A stretch of DNA of 64,000 nucleotides from Moraxella sp. (GTDB lineage: Bacteria; Pseudomonadota; Gammaproteobacteria; Pseudomonadales; Moraxellaceae), in contig JAUMYZ010000001.1 of the NCBI GenBank assembly GCA_030528385.1, positions 174,382 through 238,381 of the forward strand, read 5' to 3'. Of the stretch, positions 1 through 64,000 are shown piece by piece (position 1 is the stretch's first letter; each line of letters begins with the position of its first letter). Position numbers and translations under genes: made by a program. The notes under the pieces were generated by a model that saw only the letters and a program-made list of their open reading frames with translations, made no database searches and was not told the DNA's origin.

Positions 1-510
1 CACCAAGTACCGCATAGAACAGCACGACCACAGCAGCGATAATTAGACCCATGTTTTTATCAACTTCTAAGAAGCGAGAAAATGCCACGCCTGCCCCTGT
101 CATTTGACCGATAACATAGGTAGTACAAGCAAGGATAAGACAAACCACCGCAATCAGGCGAGCTGTTTTAGAATAAAAACGGTCGCCGATAAAGTCAGGC
201 ACGGTAAATTTACCAAATTTACGCAAATAGGGGGCGAGCAACAAGGCAAGCAGTACATAGCCTCCAGTCCAGCCCATCAAATAAGCGGACGCCGCATAGC
301 CACCCATGGCGATGATACCCGCCATAGAAATGAACGAGGCGGCACTCATCCAGTCAGCGGCGGTTGCCATACCATTGACAACGGGGTGTACACCACCACC
401 AGCAACGTAGAACTCTTTGGTGGAGCCTGCACGTGCCCAAATTGCAATACCGAAGTACAACGCAAAGGACAAGCCCACAAAAATCATATTAATCCAAAAT
501 TGGCTCATGG
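1..510 (-). CDS. Sodium:solute symporter (SSF family, large subunit), 5' portion only; the gene runs off the window start
   Basis: Minus-strand translation from the ATG at 510 ([66 protein letters not shown]...) is typical of ActP/VC_2705-type Na+:solute symporters. It lies immediately downstream of a DUF4212 small-subunit gene. Confidence 0.75.
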
Positions 511-511
511 T

Positions 512-784
512 TTAGTCCTCCTTGACGCCAAAACGGGCTTCGATTTTATCCATTTGCCACGAATAAAAGAAAATAAGCACAATGAAAGTAAGAATAGAGC
601 CTTGCTGACCGAACCAAAATCCTAGGTCAATGCCACTAAATTGAATGCCCATCAACATCGGACGTAGCCAAATGGCAAAGCCATGTGAACATATCGCCCA
701 AATCACAAGGCAGATCAAGATGAGGCGAATATTGGCTTTCCAATATGCATCAGCAGTTTGTTGTGTAACATTTTGATCTGACAT
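512..784 (-). CDS. DUF4212 small membrane protein (putative small subunit of the sodium:solute symporter)
   Basis: 90 aa with two TM segments and a W-rich stretch. The sequence pattern and the position directly upstream of the SSF symporter match the conserved small-subunit/large-subunit pair. Confidence 0.7.
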   Translation of the reverse strand: MSDQNVTQQTADAYWKANIRLILICLVIWAICSHGFAIWLRPMLMGIQFSGIDLGFWFGQQGSILTFIVLIFFYSWQMDKIEARFGVKED

Positions 785-1023
785 AGTTATTCCTTAAACA
801 GATGAGATAAGGAAGTGATGCTACCGTACATTCTCAAAGGGCTGGTGAATGCTGTGAGAGACACATTAGGTGGGGGCACTTCCTTGTCTTGTCGTTGTTT
901 GAATCATAGACCTGTATAGACCTATGGGCTTTATAATAGCATAACATCTATGAATTGCAATATTTGATAGCAAAAATTTTGTTGTAAAATTTACATAAAA
1001 GCTACAAATCAGTGAATTGATGG

Positions 1024-1644
1024 TTATACACGGCGATGTTTGAGCATAAGATACATCATCGCCACATTGATGGCATCATTTAGTGCATCGTGGCGGGGCA
1101 AATCAGGAATGCCCAGTGCCTTTACCATCGTTGCCATTTTTAGGTCTATCTCGGCATCATAGTATTTGTGGCGGGTTTCTTGGGCGTGATAAATGCGTGA
1201 GACTTCGATTTGTTTTTGGGGCAGTTTGATGCCAAGCATGGGTTTTAAAAATTTATTGACCATCGCCACATCGTATTCTAAAAAATAGCCAACCAGCGTA
1301 CGACCGCCCACAAAGTGTAAAAATTTGTCCAAAGCCTCTTCTATGCTGACCCCATTGGTTAAATCCTTGGGGCGAATGCCATGAATGGTAACGTTGGTGG
1401 CTTGCATGACCCCATCAATTTTGATGAGTGTTTCAAAGGTTTCGCTGGTTAAAATGCGGTTGCCACGGATTTTGACCGCCCCGATAGAGATGATGTGAGC
1501 TTCTTTGACATTTAAGCTGGTGGTCTCGCAATCAAAACTGACCAGCTCATCGGGATGAGTATCGTACAAAAACTCATAGCGTTTGTTGGTGAGTTTGTTT
1601 TTGTAGTAGCTGTTGGTGAGCGTTCTTAAAAAAGACATGGGCAA
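1024..1644 (-). CDS. DEDDh-family 3'-5' exonuclease (DNA polymerase III epsilon-like domain)
   Basis: FDCETTS... (Exo I motif), the YFLEYDVAMVNKFL region and HDALNDAINVAMMY (Exo III, H-x4-D) are characteristic of DnaQ-like exonucleases. Confidence 0.8.
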   Translation of the reverse strand: MPMSFLRTLTNSYYKNKLTNKRYEFLYDTHPDELVSFDCETTSLNVKEAHIISIGAVKIRGNRILTSETFETLIKIDGVMQATNVTIHGIRPKDLTNGVSIEEALDKFLHFVGGRTLVGYFLEYDVAMVNKFLKPMLGIKLPQKQIEVSRIYHAQETRHKYYDAEIDLKMATMVKALGIPDLPRHDALNDAINVAMMYLMLKHRRV

Positions 1645-1661
1645 TCCTTGTGGGCTTTGTG

Positions 1662-3479
1662 TTAGTTTTGTAGGTTAAAATGACTGCGTATGCTGTGTTT
1701 AAAGCGCTTGACCACTTGCAAAGCGTCTTTTAGCAAATCACGCTCAAGGGTAGACAGATTGTCAGTGTCAATTTGATTGGGAATGTATTCTAGGTGGTGT
1801 TTGTAGGCAAACAGTCCTGTCTTTAGGCGAATACTCATCAGATAGGCCAAAGCCTCGCCGATGTCTTGGCTGAGCTGTTTTTCAATAATGCCAAGTTTGG
1901 CAAGCTGGCTGATACGCTCAAAGGTGCTGGTTTCATCTAGTCCCGCCTGCAAACTTAGTGCCCGCACGCCATGTACCACAGGAAAAATGCCCATTTTTTT
2001 GATGTCCATTTTGTGCTTTTGTTGCCCTAAAATTTGAGCAAAAAAGCCCCGCCCATGCTCATCAAACTGGCTGACCGCCCGAGCAAAACTCATGAGCATA
2101 CCTGTGTCATTGCTTAGGCGACTTTGTAATTCTTTCTTGGCTTGCAAGAGCAATTCATGCTCGCCCGCCACTGCTTTGGCGTCCATAAAAATCGCCAAAT
2201 ACATCATGTTTTCAGGGCTAGCGGTCAATGCCCATTTGCCCAGCATTTGTTTAAAATCGCTTAAATTTTGACACCACATGGGGTTATTGACCATGATGTT
2301 GCCTGTGCACGGCGGATAACCAAAGCTCTCTAGCACTGCTGAAAACTTTTGGGTGTAAGGCAATACTTCTTTAATGTCAATGCCGTCTTTGACAATCAGA
2401 GCGTTGTCTTGGTCGGTTTTTAAAATTTGTTCGCCACGCCCTTCTGAGCCCATGACGATTAAGCATGAGTTTTCAAAAAGCTCTTTGGGGGCAATCATCT
2501 GCCATGCTTTTTCAAACAATCTGCCGTTTAATACTTGCATAAGCTCTGCCAGCTGACGCACTTGCATACCGCTAGAGTGTAGGGCAGCGATGGTGTCGGT
2601 CATGTGGCTAGCAACTTCACTAAGCTCATCAATACTGCCTGAGCATTCTAATTGCTCGGCGATTAAATGGCTGTGGTTGGACAAAAACGCCAAAATGTCA
2701 ATTTGCTCAAGCACGCCAATGGCTTTGTTGTCTTTGGTAACCACCAAGCGCTGAATGCGATAACCAAGCATTTTTAAAAGCGCGCTAAACATAAACTCAT
2801 CAATGTCAATGCTTATCATGGCAAAGGTTGCCCACAGATGTACGGGGTCTTGGGGATTGATGGGGGCGCTGTTGGCACCAGCAAGCACGTCGCGAAAAAC
2901 CGACTCGGTCAGCAGACCAATTTTTTGTTGGTGGTTAATGAGCAGTGATTTGGATTTTTGTTGTTTCATCAGATGGGCAGCGTCGGACAAACTGGTGTTG
3001 CCATCAATGTATGTGTCAAGATGGCGATAAGCGTCGGCAACTTTGGCAACAAACAATCCTGTGAGCTCTTGTTCTTTGTGGTGGCTGGATTGGTTTTTTA
3101 ATTTGTCGGCGATGTTGGCATAAAAGTATGCCCCAAAGTCGTTGTTTTGCTCCATTAGGCTTAAGATGACTTTTTTGGGAATGGCGTAGAGTAGGCTTTG
3201 CTCTGCTACCACAAAGTCGTGTTCTAAGACAGGCTTAAACAAGGCTCGTGTGTCAAAGCTGTCTTTGGGGTGGTACAAGGCAACAATCTCATAGTCTGCG
3301 TCCACTTCTTTGATGGTGCCTTTGATGACCACATACAAAGCGTCCGCTGTGTCGCCGATGGATAAAACTTTGCTGTCATCATCAAAAAACACAATGTCGG
3401 CGGATTTTTCAAGCAAAGCCCGCTGGTCGATGTTTAGCGTATGATAAGGGCTAAGACTAAAATCAAAACGTGTCATCAC
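1662..3479 (-). CDS. Cyclic-nucleotide-binding plus tandem CBS plus DUF294 (GlnD/GlnE-like putative nucleotidyltransferase) signalling protein
   Basis: N-terminal cNMP-binding fold (ALYVVIKGTIKEV), central CBS pair, and a C-terminal DUF294 nucleotidyltransferase domain with GSEGRGEQ...TDQDNALI. It is adjacent to the exonuclease and symporter genes, as in the conserved neighbourhood. Confidence 0.8.
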   Translation of the reverse strand: MMTRFDFSLSPYHTLNIDQRALLEKSADIVFFDDDSKVLSIGDTADALYVVIKGTIKEVDADYEIVALYHPKDSFDTRALFKPVLEHDFVVAEQSLLYAIPKKVILSLMEQNNDFGAYFYANIADKLKNQSSHHKEQELTGLFVAKVADAYRHLDTYIDGNTSLSDAAHLMKQQKSKSLLINHQQKIGLLTESVFRDVLAGANSAPINPQDPVHLWATFAMISIDIDEFMFSALLKMLGYRIQRLVVTKDNKAIGVLEQIDILAFLSNHSHLIAEQLECSGSIDELSEVASHMTDTIAALHSSGMQVRQLAELMQVLNGRLFEKAWQMIAPKELFENSCLIVMGSEGRGEQILKTDQDNALIVKDGIDIKEVLPYTQKFSAVLESFGYPPCTGNIMVNNPMWCQNLSDFKQMLGKWALTASPENMMYLAIFMDAKAVAGEHELLLQAKKELQSRLSNDTGMLMSFARAVSQFDEHGRGFFAQILGQQKHKMDIKKMGIFPVVHGVRALSLQAGLDETSTFERISQLAKLGIIEKQLSQDIGEALAYLMSIRLKTGLFAYKHHLEYIPNQIDTDNLSTLERDLLKDALQVVKRFKHSIRSHFNLQN

Positions 3480-3645
3480 TGTTCCTTGTAGGTCAACCTT
3501 GTCTTAAATAAGTATAGCACAGTTGCTGAGAGGATTTGTACAAGTGTTGCTTTGACGGTTGATTGTTGGGCATAAATGTTTTTGATAAAAGCCAACAAAT
3601 CCTTTATAATGCAGCCAACTTTTTGGGTAAGAGATGGGGTCAAAG

Positions 3646-4215
3646 ATGTCCATTAAATCTGACCGTTGGATACGGCAAATGGCGCAGCGCTGCGGCATGA
3701 TTGAGCCGTTTGAGCCGCAGCAGGTGCGTTATAATGAGCGTGGCGAAAAGCTGGTGAGTTATGGCACATCAAGCTATGGCTATGATGTTCGCTGTGCCAA
3801 CGAGTTTAAAGTATTTACCAATGTGCACTCTGCCATTGTAGACCCCAAAAACTTTGATGAAAGAAGTTTTATAGATATTGTGGGGGATGAGTGTATCATT
3901 CCGCCCAATTCTTTTGCTTTGGCGCGTACGGTGGAGTATTTTCGCATACCCCGTGATGTTTTGACCATTTGTCTGGGCAAATCCACCTATGCTCGCTGCG
4001 GCATCATTGTCAATGTAACACCCTTAGAGCCTGAATGGGAAGGTCATGTTACTTTGGAGTTTAGCAACACCACCAATTTGCCTGCGCGCATTTATGCTGG
4101 TGAAGGCGTGGCACAAATGCTCTTTTTTCAAAGCGATGAAGTGTGCCAGACGTCTTATAAAGACCGTGGCGGCAAATACCAAGGACAAACGGGCGTAACC
4201 TTGCCCAAAACCTAA
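3646..4215 (+). CDS. dcd: dCTP deaminase
   Basis: [22 protein letters not shown]...[23 protein letters not shown]...[25 protein letters not shown] is near-identical in pattern to Pseudomonas/Acinetobacter Dcd. The start was moved from the ORF-track position to the conserved MSIKSD. Confidence 0.9.
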
Positions 4216-4257
4216 ACTTGCAAAACCCAAACCAAGCACATCCACCAAAGGCGATTT

Positions 4258-4548
4258 ATGGCAGACATATCCATCAAAAAAACACACCATTTTGACCTAG
4301 AAACCGCGCGTGTCCAAGCCCAAAAGTGGCTAACAGAAGCCAAAAGCGAGCTGGGACTGGACATCACTTACATCAAGGGTGATGACCAAGACACTGCCCA
4401 CATCAAAAAAGCAGGCGTGGACGCCAAAGCCGTCTTGACGGATAAAGAGATTGCCTTTGAAGCGGATTTGGCATTTTTGGCAAAGCCATTAAAAGGGGTG
4501 ATTAGTTCAGGCATTCAAGAAGGGCTTGATAAGTATTTTGCCACATGA
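4258..4548 (+). CDS. Small polyhydroxyalkanoate-system-family-like protein (about 96 aa)
   Basis: Its size and the MADISIKKTHHFDLETARVQAQKWLTEAK pattern resemble the small PHA-granule-region family proteins. The call is tentative. Confidence 0.45.
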   Translation: MADISIKKTHHFDLETARVQAQKWLTEAKSELGLDITYIKGDDQDTAHIKKAGVDAKAVLTDKEIAFEADLAFLAKPLKGVISSGIQEGLDKYFAT

Positions 4549-6050
4549 AACGAACAAACTTGCGCCAATCTTTGTTATATGGCACGCTCATTGGCAGCGT
4601 GTTTTTTGCCAGCTTGGCAGGGGCACAAACCACAGCTCAGGATTTGCCAAAGAGTATCCACCAAAAAATCCAAGCACTCAATTTGTCGCCAGATGAAGTG
4701 AGTATTTGGGTCAAACCCCTAGATGGTCAAGCTCCCATCATCAGCCATCACGCCAAGACATTGCGCGTGCCAGCGTCCACCCAAAAACTCATCACCACTT
4801 TGGTGGCGCTGGACAGTTTGGGCGCCAATCACCATTGGTACACACATATCTACAAAAAAGGCGTGGTGGTGGCTGGCACACTCTATGGCGATATTGTTAT
4901 CAAAGGTACAGGCGACCCATCGCTAACTCACGAGCGTCTTAGGGCATTGTTTGGGCATTTGTTTGTGCGTGGCATTCGCCATATCCAAGGCGATATTTTG
5001 GTGGACAATGGGGCGTTTTTTGGGGTCAATTTTGACGTCAATGCTTTTGATGGGTATGGGCTTAGGGCGTATAATGCCGCTCCCAATGCTTTGCTGGTCA
5101 ATTTTGGCACACTACAAATAGACATTGTGCCATCAGGCACTTACCACACCAGTGCTCAGATGGACAAGACAGGGCAGCCTGTTCAGGTTTTTGTTCCTGC
5201 AGACAATCGTTTGGCGATGCTTAAGGTTGTGCCCACGTTGGCAGATTTTGATGTGCCTAATACCATCGGGGCAAGCGCTGGCGCCTGTCAGAGTGAGCCA
5301 AAGTTTGGATTGTCGCCGACGGCACTGAAAGTGTCGGGCATTATCAGTGCTGCGTGCGGACACAATACGCGCTGGCTCACCTTTGCCAATGGCGATGAAT
5401 TTGCCTTAAAAGCCATCAAAGGCACTTGGCAGCAGTTTGACCCCAGTTTTGCTGGAGAAGTCAAACTCTATGCTGCAACTCTTTCGTCATTGGCGCTGCC
5501 TGTGGTCAGTTACCCATCAAGAGCGCTTGCCGCACAAATTTATGACATCAATCAATATTCCAATAATGTCATGACTGAGCAAGTGGCGTTGTCGTTGCCG
5601 CTGAGTGTGGGAGAGACGATAAGCACTTATCCGAAGGCTTTTGCTTTTATTAATCATTGGTGGAAAACCCATCTGAATAGCCCAGCGCCCGTAATGAGCC
5701 GAGCGTCAGGACTGTGTCGTGATTGTCAGGTCAGTCCCAGTGCGATGGGCGAGTTGTTAGAATTTGCCTATCGTCAGCCTTATTTTTCTACTTTTAAACA
5801 CTCATTACCCATTGCAGGACGCACAGGCACGATGGCAAGGCTGGCGTATCGTAACCCCAACCACCCAGCCATTGAGCGGGCATTTATCAAGACAGGCACG
5901 CTAGATGACGTGGTGAGCATGGCAGGCTATGTGGTGGACAGTCAGGGGCGCTACTATGTGGTGGTGGGCATGATAAATGCGCCCCATGCGTCTGGTCGTG
6001 GCGCAGTGAGTGTGCTTGACGAACTGCTGGCAGTGGTTGCGCAATACTAA
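4545..6050 (+). CDS. dacB: D-alanyl-D-alanine carboxypeptidase/endopeptidase, PBP4 (peptidase S13)
   Basis: Signal peptide, STQKLITT (SxxK active site), SNN motif and the KTGT motif (FIKTGTLDDVVSMAGYV) are present. The ATGA overlaps the upstream stop. Confidence 0.85.
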   Translation: MKRTNLRQSLLYGTLIGSVFFASLAGAQTTAQDLPKSIHQKIQALNLSPDEVSIWVKPLDGQAPIISHHAKTLRVPASTQKLITTLVALDSLGANHHWYTHIYKKGVVVAGTLYGDIVIKGTGDPSLTHERLRALFGHLFVRGIRHIQGDILVDNGAFFGVNFDVNAFDGYGLRAYNAAPNALLVNFGTLQIDIVPSGTYHTSAQMDKTGQPVQVFVPADNRLAMLKVVPTLADFDVPNTIGASAGACQSEPKFGLSPTALKVSGIISAACGHNTRWLTFANGDEFALKAIKGTWQQFDPSFAGEVKLYAATLSSLALPVVSYPSRALAAQIYDINQYSNNVMTEQVALSLPLSVGETISTYPKAFAFINHWWKTHLNSPAPVMSRASGLCRDCQVSPSAMGELLEFAYRQPYFSTFKHSLPIAGRTGTMARLAYRNPNHPAIERAFIKTGTLDDVVSMAGYVVDSQGRYYVVVGMINAPHASGRGAVSVLDELLAVVAQY

Positions 6051-6237
6051 AAGTTACAAAGTGATAACAAAAGTCTGTGGATATGGGGTGTACAAATTCA
6101 ACATCAGCCCTTAAACTAAACCAAAATAACAAATCTCAAGTAAAAATCGTTGGCGTTTTGACCAAAGCAATCAAATTCACAATAATACTTTGGATAACCC
6201 TAATTACAATAAATAACGACAATCTTTGGAGAAAAAT

Positions 6238-7839
6238 ATGTCAAATTTAATCCCCTTAGAATATCCTGTTGATGACGACGATTTGCCGTTTAGCAAAGAG
6301 TTTTTCTTTACACTGCTCGCTACCAGCTTGTCTTTGGATTTAGAAGACAAGATTAAGGTGATGAAGTCTTTGCCAACATTGTCTGTTTTTCAGATGGTGA
6401 GTTTGGTTGAAGTATGGATTGAAGAGCGCGTTAAGTTTGTGGAGCTGGGTAAAAAATATCCAGACGACATTAAAAAGCTGCTCGTTCAAATCACCCAAGA
6501 CTGGCAGACGCTCAAACAGATTTATGAATTGCCCGAACTGCTGAGCGATGAAGATGTGGCGCAGCAAATTGAACAGTTGTCGCAAAATGCAGCCTACCAA
6601 TTTGGGCTGACTGTGTCAAAAGCACTCTCAGGAACTGATGATGACGATGATGACGATGATGACGATGAAATAGCGGAAGAAGCGGAAGAAAAGGTTTGCA
6701 AAAGGGAGATGGGGCAAGAAAAAGGAGCAAGGAGCAGTTTGTTTAGCGCATTTGTCAATTTGGGTGTGGACAAAGAAATGGACAAGGCGCTGGCTTTGGA
6801 CGTTAAAATACCCAAGCCACATGAGCTTTGCCAAGAGCTTGAAAACATCATCATCGGACAGTCTAACGCGCTGTATACGCTGAGCACCATGCTGTATTAT
6901 CACAAATTGTTCGCTGTGCGTCTGGCGCAAAAATATAACAGAACTGACAGAAGTAGCCCAGTAAAATATATGGGTAATGGTGATGATTATGCCAGACAAC
7001 AACCCATATTGCTGATAGGGGCAACAGGCACAGGCAAAACGCATTTGATTAAACACGTTACCAAGGCGTTTGGTTTAAATGTGGTAACGGTGGATTGTTC
7101 AACGATGGTCAGAACTGGCATTGTTGGTTCTAGCTTAGACACCATCGGGCGCATGATTTATGAAGGTGCTAAAGAAGACGTTAGGGTTGCTGAAACTTCG
7201 GTGGTGGTGTTGGATGAATTTGACAAGCTGTTTTTAGAAGGCAGTAGAAAACTAGAAGTCGCTGTACAGTTGCTGACGGTGTTGGAAGGCTCAGCGCCAT
7301 TTCCCATAGAGCGCTACAACCAAGAAAAATCGCGCGATTATCCAGTCAGTATTTCAGCGGAGCGCATGATGTTTATTGTGTCAGGCTCTTTTGGCATGCA
7401 CCAAAAAAATCTGGCTCAGCGTTTTAGGGGTTTTAGCCACAATGATGTCAGCGAAAAACCATTGCAAGAATACGACCATGTGTTTTTGAGTGAATTTGGC
7501 TTGCCTGATGAGTTGCTGGGGCGTATTGGTCGCATTATATGTTTGGAGACGCTTGATGCCAAAGATTATGCCAGAGTGCTTTACCAGAGTCCAACGTCGC
7601 CATGGAATGTGTTACAAAACCAACTCAAAATGGTGGGTTGCACAGCGGAGTTGCCCGAGTATGTGGTTGAACATCTGATTGAACAGAACAAAGACGCCAT
7701 TGACAAATTTGGTTCAAGGGGGCTATATCAAGCATTTAACCGTTTGCCGTGCATTACTCAAATTTTGTTGCGCGCAACCACAGAAATAGGCTCAGACTTT
7801 AATATAGACGGGCATTTTATGGTGAGATTGGGTGCTTAA
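6238..7839 (+). CDS. Divergent ClpX-like AAA+ unfoldase with a novel acidic N-terminal domain (no ClpX zinc-binding domain)
   Basis: The C-terminal ~340 aa align motif-for-motif with ClpX: KIPKPHELCQELENIIIGQ, Walker A GATGTGKT, pore-1 GIVG, Walker B VVVLDEFDKL, and a LPDELLGRIGRI / SRGLYQAFNR C-domain. The N-terminal ~190 aa have no recognisable family and end in D10-E-rich low complexity. A GGAG Shine-Dalgarno sits 8 nt before the ATG at 6238; the ORF track began on an upstream TTG. Confidence 0.8.
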   Translation: MSNLIPLEYPVDDDDLPFSKEFFFTLLATSLSLDLEDKIKVMKSLPTLSVFQMVSLVEVWIEERVKFVELGKKYPDDIKKLLVQITQDWQTLKQIYELPELLSDEDVAQQIEQLSQNAAYQFGLTVSKALSGTDDDDDDDDDDEIAEEAEEKVCKREMGQEKGARSSLFSAFVNLGVDKEMDKALALDVKIPKPHELCQELENIIIGQSNALYTLSTMLYYHKLFAVRLAQKYNRTDRSSPVKYMGNGDDYARQQPILLIGATGTGKTHLIKHVTKAFGLNVVTVDCSTMVRTGIVGSSLDTIGRMIYEGAKEDVRVAETSVVVLDEFDKLFLEGSRKLEVAVQLLTVLEGSAPFPIERYNQEKSRDYPVSISAERMMFIVSGSFGMHQKNLAQRFRGFSHNDVSEKPLQEYDHVFLSEFGLPDELLGRIGRIICLETLDAKDYARVLYQSPTSPWNVLQNQLKMVGCTAELPEYVVEHLIEQNKDAIDKFGSRGLYQAFNRLPCITQILLRATTEIGSDFNIDGHFMVRLGA

Positions 7840-8138
7840 GGGCACCCGCAGCGCTTGTTAATGCTGACCAAGGCTTCTTCAATCAGCTGTTCACTGACTC
7901 CCTTTTTTTGCAATTCTTCTATAAATAGGGTGTCATTGGCAAGACTGTAATTGCAGTTGTCGCGGTCAAGCCCTTGGCGAATATAATAGCGTATCAGCCC
8001 TTGAATGGTGTTAAAGCCGTGCTCACCCATGGTGTGTTCTAAATGCCCGATAATCTCTTCAGAGAGTTTTAGGTGTATGGGGCGCATGATGGTTTGGGGG
8101 TGGTCAGAAAATTGATTTTTGATTTTTGGTGACAACAT
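7836..8138 (-). CDS. Small ribbon-helix-helix-like putative DNA-binding protein (about 100 aa)
   Basis: IHLKLSEEIIGHLEHTMGEHGFNTIQGLIRYYIRQGL fits a beta-strand/helix/helix RHH pattern. It is convergent with the ClpX-like gene and overlaps its stop by 4 nt. An alternative start lies at the internal Met (8087). Confidence 0.45.
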   Translation of the reverse strand: MLSPKIKNQFSDHPQTIMRPIHLKLSEEIIGHLEHTMGEHGFNTIQGLIRYYIRQGLDRDNCNYSLANDTLFIEELQKKGVSEQLIEEALVSINKRCGCP

Positions 8139-8394
8139 GGCGGTCTCGTGATTAATTAAACCCTGTTATGTTAGCAAAATTGTTGGCTCTTTTCTATAGT
8201 TGACAATTTTTTCTTGATGATGAGCAAAAAACAAGCTGTTTATTGCGCATTTTTTGCATTTATTGACAGCAAACCATCAACATTAACACACGCTCACAAT
8301 TATGAGCAACTGTTTGCAAAAAATCTCTGGAATTTTAACAATAAAATTGGCACAATACGCCCGAGTTGATGTATTGACAGCAATAGGAGAATGT

Positions 8395-9048
8395 ATGCAA
8401 TCAATATCAATGCTTGTAAGAGCAAGTGCGGTGTGTGGTGTTTTTGCGTTAAGCGCACCTTTGTTTAGCATGCCCGCCTTTGCCAATGCTGCCAGTCAAG
8501 ATGTTGCCATCAAAAATCTAAACAAACTGCTGTTAAACACCAAATCCATGACTGCAGGATTTAGCCAGACCACCAAAGCAGGGAGTAGGAGCAGCAGTTT
8601 TCGCGGCACAATGGCGGTGCAGCGCCAAAATCAATTTCGTTGGCAGACCACCAGTCCTGCTGAGCAGTTGATTGTTGCCAACGGCGGCACACTTTGGGTG
8701 TATGACAAGGATTTAAATCAAGCCACCAAACAATCTACCAGCACCCATCTTGGCGACACCCCAGCGCTGCTTTTGTCTGGCGATCCTGCCCAAATTGCCA
8801 AAAATTTTAATGTCAGTCAACCAAACGTTGCCAAAAACTATTATGTGCTCAAGCCCAAATCTGGCTCGGCAAATTTTAAAGAATTGTCCATGAGTTTTAA
8901 TGGTGGTAAGCCTGTGATGATGGTGCTCAATGACAATTTGGGTCAGACAACCACCATTAAATTTGACAACATCGTCATTAATGCCAAAATTCCCAGCAGC
9001 CAGTTTGTCTTTACGCCACCAAAAGGCACTGACGTCATCAATCAATAG
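8395..9048 (+). CDS. lolA: Outer-membrane lipoprotein carrier protein LolA
   Basis: Signal peptide followed by the LolA fold pattern (LNTKSMTAGFSQTT...FRWQTTSPAEQLIVANGGTLWVYDKDLNQ). An AGGAGA Shine-Dalgarno sits 4 nt upstream of the ATG at 8395; the ORF-track N-terminal extension is unlikely. Confidence 0.85.
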   Translation: MQSISMLVRASAVCGVFALSAPLFSMPAFANAASQDVAIKNLNKLLLNTKSMTAGFSQTTKAGSRSSSFRGTMAVQRQNQFRWQTTSPAEQLIVANGGTLWVYDKDLNQATKQSTSTHLGDTPALLLSGDPAQIAKNFNVSQPNVAKNYYVLKPKSGSANFKELSMSFNGGKPVMMVLNDNLGQTTTIKFDNIVINAKIPSSQFVFTPPKGTDVINQ

Positions 9049-9068
9049 AGAACAAGCACAATGCACCA

Positions 9069-9100
9069 CCCCAAGATGAGACGATTTTGGGGTTTTTATT
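9069..9100 (+). terminator. Rho-independent terminator downstream of lolA
   Basis: CCCCAA-(12 nt loop)-TTGGGG hairpin followed by TTTTTATT. Confidence 0.5.
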
Positions 9101-9157
9101 GAGTTTGTTATTTTTTTAAGAAAAATCATATAAGCGCAGATTTTACCCATAAGCATC

Positions 9158-9177
9158 TTGATAAATTGTGTTATAAT
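9158..9177 (+). promoter_or_regulatory. Candidate nuo operon promoter with an extended -10 (TGtTATAAT)
   Basis: TGTTATAAT at 9169-9177 matches the extended -10 consensus about 65 nt upstream of the nuoA ATG. The nearby TTGATA is only 8 nt away, so the -35 is weak or absent. Confidence 0.35.
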
Positions 9178-9241
9178 AGGCAAATTTACACTTTGTATCT
9201 TTGTTTGTTGCCAAACAATCTAAAATCACATAGAGGTGATT

Positions 9242-9856
9242 ATGTCTGCCAATTGGTCAGCGATTGCATATTTGCTAGCCGCCATTGGGCTGGTGGCGTT
9301 TATGCTGATGGTGCCACGTCTCTTGGGCGGTCGCTCGCACGGTTCACAAAAACAAGAAAGTTTTGAAGCAGGCGTGGTGTCTGCTGGTTCTGCTCGCATA
9401 CGTCTGTCTGCCAAGTTTTACTTGGTGGCGATTTTTTTTGTGATATTTGATTTGGAAGCCTTATTTTTATACGCTTATGCGGTGAGCGTGCGTGAAGTGG
9501 GCTGGGTGGGCTTTAGCGCCGCTGCGATTTTTATTGTCATTTTGTTTGTGGGTCTGGTTTATGAGATGAAACTTGGGGCGATGAACTGGGCACCTGCCGA
9601 CAAACGTAAGCCCAAGCCCCGCATTTATGAGCGTCCCGATGGCTTTGATTTGGCGAGCATTACCGCCTTTGATGGCATTGATGAGCTGCATAGCGACCCC
9701 ACAGGCAAAGTGCCTGCCCAGTCATCAGGGCGTATTAACGTCTCTAATGACATTGCCAAAAATCAAGCCCATATGAAAAACATTGACCACATCAACACCA
9801 CAGGACGTGTTACTACCCACGATTTTAGCTTAGATGAATACAAATCATCAAACTAA
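9242..9856 (+). CDS. nuoA: NADH-quinone oxidoreductase subunit A, with an ~85 aa hydrophilic C-terminal extension
   Basis: Three TM helices and the conserved LEALFLYAYAV region. AGAGGTGA Shine-Dalgarno lies before the ATG at 9242. Confidence 0.9.
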   Translation: MSANWSAIAYLLAAIGLVAFMLMVPRLLGGRSHGSQKQESFEAGVVSAGSARIRLSAKFYLVAIFFVIFDLEALFLYAYAVSVREVGWVGFSAAAIFIVILFVGLVYEMKLGAMNWAPADKRKPKPRIYERPDGFDLASITAFDGIDELHSDPTGKVPAQSSGRINVSNDIAKNQAHMKNIDHINTTGRVTTHDFSLDEYKSSN

Positions 9857-9934
9857 ACGCTACCTATGCGGTGGCGTTTTTGTGTTTAGATTGCCCATTA
9901 GCCAACAAAGTTAGCCAAACAAAAGTTTAGCCAT

Positions 9935-10603
9935 ATGAAATATACCTTAACCCGAGCCAATCCCAGTGCCAACCAATACCCCAAACAAAGCCGTCAAATC
10001 GTGGACGACATCACCCAAGCAGAAATTGACAAAAATGTCTTTATGGGCAAACTGTCCGATTTGACCCATTCGCTTGCTAATTGGGGGCGTAAAAATTCCT
10101 TATGGCCCTTTAACTTTGGCACAAGTTGCTGTTATGTGGAATACGCCACCACTTTGACAGGCGTACACGATTTGTCGCGTTTTGGGGCGGAAGTGATTCG
10201 GGCTTCACCGCGTCAGGCGGACGTGATGATTGTGGCGGGGACGTGTTTTGTCAAGATGGCACCTGTGATTTTGCGTCTGTATGAACAAATGCTAGAACCC
10301 AAATGGGTCATCTCCATGGGGGCGTGTGCCAATTCAGGCGGTATGTATGACATTTATTCGGTGGTGCAGGGCGTGGATAAAATTTTGCCTGTGGACGTGT
10401 ATATCCCTGGTTGCCCGCCCCGCCCCGAAGCGGTCATTCAAGCCCTGATGCTCTTGCAAGAGAGTATCACCCATGAACGCCGACCGCTGGGTATTCATCT
10501 TGACCAAGATATTTATCAGCCGATTATGACGCCAGAGCGAGACCGCAAGATGGCTGACCGCATTGCGGTAAAAAACTTGCGTAGCCCTGATAATGTGGAG
10601 TAG
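9935..10603 (+). CDS. nuoB: NADH-quinone oxidoreductase subunit B
   Basis: The N-terminus [10 protein letters not shown] matches E. coli MDYTLTRIDP. Also present are the [12 protein letters not shown]...KMAP and PGCPPRPE Fe-S (N2) ligating motifs. Confidence 0.95.
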
Positions 10604-10630
10604 TTGGGTGTGCAAATCGCAGAAAAAGGC

Positions 10631-11122
10631 ATGAATGTTGCCGCATTTAGCGAATTTATCAGCTTGTTTAATGGCTGTTATGGGCTAGGTGATGATGAGC
10701 TTGGTGGTTTGGTAGAAATTTATCAAGATGTGTATCAAGATGTGCCAAGTTTTCAAGCGTGGCTAGAAGAACAATTTGGATACCCTGTGGATTTGGACAG
10801 CATTGCCAACACGCCCAAAATGGTTTGGCTGCATACGTTGATGGTGCACTTTTTTGCTTGTTGTTATTTTGACGATTGGAAGTTTGATTGTCAGGCACTG
10901 AGCGACTATATCAGTCAATATACCGACACACCTTTTGTTATCAGCGATGATGAATATGCAGGCAATGTGGCAAATATATGTAGCAAATTAGAAGCCCAAA
11001 CGCCATACAGCCTATTAAATATTTGGGACGGTAATGATGATGTGTATTTTTGGTTGATTGATAAAACGCATAAGCCAAGATTGGAAAGTTTGGCAAAAAA
11101 GTTGGATATTTGGTTGGATTAA
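10631..11122 (+). CDS. Hypothetical acidic cytoplasmic protein inserted between nuoB and nuoCD (about 163 aa)
   Basis: Uninterrupted ORF with an ATG at 10631 (the ORF track starts on an upstream TTG). No recognisable family. Composition is visibly more AT-rich than the flanking nuo genes. Confidence 0.55.
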   Translation: MNVAAFSEFISLFNGCYGLGDDELGGLVEIYQDVYQDVPSFQAWLEEQFGYPVDLDSIANTPKMVWLHTLMVHFFACCYFDDWKFDCQALSDYISQYTDTPFVISDDEYAGNVANICSKLEAQTPYSLLNIWDGNDDVYFWLIDKTHKPRLESLAKKLDIWLD

Positions 11123-11388
11123 AGCTAAGGCAAAAAATCTGCAAGCCAAATTTTAATCTTTTAACAATCTATCAAAATTTGCTCTATGGTAAACAAAAAT
11201 TATGACCAACAAACTTTTAAAATACGGCATTGGCCCAACCAATCGCCCAAAAATCCCTGCGACCAAAAAGCTGGATTTAACAGGCAGAGAAGGGCAGTAA
11301 ATCATCAAAGTGTAAACCAACTTAGCATTTATCACCCAATTATTTTCAAACTTGCAAGTAATGCAAACCAAACAAAAAGCTGGAAGTT

Positions 11389-13140
11389 ATGAGCATAAAT
11401 CACATTCACGACAGACAAGTTTTTGATGAATTAAATCAACAATTTGCCAATCGCTACACCATTCAAGACACCGCAGACGGTATTCCCACCATTTGGGTGG
11501 ATAAAACAGACGTGCTTGATGTGCTGATGGCTTTGCGTACGTTGCCCAAGCCCTTTGTTATGTTGGTGGATTTGTCCGCCATGGATGAGCGTTTGCGTCA
11601 GCACCGTCATGGCTTGCCTGACAGTGATTTTACCGTGTTTTATCACTTGATGAGCCTTGAGCGAAACAGCGACATTCGTGTCAAAGTCGCCTTAAAAGAA
11701 GGCGAAAGCATCCCATCAGCGACCAAAATTTATCCCAATGCCAACTGGTATGAGCGAGAAGTGTGGGACATGTTTGGCGTGGTCTTTGATGGACATCCGC
11801 ATTTGACACGGATTTTATTGCCTAAATATTGGGAAGGGCACCCACTGCGCAAAGAGTACCATGCCCGAGCCACCGAATTTACGCCGTACTTTTTGAACAC
11901 TGCCAAGCAACAATTTGAACAAGAAAACCTACGCTTTGTCCCCGAAGAGTGGGGCATGAAACGCTCTGGGCGTGATGAAGACTTTATGTTTTTGAACATT
12001 GGCCCAAACCACCCATCGGCGCACGGGGCGTTTCGCTTGGTGCTGCAGCTTGATGGCGAAGAGATTGTAGACTGTATTCCTGATATTGGCTATCACCATC
12101 GTGGGGCGGAAAAGATGGCAGAACGCCAAACGTGGCATTCGTTTATCCCCTATACCGACCGCATTGACTATCTGGGCGGGGTGATGAATGAACTGCCTTA
12201 TATCATGGCGGTGGAAAAACTGGCGGGTATCACTGTGCCTGAACGTGCCAACACCATTCGTATCATGATGAGTGAGCTGTTTAGGATTACCAACAACTTG
12301 CTCTATTGGGGGACGTTTATCCAAGATGCGGGCGGTATGACCCCTGTGTTTTATATGTTTGCCGACCGTCAAAAGGCGTACGACATCATAGAAGCGGTAA
12401 CGGGCTATCGTATGCACCCTGCGTGGTTTAGAATCGGTGGTACGGCTCATGATTTGCCCAATGGCTGGCAAAAATTGGTGCGTGAGTTTTTGGATTGGAT
12501 GCCAAAACGCATTGATGAATATGTCAAAGCCACCATGACCAACACGGTACTAAAAGGACGCACGCAAAATGTCGCCCAATACGATGCCAAACGTGCCTTA
12601 GCATGGGGCGTAACGGGGGCGGGACTTCGTGCGACAGGCATTGACTTTGATTTGCGTAAAGCTCGTCCGTATTTGGGCTATGAAAACTTTGATTTTGAAA
12701 TCCCTGTGTTTTATAACGGCGACGCCTATGACAGATGTTTGGTGAAGATTGAAGAAATTCGCCAGTCTTTGCGTATCATTGAGCAATGTCTCAACAATAT
12801 GCCAAGCGGGGCGTACAAAGCTGAGCACCCTTTGGCAGTGCCGCCGCCCAAAGACAAAACTTTAAAAGACATTGAAACCTTGATTAACCACTTTGTGTCG
12901 GTCTCATGGGGGCCTGTGATGCCTGCAGGCGAGTCTGCTTGTATGGTAGAAGGGGTTAAGGGGCTAAACAGCTATTATGTAACGAGCGACAACTCAACGA
13001 TGAGTTACCGCACGCGTATCCGCACGCCAACCTTTGCCCATCTGCAACAAATGCCCAGCGTGATTAACGGCTCTTTGGTGTCGGACGCCATTATTTATTT
13101 GGCGAGTATTGATATTGTAATGGCGGATTGTGATAGATAA
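11389..13140 (+). CDS. nuoCD: NADH-quinone oxidoreductase fused subunit C/D
   Basis: Full-length collinear match to the E. coli fused NuoCD pattern ([38 protein letters not shown]). Confidence 0.95.
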
Positions 13141-13175
13141 AGTGTTTGATTAAAGATGATTTTGGTGGTAAAAAG

Positions 13176-13769
13176 ATGAAAGTTTATGGTGGTTTGCTGT
13201 TGGGGTGTCTGCTTTATTCGCCATCTGTATTGGCAAAAACCGATTGGACACCTGTGTTTGCTTCCATACAAAAAGATTGTGATTTTCATGCAAAAAAGTT
13301 GTCCAACTTATTTGCCAATTTACCAGCCCAATATCAATCGTCAGTACGTTCAAATCGTTTAAGTGAAAATAAACAATACACCATCACAAAGATAACACTA
13401 AACAATGCCCAAGCCTTTGGTTATCCTTTGACTGGCATTGAGCTTGGACAAAAAAAGGTGGGACTTGGCGATTATTTGACGCTGTATTTTGCCAACAAAC
13501 ACTTTCTTCAATTAAAACCCAAGTTTTATTATGCATTGAACGATGTCAAAATATACGCAGGTCAACAACAAGAATGGTCTGTTGTGAATGAAACAGGTGA
13601 AGAGATTTTTATCAGCACCGATATCAATGGCTATGATGTTGGGGTAGAAGACGTTGGCGTTACTCTTGAATTTCACCCAAAGAGCAACGCCCTAACCTGC
13701 CGTTTAAACCTTTATCAAATGGATAATGACGACCATCGTCAATCATCCCACAATAAAAAAGCAAGATGA
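13176..13769 (+). CDS. Secreted hypothetical protein (Sec signal peptide), inserted after nuoCD
   Basis: MKVYGGLLLGCLLYSPSVLA-KTDW signal peptide. GGTGGT Shine-Dalgarno lies 5 nt before the ATG at 13176. The stop overlaps the pilU start (ATGATGA). No recognisable family. Confidence 0.55.
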   Translation: MKVYGGLLLGCLLYSPSVLAKTDWTPVFASIQKDCDFHAKKLSNLFANLPAQYQSSVRSNRLSENKQYTITKITLNNAQAFGYPLTGIELGQKKVGLGDYLTLYFANKHFLQLKPKFYYALNDVKIYAGQQQEWSVVNETGEEIFISTDINGYDVGVEDVGVTLEFHPKSNALTCRLNLYQMDNDDHRQSSHNKKAR

Positions 13770-14920
13770 TGACCACACACCACATTTCTGAAGAATCTTT
13801 AATCGCCTTTGCCGAAGAGACCCTAAACGAAGCCAAGGCAATCATGTTTAATATGCTCACCAAAGTGGTGGAAATTGGGGCGTCTGACCTTTTTATCACT
13901 GCCGATTTTCCGCCGAGCGTCAAACATCAAGGTTTGATGAAGCCTTTGTCCAGACAGACCCTAAGTGGCGATAAAACCAAACTGTTTGCCTACAGCTTGA
14001 TGAACGACCATCAGCGAGACGAATTTGAACGGGAGATGGAGTGCAATTTTGCCATCAATGTGCCAAACGTCAGTCGTTTTCGCGTCAATGTTTTTGTGCA
14101 ACAGCAACACGTGGGCATGGTGATTCGCACCATCGCCGCCGAGATTCCCAATTTTGAAACGTTAAAACTGCCGCCGCAGTTAAAAGACGTGATTATGGAA
14201 AAACGTGGTTTGGTGCTGGTGGTGGGTGGCACAGGTTCAGGCAAATCCACGTCCTTGGCGGCGATGATTGATTATCGTAATGAAAATTCGGCAGGGCACA
14301 TCATCACCGTAGAAGACCCCGTAGAATATGTGCACAAACACAAAAAATCCATGATTACCCACCGTGAAGTGGGTGTGGATACGCATTCTTGGCACCATGC
14401 CCTAAAAAATACCTTGCGTCAAGCTCCTGACGTGATTTTAATCGGTGAGATTCGCGACACCGAGACGATGGAACACGCCATCGCCTTTGCTGAAACGGGG
14501 CATTTGTGCCTTGGGACATTGCACGCCAACAACGCCAACCAAACGCTAGACCGCATTATTAACTTTTTCCCCGAAGAACGCCGTCAGCAATTGCTGATGG
14601 ATTTGTCCAGCAACATGAAAGCCATTATTAGCCAGCGGCTTATCCGCACCCAAGATGGCAAAGGTCGGCGGGCGGCGGTGGAAGTGATGTTAAACACCCG
14701 TTTGGTGTCGGATTTGATTTTAAAGGGTGAGATGCACGAGCTAAAAGCGGTGATGACCAAAAGCCGTGAAGTGGGCATGCAGACCTTTGACCAAGCCTTG
14801 TTTGATTTGTATGACGAAGGGGCAATTAGTTATGACGAAGCCATCAGAAATGCCGACAGTGCCAATGAGCTTAGATTGCAAATTAAATTAAAGTCCAAGC
14901 GTGGCGAAGAAAAGGCATAA
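13766..14920 (+). CDS. pilU: Type IV pilus retraction-family ATPase PilU
   Basis: Collinear with P. aeruginosa PilU: Walker A GGTGSGKST, Asp box, Walker B DVILIGEIRD, His box TGHLCLGTLHANNANQ, and the PilU-type C-terminal tail DSANELRLQIKLK. Confidence 0.85.
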   Translation: MMTTHHISEESLIAFAEETLNEAKAIMFNMLTKVVEIGASDLFITADFPPSVKHQGLMKPLSRQTLSGDKTKLFAYSLMNDHQRDEFEREMECNFAINVPNVSRFRVNVFVQQQHVGMVIRTIAAEIPNFETLKLPPQLKDVIMEKRGLVLVVGGTGSGKSTSLAAMIDYRNENSAGHIITVEDPVEYVHKHKKSMITHREVGVDTHSWHHALKNTLRQAPDVILIGEIRDTETMEHAIAFAETGHLCLGTLHANNANQTLDRIINFFPEERRQQLLMDLSSNMKAIISQRLIRTQDGKGRRAAVEVMLNTRLVSDLILKGEMHELKAVMTKSREVGMQTFDQALFDLYDEGAISYDEAIRNADSANELRLQIKLKSKRGEEKA

Positions 14921-14933
14921 AGGCAGTGGCAAG

Positions 14934-15695
14934 ATGAAGGCGATTTTGCCTTTTTATAACAATGTCCATGCGTTAAACGAACACTTAACGCCATTTGTAA
15001 ACATTGATGAGATATTTGTAGAACATCAATCTTGGTTAAAAAAGCATTTTTTGCCACTGATTAGCATGGATTTGGGTATGTTAAATGATGAGTGGCGTGG
15101 GCAAGTGCTGCATATGCTAAACCCATTTGAGCCGTACGATGGTTATATTGGCGAATGCACCACAAAATACCACAACAAATTTGTCAGCACCAACTGGCTT
15201 GCGTTTAGACTGACCGATGATAATAAATATGAATTTTTGGGCGATGAGCGATATTTTGCCAAAAGTTCAAAGTACAAGCCGACAGACATGTTTGATGTAA
15301 GCGTTGATGGCAAAGACGGTTGTGATGATTTTCAAGCATATATTGACGAGAGTATAATCTATCATCGGTTTCGCCAACAGCGTTTTTATCAAACGGGCAA
15401 ATTGCTCAACGTTTATCCTAATGATGATGGCGACACAACAGCACAAAATTGGCTTGATAGCATGGGTGGCAAGCTGTCTGAAAATATGAAAGATTGGTTG
15501 TCTGATTGGGCGTTGCCAGCGGCATTTGTGAGCCAATGTCAAGATGATGAGCTACTCATCACCTACGATGACAATGCGTTTTATTTTATTGCTGGTGTGC
15601 CTGCCTATCGCTATGGCTGTCATGGGGCAGACCAGATTGTGTTGCTGTATGAGCCCGTCAGCCGAACGATATTATTTACTTATGGTTATATTTAG
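14934..15695 (+). CDS. Hypothetical acidic, Trp-rich protein (about 253 aa) immediately downstream of pilU
   Basis: Long ORF beginning 14 nt after the pilU stop. No motif recognised. The ORF-track start at 14901 overlaps pilU and was moved to the ATG at 14934. Confidence 0.55.
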   Translation: MKAILPFYNNVHALNEHLTPFVNIDEIFVEHQSWLKKHFLPLISMDLGMLNDEWRGQVLHMLNPFEPYDGYIGECTTKYHNKFVSTNWLAFRLTDDNKYEFLGDERYFAKSSKYKPTDMFDVSVDGKDGCDDFQAYIDESIIYHRFRQQRFYQTGKLLNVYPNDDGDTTAQNWLDSMGGKLSENMKDWLSDWALPAAFVSQCQDDELLITYDDNAFYFIAGVPAYRYGCHGADQIVLLYEPVSRTILFTYGYI

Positions 15696-15821
15696 ACTGA
15701 TGATGAGACATAAAGGTTTTTAAGATATTTTTTGCTGTGTTTTTATGATGGTATTAAAACAAAAAAGTGTCATTTAACCAGTGTGTTGTTTTATTTAGCA
15801 CTTGATAAAGGAGAAGTAATA

Positions 15822-16220
15822 ATGAAAGGTCAATGTTTGTGTCAAGCTGTTGGTATTGAGACGGTGGACAATCACGAACTGCACGCTTGCCACTGTGGTA
15901 ACTGTCGCACTTGGGGCGGTTCGGCGAACTTTTCTTTTTTAAGTCAAGGCGTGAACACAGATGATGGTGATAAGATTGCCCATTACCAATCGTCTGATTG
16001 GGGCGAGCGGGCGTTTTGCAAAACGTGTGGCACGCATTTGTATTTTCATCAGCTGGGCACGGACAATTATTATGTGTCGGCAGGCTTGTTTGATGATGTG
16101 GCATTTAAATTGGTTTCACAGATTTTTATTGATAAAAAAGCGTGTTATTATGAGCTTGCCAATGACACGCCCAAGCTGACCGAAAGTGAGTTTTTGGCGA
16201 TGGTTGCAGGTGAAAGTTAA
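15822..16220 (+). CDS. GFA-family (glutathione-dependent formaldehyde-activating / CENP-V-like) zinc protein
   Basis: The CxC...C...CxxC zinc-ligand pattern (CLCQAV, HACHCGNC, CKTCGTHLYF) is typical of PF04828. AAAGGAGAAG Shine-Dalgarno lies before the ATG at 15822. Confidence 0.75.
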   Translation: MKGQCLCQAVGIETVDNHELHACHCGNCRTWGGSANFSFLSQGVNTDDGDKIAHYQSSDWGERAFCKTCGTHLYFHQLGTDNYYVSAGLFDDVAFKLVSQIFIDKKACYYELANDTPKLTESEFLAMVAGES

Positions 16221-16223
16221 TCA

Positions 16224-16673
16224 ATGACGACCATAACAACTCGCCCAATGACCATCAATGACTATGATGACGTTGTTGCGTTATGGCTGTCTTGTGTTGG
16301 CATGGGACTAAATGACATTGATGACAGCAAAGTGGGTATTGATAAGTTTTTGCAAAGAAATCCAAGCACCTGCTTTGTGGCAACACAAGATGGGCAAATA
16401 GTGGGCGTGATATTATCAGGTCAAGATGGGCGACGTGCTTATATTTATCATTTGGCGGTTGCCCCAACACAGCGAAGATGGGGCATTGCCAAGCGTCTGG
16501 TAGATGAAGTTGAGTGTGCATTAGATAAGATGGTTATCAGCAAGGTCGCTTTGGTGGTGTTTGATAACAACCCAATTGGCAATGATTTTTGGGAAAGTCA
16601 AGGTTTTTATGTACGCCAAGATTTGCTTTATCGGGACAAAGCATTGGTAGACTTGGTGCGGATTGATACTTAA
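16224..16673 (+). CDS. GNAT-family N-acetyltransferase
   Basis: Acetyl-CoA binding motif A region (YIYHLAVAPTQRRWGIAKRLV) and GNAT size (149 aa). Confidence 0.8.
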   Translation: MTTITTRPMTINDYDDVVALWLSCVGMGLNDIDDSKVGIDKFLQRNPSTCFVATQDGQIVGVILSGQDGRRAYIYHLAVAPTQRRWGIAKRLVDEVECALDKMVISKVALVVFDNNPIGNDFWESQGFYVRQDLLYRDKALVDLVRIDT

Positions 16674-16811
16674 TTAAATTGATACCCAATTAAAAAGCCA
16701 CTAAGACATTGGTATTAAATTGATATAATGTTGGATAGCTCGGTGAGACACTTGTCATCGCCCAGCCAAATGACCAAAAGTTGGCAAATGCCAAAAGATG
16801 ATGGTAGCTTT

Positions 16812-17321
16812 ATGAAAATAGTAACCGACAAAACCCCCAAAGTGGATATTGACAGTATTTTGACCGCCGATGAGATTGTCGGTATCAAAGAATATATCCA
16901 TCATTATCCCCAGCCGCGGGCGGCGGTGCTGGACGCCCTAAAACTGGTACAAAGACGCAACGGCTGGATAGATGACGCCCAGCTACACGCCATTGCCAAT
17001 ATGCTGTCTATCCCAGCCGCTGACGTAGAAGGCGTGGCGACCTTTTTTAATCGCATTTATCGTATGCCTGTCGGTCGCCATGTGATTTTATTGTGCGACA
17101 GTATTGCTTGTTATTTGACAGGCTTTGAAGCGATAGAAAGCGAATTTAAACGCCAGCTGGGTATTGACTATGGACAAACCACCCCTGATGGCAGATTTAC
17201 GCTGTTGCCCATCTGCTGTTTGGGCAATTGCGACAAAGGAACAAGCGTTTTGATTGATGAAGATACCTATGGCTCGGTAACGCCTGCCGATGTGTCATTG
17301 TTATTGGAGCAGTATTTATGA
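16812..17321 (+). CDS. nuoE: NADH-quinone oxidoreductase subunit E
   Basis: [2Fe-2S] ligands (CDSIAC...CCLGNCD) and the NuoE fold pattern. The start is set at MKIVTDK; the ORF-track upstream extension is unlikely. Confidence 0.9.
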   Translation: MKIVTDKTPKVDIDSILTADEIVGIKEYIHHYPQPRAAVLDALKLVQRRNGWIDDAQLHAIANMLSIPAADVEGVATFFNRIYRMPVGRHVILLCDSIACYLTGFEAIESEFKRQLGIDYGQTTPDGRFTLLPICCLGNCDKGTSVLIDEDTYGSVTPADVSLLLEQYL

Positions 17322-18742
17322 GTGTGGCACAAACCAACATGATGAGCGTGGCAGAGCAGATACAAGCACGCAAAAATGGACTTGCCCCCAGTCAGCTAAA
17401 CCGCCAACGCATTCCCATTTATGGGGTGGGGCTGGCAGATGGGCAAGCCCCCACGAGTCTCACGCACCCTTTGACATGGCGACTGTATCATCATGACGCC
17501 CTGCTCAAACTTGCCGATTATGAAGCCTTGGACGGTTTTCAAGGCTTAAAAAATGCCCTAGCCAAAACCCCCCAAGAAGTTGGCGAGATGATAAAAACCG
17601 CCAATGTGCGGGGACGTGGTGGGGCAGGCTTTAACGCGGGGCTAAAATGGACCTTTATGACGCCCCCTGATGGCGGTGTGCGTTATCTGATTTGCAATGC
17701 CGATGAGATGGAACCGGGCACCTTTAAAGACCGTCTTTTGATGGAGCGGATTCCTTTTCAGCTCATTGAAGGCATGCTCATCACTGCCTATGCCATCGGG
17801 GCAAGCGTTGGTTACATCTTTATTCGTGGTGAGTATATTTTGGCGGCACAGCGTCTGCAAAACGCCATTGATGACTGTTTGGCAAATGGACTGCTTGGCG
17901 ATAAAATCTTAGGCACGGATTTTAGTTTTGAACTCCACGTCCACACAGGGGCAGGGCGATATATTTGCGGTGAAGAGACGGCACTGATTAACTGCCTAGA
18001 AGGCAGGCGAGCCAACCCACGCACCAAACCGCCTTTTCCGCAAGTGTCAGGGGCGTGGGGTCGTCCCACGGTGGTCAATAACGTAGAAACGCTCAATAAT
18101 ATGCCTGCCATCATGCTAAACGGCGTGGACTGGTATCTAGATTTACCCAAGGCAAAAGGCAAAAGCCAAACCCCCGGTACCAAAATCATGGGTGTGTCAG
18201 GGCGTGTCAAAGACGCAGGACTGTGGGAAGTGCCCTTTGGCTATACTGCTCGTGAGCTGATTGAGCTGGCAGGCGGTATGCAAGACGGACTTAAATTAAA
18301 AGCGTGGCTACCAGGGGGCGCAAGTACCGACTTTTTGACCGCCAGCGATGAGCATTTGGACACGGTCATGGATTTTGACCCCATCATGAAAGCGGGCAGT
18401 CGCTTGGGGACGTGCTTGATGATGGTGGTGGACGAAAGCCAAGACATGGTAAGCCTATCCAAAAACTTACAAAAGTTTTTTCAGCGTGAAAGCTGCGGCT
18501 GGTGTACGCCGTGCCGTGATGGACTGCCATGGGGGGTGAAAATCTTGGACGCCATAGATAACGGACAAGGACAAGACGGCGACATTGACAAGCTGTCCGA
18601 GCTGACAAAAGATTTGTGGATTGGCAAAACCTTTTGTGCTCATGCCCCAGGGGCGATGGAGCCACTCATGAGTGCTTTAAAGTATTTTCGTCATGAATTT
18701 GAAGCCAAAATTGACAACCGTCAAGACAGTATAGGGGAATAA
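17318..18742 (+). CDS. nuoF: NADH-quinone oxidoreductase subunit F
   Basis: NADH/FMN-binding glycine-rich motifs (GRGGAGF, GAGRYICGEETAL) and the 4Fe-4S ligands (ESCGWCTPCRDG). Confidence 0.95.
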   Translation: MSVAQTNMMSVAEQIQARKNGLAPSQLNRQRIPIYGVGLADGQAPTSLTHPLTWRLYHHDALLKLADYEALDGFQGLKNALAKTPQEVGEMIKTANVRGRGGAGFNAGLKWTFMTPPDGGVRYLICNADEMEPGTFKDRLLMERIPFQLIEGMLITAYAIGASVGYIFIRGEYILAAQRLQNAIDDCLANGLLGDKILGTDFSFELHVHTGAGRYICGEETALINCLEGRRANPRTKPPFPQVSGAWGRPTVVNNVETLNNMPAIMLNGVDWYLDLPKAKGKSQTPGTKIMGVSGRVKDAGLWEVPFGYTARELIELAGGMQDGLKLKAWLPGGASTDFLTASDEHLDTVMDFDPIMKAGSRLGTCLMMVVDESQDMVSLSKNLQKFFQRESCGWCTPCRDGLPWGVKILDAIDNGQGQDGDIDKLSELTKDLWIGKTFCAHAPGAMEPLMSALKYFRHEFEAKIDNRQDSIGE

Positions 18743-18743
18743 C

Positions 18744-21700
18744 ATGGCAATCATTCATATAGATGGTAAAGCCCTAGAAGTGGACGGCAGCGATAATCTG
18801 TTGCAAGCCTGTTTGTCGCTGGGGATTGACATTCCGTATTTTTGTTATCACCCTGCATTGGGTTCGGTGGGGTCGTGCCGTCAATGTGCGGTCAAACAGT
18901 ACATGAGCGAAGACGACTATAAGGCAGGGCGTGGGCGGTTGGTGATGAGCTGTATGGTTGCCCCAACCAATAACATGTACATTTCGGTGGACGATGACGA
19001 AGCCAAAACCTTTCGTAAGCGTATCGTTGAATATTTGATGACCAACCATCCCCACGATTGCCCCACCTGTGAAGAAGGCGGGCATTGTCATCTGCAAGAC
19101 ATGACTTATATGTCAGGGCATCGCGCTCGCCGTTATCGTTTCACCAAACGCACCCACCACAACCAAGATTTGGGCGTGTTTATCAATCATGAGATGAACC
19201 GCTGTATCGCTTGTTATCGCTGTGTACGCTTTTATAAAGACTACGCAGGGGGCACAGACTTTGGCGTCTATGCGTCCAATAATCGTGTGTATTTTGGGCG
19301 TGATGAAGAAGGGCAATTTGACAGTGAGTTCAGTGGCAACTTGACCGAAGTGTGTCCTACGGGCGTGTTTACCGACAAAACCCACTCCGACCGCTACAAC
19401 CGCAAATGGGACATGCAGTACGCCCCAAGCATTTGTCATGGCTGTTCCACAGGCTGTAATATCTCCGCAGGCGAGCGTTATGGTGAGTTACGCCGCATTG
19501 AAAACCGCTACAATCATGACGTCAATGGCTACTTTTTGTGCGACAAAGGACGCTTTGGTTATGGCTATGTCAATCGTGCTGACCGTCCCACCCAGCCACT
19601 TGAAAACGTGAACGGACAATTTATCAAAGTCAATGCCGACTTTGCCTTAGATGGCGTGGCACATTTGCTGCGTGGCAAAAAACTGATTGGCATTGGCTCA
19701 CCTGTGGCAAGTTTGGAGAGCAACTTTGCCCTAAAAAAACTGGTGGGAGCGACGCGTTATAGCACAGGCGAGCGAGCACTGGTGCGTGATTTGGTGAGTC
19801 TTGGCGTGGAAATTTTGCGTCATGGCGATGTCCACAACGTTTCTATGGCACAGATTGAGACGGCAGACTGTGTGTTGGTGCTGGGTGAAGATTTGACCCA
19901 AACCGCCAGCCGTGTTGCCTTGTCGGTGCGTCAAGCCGCCAAAAACAAAGCCCGCCAAATGGCAACGGCGTTGCGTACCGAGCATTGGTTGGCCGAGCCT
20001 GTCAAACGTATCGGACAAGAAAGTTATAGCCCCATTTATGTGGCAGGCGTAACAAACAGCAAGCTTGATGACATTGCCAAAGTGTCTGTGGTTGCCACGC
20101 CCAATGACATTGCACGGCTGGGCTTTATGGTGGGCGATGTCATCAAGGACTTTGCTGACACCTTAAGCAAGATTGACGAACAAGAAACGGCGTTTTTTGC
20201 CAAAGAAAGTGAGTTTGTGGTGGACGATGACACCAGCATGACCGCCCTTGCTCATCATATTGCTTATGATTTAATCATGGCAAACCGCCCCTTGGTGGTC
20301 AGTGGCACCAGCTTGTCATCTAAGGCGATTTTGCAAGCAACCGCTTATATTGCCCAAACCTTGACCATAAAACGCCAACAAATCGCCCATGTAGAGCGTG
20401 AATTTGTAGAAGTGCAAAACGCCAAAATCCGTGATGAAGTTGAGCGTCAATTTGTGGACATGGACAAATCCGCCAAAACAGATGGCAATCATCACACCGA
20501 ACGCAATCCTGCCGATTTTGAAAAAGAGCTTGGTTCACGCCTGCTAAAAATCAACACCCAATACGCCGACAAAGCAGGCGTCTATGTCGTCATGCCCAGT
20601 GCCAACAGCGTGGGGCTAGATTTGCTTGGTGGGCAGTCGCTAGAAGAGCTATTGACCAAAGAGTTTGACGCGGTGGTGGTGCTAGAGCATGATTTGTCCA
20701 ATCTCACCCCAAGCCAGTTTGAGCAAATCGCCGCCAAAACTTTGATTGTGCTAGACCATCAACGCTATGATTGGCATGACAAAGCGGACTTTGTGCTGTC
20801 GGTGGGCTCATTTGCCGAAAGCGATGGCACGCTCATTTCTGCCGAAGGGCGAGCGGGTCGCTTTTTTGCCGCTTATGACAAAAAATATTATGAGCCAATG
20901 AGCGACATCAAAGACGCTTGGCGGTGGCTGCACGCCCTTGACAATGCCCTTGGCACAACTGCCAAGCCAACTTGGTATCATCTGGACGATGTGCTTTTTG
21001 CGTTGGTGGCGGATTGTCCTGAGTTGGCATTGGTGCGTGATGTTGCCCCGCACTCAGATTATCGTATCACAGGATTAAAGGTCGCTCGTGAGCCACGCCG
21101 TTATTCAGGGCGTACGGTGCTACGCTCACCCATTTCCATTCACGAACCCATGCAGCCCAAGGATTTGGACAGTGGTTTGACTTTTTCTATGGAAGGCTAT
21201 GTGGGCGACAAAACCCACGCCAGCATGATTCCCTTTGCGTGGAGTGCAGGCTGGAACTCACCGCAGGCATGGAACAAACTACAAGACAAAGTCGGTGGCA
21301 AGCTAAAAGGCGGTGATGTGGGCATACGCTTGTTTGACCATTTGCCAAAAAATGACAGGGTGTTTGACAAACAGACGGTCAATGCCAACTTGCCCAGCAG
21401 TATCTTTGATGGGCGGGCGGTGCTGGTGCCAATATACAACCTGTTTAGCTCAAATGCTTTGATAAGTCGCAGTCAAGTGGTGGCAAGCCAAATCAAACCA
21501 GCAACATGGACAATCAGCACAGACGATGCCAACAAGTGGTTGCTTAAAGACGGCGACAAACTCACCCTTAGCCAGCATGGCATAAGCGTTACTTTGCCTG
21601 TGCAGGTGGTGGATTATGTGGCGGACGGCTGTATTGGCTATCCTGTGGGGCTGGTGCCCTTTGATGTGCATGTGCCTACCGCCGTCAAAAAAGTAGATGG

Positions 21701-21839
21701 CGACACGCCTGTGTTTGTGCCTGCCTATCAGCAGAGTATCAAGGCACTTGCCAATGTGTCAAAGCAGACGATATTTAGTCCAAAAGCTGGCTTTAATAAT
21801 GTGCCATTTAATCAAAATCATCAAGAAGTGGGGGCGTAA
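18744..21839 (+). CDS. nuoG: NADH-quinone oxidoreductase subunit G (1031 aa)
   Basis: N-terminal 2Fe-2S (CYHPALGSVGSCRQC), 4Fe-4S clusters (HDCPTCEEGGHCHLQD; CIACYRCVRF) and a molybdopterin-oxidoreductase-like C-terminal domain. It is longer than E. coli NuoG (908 aa). Confidence 0.95.
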   Translation: MAIIHIDGKALEVDGSDNLLQACLSLGIDIPYFCYHPALGSVGSCRQCAVKQYMSEDDYKAGRGRLVMSCMVAPTNNMYISVDDDEAKTFRKRIVEYLMTNHPHDCPTCEEGGHCHLQDMTYMSGHRARRYRFTKRTHHNQDLGVFINHEMNRCIACYRCVRFYKDYAGGTDFGVYASNNRVYFGRDEEGQFDSEFSGNLTEVCPTGVFTDKTHSDRYNRKWDMQYAPSICHGCSTGCNISAGERYGELRRIENRYNHDVNGYFLCDKGRFGYGYVNRADRPTQPLENVNGQFIKVNADFALDGVAHLLRGKKLIGIGSPVASLESNFALKKLVGATRYSTGERALVRDLVSLGVEILRHGDVHNVSMAQIETADCVLVLGEDLTQTASRVALSVRQAAKNKARQMATALRTEHWLAEPVKRIGQESYSPIYVAGVTNSKLDDIAKVSVVATPNDIARLGFMVGDVIKDFADTLSKIDEQETAFFAKESEFVVDDDTSMTALAHHIAYDLIMANRPLVVSGTSLSSKAILQATAYIAQTLTIKRQQIAHVEREFVEVQNAKIRDEVERQFVDMDKSAKTDGNHHTERNPADFEKELGSRLLKINTQYADKAGVYVVMPSANSVGLDLLGGQSLEELLTKEFDAVVVLEHDLSNLTPSQFEQIAAKTLIVLDHQRYDWHDKADFVLSVGSFAESDGTLISAEGRAGRFFAAYDKKYYEPMSDIKDAWRWLHALDNALGTTAKPTWYHLDDVLFALVADCPELALVRDVAPHSDYRITGLKVAREPRRYSGRTVLRSPISIHEPMQPKDLDSGLTFSMEGYVGDKTHASMIPFAWSAGWNSPQAWNKLQDKVGGKLKGGDVGIRLFDHLPKNDRVFDKQTVNANLPSSIFDGRAVLVPIYNLFSSNALISRSQVVASQIKPATWTISTDDANKWLLKDGDKLTLSQHGISVTLPVQVVDYVADGCIGYPVGLVPFDVHVPTAVKKVDGDTPVFVPAYQQSIKALANVSKQTIFSPKAGFNNVPFNQNHQEVGA

Positions 21840-22868
21840 ATGAGTATTCGTATCATTCCTGATGTGCCGTCCTTTTTGAGCGGATTGTCTTTTGAGTGGT
21901 GGTCTGTCATTTTTATGACGGTGCAAACTTTGCTGATATTTTTGGGACTGGTCATCACGGCAGCTTTGATGATTGTCTATGAACGGCGAATGCTGGCACT
22001 GTGGCAAGACCGCTATGGCCCTAATCGTGTGGGTTGGCAAGGCTCATTGCAGTTGGTCGCCGACATGCTCAAAATCTTTTTTAAAGAAGATTGGACACCC
22101 AACTTTGCCGACAAACGCTTATTTACGCTTGCCCCTACCATTGCTATGTTTACCGCATTGGCAAGTTTTGCCATCATTCCTTTATCCCCCACGCTGGGGG
22201 CGGCAGATTGGGACATTGGTATTTTGTTCTTTTTTGCCATGGCAGGTCTGGCAGTCTATGCGGTGATGTTTGGTGGCTGGGCGTCTGCCAACAAATTTAG
22301 CTTGCTGGGTGGACTGCGTAGTGCCGCCCAAACCATCAGCTATGAAGTGTTTTTGGGTTTATCCTTGATGGGTGTGGTGGCGATGGCAGGCTCGTTTAAT
22401 TTGCGTGAGATTGTAGAAGCCCAAAGCCAAGTTTGGAACGTCATACCGCAGTTTTTTGGCTTTTTGTGCTTTGTGGTGGCAGGCGTGGCAGTAACGCACA
22501 GACACCCTTTTGACCAGCCCGAAGCCGAGCAGGAGCTTGCCGAAGGCTATCATGTGGAATACTCTGGCATGAAATTTGGTATGTTTTTTATCGGTGAGTA
22601 TGTCAATGTGGTGGTGATTAGTGCCCTGATGACTTGCCTATTTTTTGGTGGCTGGCTTGCCCCGTTTAACCTAGGCATTCCCTTTGTGCCACCTGTGTTT
22701 TGGTTTTTGATTAAGACCTTGTTTTTTATGACTTTGTTTGTGCTGGCTCGTGGTTCGCTCATGCGTCCACGTTATGACCAAGTGATGAATTTTGGTTGGA
22801 AAGTGTGTTTGCCAGTAACGCTCATCAACTTGCTTGCCACAGCAGCGATAATTTTGGCGGTGCAATAA
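21840..22868 (+). CDS. nuoH: NADH-quinone oxidoreductase subunit H
   Basis: Polytopic membrane protein with the conserved NuoH/ND1 motifs ([26 protein letters not shown]). Confidence 0.95.
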
Positions 22869-22877
22869 GGAGAGATT

Positions 22878-23426
22878 ATGTTTGCCACATTAAAAAACAC
22901 CGCAATCGGCATTTTTACCACCGTACGTTCCATGTGGATGGTGAATTCACATGCCGTGCGTCCTAGGGACACCATTTTATACCCCGAACAGCCTGTGCCT
23001 GTGCCACCACGTTTTCGTGGACGCATTGTATTGACTCGCGACCCTGACGGCGATGAACGCTGTGTGGCGTGCAACCTGTGTGCGGTGGCGTGTCCTGTGG
23101 GCTGTATCAGCCTACAAAAAGCAGAACGTGAAGATGGGCGTTGGTATCCTGAATTTTTCCGCATCAATTTTAGTCGCTGTGTGTTTTGTGGTATGTGCGA
23201 AGAAGCCTGCCCAACCACCGCCATTCAGCTCACGCCTGATTTTGAGATTGGCGAATACAACCGCCAAAATTTGGTTTATGAAAAAGAGCATTTGCTTATC
23301 GCTGGCACAGGCAAATACCCTGAATATAATTATTACAGAGTAACAGGCATGGCAACGGACAATAAGCCCAAAGGCTCACATGAGCGTGAAGCCGAGCCAA
23401 TCAATGTACGGAGTTTGTTGCCATGA
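22878..23426 (+). CDS. nuoI: NADH-quinone oxidoreductase subunit I
   Basis: Two CxxCxxCxxxCP ferredoxin motifs ([12 protein letters not shown]; [12 protein letters not shown]). Confidence 0.95.
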
Positions 23427-24031
23427 GTTTTTTACAAAATGCGGACGTGGTGGGATTTTATGCTCTTGCCTTTGTGGCGGTGTTGGCAAGTTTGCGAGTG
23501 GTAACGCACGCCAATCCTGTGCACGCCATCTTATCTTTAATCGTGTCGCTGCTGGCGGTGGCGGGGATTTTCTTTATTTTAGGTGCTCCCTTTGCAGGCG
23601 TGTTGGAGATGATTGTTTATGCAGGGGCGATTTTGGTGTTGTTTGTGTTTGTGATTATGATGTTAAACTTAGGCACAGACACCGCCGAAGAAAAGACGTG
23701 GCTCACATCAGGGGCATGGGCAACACCTGTGTGTTTGACCTTAATCATCACAGCGGTGTTGCTTGGCTTTTTGACTCAAGGCGACGCCGTCATGTTGCAA
23801 GACAACACCGTTGGTATCAAAGATGTGGGTGTTAGCTTATTTACCACCTATTTGCTGTTGGTGGAAGTGGCGGCGTTTTTGCTCTTGGGGGCATTGGTGG
23901 CGGCTTATCATTTGGGCAAAAAAGCCTTAGATGACGAAAATGTCAGCCATTATCAAGACCATCATGACACGCCCAACCGCCAACCTGACGCACCAGTGTT
24001 TAGCCAAACGCACAAGGGGGATAAGCGATGA
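23423..24031 (+). CDS. nuoJ: NADH-quinone oxidoreductase subunit J
   Basis: Membrane protein in the canonical operon position. NuoJ/ND6-like TM pattern, with an extended hydrophilic C-terminus. Confidence 0.9.
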
Positions 24032-24360
24032 ACCCATTACAAAACATTGCCACGCTTGGCATTCCCTTACATCACGGATTGATATTGGCGGGGATTTTGT
24101 TCGTCATTGGACTGGCTGGGGTGATGGCACGGCGAAATGTGTTGTTTATGCTGATGAGCCTAGAAATTATGATGAACGCTGCCGCCCTTGCCTTTGTGAT
24201 TGGGGGCAACTTATGGGGCAAGCCAGATGGACAGATTATGTTTATTTTTGTATTGACCTTGGCAGCAGCCGAAGCGGCGATTGGGCTGGCGATATTGTTG
24301 CAATTTTATCACCGCTACAAGAGTCTTGATGTCAATCATGCCAGTAAATTAAAGGGGTAA
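24028..24360 (+). CDS. nuoK: NADH-quinone oxidoreductase subunit K
   Basis: About 100 aa three-TM protein with the conserved [10 protein letters not shown] / [11 protein letters not shown] motifs. Confidence 0.95.
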
Positions 24361-24362
24361 TC

Positions 24363-26213
24363 ATGCTTGCACTCACCATTTTGTTCCCTTTGATTGGGTT
24401 TTTGATATTGGCAATCGGGCGAGACCGTTTGTCTGAAAAACTGGCAAGTATCATTGGCGTGGGGTCAATGGGGTTGTCGGCTCTGTTTGCTTTTGCCACG
24501 ATTTTTGGCTTTTTGGCAAATGCTCAAAAGGCAGTGTCGGTGCATTTGTGGACGTGGCTTCGTGTTGGCGATTTTGCCCCAAATTTTGGGCTGTATCTTG
24601 ATGGCTTGTCAGCGACCATGCTGGGCGTGATTACAGGGGTGGGCTTTTTAATCCATCTGTTTGCCAGTTGGTATATGAAAGGTGAAGCAGGCTTTGCACG
24701 CTTTTTTAGTTATTTAAACCTATTTGTGGCAAGCATGCTTATCCTAGTGCTGGCGGACAATCTGCTTTTGATGTATCTGGGCTGGGAAGGCGTGGGCATT
24801 TGTTCGTATTTGCTGATTGGTTTTTATTATGCCAAGCGTGCCAATGGGCAAGCGGCGATTAAAGCGTTTACCGTAACCCGTGTCGGTGATGTGTTTTTGG
24901 CGATTGGGCTGTTTTTGTTATTTGTGGTGTTTGGCACGCTGGACATGGGCGTCATCAACGACAAAGCAAATGCCACGTTCGCAGTCAATGACCCAACATT
25001 GATGTTGATTGTGGCAATGCTTATCGGTGGGGCGTTTGGCAAATCGGCACAAATTCCGCTACACACTTGGCTGGCGGACGCCATGGCGGGCCCAACGCCT
25101 GTGTCGGCACTGATTCACGCTGCCACGATGGTAACGGCGGGCGTGTATTTGATTGCTCGTATGCACCCTTTGTTTGTACTAACCCCTGACATGCTGCTTT
25201 ATTGGGTGGGCGGCGTTGGTGCCATTTCTATGCTGGTGGCGTCTTTTTGTGCTTTGGCACAGACGGACATCAAGCGTGTCTTGGCGTATTCTACCATGAG
25301 CCAACTGGGCATGATGTTTATGGCACTGGGCGTGGGGGCATGGCAAGTGGCGATTTTTCACTTGATGACCCACGCATTTTTTAAAGCCTTGCTATTTCTA
25401 GCGTCTGGGGCGGTGATTATCTCAACCCACCATGAACAAAACATCTTTAAGATGGGCGGACTGCGTCAAAAAATCCCTTTGGTGTTTTGGTCCTTTGTGG
25501 TTGGTGGTGGGGCACTCGTTGCCTTGCCCTTTATCACGGTGGGTTTTTATTCCAAAGAAGCCATCATTTGGGAAACCTATGCCACAGGGCATATGACGCT
25601 GTTTTGGGCGGGGGTGTTTGGGGCATTTTTGACCGCCGTTTATACTTTCCGTTTGATTTGGCTAACCTTTTTTGGACAAGCCAAAACCCATGCTGATAAA
25701 CTGACGGGTGTCAGTTATGCCCTGCCTTTGGTGGTGCTGTTGGTGCTGTCTACAGGGCTTGGGGCATTAATCTACCCGCCACTGGCAGGCGTGTTGCCCG
25801 AAAGTGTGGGCAGTACCATGACAGAAGGCAAACACACGGCTGAGTTGATTGCTGTGGGGGCGACCGCTTTGGGACTTATCTTTGCCTATGTGCTTTATGT
25901 GGCAAACCAAGGCAGGCTCTTAACCTGCTTTAAACAAAGCTATGTCGGCTCGGCGATTTATTATTGGTGCTATCATGGCTTGGGCTTTGACGCCTTGTAC
26001 GATTGGCTGTTTGTCAAGCCGTTTTTGATGATTTGTAAACTCTTAAAAAATGACCCTGTGGACAAGGTTTGGGGCATTTTGCCTTGCTGTGCGTCTTTGG
26101 GCAATAAATTTTTGGTCAAAACTCAAACAGGGCTTTTGCGTTCTCATGCCGTCAGCTTTGCATTGGGTTTGGCATTGGTCTTGGTATTGGCAATGATGGT
26201 GGTGATAAAATGA
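24363..26213 (+). CDS. nuoL: NADH-quinone oxidoreductase subunit L
   Basis: Antiporter-like subunit (LGWEGVGICSYLLIGF, HAFFKALLFL) with a long C-terminal horizontal-helix region; 616 aa. Confidence 0.95.
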   Translation: MLALTILFPLIGFLILAIGRDRLSEKLASIIGVGSMGLSALFAFATIFGFLANAQKAVSVHLWTWLRVGDFAPNFGLYLDGLSATMLGVITGVGFLIHLFASWYMKGEAGFARFFSYLNLFVASMLILVLADNLLLMYLGWEGVGICSYLLIGFYYAKRANGQAAIKAFTVTRVGDVFLAIGLFLLFVVFGTLDMGVINDKANATFAVNDPTLMLIVAMLIGGAFGKSAQIPLHTWLADAMAGPTPVSALIHAATMVTAGVYLIARMHPLFVLTPDMLLYWVGGVGAISMLVASFCALAQTDIKRVLAYSTMSQLGMMFMALGVGAWQVAIFHLMTHAFFKALLFLASGAVIISTHHEQNIFKMGGLRQKIPLVFWSFVVGGGALVALPFITVGFYSKEAIIWETYATGHMTLFWAGVFGAFLTAVYTFRLIWLTFFGQAKTHADKLTGVSYALPLVVLLVLSTGLGALIYPPLAGVLPESVGSTMTEGKHTAELIAVGATALGLIFAYVLYVANQGRLLTCFKQSYVGSAIYYWCYHGLGFDALYDWLFVKPFLMICKLLKNDPVDKVWGILPCCASLGNKFLVKTQTGLLRSHAVSFALGLALVLVLAMMVVIK

Positions 26214-27880
26214 CAATGGAACAAAATTGGCTGTTGCCGACATTGATTGCCATTCCTTTTGTGGCAGGGTTTTTGTGTTGGTTGATTGAAAAGGCAAACG
26301 ACAAATTGCCACGCTGGATTGCGTTATTTGCCATGATTTTGACCTTTGGGATAAGTCTGCTGTTGTGGCATCAAAGCGATTTTAATCAGCTTGTGGCAAC
26401 AGATGGCATGATGGATAAATCGGCGTTGCCGTGGGTGGCTCAGTTTGGTGTGCCGTGGATTTCGTCTTTGGGGATAAATTTTCATTTGGCGATGGACGGT
26501 TTGTCGCTATTGATGATTGCTTTGACGGCATTTTTGGGTGTCATGGCGGTTGGCTGTTCTTGGGGTGAGATTACTCGCCGTGTGGGATTTTTTCATCTCA
26601 ATCTTTTGTGGTCGCTGGGCGGGGTGATTGGCGTATTTTTGGCGATTGATTTGTTTTTGTTCTTTTTCTTTTGGGAACTGATGTTATTGCCAATTTATTT
26701 TTTGATTGCACTTTGGGGGCATAATGCCACAGGGGGCAAAACCAAAGAATATGCCGCCACCAAATTTTTTATTTATACCCAAGCATCAGGGCTGATTATG
26801 CTCATTGGTATTTTGATGTTGGTGATTGTCCATTTTAGTCAAACTGGGGTGTTGTCCTTTGCTTATCATGATTTGCTTGGTTTAAATCTTGGCAAATGGG
26901 AATATGTGATTATGCTGTGCTTTTTTATTGGTTTTGCGGTCAAATTGCCCGTATTTCCATTGCATGGTTGGCTGCCTGACGCCCATGCCCAAGCACCCAC
27001 CGCAGGTTCGGTGGACTTGGCGGGGATTTTGATTAAGACGGCTGCCTTTGGTTTGCTCAGATTTGTCTTGCCCTTATTTCCTGTTGCTTCTGCCGAGTTT
27101 GCACCTGTGGCGATTGTTTTGGGGACGATTGGGATTTTTTATGGGGCATTTGTCGCCTTTGCCCAAACTGACATCAAGCGACTGCTTGCTTATACCAGCA
27201 TTTCACACATGGGTTTTGTGCTACTGGCGATTTATGCAGGTAATATCGTCTCCTTACAAGGCTTGATGGTACAAATGCTTGCTCATGGTTTGTCCAGTGC
27301 CGCCCTATTCATCATGGCAGGGCAGTTGTATGAACGCTTGCACACACGCGATTTGACGGTCATGGGCGGTATGTGGGGACAATTTAGGTATGTTGCTCCG
27401 CTACTCATGTTCTTTTGTGCCGCTCTTTTGGGTATCCCCAGTACGGGCAATTTTATTGGTGAAATCTTGATTTTGCTGGGTTCGTTTAAGCAATATCCTG
27501 TGATTGTGGTGCTTGCGACGTTTAGTTTGGTGCTTGGTGGGCTGTATGCACTGATTTTGATTTATCAGGCACTGTTTGGCGATAATACTGCCCCACAGCT
27601 GGCAAAGGTTCATGGCGGACGTCTTAGGGATTTGGGCAAACGTGAATTGTCGCTACTTGGTGTGCTTGCGATAGGATTGTTATGGCTTGGCTTGTATCCA
27701 CAGCCTGTGTTGGACAGCTCTAAAAATGCGATGAATTGGATTGCTGGTGCTTATACACACCATGTTCAAGCAGGTGAGACTAAGCACGGTATTCGTTTGA
27801 TTGACGGCAATATGGCGGACTATATGCATCAGCAATCTCATCATCATGACCATCAACACGCAGGCAGTACAGGAGAATAA
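26210..27880 (+). CDS. nuoM: NADH-quinone oxidoreductase subunit M
   Basis: Antiporter-like subunit (FFFFWELMLLPIYFLIALWG; KRLLAYTSISHMGFV). Confidence 0.95.
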   Translation: MTMEQNWLLPTLIAIPFVAGFLCWLIEKANDKLPRWIALFAMILTFGISLLLWHQSDFNQLVATDGMMDKSALPWVAQFGVPWISSLGINFHLAMDGLSLLMIALTAFLGVMAVGCSWGEITRRVGFFHLNLLWSLGGVIGVFLAIDLFLFFFFWELMLLPIYFLIALWGHNATGGKTKEYAATKFFIYTQASGLIMLIGILMLVIVHFSQTGVLSFAYHDLLGLNLGKWEYVIMLCFFIGFAVKLPVFPLHGWLPDAHAQAPTAGSVDLAGILIKTAAFGLLRFVLPLFPVASAEFAPVAIVLGTIGIFYGAFVAFAQTDIKRLLAYTSISHMGFVLLAIYAGNIVSLQGLMVQMLAHGLSSAALFIMAGQLYERLHTRDLTVMGGMWGQFRYVAPLLMFFCAALLGIPSTGNFIGEILILLGSFKQYPVIVVLATFSLVLGGLYALILIYQALFGDNTAPQLAKVHGGRLRDLGKRELSLLGVLAIGLLWLGLYPQPVLDSSKNAMNWIAGAYTHHVQAGETKHGIRLIDGNMADYMHQQSHHHDHQHAGSTGE

Positions 27881-27882
27881 TA

Positions 27883-29364
27883 ATGCAAAACTTATTTTTA
27901 TCTTTGCTGTCGTATTTTGCTCCCATGGTGGTGGTGGCGTGTACAGCATTGGTGGTCATGCTTGCCATTGCTTATAAGCGTTCGCATTTCTGGTCGGCGA
28001 CATTGAGTGTGGTGGGTCTTAATCTCGCTTTGTTTTTGTTGGGTTTGCAGATTTTTGATGTCTGGAAAGTCGCCCCTATTGATAACCCAATGTTTGTCAT
28101 TGATGGCTTTGCCAAGTTTAATATGGCGGTGATATTGATAGGGGCATTGGCGTGCTGTACCTTGTCTTATGGTTATTTTGGCACATTAAAAGACAACAAA
28201 GACGAGCTGTATTTACTCATGCTCATCGCCACGCTTGGGGCACTTTTGATGACCACAGCGACGCATTTGGCAGCATTTTTTATGGCATTGGAGCTACTTT
28301 CTGTGCCAATGTATGGCATGCTGGCTTATACCTTTTTGCGTTCTCGTTCTTTGGAAGCGGGGCTAAAGTATCTGATTTTATCGGCGGCAGCTTCTGCCAC
28401 ACTACTGATGGGCATGGCGTTTATTTTTGCTGATACGGGCACACTCTCCTTTGGAGTGTTGTCAGACATTGTCTTTGCTCGCCAAAGTGTCTCACCGCTT
28501 TTGGCACTGGGCGGGGTAATGATGTTGGTAGCGATGGCGTTTAAATTGTCAGCTGCTCCGTTTCATTCGTGGGTGGCTGATGTTTATGCAGGGTCGCCTG
28601 CTCCGATTGCGGCATTTTTGGCAAGCGTGAGCAAGGTGGCAATGATGGCACTTGCCATTCGTTTTTTGGTGCAAAGTGCCGCTCCTATTCTGCCGTCGGT
28701 TGAAATGATGTTGATGGCGGTGATTGCATTGTCTATTTTGGTTGGTAACCTGTTGGCGATTGGTCAAAATAATTTAAAACGCCTATTTGCCTATTCGTCC
28801 ATCGCTCATATGGGTTATGCATTGGTGGCTTTGCTTAGCGTTGGTAAGGATAGTGGCGGCATTGTCAGCATGTATATGGCGATATATGCTCTGACATCAA
28901 TCGGAGCGTTTGGGGTGATTACCTTGATGTCAAGCCCCTACAAAGAGCGGGGTCATACGTCAGTTACCGGCGAAGCAGACGATTTGCGGTTTTATCAAGG
29001 ACTATTTTGGCGAAGACCCGTATTGACCGCCGTATTGACCATCATGCTGTTGTCTATGGCAGGCATTCCTTTAACCGCAGGTTTTATGACCAAATTTATC
29101 GTGATTTTTACGTCCGTGCAAGGCATGAGATTTTGGGCGGCGGGCATGATTATTTTGGGCAGTGCCATTGGTTTGTACTATTATCTAAGAGTTTTGGTGG
29201 CACTCTACCAAAAACCCAAAGTCAGTCTTGAATTTGACGTACATCAAGCATGGGGCGCCAAAGCAGGTGGCGTGATGGTGCTGTTTATTACCGCCATTGT
29301 GTTGGTGTTTGGGGTGTTGCCTGACGGTTTGCTCAAAGTGGCTGCTTTTGCCAACATGTACTAA
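27883..29364 (+). CDS. nuoN: NADH-quinone oxidoreductase subunit N
   Basis: Antiporter-like subunit (KRLFAYSSIAHMGY) in the last operon position. Confidence 0.95.
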   Translation: MQNLFLSLLSYFAPMVVVACTALVVMLAIAYKRSHFWSATLSVVGLNLALFLLGLQIFDVWKVAPIDNPMFVIDGFAKFNMAVILIGALACCTLSYGYFGTLKDNKDELYLLMLIATLGALLMTTATHLAAFFMALELLSVPMYGMLAYTFLRSRSLEAGLKYLILSAAASATLLMGMAFIFADTGTLSFGVLSDIVFARQSVSPLLALGGVMMLVAMAFKLSAAPFHSWVADVYAGSPAPIAAFLASVSKVAMMALAIRFLVQSAAPILPSVEMMLMAVIALSILVGNLLAIGQNNLKRLFAYSSIAHMGYALVALLSVGKDSGGIVSMYMAIYALTSIGAFGVITLMSSPYKERGHTSVTGEADDLRFYQGLFWRRPVLTAVLTIMLLSMAGIPLTAGFMTKFIVIFTSVQGMRFWAAGMIILGSAIGLYYYLRVLVALYQKPKVSLEFDVHQAWGAKAGGVMVLFITAIVLVFGVLPDGLLKVAAFANMY

Positions 29365-29367
29365 ATC

Positions 29368-29395
29368 AAGCACTTTCGGGTGCTTTTTGGTTTTG
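29368..29395 (+). terminator. Rho-independent terminator after nuoN
   Basis: AAGCAC-TTTCGG-GTGCTT hairpin followed by TTTTGGTTTTG, 4 nt after the nuoN stop. Confidence 0.6.
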
Positions 29396-29543
29396 TGGGT
29401 AATTTTGAGTGTCATCATCGTGCTTAAACGCAAAAATTTTGCTATTATAAGCTGGCAAAACATACGATGCTATCATAACCAATGCTTTCCCAATCTTGAT
29501 TTGGGTTTGTGATGGTTGGTTGTTTATTTAAAAAGGTTGTTGT

Positions 29544-30356
29544 ATGAGTGATAATCATGCCACGATGGTAACGGTCTTGCACAAAAAGGTTTGGTCGCCA
29601 ACCCTGTTTAGTTTTACGACCACACGCCCTGATGGTTTTCGCTTTGAAGCAGGTCAGTTTGTGCGACTGGGTGTTGCTCCTGATGAGCTAAAAGCCAATC
29701 AAAATGCCCCAAAAAATCCCATCAGCCCCAAGATTTTTCGGGCATATTCGGTGGTGTCATCGCCTTATGATGAGTGTTTGGAGTTTTTTTCTATTGTTGT
29801 GCCAGATGGGGCGTTTACCAGTCAGTTACAGCATTTGCAAGTGGGCGATACTTTGTATCTAAACCCAGAGCCATTTGGTTTTTTGACTTTGGTACGTTTT
29901 CAAGAGCCAGCCCCGCAGGATTTGTGGCTGCTTGCCACAGGCACAGGGCTTGCGCCATTTTTATCCATGCTGGCTGATATGGATACATGGCAAAACTATC
30001 GTGATATTGTGCTGGTGTACAGCACACGCACGCATGCAGAGCTGGCGTATGTGGACAAAATTGCTGATTTGCAAAATCAATTTGCTCAGCTCATAGACGC
30101 TCCAGCACGGTTGCATTTTGTGCCGATTGTTACTCGTGAACAAGTTGATGGCTGTTTGAATGAACGCATTCCTGTGCTGATTGATGGTGGCAAACTTGAA
30201 GCCCATGTGGGACTGACCTTAAATCCTGCCACATCACACGTCATGTTATGTGGCAATCCGCAAATGGTAGAAGACACAAAAAATTCTTTAAAAAACAAAG
30301 GATTAACTATGAATCGGCGTGGTGTGGGCAACATCGCTGTAGAAAACTACTGGTAA
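29544..30356 (+). CDS. fpr: Ferredoxin-NADP+ reductase (FNR/Fpr type)
   Basis: FAD-binding RAYSVVS, NAD(P)-binding LLATGTGLAPFLSML and C-terminal MLCGNPQM motifs as in E. coli Fpr. Confidence 0.85.
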   Translation: MSDNHATMVTVLHKKVWSPTLFSFTTTRPDGFRFEAGQFVRLGVAPDELKANQNAPKNPISPKIFRAYSVVSSPYDECLEFFSIVVPDGAFTSQLQHLQVGDTLYLNPEPFGFLTLVRFQEPAPQDLWLLATGTGLAPFLSMLADMDTWQNYRDIVLVYSTRTHAELAYVDKIADLQNQFAQLIDAPARLHFVPIVTREQVDGCLNERIPVLIDGGKLEAHVGLTLNPATSHVMLCGNPQMVEDTKNSLKNKGLTMNRRGVGNIAVENYW

Positions 30357-30371
30357 CAAAAGGAGCAAACC

Positions 30372-30989
30372 ATGCAAAATCACTGTGCTTTGTTGGTGAT
30401 TGATGTCCAAAATGGCTTTATTGATGGCAACTTGGCGGTGGCAAATTCTGTGCAAATCATTCCTGTGATAAATCGGCTGATTGCCAAATTTGACAATGTT
30501 ATTCTTAGCCAAGATTATCACCCCGCTGAGCACATTTCTTTTTATCAAAATCACGCGCACAAAAACCCATTTGACACCATAGAACTGGCTTATGGTGAAC
30601 AGGTGCTGTGGAACAGCCACTGCGTGCAAGGAACGACTGACGCCGATTTTCATGCCGATTTGCAGGCAACCAAAGCCCAGCTGATTATCCGCAAAGGCTA
30701 TCATGCCCATATTGACAGTTATTCGGCGTTTATGGAAGCTGACCGACAAACCATGACAGGCTTGGCAGGTTATCTTAAAGAGCGCGGCATTAAAAAGGTC
30801 TATGTGGTGGGCATTGCCACCGATTTTTGTGTGGCATGGACAGCCATAGATGCGGTCAATTTGGGTTTTGAATGTGTGGTGATTATGGACGCAACCGCCG
30901 CCATTGACATTGATGGTTCGCTGAGTAAAGCCAAAGCGGACATGCAGCAAGTAGGCGTTGTCTTTGCCAGTTCTGAAGATTTTTTATAG
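30372..30989 (+). CDS. pncA: Nicotinamidase/pyrazinamidase (isochorismatase family)
   Basis: VIDVQNGF (catalytic Asp), the Cys-containing GIATDFCVAWTAIDA motif and the cis-peptide region. A strong AAGGAG Shine-Dalgarno is present. Confidence 0.8.
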   Translation: MQNHCALLVIDVQNGFIDGNLAVANSVQIIPVINRLIAKFDNVILSQDYHPAEHISFYQNHAHKNPFDTIELAYGEQVLWNSHCVQGTTDADFHADLQATKAQLIIRKGYHAHIDSYSAFMEADRQTMTGLAGYLKERGIKKVYVVGIATDFCVAWTAIDAVNLGFECVVIMDATAAIDIDGSLSKAKADMQQVGVVFASSEDFL

Positions 30990-31036
30990 GTTTTTCAAAT
31001 GGTTATAGACATTTTTATTTTTTGACAAAAAAACTC

Positions 31037-31064
31037 TTGCCAAAACAAGAAAAATGTATATAAT
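31037..31064 (+). promoter_or_regulatory. Sigma70-type promoter for tRNA-Leu
   Basis: TTGCCA (-35), 16 nt spacer, TATAAT (-10), ending about 35 nt upstream of the tRNA 5' end. Confidence 0.45.
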
Positions 31065-31098
31065 ACGCACCATCAAGACGAGATGTCTTAATAAATCT

Positions 31099-31183
31099 GG
31101 GGTTGTGGCGAAATTGGTAGACGCACTGGATTTAGGTTCCAGCGGGGCGACCCGTGAGAGTTCGAGTCTCTCCAACCCCACCA
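31099..31183 (+). tRNA. tRNA-Leu (anticodon TAG), 85 nt, with genomically encoded CCA
   Basis: Manual fold: 7 bp acceptor stem GGGGTTG/CAACCCC, D-arm, anticodon stem CTGGA/TCCAG with loop TTTAGGT (anticodon TAG), long variable arm typical of Leu, T-arm GTTCGAGTC, 3' ACCA. Confidence 0.9.
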
Positions 31184-31191
31184 TATTAAAG

Positions 31192-31220
31192 ACCTGCTAT
31201 TATGGCAGGTTTTTTTATTT
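31192..31220 (+). terminator. Rho-independent terminator after tRNA-Leu
   Basis: ACCTGC-TATTATG-GCAGGT hairpin followed by TTTTTTATTT. Confidence 0.6.
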
Positions 31221-31251
31221 GCCGTTTGCCCAGCCATCATTGAGACAGCCA

Positions 31252-32748
31252 ATGACCGTACACACTTTTAATCCTAAGGCGACAGCCGAGCCATACCACC
31301 ACAAAGCCAATCACAACCAAAACCGAAATATTGAGCAAAGTCAAGCATTTGCCAAGGTGGCGTTGTCTGCCAAAGCACCAAAAGTGGGCTTTGTGTCGTT
31401 AGGGTGTCCCAAGGCACTGGTGGACAGTGAGCGTATCATCACCGAGCTGACTCGCGAAGGCTATCAGGTTGCCAAAGATTATGATGGGGCAGATTTGGTG
31501 GTGGTCAATACTTGTGGATTTATTGAATCTGCGGTGCAAGAGAGTTTGGACGCCATCGGTGAAGCGATTAGCAAAAACGGCAAAGTCATTGTTACTGGCT
31601 GTTTGGGCAAAGATGCCGATAAAATTCGCAGCATGCACCCTGCGGTACTTGCTGTTACAGGGGCTCATGCCTATGATGAAGTGGTCAAGGCGGTTGTGCA
31701 CCATGTACCAAAACCGACTAAGCCTAAGACTTACGACCCCAAAATTGATCTTATCAATGACGCGGGCATTAAACTGACGCCCAGCCATTATGCCTATGTC
31801 AAAATCTCTGAAGGCTGTAATCATCGCTGCACCTTTTGTATCATTCCGTCTTTGCGTGGGGATTTGGTGTCTCGCACCATTGACAGTGTGATGAATGAAG
31901 CACTGGCACTTAAAAAAGCAGGTGTAAAAGAGTTGCTTATTATTTCTCAAGATACGTCCGCCTATGGGCTGGATTTAAAATACAAAATGAGCTTTTGGCA
32001 AGGTCAGCCACTTAAAGCTAAATTTTTTGATATGTGCCAAGCCCTTGCAAAATTGGGGATTTGGGTGCGATTGCATTATGTTTATCCTTATCCGCACGTA
32101 GATAGCGTGGTACAAATCATGGCAGACAGCATGCAACTCAGCGGTGGCAAGGGCGGACTTTTGCCGTATCTTGACATTCCTTTTCAGCACGCCAGCCCCA
32201 ACGTATTAAAGGCGATGAAACGTCCTGCCCACAGTGAAAACACCTTGGAGCGTATCGCCAAATGGCGAGAAATTTGTCCTGACATTGCCATTCGTTCTAC
32301 CTTTGTGGTGGGTTTTCCGGGGGAGACGGACGAAGATTTTGAGTATTTGCTTGATTGGCTTAAACAAGCACGTCTTGACCGTGTGGGCTGTTTTACCTAT
32401 TCAGAAGTGGCAGGGGCGGCTGCCAACGAGTTGCCAAATCCTGTGCCAGAACACATTAAACAAGCCCGTTATGAGCGATTTATGGCACTTGCCCAACAAA
32501 TCAGCAGCCAAAAACTTCAAGAAAAGGTCGGCAAAACTTTGGTGGTGCTCGTTGATGAGATTGATACGGACGAAAACATCGCCATTTGTCGCAGTCATGC
32601 CGACGCGCCCGAGATTGATGGGCATGTGTATGTGGATAATATTGACCAAACGGTCAAAGCGGGGCAGTTTTTGACGGTTGTTATTGATGAAGCCAGTGAG
32701 TACGACTTGTTTGCCAACTTTGCTTCTTGTGTGGGCATTGGTGCTTGA
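31252..32748 (+). CDS. rimO: Ribosomal protein S12 methylthiotransferase RimO (radical SAM; MTTase N-terminal plus TRAM)
   Basis: Collinear with E. coli RimO ([19 protein letters not shown]...; radical-SAM [11 protein letters not shown]; C-terminal TRAM). The ORF-track start at 31054 runs through the tRNA and its terminator, so the start is set at the first ATG after the terminator. A GTG at 31357 is an alternative giving the E. coli-like length. Confidence 0.85.
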
Positions 32749-32950
32749 TGTTGCTTTGGCTGTCGGTGATTGCTTGTTTTTTTATTGGGTGTGTGCGGTT
32801 ATTTTTGGTTGATATTTGGGGGTCTGTGGCGCGCTTTGTTATTTTAGGTAATGTTTATTTGGGGTAATGTAGGATGGCTTGTGCTGATAAATATTGTTGG
32901 TTACAATGCCGTTTGTTGAACATTGATTACGTAAATATCAAAGGTGAACC

Positions 32951-33244
32951 ATGAAAAAGTTACTTGGCATGTCTGCGTTGATGGTGGTGGTGTTGCCCAG
33001 TATTGTCCAAGCAAATGATGTGCGCTTAGAAAGGGCAATCTACGCAGACCCCGCTTATCAAAGCAATGTTGATAAAGCCCGCCTTGAATTACAAAATCGC
33101 GGTTATCAAATCAGAAAAATTGAAGCAGACGAACATCAAGGCAAAAAAACCTTAGAAGTTAAAGCCGCAAAAAATGGTTCGGCGTATGACATTCGTTTGG
33201 ATTATCCTTCTTTAAAAATCATCAGTGAAAAGCGAGACAACTAA
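32951..33244 (+). CDS. Small secreted PepSY-domain-like protein
   Basis: Signal peptide plus about 75 aa with a PepSY-like pattern (LELQNRGYQIRKIEADEHQGKKTLEVKAAKNGSAYDIRLDY). Confidence 0.55.
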   Translation: MKKLLGMSALMVVVLPSIVQANDVRLERAIYADPAYQSNVDKARLELQNRGYQIRKIEADEHQGKKTLEVKAAKNGSAYDIRLDYPSLKIISEKRDN

Positions 33245-33417
33245 TCTAAAGAATGTGCTTTTTGCTGACAGATACGTGTTGGGCTTGGCGTTACCGAGCC
33301 TTTATTTTTTGGATGTCATCTAAATAAAATCAAGCAGTTAAATGTCAAGGGCAAAAAAAGCCAGCCACCCCCTGTATTTTTTATCCAAAGTTTAGTAAAA
33401 TTCGGTTTTACCAGTAA

Positions 33418-35064
<1,647 letters not shown>

Positions 35065-35221
35065 GACGAGCAATGACGATAAATGGGGCGGTTTTCGCCC
35101 TATTTGTCCATTAAAATCAGCAAAAAGGAAGCCAGATGAGTTGAATAAAGTCAAATAGCAAGACAAGTTTTATTGGATAACAAACTCACCATCATTAATC
35201 CCTTTTTATAAGGACAAAGCC

Positions 35222-36076
35222 ATGACCCTAACTGCCAAATCCACCCTTGAAATCGGCAACATCAAAATTGCCAACGACTTGCCCTTTGTTTTATTTGGGG
35301 GTATGAATGTTTTGGAAAGCAAAGAATTGGCATTTGAGATTGCCGAAAGTTATATTGATATTTGCCAGCGTTTAAATATTGGCTATGTTTTTAAAGCCAG
35401 CTTTGACAAGGCGAACCGTTCAAGTTTACATTCGTTTCGCGGGCCTAGCCTTGAAACAGGATTGACGTGGCTCAATGACATCAAAGAAAAATACGGCGTG
35501 CCAATCATCACCGATGTCCACGAACCTTATCAGGCAGCGTATGTGGCAAAGGTGGCAGACGTGTTGCAATTGCCAGCGTTTTTAAGTCGTCAGACCGATT
35601 TGGTCAGTGCCATCGCTCACACAGGGGCGGTGATTAACATCAAAAAAGCTCAGTTTCTTGCTCCGCATGAGATGCGTCATATCATCAATAAATGCCTAGA
35701 AGCGGGCAACAATAAAGTGATACTCTGTGAACGCGGCTCATGTTTTGGCTATAATAATTTGGTGGTGGACATGCTCGCGTTTGACACCATGAAAGCGATG
35801 AATGTGCCGGTGTTTTTTGATGTAACGCACGCCTTACAAGAGCCAGGGGCAAGGGCGGACAGTGCAGGCGGTCGCCGTCATCAAATTACCACTTTGGCAC
35901 GAGCAGGCATGGCAACAGGGCTGGCAGGGCTGTTTTTAGAAGCGCACCCTGACCCTGATAAAGCCAAATGCGATGGTCCTTGTGCGTTAAGATTGTCGCA
36001 ATTAGAGCCGTTTTTGACACAACTAAAAGCCTTGGATGCTTTGGTTAAGGACTTTGAGACGCTAGATACGCATTGA
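35222..36076 (+). CDS. kdsA: 3-deoxy-8-phosphooctulonate synthase
   Basis: Full-length KdsA pattern ([29 protein letters not shown]). Confidence 0.9.
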
Positions 36077-36208
36077 TTTTAATTGGAAAAATCATTGGCT
36101 TTCTCTTGGTTGTCTTTTGGTTTTGCAATAAAATGCCATCATTTTTATTGTAAATAATGCGCCATTTCGCCAAAATTTTTGTTAAAATAATTGCCACTTT
36201 AACCTTGA

Positions 36209-37543
<1,335 letters not shown>

Positions 37544-37544
37544 C

Positions 37545-37976
37545 GTGAAAAAAACACCGCCACAGTCTTTGCCAAAGCACAAAGTTTCTGCCCGCGTGTT
37601 GGGTTATTTGTTGTTGATTGCCTTTGGTGTGGTGGTGTTGACTGTTTTGCAGTATCAATATTGGTATGGTGAGTTTGGTTATCATGCCTTGTCCAAATTA
37701 AATAACGAACTTAGTGAGCAGCAGCGTCTCAATGCCAAACAACAAGCGGCCAATGACGCACTAAGAGCCGATGTTCATGATTTAAAAACAAAATTGGTCG
37801 CAGTAGAAGCGCACGCACGCACGGATTTGGGCTTGATTAAACCAGGTGAAACTTTTGTGCGCTTGTCCACATCGCCTGTGATTTATGACAAAGCGCCCAG
37901 CACAACCAATCCAGACGATGTTATTGAGCCCAGCGAAGGGTTTGAGTTAAACACCGCTGGCGATGGCGCGCCCTAA
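37545..37976 (+). CDS. ftsB: Cell-division protein FtsB (septum formation initiator)
   Basis: Single N-terminal TM segment followed by a coiled coil and PGETFVRL, as in E. coli FtsB (PGETFYRL). The start is uncertain: candidate GTG codons lie at 37515, 37536 and 37545, with no in-frame ATG before the TM segment. I chose the first one after the eno stop. Confidence 0.6.
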   Translation: MKKTPPQSLPKHKVSARVLGYLLLIAFGVVVLTVLQYQYWYGEFGYHALSKLNNELSEQQRLNAKQQAANDALRADVHDLKTKLVAVEAHARTDLGLIKPGETFVRLSTSPVIYDKAPSTTNPDDVIEPSEGFELNTAGDGAP

Positions 37977-37988
37977 GGAAATTGAGTT

Positions 37989-38687
37989 ATGTTGCATGAT
38001 GTGCATGCGTTGTTGGTGGCGGCAGGCAACGGTTCGCGTTTTGGTGCACAAACGCCCAAACAATATCTAAAAGTGGCAGGCAAAACCGTGTTGGAACACA
38101 GCATAGACAGGTTGATGTTGTCACAAATCTCTGATGTAACTGTGGTATTGGCTGATGGCGATGACGTTGCCAAAGGGTTGAGCGTTGCTGACAAACCAGT
38201 GTTTTTTGCGGTGGGCGGCTCAGAGCGTTTTTTGTCGGTACGGTCTGGCATTCTTGCCATCAGGCAGCGCGGCGCCAAAGACGACGATTGGGTGCTGATA
38301 CATGACGCTGCCAGACCTTGTGTGCCCACATCAGACGTGCAGCGTTTGCTTGATGTGGCATGCCAGCTAAAAAAAGAAGCGGGCGCGATTTTGGCAACGC
38401 CTGTGGCGGATACCCTAAAATTGGTTGATGGTGATGACATCAAACAAACCGTCAGTCGTCAGCATTTGTGGCAGGCGCAAACACCACAAATATTTCGTTT
38501 GGCGGACTTGGAGAGTATGTTTGCTGCCGTGCTAAAAAAACAAGTTGTCATCACCGATGAAGCCAGCGGTTTTGAGCTGCTGGGAAAAGCTGTCAAAGTG
38601 GTGTCAGGCTCAAAATTAAACCTAAAACTCACCTATCCTGAAGATTTGGCAATGATTGGGCTGATACTGGCTCAGATGGACAACTGA
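37989..38687 (+). CDS. ispD: 2-C-methyl-D-erythritol 4-phosphate cytidylyltransferase
   Basis: ALLVAAGNGSRFG and IHDAARPCV motifs. Confidence 0.9.
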   Translation: MLHDVHALLVAAGNGSRFGAQTPKQYLKVAGKTVLEHSIDRLMLSQISDVTVVLADGDDVAKGLSVADKPVFFAVGGSERFLSVRSGILAIRQRGAKDDDWVLIHDAARPCVPTSDVQRLLDVACQLKKEAGAILATPVADTLKLVDGDDIKQTVSRQHLWQAQTPQIFRLADLESMFAAVLKKQVVITDEASGFELLGKAVKVVSGSKLNLKLTYPEDLAMIGLILAQMDN

Positions 38688-38688
38688 C

Positions 38689-41163
38689 ATGTTTTGGTTT
38701 TTGGTTGTGGCGGTGGTTGCTGTCGTCATTGCTGTGCTGGACGTGCTTCCACAATCTGGGTTTATTTTGGCTGAATTTTGGACAAAAGACAGCGTATTTT
38801 ATGTGATGAGCATGCTCTTGTTGGGGTGTGCTTTTTTGTACCAAAAATTTTGTTCTGTGGCACAAAGTCTGCGGTGGTTGGGGCGCAGTTTGTCTTTGAT
38901 TTTTGCGCTGTTGATGGGTACTTTGTTGTTGGGGCTGTTTGTCTTACGAGCAATAACAACGTATACACAATTTGAAAACAATGTGCCACAAACAAGCCAC
39001 ACAATCCAAGCAACCGTCAGCGTTGATGAAATCAGCGACAGCGTTTATGACAAAATACTGACCACAGACCATCGTCAAAAGGCCGTCATCAGCGACATTA
39101 AATTGGTGGAAAACAGCCATAAATATGCCGACAACGCCAAAACAATTGCCAATCCTTTTGGCATTGCTGCGTCTGATGTTCCAAACGTGCAGTTGCCACC
39201 AACGATGACGGTGCTGTTGACGGCATCGGCAAAGTCCAAACAAGATTTGTCCATCTTACAAAAGCTCACGCCAAATACCCGCGTAACAATGACTTTGGTG
39301 ATTAGTGCCATCAAAAAAGACCAAGCGGCAGGGGGTTTTGATGGCTATCGCTGGTTGCGCACCCGCCATATTCATGCCAACGCCAAAATCATTTCTGTTG
39401 ATGGTCCCATCAGCACCGAGCATAATGCTGGTATTTTGGTCGGTTTACAAACGCTAAGACAAAGGGTGCGTGAGCATTTTTATCAAGATTGGCACGATTT
39501 GACCGATGAAGCGCGCCAAGCCAAAGCGGTGAGCTTGAGTTTGCTGACGGGCGACCGTGCGCTGATTGCTTCAGATACCAAGCGGCTGTATCAGTTTGCA
39601 GGCATTTCGCATTTATTGGCAATTTCTGGCAGTCATGTGGTGTTTTTGGCGGTGATATTGGCGTATCTGACCACTTATTTGAGCGACCGCAAACCTTCTT
39701 TGTATCACTATGTCTCTAGGACAGCGCTCAGACTGTGGGTAATGCTTGTTGTTGCTGCCTTGTACGCTTTGTTTACAGGGTTTGATGTACCAGCTGTGCG
39801 TACAGTGTATATGCTTTTGGCGTTTGTTGTTGTGCGTCAGTTGGCATTGCCCATCAGCAATTTGATGGTTTTGGCGATTGTGGCTTTGGTGATGATTTGG
39901 CTTGACCCTTTTGTGGTGTGGCAGGCGGGATTTTATTTGTCTTTTGTGGCGGTGCTTTTGCTGATGCGTTATGATGTGCAGCTTTCATCAAGCGCGTTGT
40001 CCATGTCCAATAAAGCGTTGGCACTGCTCAAACTGCAAAGCTGGTTATTTGTGGCGATGTTGCCAATTTCTGTTTGGATTTTTGGCAAGGTGTCTTTGTG
40101 GGGTTTGCTGGTCAATTTATTTGCCGTTGGGTTGTTTGGCATGGTGATTGTGCCATTAAATTTGTTGGCGGGTGTGGCATTTGTTGTCATGCCATTTGTC
40201 GCCGATGTTTTGTGGGGCTTGTCTGCTGGCATTTTGTGGGCGTTGCATCAGGTGTTGGTGTGGCTAAGTGGCTTGGGCGGCGATGTTTGGCTGTATAACA
40301 CCACAGGATTTTTGGGCGTGGTTTTGGGAGTGATGGCGGTGTTGCCATTTGCTTTGCCGATACTGACAAAAAGGTTTGCCCTAATGCCAATGCTGGTGTG
40401 TGTATTTTTGTTGGGCGTGCCAAAACATGCTTTGTTGATTGATGTATTAACTGGCGACGATAACACAAGTCAAGTGTTGTTTCGCCAAGCGGATGCTGAC
40501 CCCCAGAGCGTCAATGTGCAGGCAAATTGGCTGGTGCTAAGTGATTTTGGCAGTCGCATGATGCCTGAGAGATTTGCCGATGTGTTGGTGGACAATCTTA
40601 AAAAACACCGCGTCAATCATTTGACAGGCGTGGTGGTGCAAACGCCCAGTCCTTTTTTGGCACAGGTCTTAACCAAGGTCAATCAACGCATTCCGATTTA
40701 TCATTATTGGCAGGCGGGCAAAAGCACTGACGATTTGGTGTCTTTGCCGTGTGTTGCGGGCAGGACTTGGCAGGGCAGTGGGCTAAGCGTTACAGCCATC
40801 ACAGGTTGGGCACAAATTGCCGATGGTGATGTTTGGGGTTGTGCGTTGGTGTTTGACAGTGAATATGCGCCTGCGGTACACAATGCCATCGGTGGTGTGG
40901 ACAAAAAGTTTGTTGCAAACACGCAAACCAACCAAAGCCATCGCGTGATGGTTGGTGCCATTCATCACCAAAAAACGTGGGAAATGTATGAGCTGATGTG
41001 TCGTGTGCCAATCAACACCGATGTGTGGCTGACACACACCAAAAGCCCGTTGCACGCGCCTGTATTGACCCAATTTGCCCCAAAGATTGTGTTGTTTACG
41101 GACAAAGACAGTGGTCAAAGCCGACAAAAGGCAGAACAAATCGTGGCAGGATTGTCATTTTAG
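38689..41163 (+). CDS. comEC: DNA internalization-related competence protein ComEC/Rec2
   Basis: Polytopic membrane protein with the competence-domain signature (LLTGDRALIASDTKRLYQFAGISHLLAISGSHVVFLAVIL) and a C-terminal beta-lactamase-like region. Confidence 0.85.
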   Translation: MFWFLVVAVVAVVIAVLDVLPQSGFILAEFWTKDSVFYVMSMLLLGCAFLYQKFCSVAQSLRWLGRSLSLIFALLMGTLLLGLFVLRAITTYTQFENNVPQTSHTIQATVSVDEISDSVYDKILTTDHRQKAVISDIKLVENSHKYADNAKTIANPFGIAASDVPNVQLPPTMTVLLTASAKSKQDLSILQKLTPNTRVTMTLVISAIKKDQAAGGFDGYRWLRTRHIHANAKIISVDGPISTEHNAGILVGLQTLRQRVREHFYQDWHDLTDEARQAKAVSLSLLTGDRALIASDTKRLYQFAGISHLLAISGSHVVFLAVILAYLTTYLSDRKPSLYHYVSRTALRLWVMLVVAALYALFTGFDVPAVRTVYMLLAFVVVRQLALPISNLMVLAIVALVMIWLDPFVVWQAGFYLSFVAVLLLMRYDVQLSSSALSMSNKALALLKLQSWLFVAMLPISVWIFGKVSLWGLLVNLFAVGLFGMVIVPLNLLAGVAFVVMPFVADVLWGLSAGILWALHQVLVWLSGLGGDVWLYNTTGFLGVVLGVMAVLPFALPILTKRFALMPMLVCVFLLGVPKHALLIDVLTGDDNTSQVLFRQADADPQSVNVQANWLVLSDFGSRMMPERFADVLVDNLKKHRVNHLTGVVVQTPSPFLAQVLTKVNQRIPIYHYWQAGKSTDDLVSLPCVAGRTWQGSGLSVTAITGWAQIADGDVWGCALVFDSEYAPAVHNAIGGVDKKFVANTQTNQSHRVMVGAIHHQKTWEMYELMCRVPINTDVWLTHTKSPLHAPVLTQFAPKIVLFTDKDSGQSRQKAEQIVAGLSF

Positions 41164-41232
41164 CTAAAGTGTTTTCTACCATCTTGATGATTTTTAGGGT
41201 AAAATAGGCATTTTTTGACAGGTAGTATATTT

Positions 41233-42267
41233 ATGGCATGGCCACCAGACCCAAATAAACAACCAACCCCACCCAATCAAGCAAGCCAACAGCCGCAGCT
41301 TTCTCGGCCGTCCACAGGACAAGAGTGGCGTCTCTTAGAAAAAACTTTGCTTGCCAGCATTGATGAGCAGCGCAGGGCAAGGCGTTGGGGGATATTTTTT
41401 AAATTATTGACCTTTGGTTATGTGGTGCTGATTTTGCTGCTTTTTGGGCGCGGCTGTGGCACTCAAAACATGCGTCTGCCTGCTGGGGTCAATGAGCCAC
41501 ATTTGGCGGTGGTGGAAGTCAATGGCGTTATCTCTAGCAGCACCGACGCCAATGCTTATGATGTGAGTGCCGCTTTGACTGATGCCTTTAAAAACCCAAA
41601 CGCCAGAGCGGTTGCGTTGGCGATTAACTCACCAGGTGGCTCGCCGGTGCAGTCTGATGAAATTTGGCAAACGGCGATGGACTTGCGCAAGCAGTACCCT
41701 AACAAAAAACTCTATGCTGTGATAGGCGACGTTGGGGCAAGTGGTGCGTATTATGTCGCTTCTGGTGCTGACGAAATCTGGGTCAATCCATCAAGTTTGG
41801 TGGGCTCTATTGGGGTGATTATGGGCAGCTATAACGCACAAGGGTTGTTGGACAAATTGGGCGTAAAGGACAACACCATGACCGCTGGCGAATACAAGGA
41901 CATTTTGAGCATGAGCCGCCCCATGACGAGCGATGAGCGCACGCACGTACAAGCAGTGCTCAACATCACCCATCAAAACTTTATTGACGCGGTCAAACAA
42001 GGGCGTGGCAAAAAACTCAAAAACCCCGAACAAAATCAACTCTTTAGCGGGCTATTTTGGACGGGTAAACAGTCGGTGGAATTGGGCTTGGCAGACAAGA
42101 TTGGCGGTATTTCCAAATTGGAAAAAGAGCTGAGTGTCAAACAAACGGTCAATTATACCTACATTGACCCAATGAGACAGGTTTTTGACCGGCTGGGTGT
42201 GCAAGTTGGCAAGGGCTTGGGGCAAGGGGTGAAGCTGAGCCTAAGCGAAGAAAGTAAGCTGCAATAG
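41233..42267 (+). CDS. sppA: Signal peptide peptidase SppA (S49, 36K type)
   Basis: S49 pattern (INSPGGSPVQSDEI; active-site Ser region DVGASGAYYVASGAD; Lys region). The start is placed at the ATG at 41233, which has an AGGTAG Shine-Dalgarno; the ORF track starts on an upstream TTG. Confidence 0.75.
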   Translation: MAWPPDPNKQPTPPNQASQQPQLSRPSTGQEWRLLEKTLLASIDEQRRARRWGIFFKLLTFGYVVLILLLFGRGCGTQNMRLPAGVNEPHLAVVEVNGVISSSTDANAYDVSAALTDAFKNPNARAVALAINSPGGSPVQSDEIWQTAMDLRKQYPNKKLYAVIGDVGASGAYYVASGADEIWVNPSSLVGSIGVIMGSYNAQGLLDKLGVKDNTMTAGEYKDILSMSRPMTSDERTHVQAVLNITHQNFIDAVKQGRGKKLKNPEQNQLFSGLFWTGKQSVELGLADKIGGISKLEKELSVKQTVNYTYIDPMRQVFDRLGVQVGKGLGQGVKLSLSEESKLQ

Positions 42268-42285
42268 TCGCAGTTGTTTATCAAG

Positions 42286-42318
42286 AGCATACATTAAGTA
42301 TGCTTTTGTTGTTTTTGG
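42286..42318 (+). terminator. Rho-independent terminator after sppA
   Basis: AGCATAC-ATTAA-GTATGCT hairpin followed by TTTTGTTGTTTTT. Confidence 0.6.
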
Positions 42319-42331
42319 ACAAAGAAATGAG

Positions 42332-42709
42332 ATGATATTAAAAGCATTTTTGGTGGTGTTTGGGTGTGTGTTTTTGGGAGAGATGTTTGTTTTTTTCACC
42401 AAACTGCCTTTGCCACCCAGCATAGTTGGGCTGTTGATATTGTTTTTGGCACTGCAAACGGGGGTTGTGCGGTTGGCAACCGTGCAAAAACTGTCCAAAA
42501 CTTTGTTGGATTATCTGGTGCTGTTGGTGATTCCAGCGTGTGTTTCTATGATGCAGCATTTGGAGATGATTTATAACGACTTTTGGGTGCTGTTTGTGGC
42601 GACCACGCTGAGTACTTTTTTGGTGCTTGTGAGCACAAGCAAATCGTATGAGTGGCTAAGAGCCAAACAAAAGGCTTGGCACAAAAGGACAAACCATGAC
42701 ACACATTAG
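42332..42709 (+). CDS. CidA/LrgA-family holin-like protein (copy 1)
   Basis: 125 aa with four TM segments, a size and topology typical of LrgA/CidA. It overlaps the start of the downstream LrgB-like gene. Confidence 0.7.
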   Translation: MILKAFLVVFGCVFLGEMFVFFTKLPLPPSIVGLLILFLALQTGVVRLATVQKLSKTLLDYLVLLVIPACVSMMQHLEMIYNDFWVLFVATTLSTFLVLVSTSKSYEWLRAKQKAWHKRTNHDTH

Positions 42710-43400
42710 CCAGCTGACGCACAGCCCCTTTTTATTGCTGTTTTTATTGATGGCGTGTTTTGAGAGCTGCGTTTGGCTCAAAAAGCGCACAGGGTGGTCA
42801 ATCGTCAATCCAACACTCATCACCACCATCATGATGATAACGGCGCTAAAAGTTGTCCATGTAGATTGGCAAACCTTTGAAAAAGCAAGCAATTATTTGA
42901 CCTTTTGGTTGCAACCTGCGGTGGTGTGCTTGGCGATTCCTTTGTATGTCCAATGGCAAAAAATACGCAATCAGTGGTTGCCAATTTTGGTGTCGCAATT
43001 GCTTGGCTCGCTGGTGGGTATCGTCTCTGGCGTGTGGTTGGTTTTGGCGCTTGGCGGCGGCGATGATGTGGCGGTGGCGCTGTCTGTCAAATCGGTTACC
43101 ATGCCTATTGCCATTGAAGTAACCAGCAAATTGCAAGGCGTGGTGGGCATGACAGCCGCCGCCGTGCTCATTGCAGGCGTGGTAGGACAGATGATGGGGA
43201 TTTTTTTGTTGTATTTGGTGCGCGCTTATCGTCCAATGGCGCAGGGTCTGGCGATGGGGACGGCGTCGCACGCATTGGGCACCGTCAGGGTAATGCAGAT
43301 GGGTGAGCGTTATGTGGCATACGCAACAGTGGGTTTGATTGTCAATGGCGTTTTAACAGCATTTATCGCGCCTTGGATTGTGCCTTGGCTGATGCGCTGA
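42696..43400 (+). CDS. CidB/LrgB-family protein (copy 1)
   Basis: About 230 aa polytopic membrane protein with an LrgB-like pattern (AIPLYVQW..., TMPIAIEVT, HALGTVRVMQMGERYVAYATVGLI). Confidence 0.8.
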   Translation: MTHISQLTHSPFLLLFLLMACFESCVWLKKRTGWSIVNPTLITTIMMITALKVVHVDWQTFEKASNYLTFWLQPAVVCLAIPLYVQWQKIRNQWLPILVSQLLGSLVGIVSGVWLVLALGGGDDVAVALSVKSVTMPIAIEVTSKLQGVVGMTAAAVLIAGVVGQMMGIFLLYLVRAYRPMAQGLAMGTASHALGTVRVMQMGERYVAYATVGLIVNGVLTAFIAPWIVPWLMR

Positions 43401-43406
43401 CATTGA

Positions 43407-44270
43407 TTATTGGGGGTTGGTGTAGCCAATATAAAGATACCCAGAACCGCCAGCAACATTGGGATTTTGGGGGGTGGCGTAGTTGTATTGTACCGTTTGT
43501 ACGCCACTTGATGTTGGTACTTGAATGGTGCCTGATGGGGGCAAAGTTGTGGGTGTATTCATGGCAAGTTGCGTGCCACTGATGCCAGCGTCATAGCGAT
43601 ACAAGCTGCTGTAGCGACTATTGACGGATTTGACGTAGTTTTGGGTTTCGCGAAATGGGGGTATGCCGCCGTATTTTTTGACGTTGCCATGTCCTGCGTT
43701 ATAAGCAGCAATCACATGGTCGCGACTGCGAAATTGTTTTTGTAGCCACGCAAGATACTTGACACCACCTTCAATATTTTGGGCAGGGTCCCAAGCATTG
43801 GCCACACCCATGTCGCGAGCAGTGCCAGGCATGAGCTGCATCAGCCCCATTGCGCCAACAGGCGAGCGGGCATTGGGATTAAAGGCAGACTCGGTATGAA
43901 TGACCGCTTTGATAAGGGCGGGGTCAACGCCATGGCGGGCAGCAGCGGCACGAATCAGGTGGTCATAAGCGTTGCGGTTGGCGCTGCGGCTGGGGGTGGC
44001 AGCGGTCTTTGGGTTGTAGGTGGCAGGAATGTCGCCAGAGTGCAACTTGGTGTCAGGATAATACGTAACGCTGATTTGGGTGAATTTTTTGGTGCCGCCT
44101 GTGTTTTGTTCAATATTGGTCAAAAAACCTTGTCCTGTGGTCTTGTCTCTGTAAGTATAAATATTCTCAGCATGAGCAGACAAACCAGTAGCAACCAGCG
44201 TTGTCAATGTCAAAAAAAGGGTAGAAGAGTGTGTCATCGTCATCAAGCAGTTAAAAACCTTAATTATCAT
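43407..44270 (-). CDS. Lytic transglycosylase (SLT domain) with a signal peptide
   Basis: SLT catalytic region ...HTESAFNPNARSPVGAMGLMQLMPGTARDMG... AYNAGHGNV. The N-terminal signal or DUF4124-like region makes the start ambiguous (M1/M10/M12). Confidence 0.8.
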   Translation of the reverse strand: MIIKVFNCLMTMTHSSTLFLTLTTLVATGLSAHAENIYTYRDKTTGQGFLTNIEQNTGGTKKFTQISVTYYPDTKLHSGDIPATYNPKTAATPSRSANRNAYDHLIRAAAARHGVDPALIKAVIHTESAFNPNARSPVGAMGLMQLMPGTARDMGVANAWDPAQNIEGGVKYLAWLQKQFRSRDHVIAAYNAGHGNVKKYGGIPPFRETQNYVKSVNSRYSSLYRYDAGISGTQLAMNTPTTLPPSGTIQVPTSSGVQTVQYNYATPQNPNVAGGSGYLYIGYTNPQ

Positions 44271-44390
44271 TATAGCACACTTTGTTTGTGGGATTGTTCA
44301 GATTAACAATAAGCAAAATTGGTGTTAAACAATACATACAAAATTTCGTTGGTGTGGCAAAAGCGTTGCCAGCGTTTGGGGTTTGGTGGT

Positions 44391-45083
44391 TTAGTTTAGC
44401 CACCACACCATCACCACAGGCAGCCAAACGGCGGTTATCAAGCCATTGATTGCCAGTCCAAAGGCTGCATAACGTCCAGCGGTGGGGCTAATTTGCCACG
44501 CTTCTACTGTGCCAATGGCGTGCGCCACCAAACCAAGTGATAAGCCCTTGGCGCGGTCGTCATCAATAGAATAAAAAAGCACACGGCAAATCCCTGCTCC
44601 CAAAATGCCAGAAACAATGATGATTAGGTTGGCCAAAATCAAGGGCGCGTTGATGATTTGGGCGATGGACAACCCCACAGGCGTGGTTACAGAGCGGGTG
44701 GCAAAGGCGAGTAAGGTTTGGCTTTGTAAGGAAAAAATATAGGCAAGCCCCATGGGCAGCAGCGCACCCACCACGCTGGCAAACCCGACGATGATGCTGA
44801 GTTTTTTTAGGGGCAACCCCTTAAAATCCATGCTTGCCAGCGGTATGGCGAGCAGCACCGTGCTGTAGCCAAGTAAACGGTCAAAAATGGGTTTGCTGTG
44901 CTCATAATAGGTGGCATAAGGCAATCCAATCACCGCCAAAATAAGCAACACCAACACGATGGCAAGGATAATCATCGGTATGCCTTTGATGTATTGGTTG
45001 AGATATCTGAGTAGGTATTTGGCGCCAATATGGGCAATCAAGGTGATGACAAAAGCGCTGGCAATGGTTTGGGTGTCTAGCAT
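44391..45083 (-). CDS. CidB/LrgB-family protein (copy 2)
   Basis: 230 aa, LrgB-like (TPVGLSIAQII, HAIGTVEAWQISPTAGRYAAFGLAINGLITA), paralogous to copy 1. Confidence 0.8.
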   Translation of the reverse strand: MLDTQTIASAFVITLIAHIGAKYLLRYLNQYIKGIPMIILAIVLVLLILAVIGLPYATYYEHSKPIFDRLLGYSTVLLAIPLASMDFKGLPLKKLSIIVGFASVVGALLPMGLAYIFSLQSQTLLAFATRSVTTPVGLSIAQIINAPLILANLIIIVSGILGAGICRVLFYSIDDDRAKGLSLGLVAHAIGTVEAWQISPTAGRYAAFGLAINGLITAVWLPVVMVWWLN

Positions 45084-45091
45084 GACTGTCC

Positions 45092-45484
45092 TTATTGTGA
45101 AGTGTTAAGCCATTTTTGGGACAATTTGGCAAACAGCCACAAAGGCACAATCACGCTGACGCCAATAATCACACACACAAAAATCAGCTCTTCGCCCAAC
45201 CCAAAAAGCAAAATCCCTGCGCCTGCCGACACAGGCAAAAAAGCAAAGCCGCTGTCCACCAACAAGACGCTGGCAGATTGGGTAAGCCAGTTGGGCAAAC
45301 CAACCAATGAGCGTACCCCCATAAGAATGGCAAATAAACCCACCAAGCCGACAATGTTGGTGGCGGTTGGCATGCCAAGCAAGCTGCAAACAAACAGTGC
45401 CAGCTCACGCACCCCAACGACAACGGCGATTGTGGCAATCATGCCAAACCAAAATTGAGCAGAATGATAGGGTGGTTTCATCAT
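45092..45484 (-). CDS. CidA/LrgA-family holin-like protein (copy 2)
   Basis: 130 aa with four TM segments, immediately upstream of LrgB copy 2. Confidence 0.7.
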   Translation of the reverse strand: MMKPPYHSAQFWFGMIATIAVVVGVRELALFVCSLLGMPTATNIVGLVGLFAILMGVRSLVGLPNWLTQSASVLLVDSGFAFLPVSAGAGILLFGLGEELIFVCVIIGVSVIVPLWLFAKLSQKWLNTSQ

Positions 45485-45579
45485 AACTTATCATGAGTAA
45501 TAAACCCAAACATTTAACCATTGTCAATATAAAAGGTCAAGATTGGGCGCGTGATGTTGGTTATTTTTTTGGGTGATGA

Positions 45580-45605
45580 GAAAATAAAAGCCCAAAACTG
45601 GGCTT
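45580..45605 (-). terminator. Rho-independent terminator after accC (minus strand)
   Basis: On the minus strand: AAGCCCA-GTTT-TGGGCTT hairpin followed by TTTATTTT, 7 nt after the accC stop. Confidence 0.55.
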
Positions 45606-45611
45606 GTGGGT

Positions 45612-46958
45612 CTATTTACTTTCTTTTAGTAAATGATTTTCTAGATAATGGATGTTTTGTGCTTCTTCAACAAAGGCCGCATCTTGTAAAATCACGTCGC
45701 GGTGCAAAGCGGTGTTGGTCTTAATGCCTTCAATCACCAACTCGTCAAGGGCGTTGAGTGTCTTGGCGATGGCTTGTTTGCGTGTTTGGGCATGACAAAT
45801 CAACTTGCCAATCAGCGAATCGTAATAGCTGGGAATGCTGTAGCCTTGATACAGATGGCTGTCAAAGCGCACACCAGAACCGCTGGGGGTAAATAAGTTG
45901 TCAATGCGACCAGGGCAAGGCATGAAGGTCTTGGGGTCTTCGGCATTGATACGGCATTCTAGGGCATGACCGCGAATGTTAATCTCATCTTGATGATAAG
46001 ACAAGCCATAGCCTGCGGCGATTTTGAGCTGCTCAACAACAATGTCAATGCCTGTAATCATCTCAGTTACGGGGTGTTCAACTTGCACGCGGGTGTTCAT
46101 CTCAATAAAGAAAAACTGCTCATCTTCGTACAAGAACTCAAAAGTGCCCGCCCCACGATAACCAATCTGCTCACAAGCTCTGACGCACGCGTCCAAAATG
46201 GGCTGTTTGATGTCGTCAGGAATGCCAGGGGCAGGCGCTTCTTCTAGCACCTTTTGATGGCGACGCTGCAGTGAGCAATCGCGGTCAAATAGGTGCAAAG
46301 CATTACCATCACCATCACCGAGCACTTGCACTTCTACGTGGCGGGGATTTTTTAAAAACCTTTCCATGTAAACCGTATCATCACCAAAGGCGCTTTCGGC
46401 TTCGGCTTTGGCAGCTTGGACTTGGTTGATGAGCTCTTCAAAGCGCTCCACCACACGCATGCCGCGACCACCACCACCAGCTGCCGCCTTGACAATCAGG
46501 GGAAAGCCAATGGCACGCGCTTGTTCTTCGGCGTTGTGTAGGGTGATTGCGCCCACAGAACCAGGAACGGTTGGCACGCCAGCTTCTTTCATGGCATTGA
46601 TGGCAGAGACTTTGTTGCCCATGAGACGGATATGGTCAGGGTGGGGGCCCACAAAGGTTAAGCCTGCCGCTTCTACTTTTTCGGCAAATTCGGCGTTTTC
46701 GGACAAAAAGCCATAACCAGGGTGAATGGCGTCAGCGCCTGTAACTTCGGCAGCAGTGAGCAGGGCGCTCATGTTCAGATAACTTTGGTTGGACGGTGCG
46801 TTGCCAATACAGACCGCTTCGTCCACAAAGCGCAAATGCATCAGTTCTTTGTCGGCAGTTGAATATACGCCCACCGTCTGTATGCCCAGCTGTTTACACG
46901 CACGCACAATGCGCAAGGCAATCTCACCACGGTTGGCAATCAGAAGTTTTTTAATCAT
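45612..46958 (-). CDS. accC: Acetyl-CoA carboxylase biotin carboxylase subunit
   Basis: [18 protein letters not shown]-terminus, ATP-grasp motifs, 448 aa. Confidence 0.95.
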
Positions 46959-46968
46959 GGGTCAAGCC

Positions 46969-47394
46969 TTATGCTTTGTAACGAATGACGGGCTGTCCAA
47001 ACTGCACCACTTCAGCGTTAGACACCAAAATCTCTTCAATGATACCGCTTTGGGTGGCTTCTAGGGGGTTCATGATTTTCATGGCTTCAATAATGCCAAG
47101 CTGGTCGCCCGCTTCTACTTTTTGACCGACTTTGACAAAAGGTGGGTCATTTGGGCTGGGCGCAGAGTAAAATACCCCCACCATCGGCGCGGTTTCTATT
47201 TTGCCAGCGGGCGCTTTGGGGGCGCTGGGGGCAGGCGCGACCGCTGTTGTGGCAACAGCTTGGGGGACGGCAACGGTGTGTACGGCAACATTGCGCGTCA
47301 GATGAATGTAGTCGTCTTCATTGCCATACTCAAGATTGACTAGGTCTTTTTCTTCCATTAGGTCAATGAGTTCGCGAATTTGTTTGATGTCCAT
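46969..47394 (-). CDS. accB: Acetyl-CoA carboxylase biotin carboxyl carrier protein
   Basis: Biotinylation motif EAMKIMN plus a Pro/Ala-rich linker. The start is set at MDIKQIRELIDLM with an AAGGTGGTGG Shine-Dalgarno; the ORF-track N-terminal extension is unlikely. Confidence 0.9.
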   Translation of the reverse strand: MDIKQIRELIDLMEEKDLVNLEYGNEDDYIHLTRNVAVHTVAVPQAVATTAVAPAPSAPKAPAGKIETAPMVGVFYSAPSPNDPPFVKVGQKVEAGDQLGIIEAMKIMNPLEATQSGIIEEILVSNAEVVQFGQPVIRYKA

Positions 47395-47586
47395 AGCCAC
47401 CACCTTAACATTAACTAAAAGTTTATTGTAACAAATTTTTTCAAAACAGCCTAGCACACAAAAATTTAACCAGAACAATTTTAGCTGTATAGTGTACACA
47501 CGTCTTATTTTATTGCAAGTGCTTTTGTGCAAATTTATGGCATTATTTCAAATATTTTGTTACATATTGGCATTGGTGAGCGCATT

Positions 47587-48183
47587 TTAAGCACTTATCC
47601 AATCGGGTGTGAGCCATTTTTGGGTTTTGGTGGGGGTGTGGTGTGCCATTTTGTGCAATAATTGTGCTGGGTCATCTGAAACACAAAACAAATCAAGGTT
47701 GGCGCTGGGAATAAAGCCACTTTGGGCGGTTTGGTGCATCATGGCGATTAGGGGGTCAAAAAACCCATGAGTGTTGAGCAGTCCTATGGGTTTGGTGGTG
47801 CGTTCAAGTTGCACCAAAGACAACACTTCAAACAACTCTTCGTAAGTGCCAAGACCCCCTGCCATGGCAATAAAGCCGTCAGCGAGCTCAATGAGTTTGG
47901 CTTTGCGCGTTGGCATGTCTGGTGTTTCAATCAGCTCATCTAGTCCCAAATGCGCCACTTCTTTTTCGCGCAAAAAAGTGGGAATGACACCAATTACTTT
48001 GCCACCGTGCGCCAAAGCGCTGTCGGCAATCGCGCCCATCATGCCAATGTTGCCACCACCATAGATTAAGCGGCTGCCACGTTTGGCAATCAGCTCACCC
48101 AGCACTTTGGCGTCTTGGCAATAATCAGGAATGCTGCCATAGTTTGAACCGCAATAAACGGTAATGCTGTTTAGATTATTCAT
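47587..48183 (-). CDS. LOG-family protein (TIGR00730; cytokinin riboside 5'-monophosphate phosphoribohydrolase-like)
   Basis: ITVYCGS, GGGNIGMMGA and PGGLGTYEEL-type motifs (AMAGGLGTYEELFE) are present. Confidence 0.8.
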   Translation of the reverse strand: MNNLNSITVYCGSNYGSIPDYCQDAKVLGELIAKRGSRLIYGGGNIGMMGAIADSALAHGGKVIGVIPTFLREKEVAHLGLDELIETPDMPTRKAKLIELADGFIAMAGGLGTYEELFEVLSLVQLERTTKPIGLLNTHGFFDPLIAMMHQTAQSGFIPSANLDLFCVSDDPAQLLHKMAHHTPTKTQKWLTPDWISA

Positions 48184-48185
48184 CG

Positions 48186-49100
48186 TTATTTCCTTGTTTT
48201 TGTTGATGTCTTGTTAAAAAATCGCCAAGGCTGTACGGTGCCAAGTCCCATGCCAATCAGTCCCAATACCATGATGTGATTTAGGGGTTCATTGAGTAAA
48301 GGCACAGCCGCCAAGGCGGAAATAAAGGGCGCAAGACACGCCAAGGCGCCCGCAAAAAATGCCCCGAGCCGTTCTACAGCAAGGGCATAAGTCAAAGTGG
48401 CAACAATCATGACAATAATGCTGTGAAATGTGCCTTGTATGATAAGGTGGGTGAGACGAACGTTGTCTAAATTGGTGTCAATAAATAATCCATATATCGG
48501 TAAATAAATGATGGCCGACCAAATGGCGGTGCTACAAACCACTTGCCATGCGCTAAATTGCCATTCTTTGAGCAAAACGCCATAACTTGCCCAAGCAAAA
48601 GCACAAACTAAAAACAGCCCATCGCCCAACCCAAAGTTTAGACCGTCTTTGAGCATTAGACCATACATGATAAGCAGGGTAAGACCGATGATAATAAGAG
48701 CGATTTTAGTGTTTTTGTCGGGGCGTTGCTTTAAAAAAATCAACATCAATAGTGCCGTTGCCACAGGTATCATGCCATTTAAAAAGACCGCACCATGCAC
48801 CACAGGCGCAAGCAAAAAGGCGCTATAAACCAAACAGCTATAACCTACGCCCCCAAACATCGCCAAAATCACCGCTTTGATGTCAAACAAAAAGTGCCAA
48901 TCGCGTTTGAGCCACAGCACCGGCCACAAAATCAGCGCAGAAACCCCAAAACGTATGGCGATGATGTCCCAAGCAGCAATGCCCCAGTATGTGTTTAGCC
49001 GAGCCAGCAAACTAAAGCTGCCCCAAATACACATGGTAATGACGATGTACAGATAGCCCTGCAGCGTGGGCGCTAAATGACGCAGTGGGTTAAAGCTCAT
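48186..49100 (-). CDS. DMT-superfamily (EamA-like) transporter
   Basis: Ten predicted TM helices and a tandem EamA-like pattern, 304 aa. Confidence 0.7.
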   Translation of the reverse strand: MSFNPLRHLAPTLQGYLYIVITMCIWGSFSLLARLNTYWGIAAWDIIAIRFGVSALILWPVLWLKRDWHFLFDIKAVILAMFGGVGYSCLVYSAFLLAPVVHGAVFLNGMIPVATALLMLIFLKQRPDKNTKIALIIIGLTLLIMYGLMLKDGLNFGLGDGLFLVCAFAWASYGVLLKEWQFSAWQVVCSTAIWSAIIYLPIYGLFIDTNLDNVRLTHLIIQGTFHSIIVMIVATLTYALAVERLGAFFAGALACLAPFISALAAVPLLNEPLNHIMVLGLIGMGLGTVQPWRFFNKTSTKTRK

Positions 49101-49142
49101 AAGTCATCAAGGCAAGTTCAAAGACAAAGGCATAAACAAGCA

Positions 49143-49170
49143 AAAACCACCCCAGAGTTTGGGGTGATGA
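49143..49170 (-). terminator. Rho-independent terminator after secF (minus strand)
   Basis: On the minus strand: CACCCCA-AACTC-TGGGGTG hairpin followed by GTTTTTGCTTG. Confidence 0.5.
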
Positions 49171-49177
49171 CAGGAAG

Positions 49178-50299
49178 TCAGTCTTTGGCATTTTGCAGTT
49201 TGGGGTCGGCAAAAACCACCATTTCTTCGGCGAATTCTGGTTTTACTTTGACCACAAAGTCTTCGCGCGACAGTCCCATGCGTAGGGGTATGGCGCTGGC
49301 GATGTAGATGGATGAGTAAGTGCCAGCGATGGTGCCAAGCAGCTGAGCCAGAGCAAACCAAAACAGCCCTTCGCCACCCAAAAACAGCATGGAGATGACC
49401 ACCACCAGTACTGTGCCTGACGTCATAAAGGTGCGGCGCAGAGTTTCGGTCAATGATAAGTTGACCACTTCAACAGGCATGAGCCCACGCACTCGGCGAA
49501 AGTTTTCGCGGATACGGTCATAAACAACGATGGTGTCATTGACCGAGTAACCAATCAAAGCCAGTATAGAAGCCAAAACCGCCAAATCAAAGGGCCAGCC
49601 AAACATGGCAAACAAACCGCACACCACAATCACGTCGTGAAACAGCGCCAAAACTGCCCCCAGCGCCAATTTAAACTGAAAGCGCAAAGCAATGTAGATG
49701 AGCATTAAGATAAGCGCCAGCCCCAATGCCATCAGTGAGTTGAGATAAATTTCACTGCCCAGCTGACTGCCAATAATGCTCACATTGTCCACTTTGGCTG
49801 GGTTGCTTGGCAGATTAAGCGCCAAAGTCAGGTCGCCACTTAAGTCGCTGGCGTTCTTGCCGTCTTGGGGGGGTAGGCGAATCAACAATTCTTCACGCGT
49901 ACCAAGGTATTGGACGACCGCGTTGTCAAAGCCTTTGTTGGCGAGCGCGCTGACCACTTGGGTTTGTTCAACTGGCTGACTGTATTTGACATCGGCTGAC
50001 ACCCCGCCAGTAAAATCCAGCCCCAGATTTAGACCTTTGATGGATAGGGCAATCACGCTTGCCACCACCAATAACACCGACAGGAGCATCATGACCTTTT
50101 CAAATTTCATAAAGGGCAAAATGCGCTGATTGCCAATGAGTTTAAGCCCACCTTCTTTTTCGGCAAATTCATCGCTGGCGGTGCTTTGTTCAAGCTGCAT
50201 ATTGGCGTTGACATTGCTGCCTTTGCCGTTGCGTCTGGGTGTGCGTCGGCGCGGACTGCTTGGTGCTTGCTCGGTTTGTGTTGGTTGATTATTAGTCAT
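49178..50299 (-). CDS. secF: Protein translocase subunit SecF (with an ~50 aa hydrophilic N-terminal extension)
   Basis: The SecF pattern begins at GLNLGLDFTGG. The start is at the ATG at 50299, preceded by GGAGAAATACA; the ORF-track upstream extension would overlap secD. Confidence 0.85.
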   Translation of the reverse strand: MTNNQPTQTEQAPSSPRRRTPRRNGKGSNVNANMQLEQSTASDEFAEKEGGLKLIGNQRILPFMKFEKVMMLLSVLLVVASVIALSIKGLNLGLDFTGGVSADVKYSQPVEQTQVVSALANKGFDNAVVQYLGTREELLIRLPPQDGKNASDLSGDLTLALNLPSNPAKVDNVSIIGSQLGSEIYLNSLMALGLALILMLIYIALRFQFKLALGAVLALFHDVIVVCGLFAMFGWPFDLAVLASILALIGYSVNDTIVVYDRIRENFRRVRGLMPVEVVNLSLTETLRRTFMTSGTVLVVVISMLFLGGEGLFWFALAQLLGTIAGTYSSIYIASAIPLRMGLSREDFVVKVKPEFAEEMVVFADPKLQNAKD

Positions 50300-50309
50300 T
50301 GTATTTCTC

Positions 50310-52184
50310 CTAGCCGATACTGATTTTGGTGAGATTTTTGCGATAACCATACCAAATTTGCAGTAGGGCGCGAGTAACAATAATGGCGGTAAACAAAGAA
50401 GTGATGATGCCAATTGCCAGCGTGATGGCAAAGCCTTTGATGGGGCCTGTGCCAATGGCAAACAAAATAAACGCAATGAGCAAGGTGGTCAAGTTGGCAT
50501 CAAAAATGGAGCTAAAGGCGCGGTCAAAACCAGCCAAGATGGCGGTTTTGGCTTTGACGCCTGTGGCAAGTTCTTCGCGCACCCGCTCAAAGATCAATAC
50601 GTTGGCATCCACCGCCATGCCCATGGTCAGCACAATCCCTGCAATGCCAGGCAAGGTCAGGGCAGAACCGATGATGGACATGACCGCAAGCAGCATGACG
50701 ATGTTAAAAGCCAGCGCAATGTTGGCAAGCACCCCACAAGCTCTATAAAAGACAATCATCCACAAAAACACGAGTAAATAGCCAATTTGTGAAGCGAACA
50801 AACCTTTGTCAATGTTTTCTTGTCCAAGCGAAGGGCCAATGGTGCGTTCTTCAACAAAATACATGGGTGCAGCCAGTGCGCCGGAGCGCAAAAGCAAGGC
50901 AAGCTCAGACGCTTCGGCGGCGCTGTCTAGTCCAGTAATCACAAAAGATGAGCCGAGCACCGCTTGAATGGTGGCTTGGTTGATGACGCGCTTTTCGGCA
51001 TAGGGCGTGCGTATTTCTGTGCTTTGACCTGTTTTTTCGTCGGTTTGGTAGCTGATTTTTTGTTTGTTTTCAATAAACAACACCGCCATTTGTTTGCCAA
51101 CCGAAGTGCGCGTGGCGTTTTGCATCAGGCGACCACCAGCGGTGTCCAGAGTGATTGACACTTGCGGGCGACCGTTTTCGTCCACACCTGCTTGGGCATT
51201 TTGGACTTTGTCACCGGTAACGATGGCTTGGCGGTTGAGTAGAACAGGTGTGCCATCTAGTGTGCCAAAGGGAAAGGCTTCTGTGCCAGCGGGCACCACG
51301 CCCCCTGTATAATTGGCGGCTTGTTCGCTGACCATACGAAATTCAAGGTTGGCGGTACGCCCAAGCACGCGTTTGGCTTCGGCGGTGTCTTGTACGCCAG
51401 GAAGCTCTACCACGATGCGGTTGCTGCCTTGGGATTGCACCAAAGCGTCCGCCACCCCAAGTTCGTTGATACGATTGCGTAAGGTGGTTAGGTTTTGACC
51501 AACTGCATAGTCGTTGATGGCGGCCAATGCCTGCTCACTATAATGCAGCTGCAATGTTGGGCCTTCGTCGCTCATCACAGGGCGCAGTTCAAAATCGTTG
51601 GTTGAGCGCTGAATGGCAAGCTGAGCTTGGTCGCGTTCTTGGTTGCTATTAAAACTGAGCACCATGCCACTTTCGGTATTGCGCAGACCCTTGGTGGTGA
51701 TTTTTTCTTTGCGCAAAGTGCGGCGTATCTCTTGGTTGGCGGTGGCTAGGCGCTGTTCTAGAGCTTTTGCCATATCCACTTCTAGCACAAAACGCACCCC
51801 ACCGCGCAAATCAAGCCCAAGTTTCATGGGTTTGGCGCCGATGTTTTTGAGCCATTGTGGCGTGGTTTGGGCAAGGTTAAGTGCAATCACATAGTCATCA
51901 CCCAGATTTTTGCGCAAGGTTTCTTGGGCTTTGAGTTGGTCTTCGGCGTTGTTAAGACGAATCAGCACGCTGTTGTTTTCAAAACTGCCATCATGATGTT
52001 TGAGATTGGCTTTGTCAAGCAAACTTTGTGATTGGGTCAAGACATCAGCGCTAAGTTGAGTGCCAGCAGACGTGCCCGTGATTTGTACTGCAGGTTCGTC
52101 AGGATACAGATTGGGCAGTGCATAAATGCCAGAGATGACCAGCACCACAGCGATGAGTAGATATTTCCAAGCAGGGTAGTGCAT
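50310..52184 (-). CDS. secD: Protein translocase subunit SecD
   Basis: N-terminus MHYPAWKYLLIAVVLVISGIYALPNLYPDEPAVQI matches E. coli SecD ([37 protein letters not shown]). It includes the large periplasmic domain and the C-terminal TM bundle. Confidence 0.9.
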   Translation of the reverse strand: MHYPAWKYLLIAVVLVISGIYALPNLYPDEPAVQITGTSAGTQLSADVLTQSQSLLDKANLKHHDGSFENNSVLIRLNNAEDQLKAQETLRKNLGDDYVIALNLAQTTPQWLKNIGAKPMKLGLDLRGGVRFVLEVDMAKALEQRLATANQEIRRTLRKEKITTKGLRNTESGMVLSFNSNQERDQAQLAIQRSTNDFELRPVMSDEGPTLQLHYSEQALAAINDYAVGQNLTTLRNRINELGVADALVQSQGSNRIVVELPGVQDTAEAKRVLGRTANLEFRMVSEQAANYTGGVVPAGTEAFPFGTLDGTPVLLNRQAIVTGDKVQNAQAGVDENGRPQVSITLDTAGGRLMQNATRTSVGKQMAVLFIENKQKISYQTDEKTGQSTEIRTPYAEKRVINQATIQAVLGSSFVITGLDSAAEASELALLLRSGALAAPMYFVEERTIGPSLGQENIDKGLFASQIGYLLVFLWMIVFYRACGVLANIALAFNIVMLLAVMSIIGSALTLPGIAGIVLTMGMAVDANVLIFERVREELATGVKAKTAILAGFDRAFSSIFDANLTTLLIAFILFAIGTGPIKGFAITLAIGIITSLFTAIIVTRALLQIWYGYRKNLTKISIG

Positions 52185-52257
52185 AAGAGACTCTGTATTA
52201 AAAAGTAAAAGTGCTTGTAATCGGCACAAGAGCAAGGAGATGATAAGTTAAGGTCAA

Positions 52258-52575
52258 TTAAACGTTGTCAATCGTCCCAGCGGGCAAAACACTGATGACG
52301 CTGGCGCGTTGGATTTTGACGTCGGTGTTGTTATTTAGGGCGATGACGGCATATTCGCCTTCAATCTTTTTGATTTTGCCCATCAAGCCGCCAGCAAAAA
52401 CCACTTCATTGCCAGCGGTCAAAGACTCAACCATCGCTTTGTGCTCTTTGTTGCGTTTGGACTGTGGGCGGATAATCAAGAAATAAAATATGGCAAAAAA
52501 TGCCACAGGAATCAGTAAATTTCCCAACATAGATGGCTGACTGGCTGAAGCGGTGGCAACAACGGACAATAGCAT
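52258..52575 (-). CDS. yajC: Preprotein translocase subunit YajC
   Basis: About 105 aa with a single TM segment and the conserved IRPQ... pattern, upstream of secD. Confidence 0.85.
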   Translation of the reverse strand: MLLSVVATASASQPSMLGNLLIPVAFFAIFYFLIIRPQSKRNKEHKAMVESLTAGNEVVFAGGLMGKIKKIEGEYAVIALNNNTDVKIQRASVISVLPAGTIDNV

Positions 52576-52816
52576 GAATGACTCCTAAAAATAAAAATAA
52601 CGCATATCATAACATAAAATTGTCCCAGTTAGCGCAACTTTGTTACACAGGTGCAAAATCTGGCAAGCAAAAGCAGGTCATGGCAATAATTGCGTAATGC
52701 CAGAGTGAATAAAGCGACACAATTTTTGTAAATTTTGTATAATTGTAGGGACAAATGCTTGCAGTTGTGGCAAATTTGTCTTAATATTTGCGGTTTGTTG
52801 TGAGATATTATAGCTT

Positions 52817-53995
52817 ATGCCCCGACAGCGATTATTTGTCATCATTGGATTGGTTGGTTGTTTTGCTTTGCCTGTATTGGCGCTGGCAAACACTGCCCCC
52901 CAAGTTGCCACTTCCACCAACGTTGCTTTGCTCATCTTTTATGTTTCTTTGTCATTGATTGTGTCATTTATTTGTTCTATTTCAGAAGCCACATTATTGA
53001 CGATGACCCCAAGCTATATTGACACCATCAAGGACGATGACCCAAAAACCGCTGCACTGCTCCAAGACATCAAAGTCAACAACATTGAAAAATCCATTTC
53101 TGCCATTTTGACGCTAAACACCATCGCCAACACGCTGGGTTCTTTGGGCTCAGGCGCACAAGCGGTGATTGTGTTTGGTAACGCGTGGTTTGGGGTGTTT
53201 AGTGCGGTGATGACCTTGATGATTTTGATTGGCACAGAGATTATTCCAAAGACGCTGGGGGCGACTTATTGGCGACGTTTTGCTTTGCCTGTGGCGCATT
53301 ATGTACGCGTCATTAGCGTGCTTTTGATGCCCATCATTTGGGTAACCGAAAAAATCTCGCGCCTTTTGACGCGTGGCAACCAAGAAAGCAGCTTTAATCG
53401 TCATGAGTTTATTGCTCTTGCCAATGCTGGAGAAAGCTCTGGACAAATGAGCGAGCTTGAGACACGCATCATCAAAAATTCGCTGGCGCTTAGCATGATA
53501 AATGTAGAAGACATCTTGACGCCGCGCTCGGTCATCACAGCGTTTGACGAAAACATCACGGTGGGCGATGTCTTTGCTGTACATCCAAAATTGGTGTTTT
53601 CGCGCTTTCCGATTTTTGATACAGATTTGGACAATGCCACAGGTTTTGTGCTAAAGACCGATTTGCTCATTGCCAAAGCCAACCAAGAAATTCACACGCC
53701 CATCAAGCATTTTAAACGCGAAATCACCTTTGTATTTGCCAAAATGAAACTCTTTGATTTGCTAAATTTGATGCTCAAACAAAGGGTGCACATCGCTTTG
53801 GCGGTGGGAGAGTTTGGTGAAGTTAAGGGGCTAGTCAGCCTAGAAGATGTATTAGAGACGCTTTTGGGGCTAGAGATTGTTGATGAGATAGACCGCGTAG
53901 AAGACATGCAAGCGCTGGCAAAGCAGCTGTTGGCTAGGCGCATGAACCGTTTGGGCGTTCAGGTTGAAGATGACCAAAACATCACAGACAAGTAA
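52817..53995 (+). CDS. CNNM/DUF21 plus CBS-pair membrane protein (HlyC/CorC-like transporter family)
   Basis: N-terminal DUF21 TM domain (...SISEATLLTMTPSYIDT...) followed by a CBS pair (MINVEDILTPRSVITAF... GLVSLEDVLETLLG). Confidence 0.75.
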   Translation: MPRQRLFVIIGLVGCFALPVLALANTAPQVATSTNVALLIFYVSLSLIVSFICSISEATLLTMTPSYIDTIKDDDPKTAALLQDIKVNNIEKSISAILTLNTIANTLGSLGSGAQAVIVFGNAWFGVFSAVMTLMILIGTEIIPKTLGATYWRRFALPVAHYVRVISVLLMPIIWVTEKISRLLTRGNQESSFNRHEFIALANAGESSGQMSELETRIIKNSLALSMINVEDILTPRSVITAFDENITVGDVFAVHPKLVFSRFPIFDTDLDNATGFVLKTDLLIAKANQEIHTPIKHFKREITFVFAKMKLFDLLNLMLKQRVHIALAVGEFGEVKGLVSLEDVLETLLGLEIVDEIDRVEDMQALAKQLLARRMNRLGVQVEDDQNITDK

Positions 53996-54116
53996 GGAAA
54001 GCGACCGTTTTTATGCTAAAAACACACAACTGCCAAAAAACATTACAAAACAGTGATGATTTTTGGGGTTGTGGTTGTTATCTTAAAACCCGTAGTAAGA
54101 TGGACTGATATAACGC

Positions 54117-54650
54117 ATGAAATTTTTGAACGTGGCCAGTGTGCTGGCTGTGAGTGCCAGTTTGTGTTATGGCATCAAAAAACTTAGCAAAAGTGGCGCT
54201 TGGCATGGCTTTGCCACCAAAGTTGGGGTGATGGTCGGTGCTGGGTTGGTGATGCCAGCTTATGCCATGAGTAAACCTTTGGTACAGTCGTTTGCCAAGG
54301 CGCTGAGCGACGCTGCCAACAGTCAAAACATCGGTCGTGTTTCGGCACTGCTTGATGATGAAGTGGTGATTGCCATGACCAGACAAAACAAAACCAGCAC
54401 ACTGGACAAGAATGCCTATTTGCAGCTGCTACAAAAGAGCTGGGCGGGCGCCAAAAATTATCGTTATCATATCCATTTGGGTGATGTGGTCATTAGTGGC
54501 AATCAAGCCAAAGTCCAAGTCATCACCACCGAGATATGGTCAAAAGATGACAAACAAATCACCCTAACCACCACTTCGCGTGCCACGCTGGTGCATACTG
54601 ATAAAGGCGTGGTGCTGCTGCGCGCCGTCTCACAAATCACCATTGAATGA
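54117..54650 (+). CDS. Secreted hypothetical protein (possible NTF2-like / DUF4440-like fold)
   Basis: Signal peptide MKFLNVASVLAVSASLCYG plus about 150 aa. No confident family. Confidence 0.45.
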   Translation: MKFLNVASVLAVSASLCYGIKKLSKSGAWHGFATKVGVMVGAGLVMPAYAMSKPLVQSFAKALSDAANSQNIGRVSALLDDEVVIAMTRQNKTSTLDKNAYLQLLQKSWAGAKNYRYHIHLGDVVISGNQAKVQVITTEIWSKDDKQITLTTTSRATLVHTDKGVVLLRAVSQITIE

Positions 54651-54671
54651 CAAATGATGGCATTTGTTTTT

Positions 54672-54699
54672 AAGCCTTTTGTGTAAAAAGGCTTTTTTG
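54672..54699 (+). terminator. Rho-independent terminator
   Basis: AAGCCTTTT-GTGT-AAAAGGCTT hairpin followed by TTTTTGTTG. Confidence 0.6.
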
Positions 54700-54831
54700 T
54701 TGCGCCAATGGTCTTGACGATGGCAAAAGAGCGTGGATAAACTTCTTGGGGAGCGCCAATTAAACTTTGATATAATTGAGTTGGTATATTATAATGCAAA
54801 ATTATTTTCATTCGTATTTGTAGGACAACTT

Positions 54832-57327
54832 ATGGCGTTTTTATACAGTATTAACAAACCTGCCACACAAAAAATCACGCTGTTAAAACCATTGACGCTT
54901 GCCGTTTCGTCATGTTTATTATTTGCTTGTGCAAGCACCGAACAACACACAACGCCCAGACCAGCCACCCCAACCGCTTCATCGCCTGTATATCCCAAAA
55001 TATCCACCACCACTGCGTCCATGATGGGTGTCCAAGAAGACATTTACGAAGGCGTTTTGGACCAAGCGACCTTGGATGAATTAGAAGATTTGTTGCAAGC
55101 AACAGACATGAGCATGGTAGAAGGCGATACTTTGACCGTGCAGCGTTATGGCAATTTGTGGGACAGAGTGCGCCGCGGTTATCGCATGCAGCCTGTGCAA
55201 AACAGACGTGTAGAAGCCCAAAAATCGTGGTTTTATAGTCGCCAAGATTATCTTAACCGCCTAACTGCGCGCACGTCTCGTTATTTGCACCACACCGTTA
55301 CCGAAGCGGAAAGACGCGGCATTCCAACCGAGCTTGCTTTGTTGCCCATCATTGAAAGTTCTTATGACCCGTCAGCCACCAGCAACGCTGCTGCCGCAGG
55401 ACTGTGGCAGTTCATTCCAAGCACGGGGCGAATTTATGGGCTAAACCAAAGCGCTTCTTATGACGGTCGCCGCGACATCATTGAATCAACGCGCGCCGCT
55501 TATGACTTTTTGACCAGTTTGTACAATCAATTTGGCAGCTGGGAGCTGGCTTTGGCGGCGTATAATGCAGGTCCAGGACGCATTCAGCGTGCCATTAATG
55601 CCAATCGTGCAGCAGGCTTGCCAACCGATTATTGGTCGCTGCGTTTGCCAACAGAGACGATGAACTATGTGCCGCGCTTTATGGCGGTTGCTCAGATTGT
55701 TGGTGCACCAGAAGCGTATGGCGTGTATTTGCCCGCCATTGCCAATCACACGCACTTTAGGGCAGTGCCAGCCAACTATGGCGTGAGTTTGTATGAAGTT
55801 GCCAAAATTACTGGCGTGGCGCTAGATGAATTGCGCTTGCTTAACCCTGCGTTGATTAGTTTTAATGTGGACAATCTTGGGCCAGGTCGGGTGATTATCC
55901 CCAACAGTTTGTCCAAAAATATAGACACCAAAATTACCGCCCTAAAAGGTCAGGGTTATGGGGCAAGCACTCATGTGCCCAGCAGCAGTTATGTTTTGCC
56001 AAAAACTGGCATTCAAAACATGGAGTCTGCCAGAGTATTGGCTTCAACCAACACATTGCCAACCACCAGCGCACAAATCACCGCCAACAACACCATCATT
56101 CAAGAGCCGCCTTTGTCGCCAGAAGAGCGTGAATTTATTAAGGCACAAATTGAAGCCAATGCAATAGAAAAAGTGCAGCCCATCTCTAGCGATGGCAATA
56201 TTGAACTCAATGCGGTGCAGACCGGACAATCTGTGCTAGAAGCGCGCGGCGAATCAAAGAGCTTGACCTTTAGCGCGCCAAGCAGCACCTACCAAGAGAC
56301 GCTCCCCCAGCCACCAAAACCTGCCAAGTCTGAAGCTGCCAAGAACACCAGTTCCAAACCCAAACCAAACGTGCCAGAGCCTGCCAAGCCAGAGCGTTAC
56401 AAAGTGGTGAAAGGCGATACTTTGACGGGCATTGCTGCCAAACATGGACTGAGCGTTGCTCAACTTGCCAGTTATAATGGCATTTCTGTTGACAGCCAAG
56501 TCAAAACAGAGCAGCGCCTTTGGTTGGTTCCTGGCAAACTTAGCACCACAGCAAGCACCCCCAAACCTACCACCAAAACCATCACTTATGTGGTGCAAGC
56601 GGGCGACAGTCTGACCAGTGTGGCGCGCAAACACAACATGGCGGTATCGGATTTGGCGGTGTTAAATGGTTTGTCGGTCAATGATGGGTTGATTACCGAC
56701 CAAAAATTGCAAGTGCCTGCCAATATAGCGGCAACAAAGAGTACCAAGCCAGCGCCAAAACCAATCAAAACCCAGCCCATCAAATACACCATTCAAGCGG
56801 GCGACAGTCTGACCAGTGTGGCAGCCAAGCATGGGCTAAGTATTGATGAGCTGGCTGGCGCCAACAATCTGTCGGTAGATGCCAGATTGATTCGCGGGGC
56901 TTCATTAACCATTCCAGAAGCTGGCACAGTAACTGCCAAACCCAAGCCTAGTGTCAAGACGACAGAAGCTCCCAAACCCAAAACAGAGACACAAAGCCAA
57001 ACCAGCCAAGGCACAAAAATTAAAATCACCCAAGATTATAAGGTGCAGGCGGGCGACAGCTTGCACGGCTTGGCAAGCAAATATGACGTGTCGGTGGCAG
57101 ATTTAGCGGCGACCAACAACTTGCCAGTAACGGCGCAGCTAAAACGCGAACAAGTGATTAAAGTGCCAAAACTGACCGACATTTATGTGGTTCAGTCAGG
57201 GGATAGCTTAAGCTCGCTTGCCAAAAAGTATGGCATAAGCGTTGCTCAGCTTGCCAAGCTCAATCAATTGGACAATAAAGCGGAGCTTAAAAAAGGTCAA
57301 AAATTGACCGTGCCCATCAAACACTGA
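54832..57327 (+). CDS. mltD: Membrane-bound lytic murein transglycosylase D with five C-terminal LysM repeats
   Basis: Signal peptide plus an SLT domain (LLPIIESSYDP...AAGLWQFIPSTG...AYNAGPGRIQRA) plus five LysM modules (Y-x-V-x-x-GD-[ST]-L...). The start is set at MAFLYSINK. Confidence 0.85.
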   Translation: MAFLYSINKPATQKITLLKPLTLAVSSCLLFACASTEQHTTPRPATPTASSPVYPKISTTTASMMGVQEDIYEGVLDQATLDELEDLLQATDMSMVEGDTLTVQRYGNLWDRVRRGYRMQPVQNRRVEAQKSWFYSRQDYLNRLTARTSRYLHHTVTEAERRGIPTELALLPIIESSYDPSATSNAAAAGLWQFIPSTGRIYGLNQSASYDGRRDIIESTRAAYDFLTSLYNQFGSWELALAAYNAGPGRIQRAINANRAAGLPTDYWSLRLPTETMNYVPRFMAVAQIVGAPEAYGVYLPAIANHTHFRAVPANYGVSLYEVAKITGVALDELRLLNPALISFNVDNLGPGRVIIPNSLSKNIDTKITALKGQGYGASTHVPSSSYVLPKTGIQNMESARVLASTNTLPTTSAQITANNTIIQEPPLSPEEREFIKAQIEANAIEKVQPISSDGNIELNAVQTGQSVLEARGESKSLTFSAPSSTYQETLPQPPKPAKSEAAKNTSSKPKPNVPEPAKPERYKVVKGDTLTGIAAKHGLSVAQLASYNGISVDSQVKTEQRLWLVPGKLSTTASTPKPTTKTITYVVQAGDSLTSVARKHNMAVSDLAVLNGLSVNDGLITDQKLQVPANIAATKSTKPAPKPIKTQPIKYTIQAGDSLTSVAAKHGLSIDELAGANNLSVDARLIRGASLTIPEAGTVTAKPKPSVKTTEAPKPKTETQSQTSQGTKIKITQDYKVQAGDSLHGLASKYDVSVADLAATNNLPVTAQLKREQVIKVPKLTDIYVVQSGDSLSSLAKKYGISVAQLAKLNQLDNKAELKKGQKLTVPIKH

Positions 57328-57351
57328 TGGACACTGACATGACCAAGCAAT

Positions 57352-57378
57352 ACACCCACTGGTTGGGTGTATTTTTTG
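57352..57378 (+). terminator. Rho-independent terminator after mltD
   Basis: ACACCCA-CTGGT-TGGGTGT hairpin followed by ATTTTTTGTG. Confidence 0.6.
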
Positions 57379-57443
57379 TGAGAATTTTGGAAAAGAAAAA
57401 ACCACCCCGTGTCTGGAGTGGTCAACTGTCGGTCAGCCAGTGA

Positions 57444-57599
57444 TTATTTGATTTTGGCTTCTTTGAACAAAACGTGCTTGCGGATTTTGGGGTCAAATTT
57501 TTTGATTTCCATTTTGCCAGGCATGGTGCGCTTGTTTTTGGTGGTGGTATAAAAATAACCAGTACCAGCAGTAGAAACGAGTTTGATTTTATCTCTCAT
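57444..57599 (-). CDS. rpmG: 50S ribosomal protein L33
   Basis: Hand translation of the minus strand gives [51 protein letters not shown] (51 aa), a canonical L33. The ORF track missed it because it is under 60 aa. Confidence 0.9.
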
Positions 57600-57636
57600 G
57601 GTAATATCCTAAAACTTAATGAGTGTAACAAAACAA

Positions 57637-57873
57637 TCAGATGTTTTGACCTTGGGCGCGCAAATCAGCCAGCACTTTATCAATGCCATGCTTATCAATG
57701 ATGCGCATACCTTTGGAGGATACACGAAGACGCACAAAGCGATTTTCAGACTCTACCCAAAAACGATGGTTGTGTAAGTTTGGCAAAAAACGACGGCGAG
57801 TTTTGTTGTTGGCGTGTGATACGTTGTTGCCCACAAGCGGGCGCTTTCCAGTCACTTGACATACGCGAGACAT
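57637..57873 (-). CDS. rpmB: 50S ribosomal protein L28
   Basis: [33 protein letters not shown] matches the canonical L28 N-terminus. Confidence 0.9.
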
Positions 57874-58132
57874 GGTGAACTCCTATACAAATTTGGCACG
57901 GATATTGAGCGGTATCGGGTGTGCCGTTTGGGCAAGGTATCTTGATTGTGGTATGGACACGATACACGCTTTGCACCAAACTTTATAAAGTTACGCCATT
58001 CTTTTGATTGTTAAAGGCGACAATAAAAGAGACAGCAGAAAATCAAAGCCAGTATTGTATATGATTTTTGCAGGTTTTTCAAGCAAGATTGTCATGTTTT
58101 AAAACTGGCTTGTTCTTGATGGCAACCATCCA

Positions 58133-58477
58133 TCAGCGAGCGGTCAGCGCATTGATGGGCAACCCAAAACCTTGCCAACCATAATGGATAAAATTACGAA
58201 TGTTGGCATGGTCTGTTCCACTTGGTGTGTCCAACACCGCTTTGTAATGCTCGGCAAAGAGTTTTAGGGTGTCTGATTGATTTAGGCCGTGTATTTTGGC
58301 AAGACTAAACACCTTGGCGCTGCCTTCGTTGCTGCCAGCGGCGTTGTGCACTTCGCCATTATAAAATTCTACAGGGCGGTAGGTGTAGTTGGCATCAATA
58401 AACGCCAAAACGTCTTTAAAGACCAAAGTGCCCGTGTCAATGCCGTGCAATAAGCGAGAAATATTGGTGTTGCCCAC
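58133..58477 (-). CDS. HopJ-family (type III effector HopJ-like) small protein
   Basis: About 114 aa with ...GTDHANIRNFIHYGWQGF... resembling the PF08888 family found widely in gammaproteobacteria, including non-pathogens. The call is tentative. Confidence 0.5.
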   Translation of the reverse strand: MGNTNISRLLHGIDTGTLVFKDVLAFIDANYTYRPVEFYNGEVHNAAGSNEGSAKVFSLAKIHGLNQSDTLKLFAEHYKAVLDTPSGTDHANIRNFIHYGWQGFGLPINALTAR

Positions 58478-58486
58478 GACAGCTCC

Positions 58487-58735
58487 TTAGCGATTAAAAT
58501 AGTCGTCATCAAATGAAGGGGGGGCGAACGCGCCTTGTTCAAGATGTCCCATGTGAGATGACTGCATTGAGCGTTCGTGCTGAATGCGTTGATAAATCTC
58601 TTCACGGTGGACGGCAATGTCTTTGGGAGCATTGACACCAAGTCGTACTTGATTGCCTTTGACGCCCAAAACAGTAACGCTGACTTCGTCTCCTATCATC
58701 AGCGTTTCACCAACTCGGCGGGTTAAAATTAACAT
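58487..58735 (-). CDS. csrA: Carbon storage regulator CsrA/RsmA with a C-terminal extension (82 aa)
   Basis: [48 protein letters not shown] is the canonical CsrA core. It has about 25 extra C-terminal residues, as seen in Moraxellaceae. Confidence 0.9.
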
Positions 58736-58877
58736 AAGAAGCTCCTTGCGCTTTGGTTACCCAGTTGTCAGATAACTATCAATAAAATACCCAAAGCATT
58801 ATTATAAAATGCCTTGGATAAATTGTCAGCAACTTTCTGGCTGATGGGAACGTTTATTATCAAACCAACGCTGCTGA

Positions 58878-60164
58878 CTAAAGACCAGCGACTTTACTTT
58901 CGCCATCTTGGCGGTCAAGACCAAAGGCGGTGTGCAAACTTTTGACCGCTTTTTCTAAATGTTCTTCTTTAATCAGCACGGACACTTTGATTTCGCTGGT
59001 GGAAATCATCTGCAAGTTGATGTTGTTGCTTGCCAAAGTTTCAAACATTTTACTGGCAACGCCTGCGTGTGAGCGCATGCCCACGCCAACGATGGAGACT
59101 TTGACCACATCATCGGTGCCGATAATTTTGTTTGCGCCAATGTCGTCTTTGACTTTTTCGTTTAGGATTTTGAGCGTTTTTTCGTAGTCGCTGCGTTGCA
59201 CGGTAAAGCTAAAGTCGGTTGTGCCATCTTCTGAGATGTTTTGGATAATCATGTCAATTTCAATGTTGGCGGCACTCACGGGGCTTAAAATGGCAGAAGC
59301 AATGCCAGGACGGTCTGGCACGCCACGCACCACGATTTTTGCTTCGTCTTTGTTAAAGGCAATGCCAGAAATAAGTGCACGTTCCATATCGTCTCCTTCG
59401 TCAATCGTGATAAGTGTGCCCACATTTTGTTTAAATACATCGTCAAAAGCGCCGTCTGTGCCTTCATCAAAACTGGACAAAACACGCAAAGGCACTTGGT
59501 ATTTGCCAGCAAACTCCACAGAGCGGATTTGTAACACTTTTGAGCCAAGACTTGCCATCTCGAGCATTTCTTCAAAGGTGATTTTGCTTAGTTTTTTGGC
59601 TTTGGGGGTAATGCGTGGGTCGGTGGTATAAACGCCATCTACGTCGGTGTAGATTTGGCATTCGTCAGCACCAATGGCGGCAGCGATGGCGACGCCTGTG
59701 GTGTCTGAGCCACCGCGACCCAGTGTGGTTAGGTCGTTGTACTCATTGACCCCTTGAAAGCCTGCCACAATCAATACTTTGCCGCCATCAAGTTCGCGCT
59801 TGATGTTGTCAGCGTCAATGTGCTCAATGCGTGCTTTGGTGTGGGTGGTGTTTGTTTTGATGGCAACTTGGCGACCCGTCATGGATTTGGCATCAACGCC
59901 CAAATCTTTGAGCGCCATCGCCAACAAAGCGATAGACACTTGTTCGCCTGTGGCGACCATTTGGTCGTATTCTCTGGGGTCTGGGTCGCTGCTAATCTCG
60001 CGCGCCAAGCCAATCAAACGGTTGGTTTCGCCACTCATGGCGGACACCACCACCACCACTTGATGTCCGTGGTCGTGCCAACGCTTAACGCGTGCTGCGA
60101 CGTTTTTGATACGGCTGGTGGTGCCCATTGACGTGCCGCCATATTTTTGTACAATCAATGCCAT
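58878..60164 (-). CDS. lysC: Aspartate kinase (monofunctional, with two C-terminal ACT domains)
   Basis: MALIVQKYGGTSMG, VVVVSAMSGETN and GRGGSDTTGVAIAAAIGAD motifs plus tandem ACT domains. Confidence 0.95.
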   Translation of the reverse strand: MALIVQKYGGTSMGTTSRIKNVAARVKRWHDHGHQVVVVVSAMSGETNRLIGLAREISSDPDPREYDQMVATGEQVSIALLAMALKDLGVDAKSMTGRQVAIKTNTTHTKARIEHIDADNIKRELDGGKVLIVAGFQGVNEYNDLTTLGRGGSDTTGVAIAAAIGADECQIYTDVDGVYTTDPRITPKAKKLSKITFEEMLEMASLGSKVLQIRSVEFAGKYQVPLRVLSSFDEGTDGAFDDVFKQNVGTLITIDEGDDMERALISGIAFNKDEAKIVVRGVPDRPGIASAILSPVSAANIEIDMIIQNISEDGTTDFSFTVQRSDYEKTLKILNEKVKDDIGANKIIGTDDVVKVSIVGVGMRSHAGVASKMFETLASNNINLQMISTSEIKVSVLIKEEHLEKAVKSLHTAFGLDRQDGESKVAGL

Positions 60165-60193
60165 TGTTTTGCCTTATTTGTGATTGGGTTAAA

Positions 60194-62857
60194 TCAAGAA
60201 AGTTGTTCGCTAAGTTGGCTGCGTAAGCCGTCAAGTATGGCAGCCAAATCGTCTGACCTGCCAGCACCGCCTTGGGCGTAGTCAGGCTTGCCACCACCTT
60301 TGCCACCAAGCGCACCTGCCAAATAACGTATGACGTCGCCAGCTTTGGTTTTGTTTTGGGCTTCTTTGGCAACGCTGGCTGCCAGTGCCAACTCTTGGGT
60401 TTCACCAACCAGCACGATGACGGCATTGGGCAGGCGTGATTTTAGGGTGTCCATCAAGGCACGAATGCTTTTAGCGTCAATGCCTGCCACTTTTTCTACC
60501 AATAAGTTTGTGCCATTGATGTCTGTGGCACACTCAAGCAGGGCGCTGGCTTGATGACTGGCAAGTTTTTGCTCGGCTCGTTCTAGTTGTTTTTCAAGCT
60601 CACGTTGTTTGTCGGTCAGGCTTTGAACACGTGCTTCAATCTCATGGCGTTTGGCTTTAAAACTGGTGGCTAGGTGGTTTAAAATCTTGTCGCCAGCTTG
60701 CACATAACGCAGTGCTCCCATGCCAGTCAAGGCTTCAATACGGCGAATGCCAGCAGCGATGCCACTTTCAGAGACAATTTTAAACAACCCAATATCGCCA
60801 GTTTGTCCCACATGAATGCCGCCGCACAGCTCAATAGAAAATGGCGTGTGGTCGCTGTTTTGACCCATAGTTAAAACCCGCACCGTGTCGCCATATTTTT
60901 CACCAAACAGAGCCATTGCGCCTTTTTTCATGGCACTGTCAATGTCCATGTATTCAATCTGTACAGGAGTGTTTTGTTGGATTTGGGCATTGACCAAGCG
61001 CTCAATGCGTGTCAAATCATCGTCGCTAACAGGGGTGTCGTGCGAGAAGTCAAAACGCAACACGTCGCTAGAAACCAGCGAGCCTTTTTGGTTGACATTT
61101 GTGCCAAGCAGCGAGCGCAAGGCGGCGTGAAGCAAATGGGTGGCAGAGTGGTTTTTGGCGCTGGCAGCGCGAATGTCGCTGATGACTTGGGCGTTGGCGC
61201 TTTGGGCGTTTTCAACAAAACCCATTTTGACAGCGCCATAGTGAATGATGGTTGTGCCAGATTTTTGGGTGTCTTCTACATAAAAGACGCCAGATGGGGT
61301 GCTGATTTCGCCCGTTTCGCCCACTTGACCGCCGCTTTCGGCATAAAAGGGGGTGGCAGACAGCACCACGATGCCTTTGCTGCCTTCATCAAGGCGCGCA
61401 ACCGCTTTGCCGTTTTGGTATAAACCAACGATGTTGCTTTGATAATCCAGCAAATCATAGCCAACAAACTCAGTTGGTGTGTCAATCTTGATGGCGGCGG
61501 TATAATCTACGTCAAATTTGCCCGCTTCTCTGGCGCGTTGGCGCTGCTCTTGCATGTGTGCCCCAAAGCCAATCTCATCAATGCCAATGCCACGCTCACG
61601 GGCGATGTCGGCGGTCAAATCCACAGGGAAACCATAAGTGTCGTACAGTTTAAAGACCGCTTCACCTGATAAAGTGTCGCCAGCGGTGAGTTGCTCAAGC
61701 TCGCCCGACAATAGGCGCAATCCTTGGGCAAGCGTTTTGGCAAATTGTTCTTCTTCTTTTAAAATGACCGCCGCTATTTGGCTTTGTTTGCTGACAAGCT
61801 CTGGATAGGCTTCCCCCATTTCTTGGGCGAGTGTGTCAACCATTTGATAAAAAAAGTTGCCCTGCGCACCCAGTTTGTTGCCATGGCGCACCGCTCGGCG
61901 GATAATGCGCCGCAGCACATAGCCGCGACCTTCGTTGCTTGGGTGTACACCGTCAGCAATCAAAAACGACACCGCGCGAATATGGTCGGCAATCACCTTA
62001 AATGATGGCTCATAAGTGCTTGGCACACCGATAATGTTGGCGGCGGCGTCCATGAGTTTGACGAACAAATCCACTTCGTAGTTGCCATATTTGCCTTGCA
62101 TGATGGAGCTGATGCGCTCTAAGCCCATGCCTGTATCCACCGATGGTTTGGGCAGCGGCTCAAGGGTGCCATCTTTTTGGCGATTAAATTGCATAAAGAC
62201 GCAGTTCCATATCTCCACGTAGCGGTCGCCGTCTTCGTCGGGTGTGCCAGGTAGTCCGCCCGCCACTTGCTCGCCATAATCATAAAAAATTTCTGAACAA
62301 GGCCCACAAGGTCCTGTGTCGCCCATCGCCCAAAAATTGTCTGAAGCGTATTTTTCGCCTTTGTTATCACCAATGCGGATGATGCGACTTGGCTCAAGCC
62401 CGATTTCTTTGTGCCAAATGTCAAAGGCTTCATCATCGGTATGATACACAGTAACATACAAGCGCTCTTTGGGCAGAGCAAGCCATTCATCGCTGGTCAA
62501 AAACTCCCAAGCAAATTTGATAGCGTCAGCCTTAAAATAATCGCCAAAAGAAAAATTGCCCAGCATTTCAAAAAAAGTGTGATGGCGGGCGGTATAACCG
62601 ACGTTGTCAAGGTCGTTGTGTTTGCCGCCAGCGCGTACGCACTTTTGGGAACTGACCGCGCGTTGATAGTCGCGTTTTTCTAGTCCCAAAAAAGTGTCTT
62701 TAAATTGGTTCATGCCTGCGTTGGTGAACAGTAATGTGGGGTCATTGTGGGGAATCAGGCTGGACGAAGACACGTGGGTGTGATTTTTGCTGGCAAAAAA
62801 ATCAATAAAGGCTTGGCGCACTTCGGTTAACTGCATGGTTTTTTTAAGACGATTCAT
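60194..62857 (-). CDS. alaS: Alanine-tRNA ligase
   Basis: 887 aa. Class II motifs, the editing-domain HxxxH...CGGTH pattern and a C-terminal DHHA1-like region (GGKGGGKPDYAQG). Confidence 0.95.
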   Translation of the reverse strand: MNRLKKTMQLTEVRQAFIDFFASKNHTHVSSSSLIPHNDPTLLFTNAGMNQFKDTFLGLEKRDYQRAVSSQKCVRAGGKHNDLDNVGYTARHHTFFEMLGNFSFGDYFKADAIKFAWEFLTSDEWLALPKERLYVTVYHTDDEAFDIWHKEIGLEPSRIIRIGDNKGEKYASDNFWAMGDTGPCGPCSEIFYDYGEQVAGGLPGTPDEDGDRYVEIWNCVFMQFNRQKDGTLEPLPKPSVDTGMGLERISSIMQGKYGNYEVDLFVKLMDAAANIIGVPSTYEPSFKVIADHIRAVSFLIADGVHPSNEGRGYVLRRIIRRAVRHGNKLGAQGNFFYQMVDTLAQEMGEAYPELVSKQSQIAAVILKEEEQFAKTLAQGLRLLSGELEQLTAGDTLSGEAVFKLYDTYGFPVDLTADIARERGIGIDEIGFGAHMQEQRQRAREAGKFDVDYTAAIKIDTPTEFVGYDLLDYQSNIVGLYQNGKAVARLDEGSKGIVVLSATPFYAESGGQVGETGEISTPSGVFYVEDTQKSGTTIIHYGAVKMGFVENAQSANAQVISDIRAASAKNHSATHLLHAALRSLLGTNVNQKGSLVSSDVLRFDFSHDTPVSDDDLTRIERLVNAQIQQNTPVQIEYMDIDSAMKKGAMALFGEKYGDTVRVLTMGQNSDHTPFSIELCGGIHVGQTGDIGLFKIVSESGIAAGIRRIEALTGMGALRYVQAGDKILNHLATSFKAKRHEIEARVQSLTDKQRELEKQLERAEQKLASHQASALLECATDINGTNLLVEKVAGIDAKSIRALMDTLKSRLPNAVIVLVGETQELALAASVAKEAQNKTKAGDVIRYLAGALGGKGGGKPDYAQGGAGRSDDLAAILDGLRSQLSEQLS

Positions 62858-63131
62858 ATAAAATCCTTGCCTGATTGCTAAGTAAAAGCAACGATAAATT
62901 TGGTTGGCAGATGGCTACCAAAAAAGACATTTAAAACGGCTAATTCTAGCACAAACCACACCAAATAAAAGCAGTTTTCGTCAAAATGGGGTAAATTTTT
63001 GCTTGTTTGGGTTGTTGTTGTCTCAATGGGTGTTTTTGACTATAATAAAAGGTGGATTGCTGGTGTGGCAATTTATTTTTGTCTGCCCATTGATTTAATC
63101 TATTTTTCTTTAAAAATCAAATATTTAACAT

Positions 63132-63908
63132 ATGTATACCGACACACACGCCCATCTGACTTACCTAGCCGCTTACCAAAACGACCCCCAAGCCTTGCTT
63201 AAACATTTAAAACACATGAACGTTACTCGTGTGATGGCGATTATGTGCCATTTTGATGAGTTTGATGACATCAAAGGTTGGGTGGATTTATCTAATCATG
63301 ATACCAATATTGGTATGAGTGTGGGACTGCACCCCTGTCAAGACAAGAGCGTCTTGCAAGGTGTTAGCATCGATGATTTGCTTGCTTTAAATGGTGATAA
63401 CACTTGGGCGTTTGGTGAAACAGGGTTGGATTATCATTGGGACGATACCAAAAAACGTGAGCAAAAACATAGTTTTGCCACGCATATCCATGCCAGCAAA
63501 ATTACCAAAAAACCCATTATTGTTCACACACGTTCTGCTTATCATGACACACTTGATGTGCTAAAATCAGAAAAATGTGAGCATGGCATCATCCACTGTT
63601 TTACTGAAGATTATACCTTTGCAAAAACCGCTCTTGACATGGGTTTGTATATTTCATTTTCGGGGATTGTCAGCTTTAAAAAATCGGTGGATTTACAAGA
63701 AGTTGCCAAAAAACTTCCCCTTGACCGCGTTTTGATAGAAACTGACAGCCCATATCTTGCCCCTGTGCCAAAACGTGGCAAAGAAAATGAACCATCTTTT
63801 GTGCCGTATGTGGCGGCGGCTTTGGCAAACTTATTTGACAAAACGCCTGAGCAAATCGGTCAAATCACCAGCCAAAATTTTGACAATCTTTTGAGCCAAT
63901 ATCATTAA
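63132..63908 (+). CDS. TatD-family metal-dependent hydrolase (DNase)
   Basis: MYTDTHAHL, with the conserved His/Glu/Asp metal ligands spaced as in TatD/YjjV. Confidence 0.85.
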   Translation: MYTDTHAHLTYLAAYQNDPQALLKHLKHMNVTRVMAIMCHFDEFDDIKGWVDLSNHDTNIGMSVGLHPCQDKSVLQGVSIDDLLALNGDNTWAFGETGLDYHWDDTKKREQKHSFATHIHASKITKKPIIVHTRSAYHDTLDVLKSEKCEHGIIHCFTEDYTFAKTALDMGLYISFSGIVSFKKSVDLQEVAKKLPLDRVLIETDSPYLAPVPKRGKENEPSFVPYVAAALANLFDKTPEQIGQITSQNFDNLLSQYH

Positions 63909-64000
63909 TTTTACTAAAATTTTTAAAAAATGGTGGAAAAATACTGGCTTTTTTTATATAATGACTAAAATTACGATAAGCGAGTGATTATGAGAATTAA

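What the first reader, a model, noticed from the sequence alone, without database searches (positions are those of the whole stretch)
6238..7839. Divergent ClpX paralogue with a novel acidic N-terminal domain and a degenerate IGF loop
The C-terminal two-thirds carry every ClpX hallmark in order. These are the KIPKPHELCQELENIIIGQ entry, Walker A GATGTGKT, pore-1 GIVG (GYVG in ClpX), Walker B DEFD and the ClpX-specific C-domain. The ~60 aa zinc-binding domain is replaced by a ~190 aa predicted helical, highly acidic domain of no recognisable family. The position of the ClpP-docking IGF loop reads RFRGF, not [LIV]-G-[FL]. A genuine clpX is expected elsewhere in the genome, so this looks like a dedicated substrate- or adaptor-specific unfoldase. 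It may act independently of ClpP or with an unusual partner. I know of no description of this architecture.
Basis: partly seen in the sequence, partly recalled or inferred. Interest (0 to 1): 0.75.

Follow-up and report, generated by a model that had tools for sequence, protein, structure and literature searches.

The report
ClpX-like unfoldase with swapped N-domain
This Moraxella gene encodes a conserved relative of the protein-unfolding motor ClpX that has lost ClpX's zinc finger and instead carries a small helical docking module, unnamed in the domain libraries searched, which also occurs in large bacterial immune-type proteins; its function is untested.

Summary
The ORF is real: 6238-7839 (+), 533 aa, with a GGAG ribosome-binding site and its own promoter-like site. 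It is under purifying selection.

Its C-terminal 340 residues form a ClpX-clade AAA+ module with intact ATPase residues. It is not ClpX. It scores 106 bits against a cutoff of 359. It has no zinc finger, no RKH loop and no pore-2 loop. Pore-1 reads GIVG, and the IGF position reads RGF.

- **The "190-aa novel domain".** It is a roughly 100-aa five-helix acidic module followed by a disordered poly-acidic linker. The module is absent from Pfam and NCBIfam and has no clear PDB match, but it is widespread (743 representative clusters). It occurs in tandem in giant NB-ARC/TPR/FGE-sulfatase proteins carrying SIR2, CHAT or TIR domains, on Mrr nucleases, and on other ClpX-like ATPases.
- **The degenerate IGF loop.** It is confined to the window's small clade. 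47 of 53 family clusters keep I/M/L-G-F, so ClpP docking was probably ancestral.

The gene is syntenic in Moraxella sp. VT-16-12, which also carries a sister paralogue. That sister subfamily lacks the module and mostly ends in an SSB-like D-D-x-P-F tail.

I judge it a new variant of a known kind. I could not check for a canonical clpX in this genome.

The parts
6158..6186 (+). Promoter-like site (TTGACC-17-AATAAT) in the 187-nt dacB-AAA spacer
   Evidence: Consensus scan, 10 of 12 matches. This is a pattern match only.
6229..6232 (+). Shine-Dalgarno GGAG, 5 nt upstream of ATG 6238
   Evidence: Read directly from the sequence.
6238..7839 (+). Whole gene: 533-aa ClpX-like AAA+ ATPase (identical to P0001, 'AAA family ATPase [Moraxella sp.]')
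   Evidence: dN/dS against the syntenic VT-16-12 orthologue is 0.155.
6277..6591 (+). N-terminal five-helix acidic module (residues 14-118). Consensus: fde..Fl.LLa.SlSL...EK.rii..P.LSQfQiDEL..iFeEEr.kF.eL
6592..6807 (+). Poly-acidic, largely disordered linker (residues 119-190, including D143-D152). Its length ranges from 0 to about 150 aa across the family
   Evidence: 21 D+E in 72 residues; pLDDT 48-69 for residues ~131-170. It is the least conserved segment (38% identity).
6808..7497 (+). AAA+ large subdomain (residues 191-420)
   Evidence: Alignments to ClpX. Foldseek top hits are ClpX.
7018..7041 (+). Walker A GATGTGKT (residues 261-268)
   Evidence: G261, T263, G264, G266 and K267 are invariant.
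7114..7128 (+). Pore-1 loop TGIVG (residues 293-297), with Ile in place of ClpX Tyr153
   Evidence: G297 is invariant.
7210..7227 (+). Walker B LDEFDK (residues 325-330)
   Evidence: D326, E327, F328, D329 and K330 are invariant.
7426..7434 (+). IGF-equivalent tripeptide R397-G398-F399, on a low-confidence flexible loop
   Evidence: Column of E. coli I268-G-F270. G398 and F399 are invariant. Low-pLDDT loop: 53-55 for residues 391-410, below 50 at 400-402.
7522..7524 (+). Arginine finger R429 (aligns with ClpX R307)
   Evidence: Invariant; alignment.
7498..7836 (+). AAA+ small (lid) subdomain, residues 421-533, with sensor-II R494 (7717-7719)
7836..8138 (-). Convergent 100-aa ORF overlapping the stop codon by 4 nt. 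It is a neighbour and is probably not part of the system
   Evidence: 90% identical in VT-16-12, where it does not overlap. Absent beside other family members. No family or RHH match.

Best explanation
The gene encodes a ring-forming ClpX-clade AAA+ unfoldase or remodeller. This is shown by its fold, its ATPase residues and its pore loop.

The ClpX zinc-binding domain has been replaced by an acidic five-helix protein-interaction module, tethered by a disordered poly-acidic linker. The RKH and pore-2 loops that ClpX uses to read ssrA-type degrons are missing. I therefore infer that clients are chosen by tethering to the N-module and are then threaded through the GIVG pore.

The ancestor of the family most likely docked on ClpP through an I/M/L-G-F loop. 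In the window's clade that hydrophobic residue is Arg or Lys, so I infer that ClpP coupling is weakened or lost. The protein would then act mainly as a stand-alone remodeller or disassembly motor.

The N-module is shared with STAND/FGE-sulfatase/SIR2/CHAT/TIR proteins and Mrr nucleases. This points to clients or partners within a conflict-type (immunity or stress) network. In Moraxella, however, the gene is a stably inherited chromosomal gene.
For: **ClpX-clade motor**
- NCBIfam ClpX 1.8e-30 against HslU 3.9e-9; PDB sequence hits are ClpX; Foldseek top 50 are all ClpX.
- Walker A, Walker B, Arg finger and sensor-II are invariant across 53 clusters.
- RKH and pore-2 loops are absent. Their role in ssrA recognition is described in PMC9035409.

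**Real, selected gene**
- Purifying selection: dN/dS 0.155, similar to dacB (0.150) and lolA (0.179), and it covers the N-module.
- Full synteny in VT-16-12.

**N-module**
- Confident five-helix fold; acidic, median pI 5.1.
- 743 representative clusters carry it.
- Co-occurring domains among 23 giant proteins include NB-ARC in 12, FGE-sulfatase in 12 and SIR2 in 5, plus CHAT, TIR, Mrr, FRG and ClpX-like AAA.

**ClpP docking loop**
- Across the 53 family clusters plus 5 canonical ClpX added to the alignment, the IGF column reads IGF 35, MGF 11, LGF 4 and VGF 2. Within the family, 47 of 53 clusters keep I/M/L-G-F.
- Only P0001 has RGF, and only its three closest clusters have KGF.
- The loop is flexible in the model.

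**Order of events**
- A neighbour-joining tree places N-module ATPases from other taxa basal to the Moraxellaceae clade.
Against: - No biochemistry exists for any family member.
- Ile in place of the pore-1 Tyr may weaken substrate grip.
- R/K-G-F might still dock on ClpP. An extra Phe two residues upstream (RF-R-GF, HF-K-GF) is conserved in the clade.
- No partner carrying the N-module was found in the 64-kb window or in the flanks of 15 loci.
- The gene lies among housekeeping genes (dcd, dacB, lolA, nuo), not in a defence island, and its GC content is unremarkable.
- The tree has no support values.
Confidence: 0.6

Rival explanations
1. It is still a ClpP-coupled protease specificity subunit. 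The RF-R-GF loop docks in ClpP's hydrophobic clefts well enough, and the protein delivers clients bound by its N-module for degradation.
For: The family-wide I/M/L-G-F motif sits on a flexible loop at the exact ClpX IGF position, and G398 and F399 are invariant. A conserved Phe lies two residues upstream in the clade. The AAA+ fold is ClpX-like.
Against: A charged Arg or Lys replaces the first hydrophobic residue of the ClpP-docking IGF tripeptide (IGF loop function: PMC9035409). The pore-2 loop, which in ClpX also contacts ClpP (my own recollection), is deleted. The gene is not next to clpP.
Confidence: 0.3
2. It is a working component of an anti-invader (conflict) system. The N-module is an effector-associated-type adaptor that recruits the unfoldase to STAND sensors or other proteins carrying the same module elsewhere in the genome.
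For: The module co-occurs with NB-ARC, FGE-sulfatase, TPR, SIR2, CHAT, TIR, Mrr and FRG domains. [quoted passage not shown]
Against: No second copy was found in adjacent genes in any of 15 loci. In the giant proteins the module is arrayed in tandem after the FGE-sulfatase domain rather than as a terminal single copy. It is not bDLD3 (hhalign probability 3.3%). PADLOC gives only weak P-loop hits. The context is housekeeping and syntenic. There are no phage or plasmid homologues beyond canonical ClpX level.
Confidence: 0.25
3. It is the lineage's only ClpX, with a lineage-specific replacement of the zinc-binding domain.
For: I could not search the rest of the genome, so this is not formally excluded.
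Against: It scores 106 and 83 bits against ClpX equivalog cutoffs of 359 and 371, at 24% identity to E. coli ClpX. RKH and pore-2 loops are missing. VT-16-12 carries two such paralogues. The family proper was found in only about 6 species genomes (with the row-limit caveat). Acinetobacter, in the same family Moraxellaceae, has a canonical tig-clpP-clpX.
Confidence: 0.03
4. It is a decaying or catalytically dead paralogue with no function.
For: Pore-1 Tyr is replaced by Ile, the IGF position is degenerate, and the linker is of low complexity.
Against: All ATPase residues are invariant. dN/dS is 0.155 across both domains. The reading frame is intact in two species, with an SD and a promoter-like site.
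Confidence: 0.03

Closest known systems
ClpX (ATP-dependent Clp protease ATP-binding subunit; NCBIfam PRK05342 / TIGR00382)
   Same: The AAA+ large and small subdomains share the ClpX fold. The order of elements is the same: N-terminal entry helix, Walker A, pore-1, Walker B, a flexible loop at the IGF position, Arg finger and sensor-II.
   Different: It has no C4 zinc-binding domain, and pore-1 is GIVG rather than GYVG. The RKH loop is absent and the pore-2 loop is deleted. The IGF position reads RGF. It is not in a clpP-clpX operon, and it scores far below the equivalog cutoffs.
[quoted passage not shown] 2021, PMC8195603)
   Same: The architectural idea is the same: a small helical non-catalytic adaptor sits N-terminal to a Clp-type AAA+ motor. 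That adaptor also occurs on STAND NTPases and on effectors such as SIR2, caspase-like and TIR domains.
   Different: The module here is not bDLD3 (hhalign probability 3.3%) and has no Pfam hit. It is arrayed in tandem inside the giant proteins, and no paired copy in an adjacent gene was seen.
STAND NTPase-FGS (FGE-sulfatase / C-type-lectin-fold) conflict systems (PMC8195603, PMC7159879)
   Same: The giant proteins that share the N-module have exactly this core: NB-ARC, TPR and FGE-sulfatase, with N-terminal SIR2, CHAT or TIR.
   Different: The window protein has none of these domains and shares only the module. The module follows the FGE-sulfatase domain in 2 to 6 copies per protein. I did not find that feature in the passages of those papers that I read.
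HslU
   Same: It belongs to the same ClpX/HslU branch of AAA+, with a weak HMM match over the first ~125 residues of the AAA+ module (residues 194-317).
   Different: It scores 36 bits against a cutoff of 362, and ClpX scores much higher.
Sister subfamily in Moraxellaceae (e.g. P0030, Moraxella sp. VT-16-12)
   Same: It has the same AAA+ family core (36% identity), the same missing RKH and pore-2 loops, and the I/M-G-F loop retained.
   Different: It has no N-module, and pore-1 is G-Y-K-G. It carries a Pro-rich tail ending in [DE]-D-x-[MLI]-P-F, like the SSB C-terminal tip DDDIPF. It sits directly after miaB.

Membership tests
ClpX (equivalog) | Whole-protein score at or above the curated NCBIfam cutoff | tested here: not met
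   PRK05342 scores 106.2 bits against a cutoff of 359. TIGR00382 scores 82.9 against 370.75.
ClpX (equivalog) | N-terminal C4 zinc-binding domain (PF06689) | tested here: not met
   No PF06689 in the protein or in any of family clusters P0001-P0053, whereas most true ClpX hits carry it. Residues 1-190 contain one Cys.
ClpX (equivalog) | Walker A, Walker B, arginine finger and sensor-II | tested here: met
   K267, D326/E327, R429 and R494 are invariant and align with the ClpX motifs GPTGSGKT, DEIDK, GRLP and GARGLR.
ClpX (equivalog) | Pore-1 loop GYVG with Tyr153 | tested here: not met
   It reads TGIVG, with Ile at the Tyr position. This holds across the N-module subfamily.
ClpX (equivalog) | RKH loop and pore-2 loop | tested here: not met
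   The GGRKH motif is absent, and the ClpX segment NPSITRDVSGEGVQQ is replaced by a short gap-rich stretch.
ClpX (equivalog) | [LIVM]-G-F tripeptide on a flexible ClpP-docking loop | tested here: not met
   The window protein has R397-G-F, and its three closest clusters have K-G-F. 47 of 53 family clusters keep I/M/L-G-F.
ClpX (equivalog) | Physical and functional coupling to ClpP | not testable with these tools
   This needs pull-down and peptidase-activation assays. No clpP lies in the window.
ClpX (equivalog) | clpP-clpX gene pair | tested here: not met
   The neighbours are dacB and a small ORF followed by lolA. A. baumannii has tig-clpP-clpX.
ClpX-clade AAA+ fold (broader) | The AAA+ module is structurally closest to ClpX | tested here: met
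   The top 50 Foldseek PDB hits are all ClpX, with E down to 5e-16 and target-normalised TM-scores of 0.60-0.81.
Effector-associated domains (EAD/bDLD; Kaur et al.) | Small, non-catalytic, mostly alpha-helical domain fused to diverse effector and NTPase-core proteins | tested here: met
   The core matched across proteins is about 80 aa, within a five-helix, ~105-aa modelled segment. It is fused to NB-ARC, SIR2, CHAT, TIR, Mrr, FRG, HisKA and AAA domains.
Effector-associated domains (EAD/bDLD; Kaur et al.) | A second copy in an adjacent gene, giving a core-plus-effector pair | tested here: not met
   No second copy was found in neighbouring ORFs of the window or 14 other loci. Copies are tandem within one polypeptide.
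Effector-associated domains (EAD/bDLD; Kaur et al.) | Further copies elsewhere in the same genome | not testable with these tools
Effector-associated domains (EAD/bDLD; Kaur et al.) | Sequence membership in a described EAD or bDLD family | tested here: not met
   hhalign against the bDLD3 alignment gives probability 3.3%. No Pfam-A hit at E<=1. The SLSL motif is absent from the published alignments that were searchable. EAD1-12 profiles were not available for profile-profile comparison.
HslU | Equivalog score | tested here: not met
   TIGR00390 scores 36 bits against a cutoff of 362.
IetA / other PADLOC defence ATPases | Full-length match plus the partner gene (IetS) | tested here: not met
   The best PADLOC hit is IetA at 27.6 bits over ~80 residues around the P-loop only. 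The NCBIfam IteA antiphage model scores 26.8 against a cutoff of 510. No protease partner lies nearby.

The most novel reading that the evidence does not exclude
The 'SLSL-EK' module is a new adaptor class, functionally analogous to Death-like and EAD adaptors. It would plug a dedicated ClpX-like unfoldase, ancestrally ClpP-coupled, into STAND/FGE-sulfatase immune sensors. The unfoldase would then serve as an unfolding or proteolytic arm, or as an off-switch that disassembles the sensor oligomers.

In Moraxellaceae this motor was duplicated. One copy lost ClpP docking. The other swapped the module for an SSB C-terminal-tip mimic that would direct it to the SSB interactome.
Probability: 0.15. 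Interest if true: 0.85.

Novelty: new variant of a known kind. Interest (0 to 1): 0.6.

Why it matters
ClpX is one of the best-understood protein-unfolding machines. Natural variants that exchange its substrate-selection domain and alter its ClpP-docking loop show how such a motor can be re-targeted.

- **An uncurated domain.** The N-module is carried by at least 743 representative clusters, yet it has no Pfam, NCBIfam or PDB counterpart. It recurs in giant STAND/FGE-sulfatase/SIR2/CHAT/TIR proteins of the kind implicated in bacterial immunity. Defining what it binds would annotate hundreds of proteins at once.
- **A natural experiment on ClpP docking.** The clade-specific change from Ile to Arg or Lys offers a direct comparison of docking loops.
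- **A possible link to DNA metabolism.** The sister subfamily's SSB-tip-like tail suggests an AAA+ unfoldase connected to the SSB interaction network. I found no description of this.

Tried and rejected
**Searches for the N-module that found nothing useful**
- Pfam, NCBIfam, PADLOC and PHROGs gave no family.
- A PDB profile search gave nothing below E=0.5.
- Foldseek against viral structures gave nothing.
- The afdb50 library was not available.
- The word-indexed protein search with the N-module profile found only one hit.
- A viral-contig scan with the profile failed because no stretch was conserved enough.

**Hypotheses tested and rejected**
- bDLD3 identity: hhalign probability 3.3%. The motif is also absent from the searchable supplementary alignments of both Aravind-lab papers.
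- Mobile origin: phage and plasmid tblastn gave only canonical-ClpX-level matches (25-29% identity), none covering the N-module.
- Operonic partner: contexts in Moraxellaceae, Pontibacterium and other loci share no conserved neighbour.
- RHH assignment of the neighbouring 100-aa ORF: no support.

**Attempt that did not answer its question**
- I tried to show a canonical ClpX in Moraxella by querying with A. baumannii ClpX. The search returned only Acinetobacter clusters.

**Literature**
- Searches for a ClpX-like protein in Moraxella, or for an SSB-tip mimic on an AAA+ protein, found nothing.
Full report
**1.

An ORF runs from 6226 (TTG) or 6238 (ATG) to 7839 on the + strand. ATG 6238 lies 5 nt downstream of GGAG (6229-6232). 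A promoter-like TTGACC-17-AATAAT site sits at 6158-6186, inside the 187-nt spacer after dacB. The 533-aa product is identical to a database protein named only 'AAA family ATPase [Moraxella sp.]', from a 264,948-bp MAG contig.

- entry helix IPKPHELCQELENIIIGQ, residues 191-208
- Walker A GATGTGKT, 261-268
- pore-1 TGIVG, 293-297
- Walker B LDEFDK, 325-330
- arginine finger R429
- sensor-II R494

E. coli ClpX I268-G-F270 aligns with R397-G398-F399.

**2. It is ClpX-like but not ClpX**

ClpX is clearly the nearest known family. NCBIfam ClpX gives E=1.8e-30 against 3.9e-9 for HslU. The best PDB sequence matches are ClpX. The top 50 Foldseek hits of the full-length AlphaFold2 model (pLDDT 87, pTM 0.84) are all ClpX chains, with target-normalised TM-scores of 0.60-0.81.

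The protein nevertheless fails ClpX membership:
- It scores 106 bits against a curated cutoff of 359.
- It has no zf-C4_ClpX domain.
- Ile replaces the pore-1 Tyr.
- The GGRKH (RKH) loop is absent.
- The pore-2 segment NPSITRDVSGEGVQQ is essentially deleted.

In ClpX the RKH and pore-2 loops, together with pore-1, read the ssrA degron (PMC9035409). This protein therefore cannot select substrates the way ClpX does.

**3. The family**

About 53 clusters at 90% identity belong to the family (E<=1e-20). Canonical ClpX proteins appear only after them, at about 26% identity. Among one-per-species genomes, the family proper was found in about six Moraxellaceae genomes.

Moraxella sp. VT-16-12 carries the orthologue in full synteny: dcd, a PHA_gran_rgn small gene, dacB, AAA, the 100-aa ORF, lolA, nuoA and nuoB. 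Against that orthologue, dN/dS is 0.155, the same as for dacB (0.150) and lolA (0.179). Constraint is seen on both the N-module and the AAA+ part. The gene is therefore functional and vertically inherited. Its GC content is unremarkable. It has no phage or plasmid relatives beyond canonical-ClpX level.

**4. The N-terminal region is two things**

Residues 14-118 fold confidently into five helices (pLDDT 92.6, pTM 0.84). Residues 119-190 form a poly-acidic linker, with 21 D+E in 72 residues and a run of ten Asp. Model confidence there is low. Its length ranges from 0 to about 150 aa across relatives, and it is the least conserved segment.

The helical module has no match in the libraries I could search:
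- no Pfam or NCBIfam model
- no PDB sequence match
- no viral structural match

It is far from unique, however. A profile search of 1.84 billion representative proteins finds 743 clusters at E<=1e-3 and 297 at E<=1e-10. I looked at the Pfam content of the 144 listed carriers outside the window's own family:
- **Giant proteins (23 examined).** NB-ARC occurs in 12, FGE-sulfatase in 12 and SIR2 in 5. TPR, CHAT, TIR, NACHT and HisKA/HATPase also occur.
- **Shorter proteins (121 examined).** Most have no other domain. Some carry TPR, Mrr nuclease, FRG, ParA-like or DnaJ domains. Five carry a ClpX-like AAA+ module, for example in a Pontibacterium MAG.

The fact that no Pfam family covers more than 6 of the 121 shorter carriers shows that the module itself is not modelled in Pfam. 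In the giant proteins it occurs in 2-6 tandem copies, commonly 80-180 residues apart, and where FGE-sulfatase was located (P0121) the first copy follows it. The module is acidic, with a median pI of 5.1. That argues for protein binding rather than nucleic-acid binding.

**5. Relation to described systems**

STAND-FGS conflict systems and the 'effector-associated domain' principle are described by Kaur et al. (PMC7159879, PMC8195603). [quoted passage not shown] That is the closest published architecture.

The module here is not bDLD3: hhalign probability is 3.3% against the published alignment. The defining EAD pattern, a second copy in an adjacent gene, was not seen in the window or in 14 other loci. 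I therefore treat the module as an unnamed, conflict-associated interaction module. I do not file it as a member of a described EAD family.

**6. The ClpP-docking loop**

Across the 53 family clusters plus 5 canonical ClpX sequences added to the alignment, the IGF column reads:

| Tripeptide | Count |
|---|---|
| IGF | 35 |
| MGF | 11 |
| LGF | 4 |
| VGF | 2 |
| KGF | 3 |
| RGF | 1 |
| FGF | 1 |
| SGF | 1 |

Within the family, 47 of 53 clusters keep I/M/L-G-F; both VGF sequences are canonical ClpX. Only the window protein (RGF) and its three nearest clusters (KGF) carry a charged residue there. The N-module ATPases from other taxa also read I/M/V-G-F, apart from P0163, which reads S-G-F. The loop has low model confidence in the full-length model, as expected for a flexible loop.

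So ClpP coupling was probably ancestral and has been weakened or lost in this clade. A conserved Phe two residues upstream (RF-R-GF) leaves room for residual docking.

**7. Evolutionary sketch**

This rests on a neighbour-joining tree without support values. Moving outward from canonical ClpX, the tree shows divergent ClpX-like proteins, then N-module ATPases in several taxa, then two sister Moraxellaceae subfamilies. One keeps the module (18 of 53 clusters). The other lacks it.

Among the 35 clusters without the module, 26 end in [MLIFV]-P-F, typically preceded by acidic residues after a Pro-rich tail. None of the 67 canonical or divergent ClpX-like hits in the same search does. This resembles the SSB C-terminal tip DDDIPF (PMC5872125). 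That sister gene sits directly after miaB in 3 of 5 loci.

**8. Mechanism**

- **Shown:** the fold, the intact ATPase site, purifying selection, the modular N-terminus and the state of the loops.
- **Inferred:** hexamer formation, client tethering through the N-module, threading through the GIVG pore, and reduced ClpP coupling.
- **Unknown:** the clients, and whether other module-bearing proteins exist in the same genome.

**9. What could not be settled**

I could not check whether a canonical clpX-clpP exists elsewhere in this genome. The window has none. My attempt through A. baumannii ClpX returned only Acinetobacter proteins. From general knowledge, clpP-clpX is near-universal in Gammaproteobacteria, so paralogue status is very likely, but it was not tested here.

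**10. Verdict**

The finding is real and non-trivial: a new variant of a known kind. The 'unique novel domain' and the 'ClpP-independent family' readings both need correction. The most valuable by-products are the uncurated widespread module and the SSB-tip-like sister subfamily.

Noticed in passing
Related proteins P0017-P0051; loci L003 10001-11119, L008, L010: A sister subfamily of the same ClpX-like family lacks the N-module and has pore-1 G-Y-K-G. In 26 of 35 clusters it ends in a Pro-rich tail with [DE]-D-x-[MLI]-P-F at the very C-terminus, like the SSB C-terminal tip DDDIPF. In 3 of 5 loci it lies directly after miaB.
   Followed up: partly
window 6271-6291 (residues 12-18): The window clade has D-D-D-D-L-P-F just before the N-module, and close relatives have D-E-D-L-P-F. 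It resembles the SSB-tip-like tail of the sister subfamily. However, this Phe aligns with the conserved 'f-d-e' start of the module, so the resemblance may be coincidental.
   Followed up: partly
window 7836-8138 (-): A convergent 100-aa ORF overlaps the AAA stop codon by 4 nt. It is 90% identical in Moraxella sp. VT-16-12, far more conserved than its neighbours, and does not overlap there. It has no Pfam, NCBIfam or PDB match, and the RHH label is unsupported.
   Followed up: partly
window 9236-17321: The nuo operon is interrupted by non-nuo genes. A DUF6630 gene (10604-11122) lies between nuoB and nuoCD and is conserved in VT-16-12. Between nuoCD and nuoE lie an unassigned 207-aa ORF, a PilT/PilU-like T2SSE ATPase (13766-14920), an unassigned 264-aa ORF and a GFA-family gene.
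   Followed up: partly
Proteins P0121-P0134; loci L091-L093: In giant STAND/FGE-sulfatase proteins, the same module that forms the window protein's N-domain occurs as 2-6 tandem copies. In P0121 the first copy follows the FGE-sulfatase domain. One example is from Sorangium sp. So ce388. This tandem layout differs from the single terminal adaptor pattern described for EADs.
   Followed up: partly
L010 2341-3412: The sister-subfamily gene in one Moraxella MAG matches as two pieces in different frames. This could be a frameshift or an assembly error.
   Followed up: no
Proteins P0131 (240 aa), P0137 (204 aa), P0139 (125 aa, at a contig end): Several 'small' carriers of the module look like truncated N-terminal fragments of family ATPases (for example of P0008 and P0006). 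The count of stand-alone module proteins is therefore somewhat inflated.
   Followed up: no
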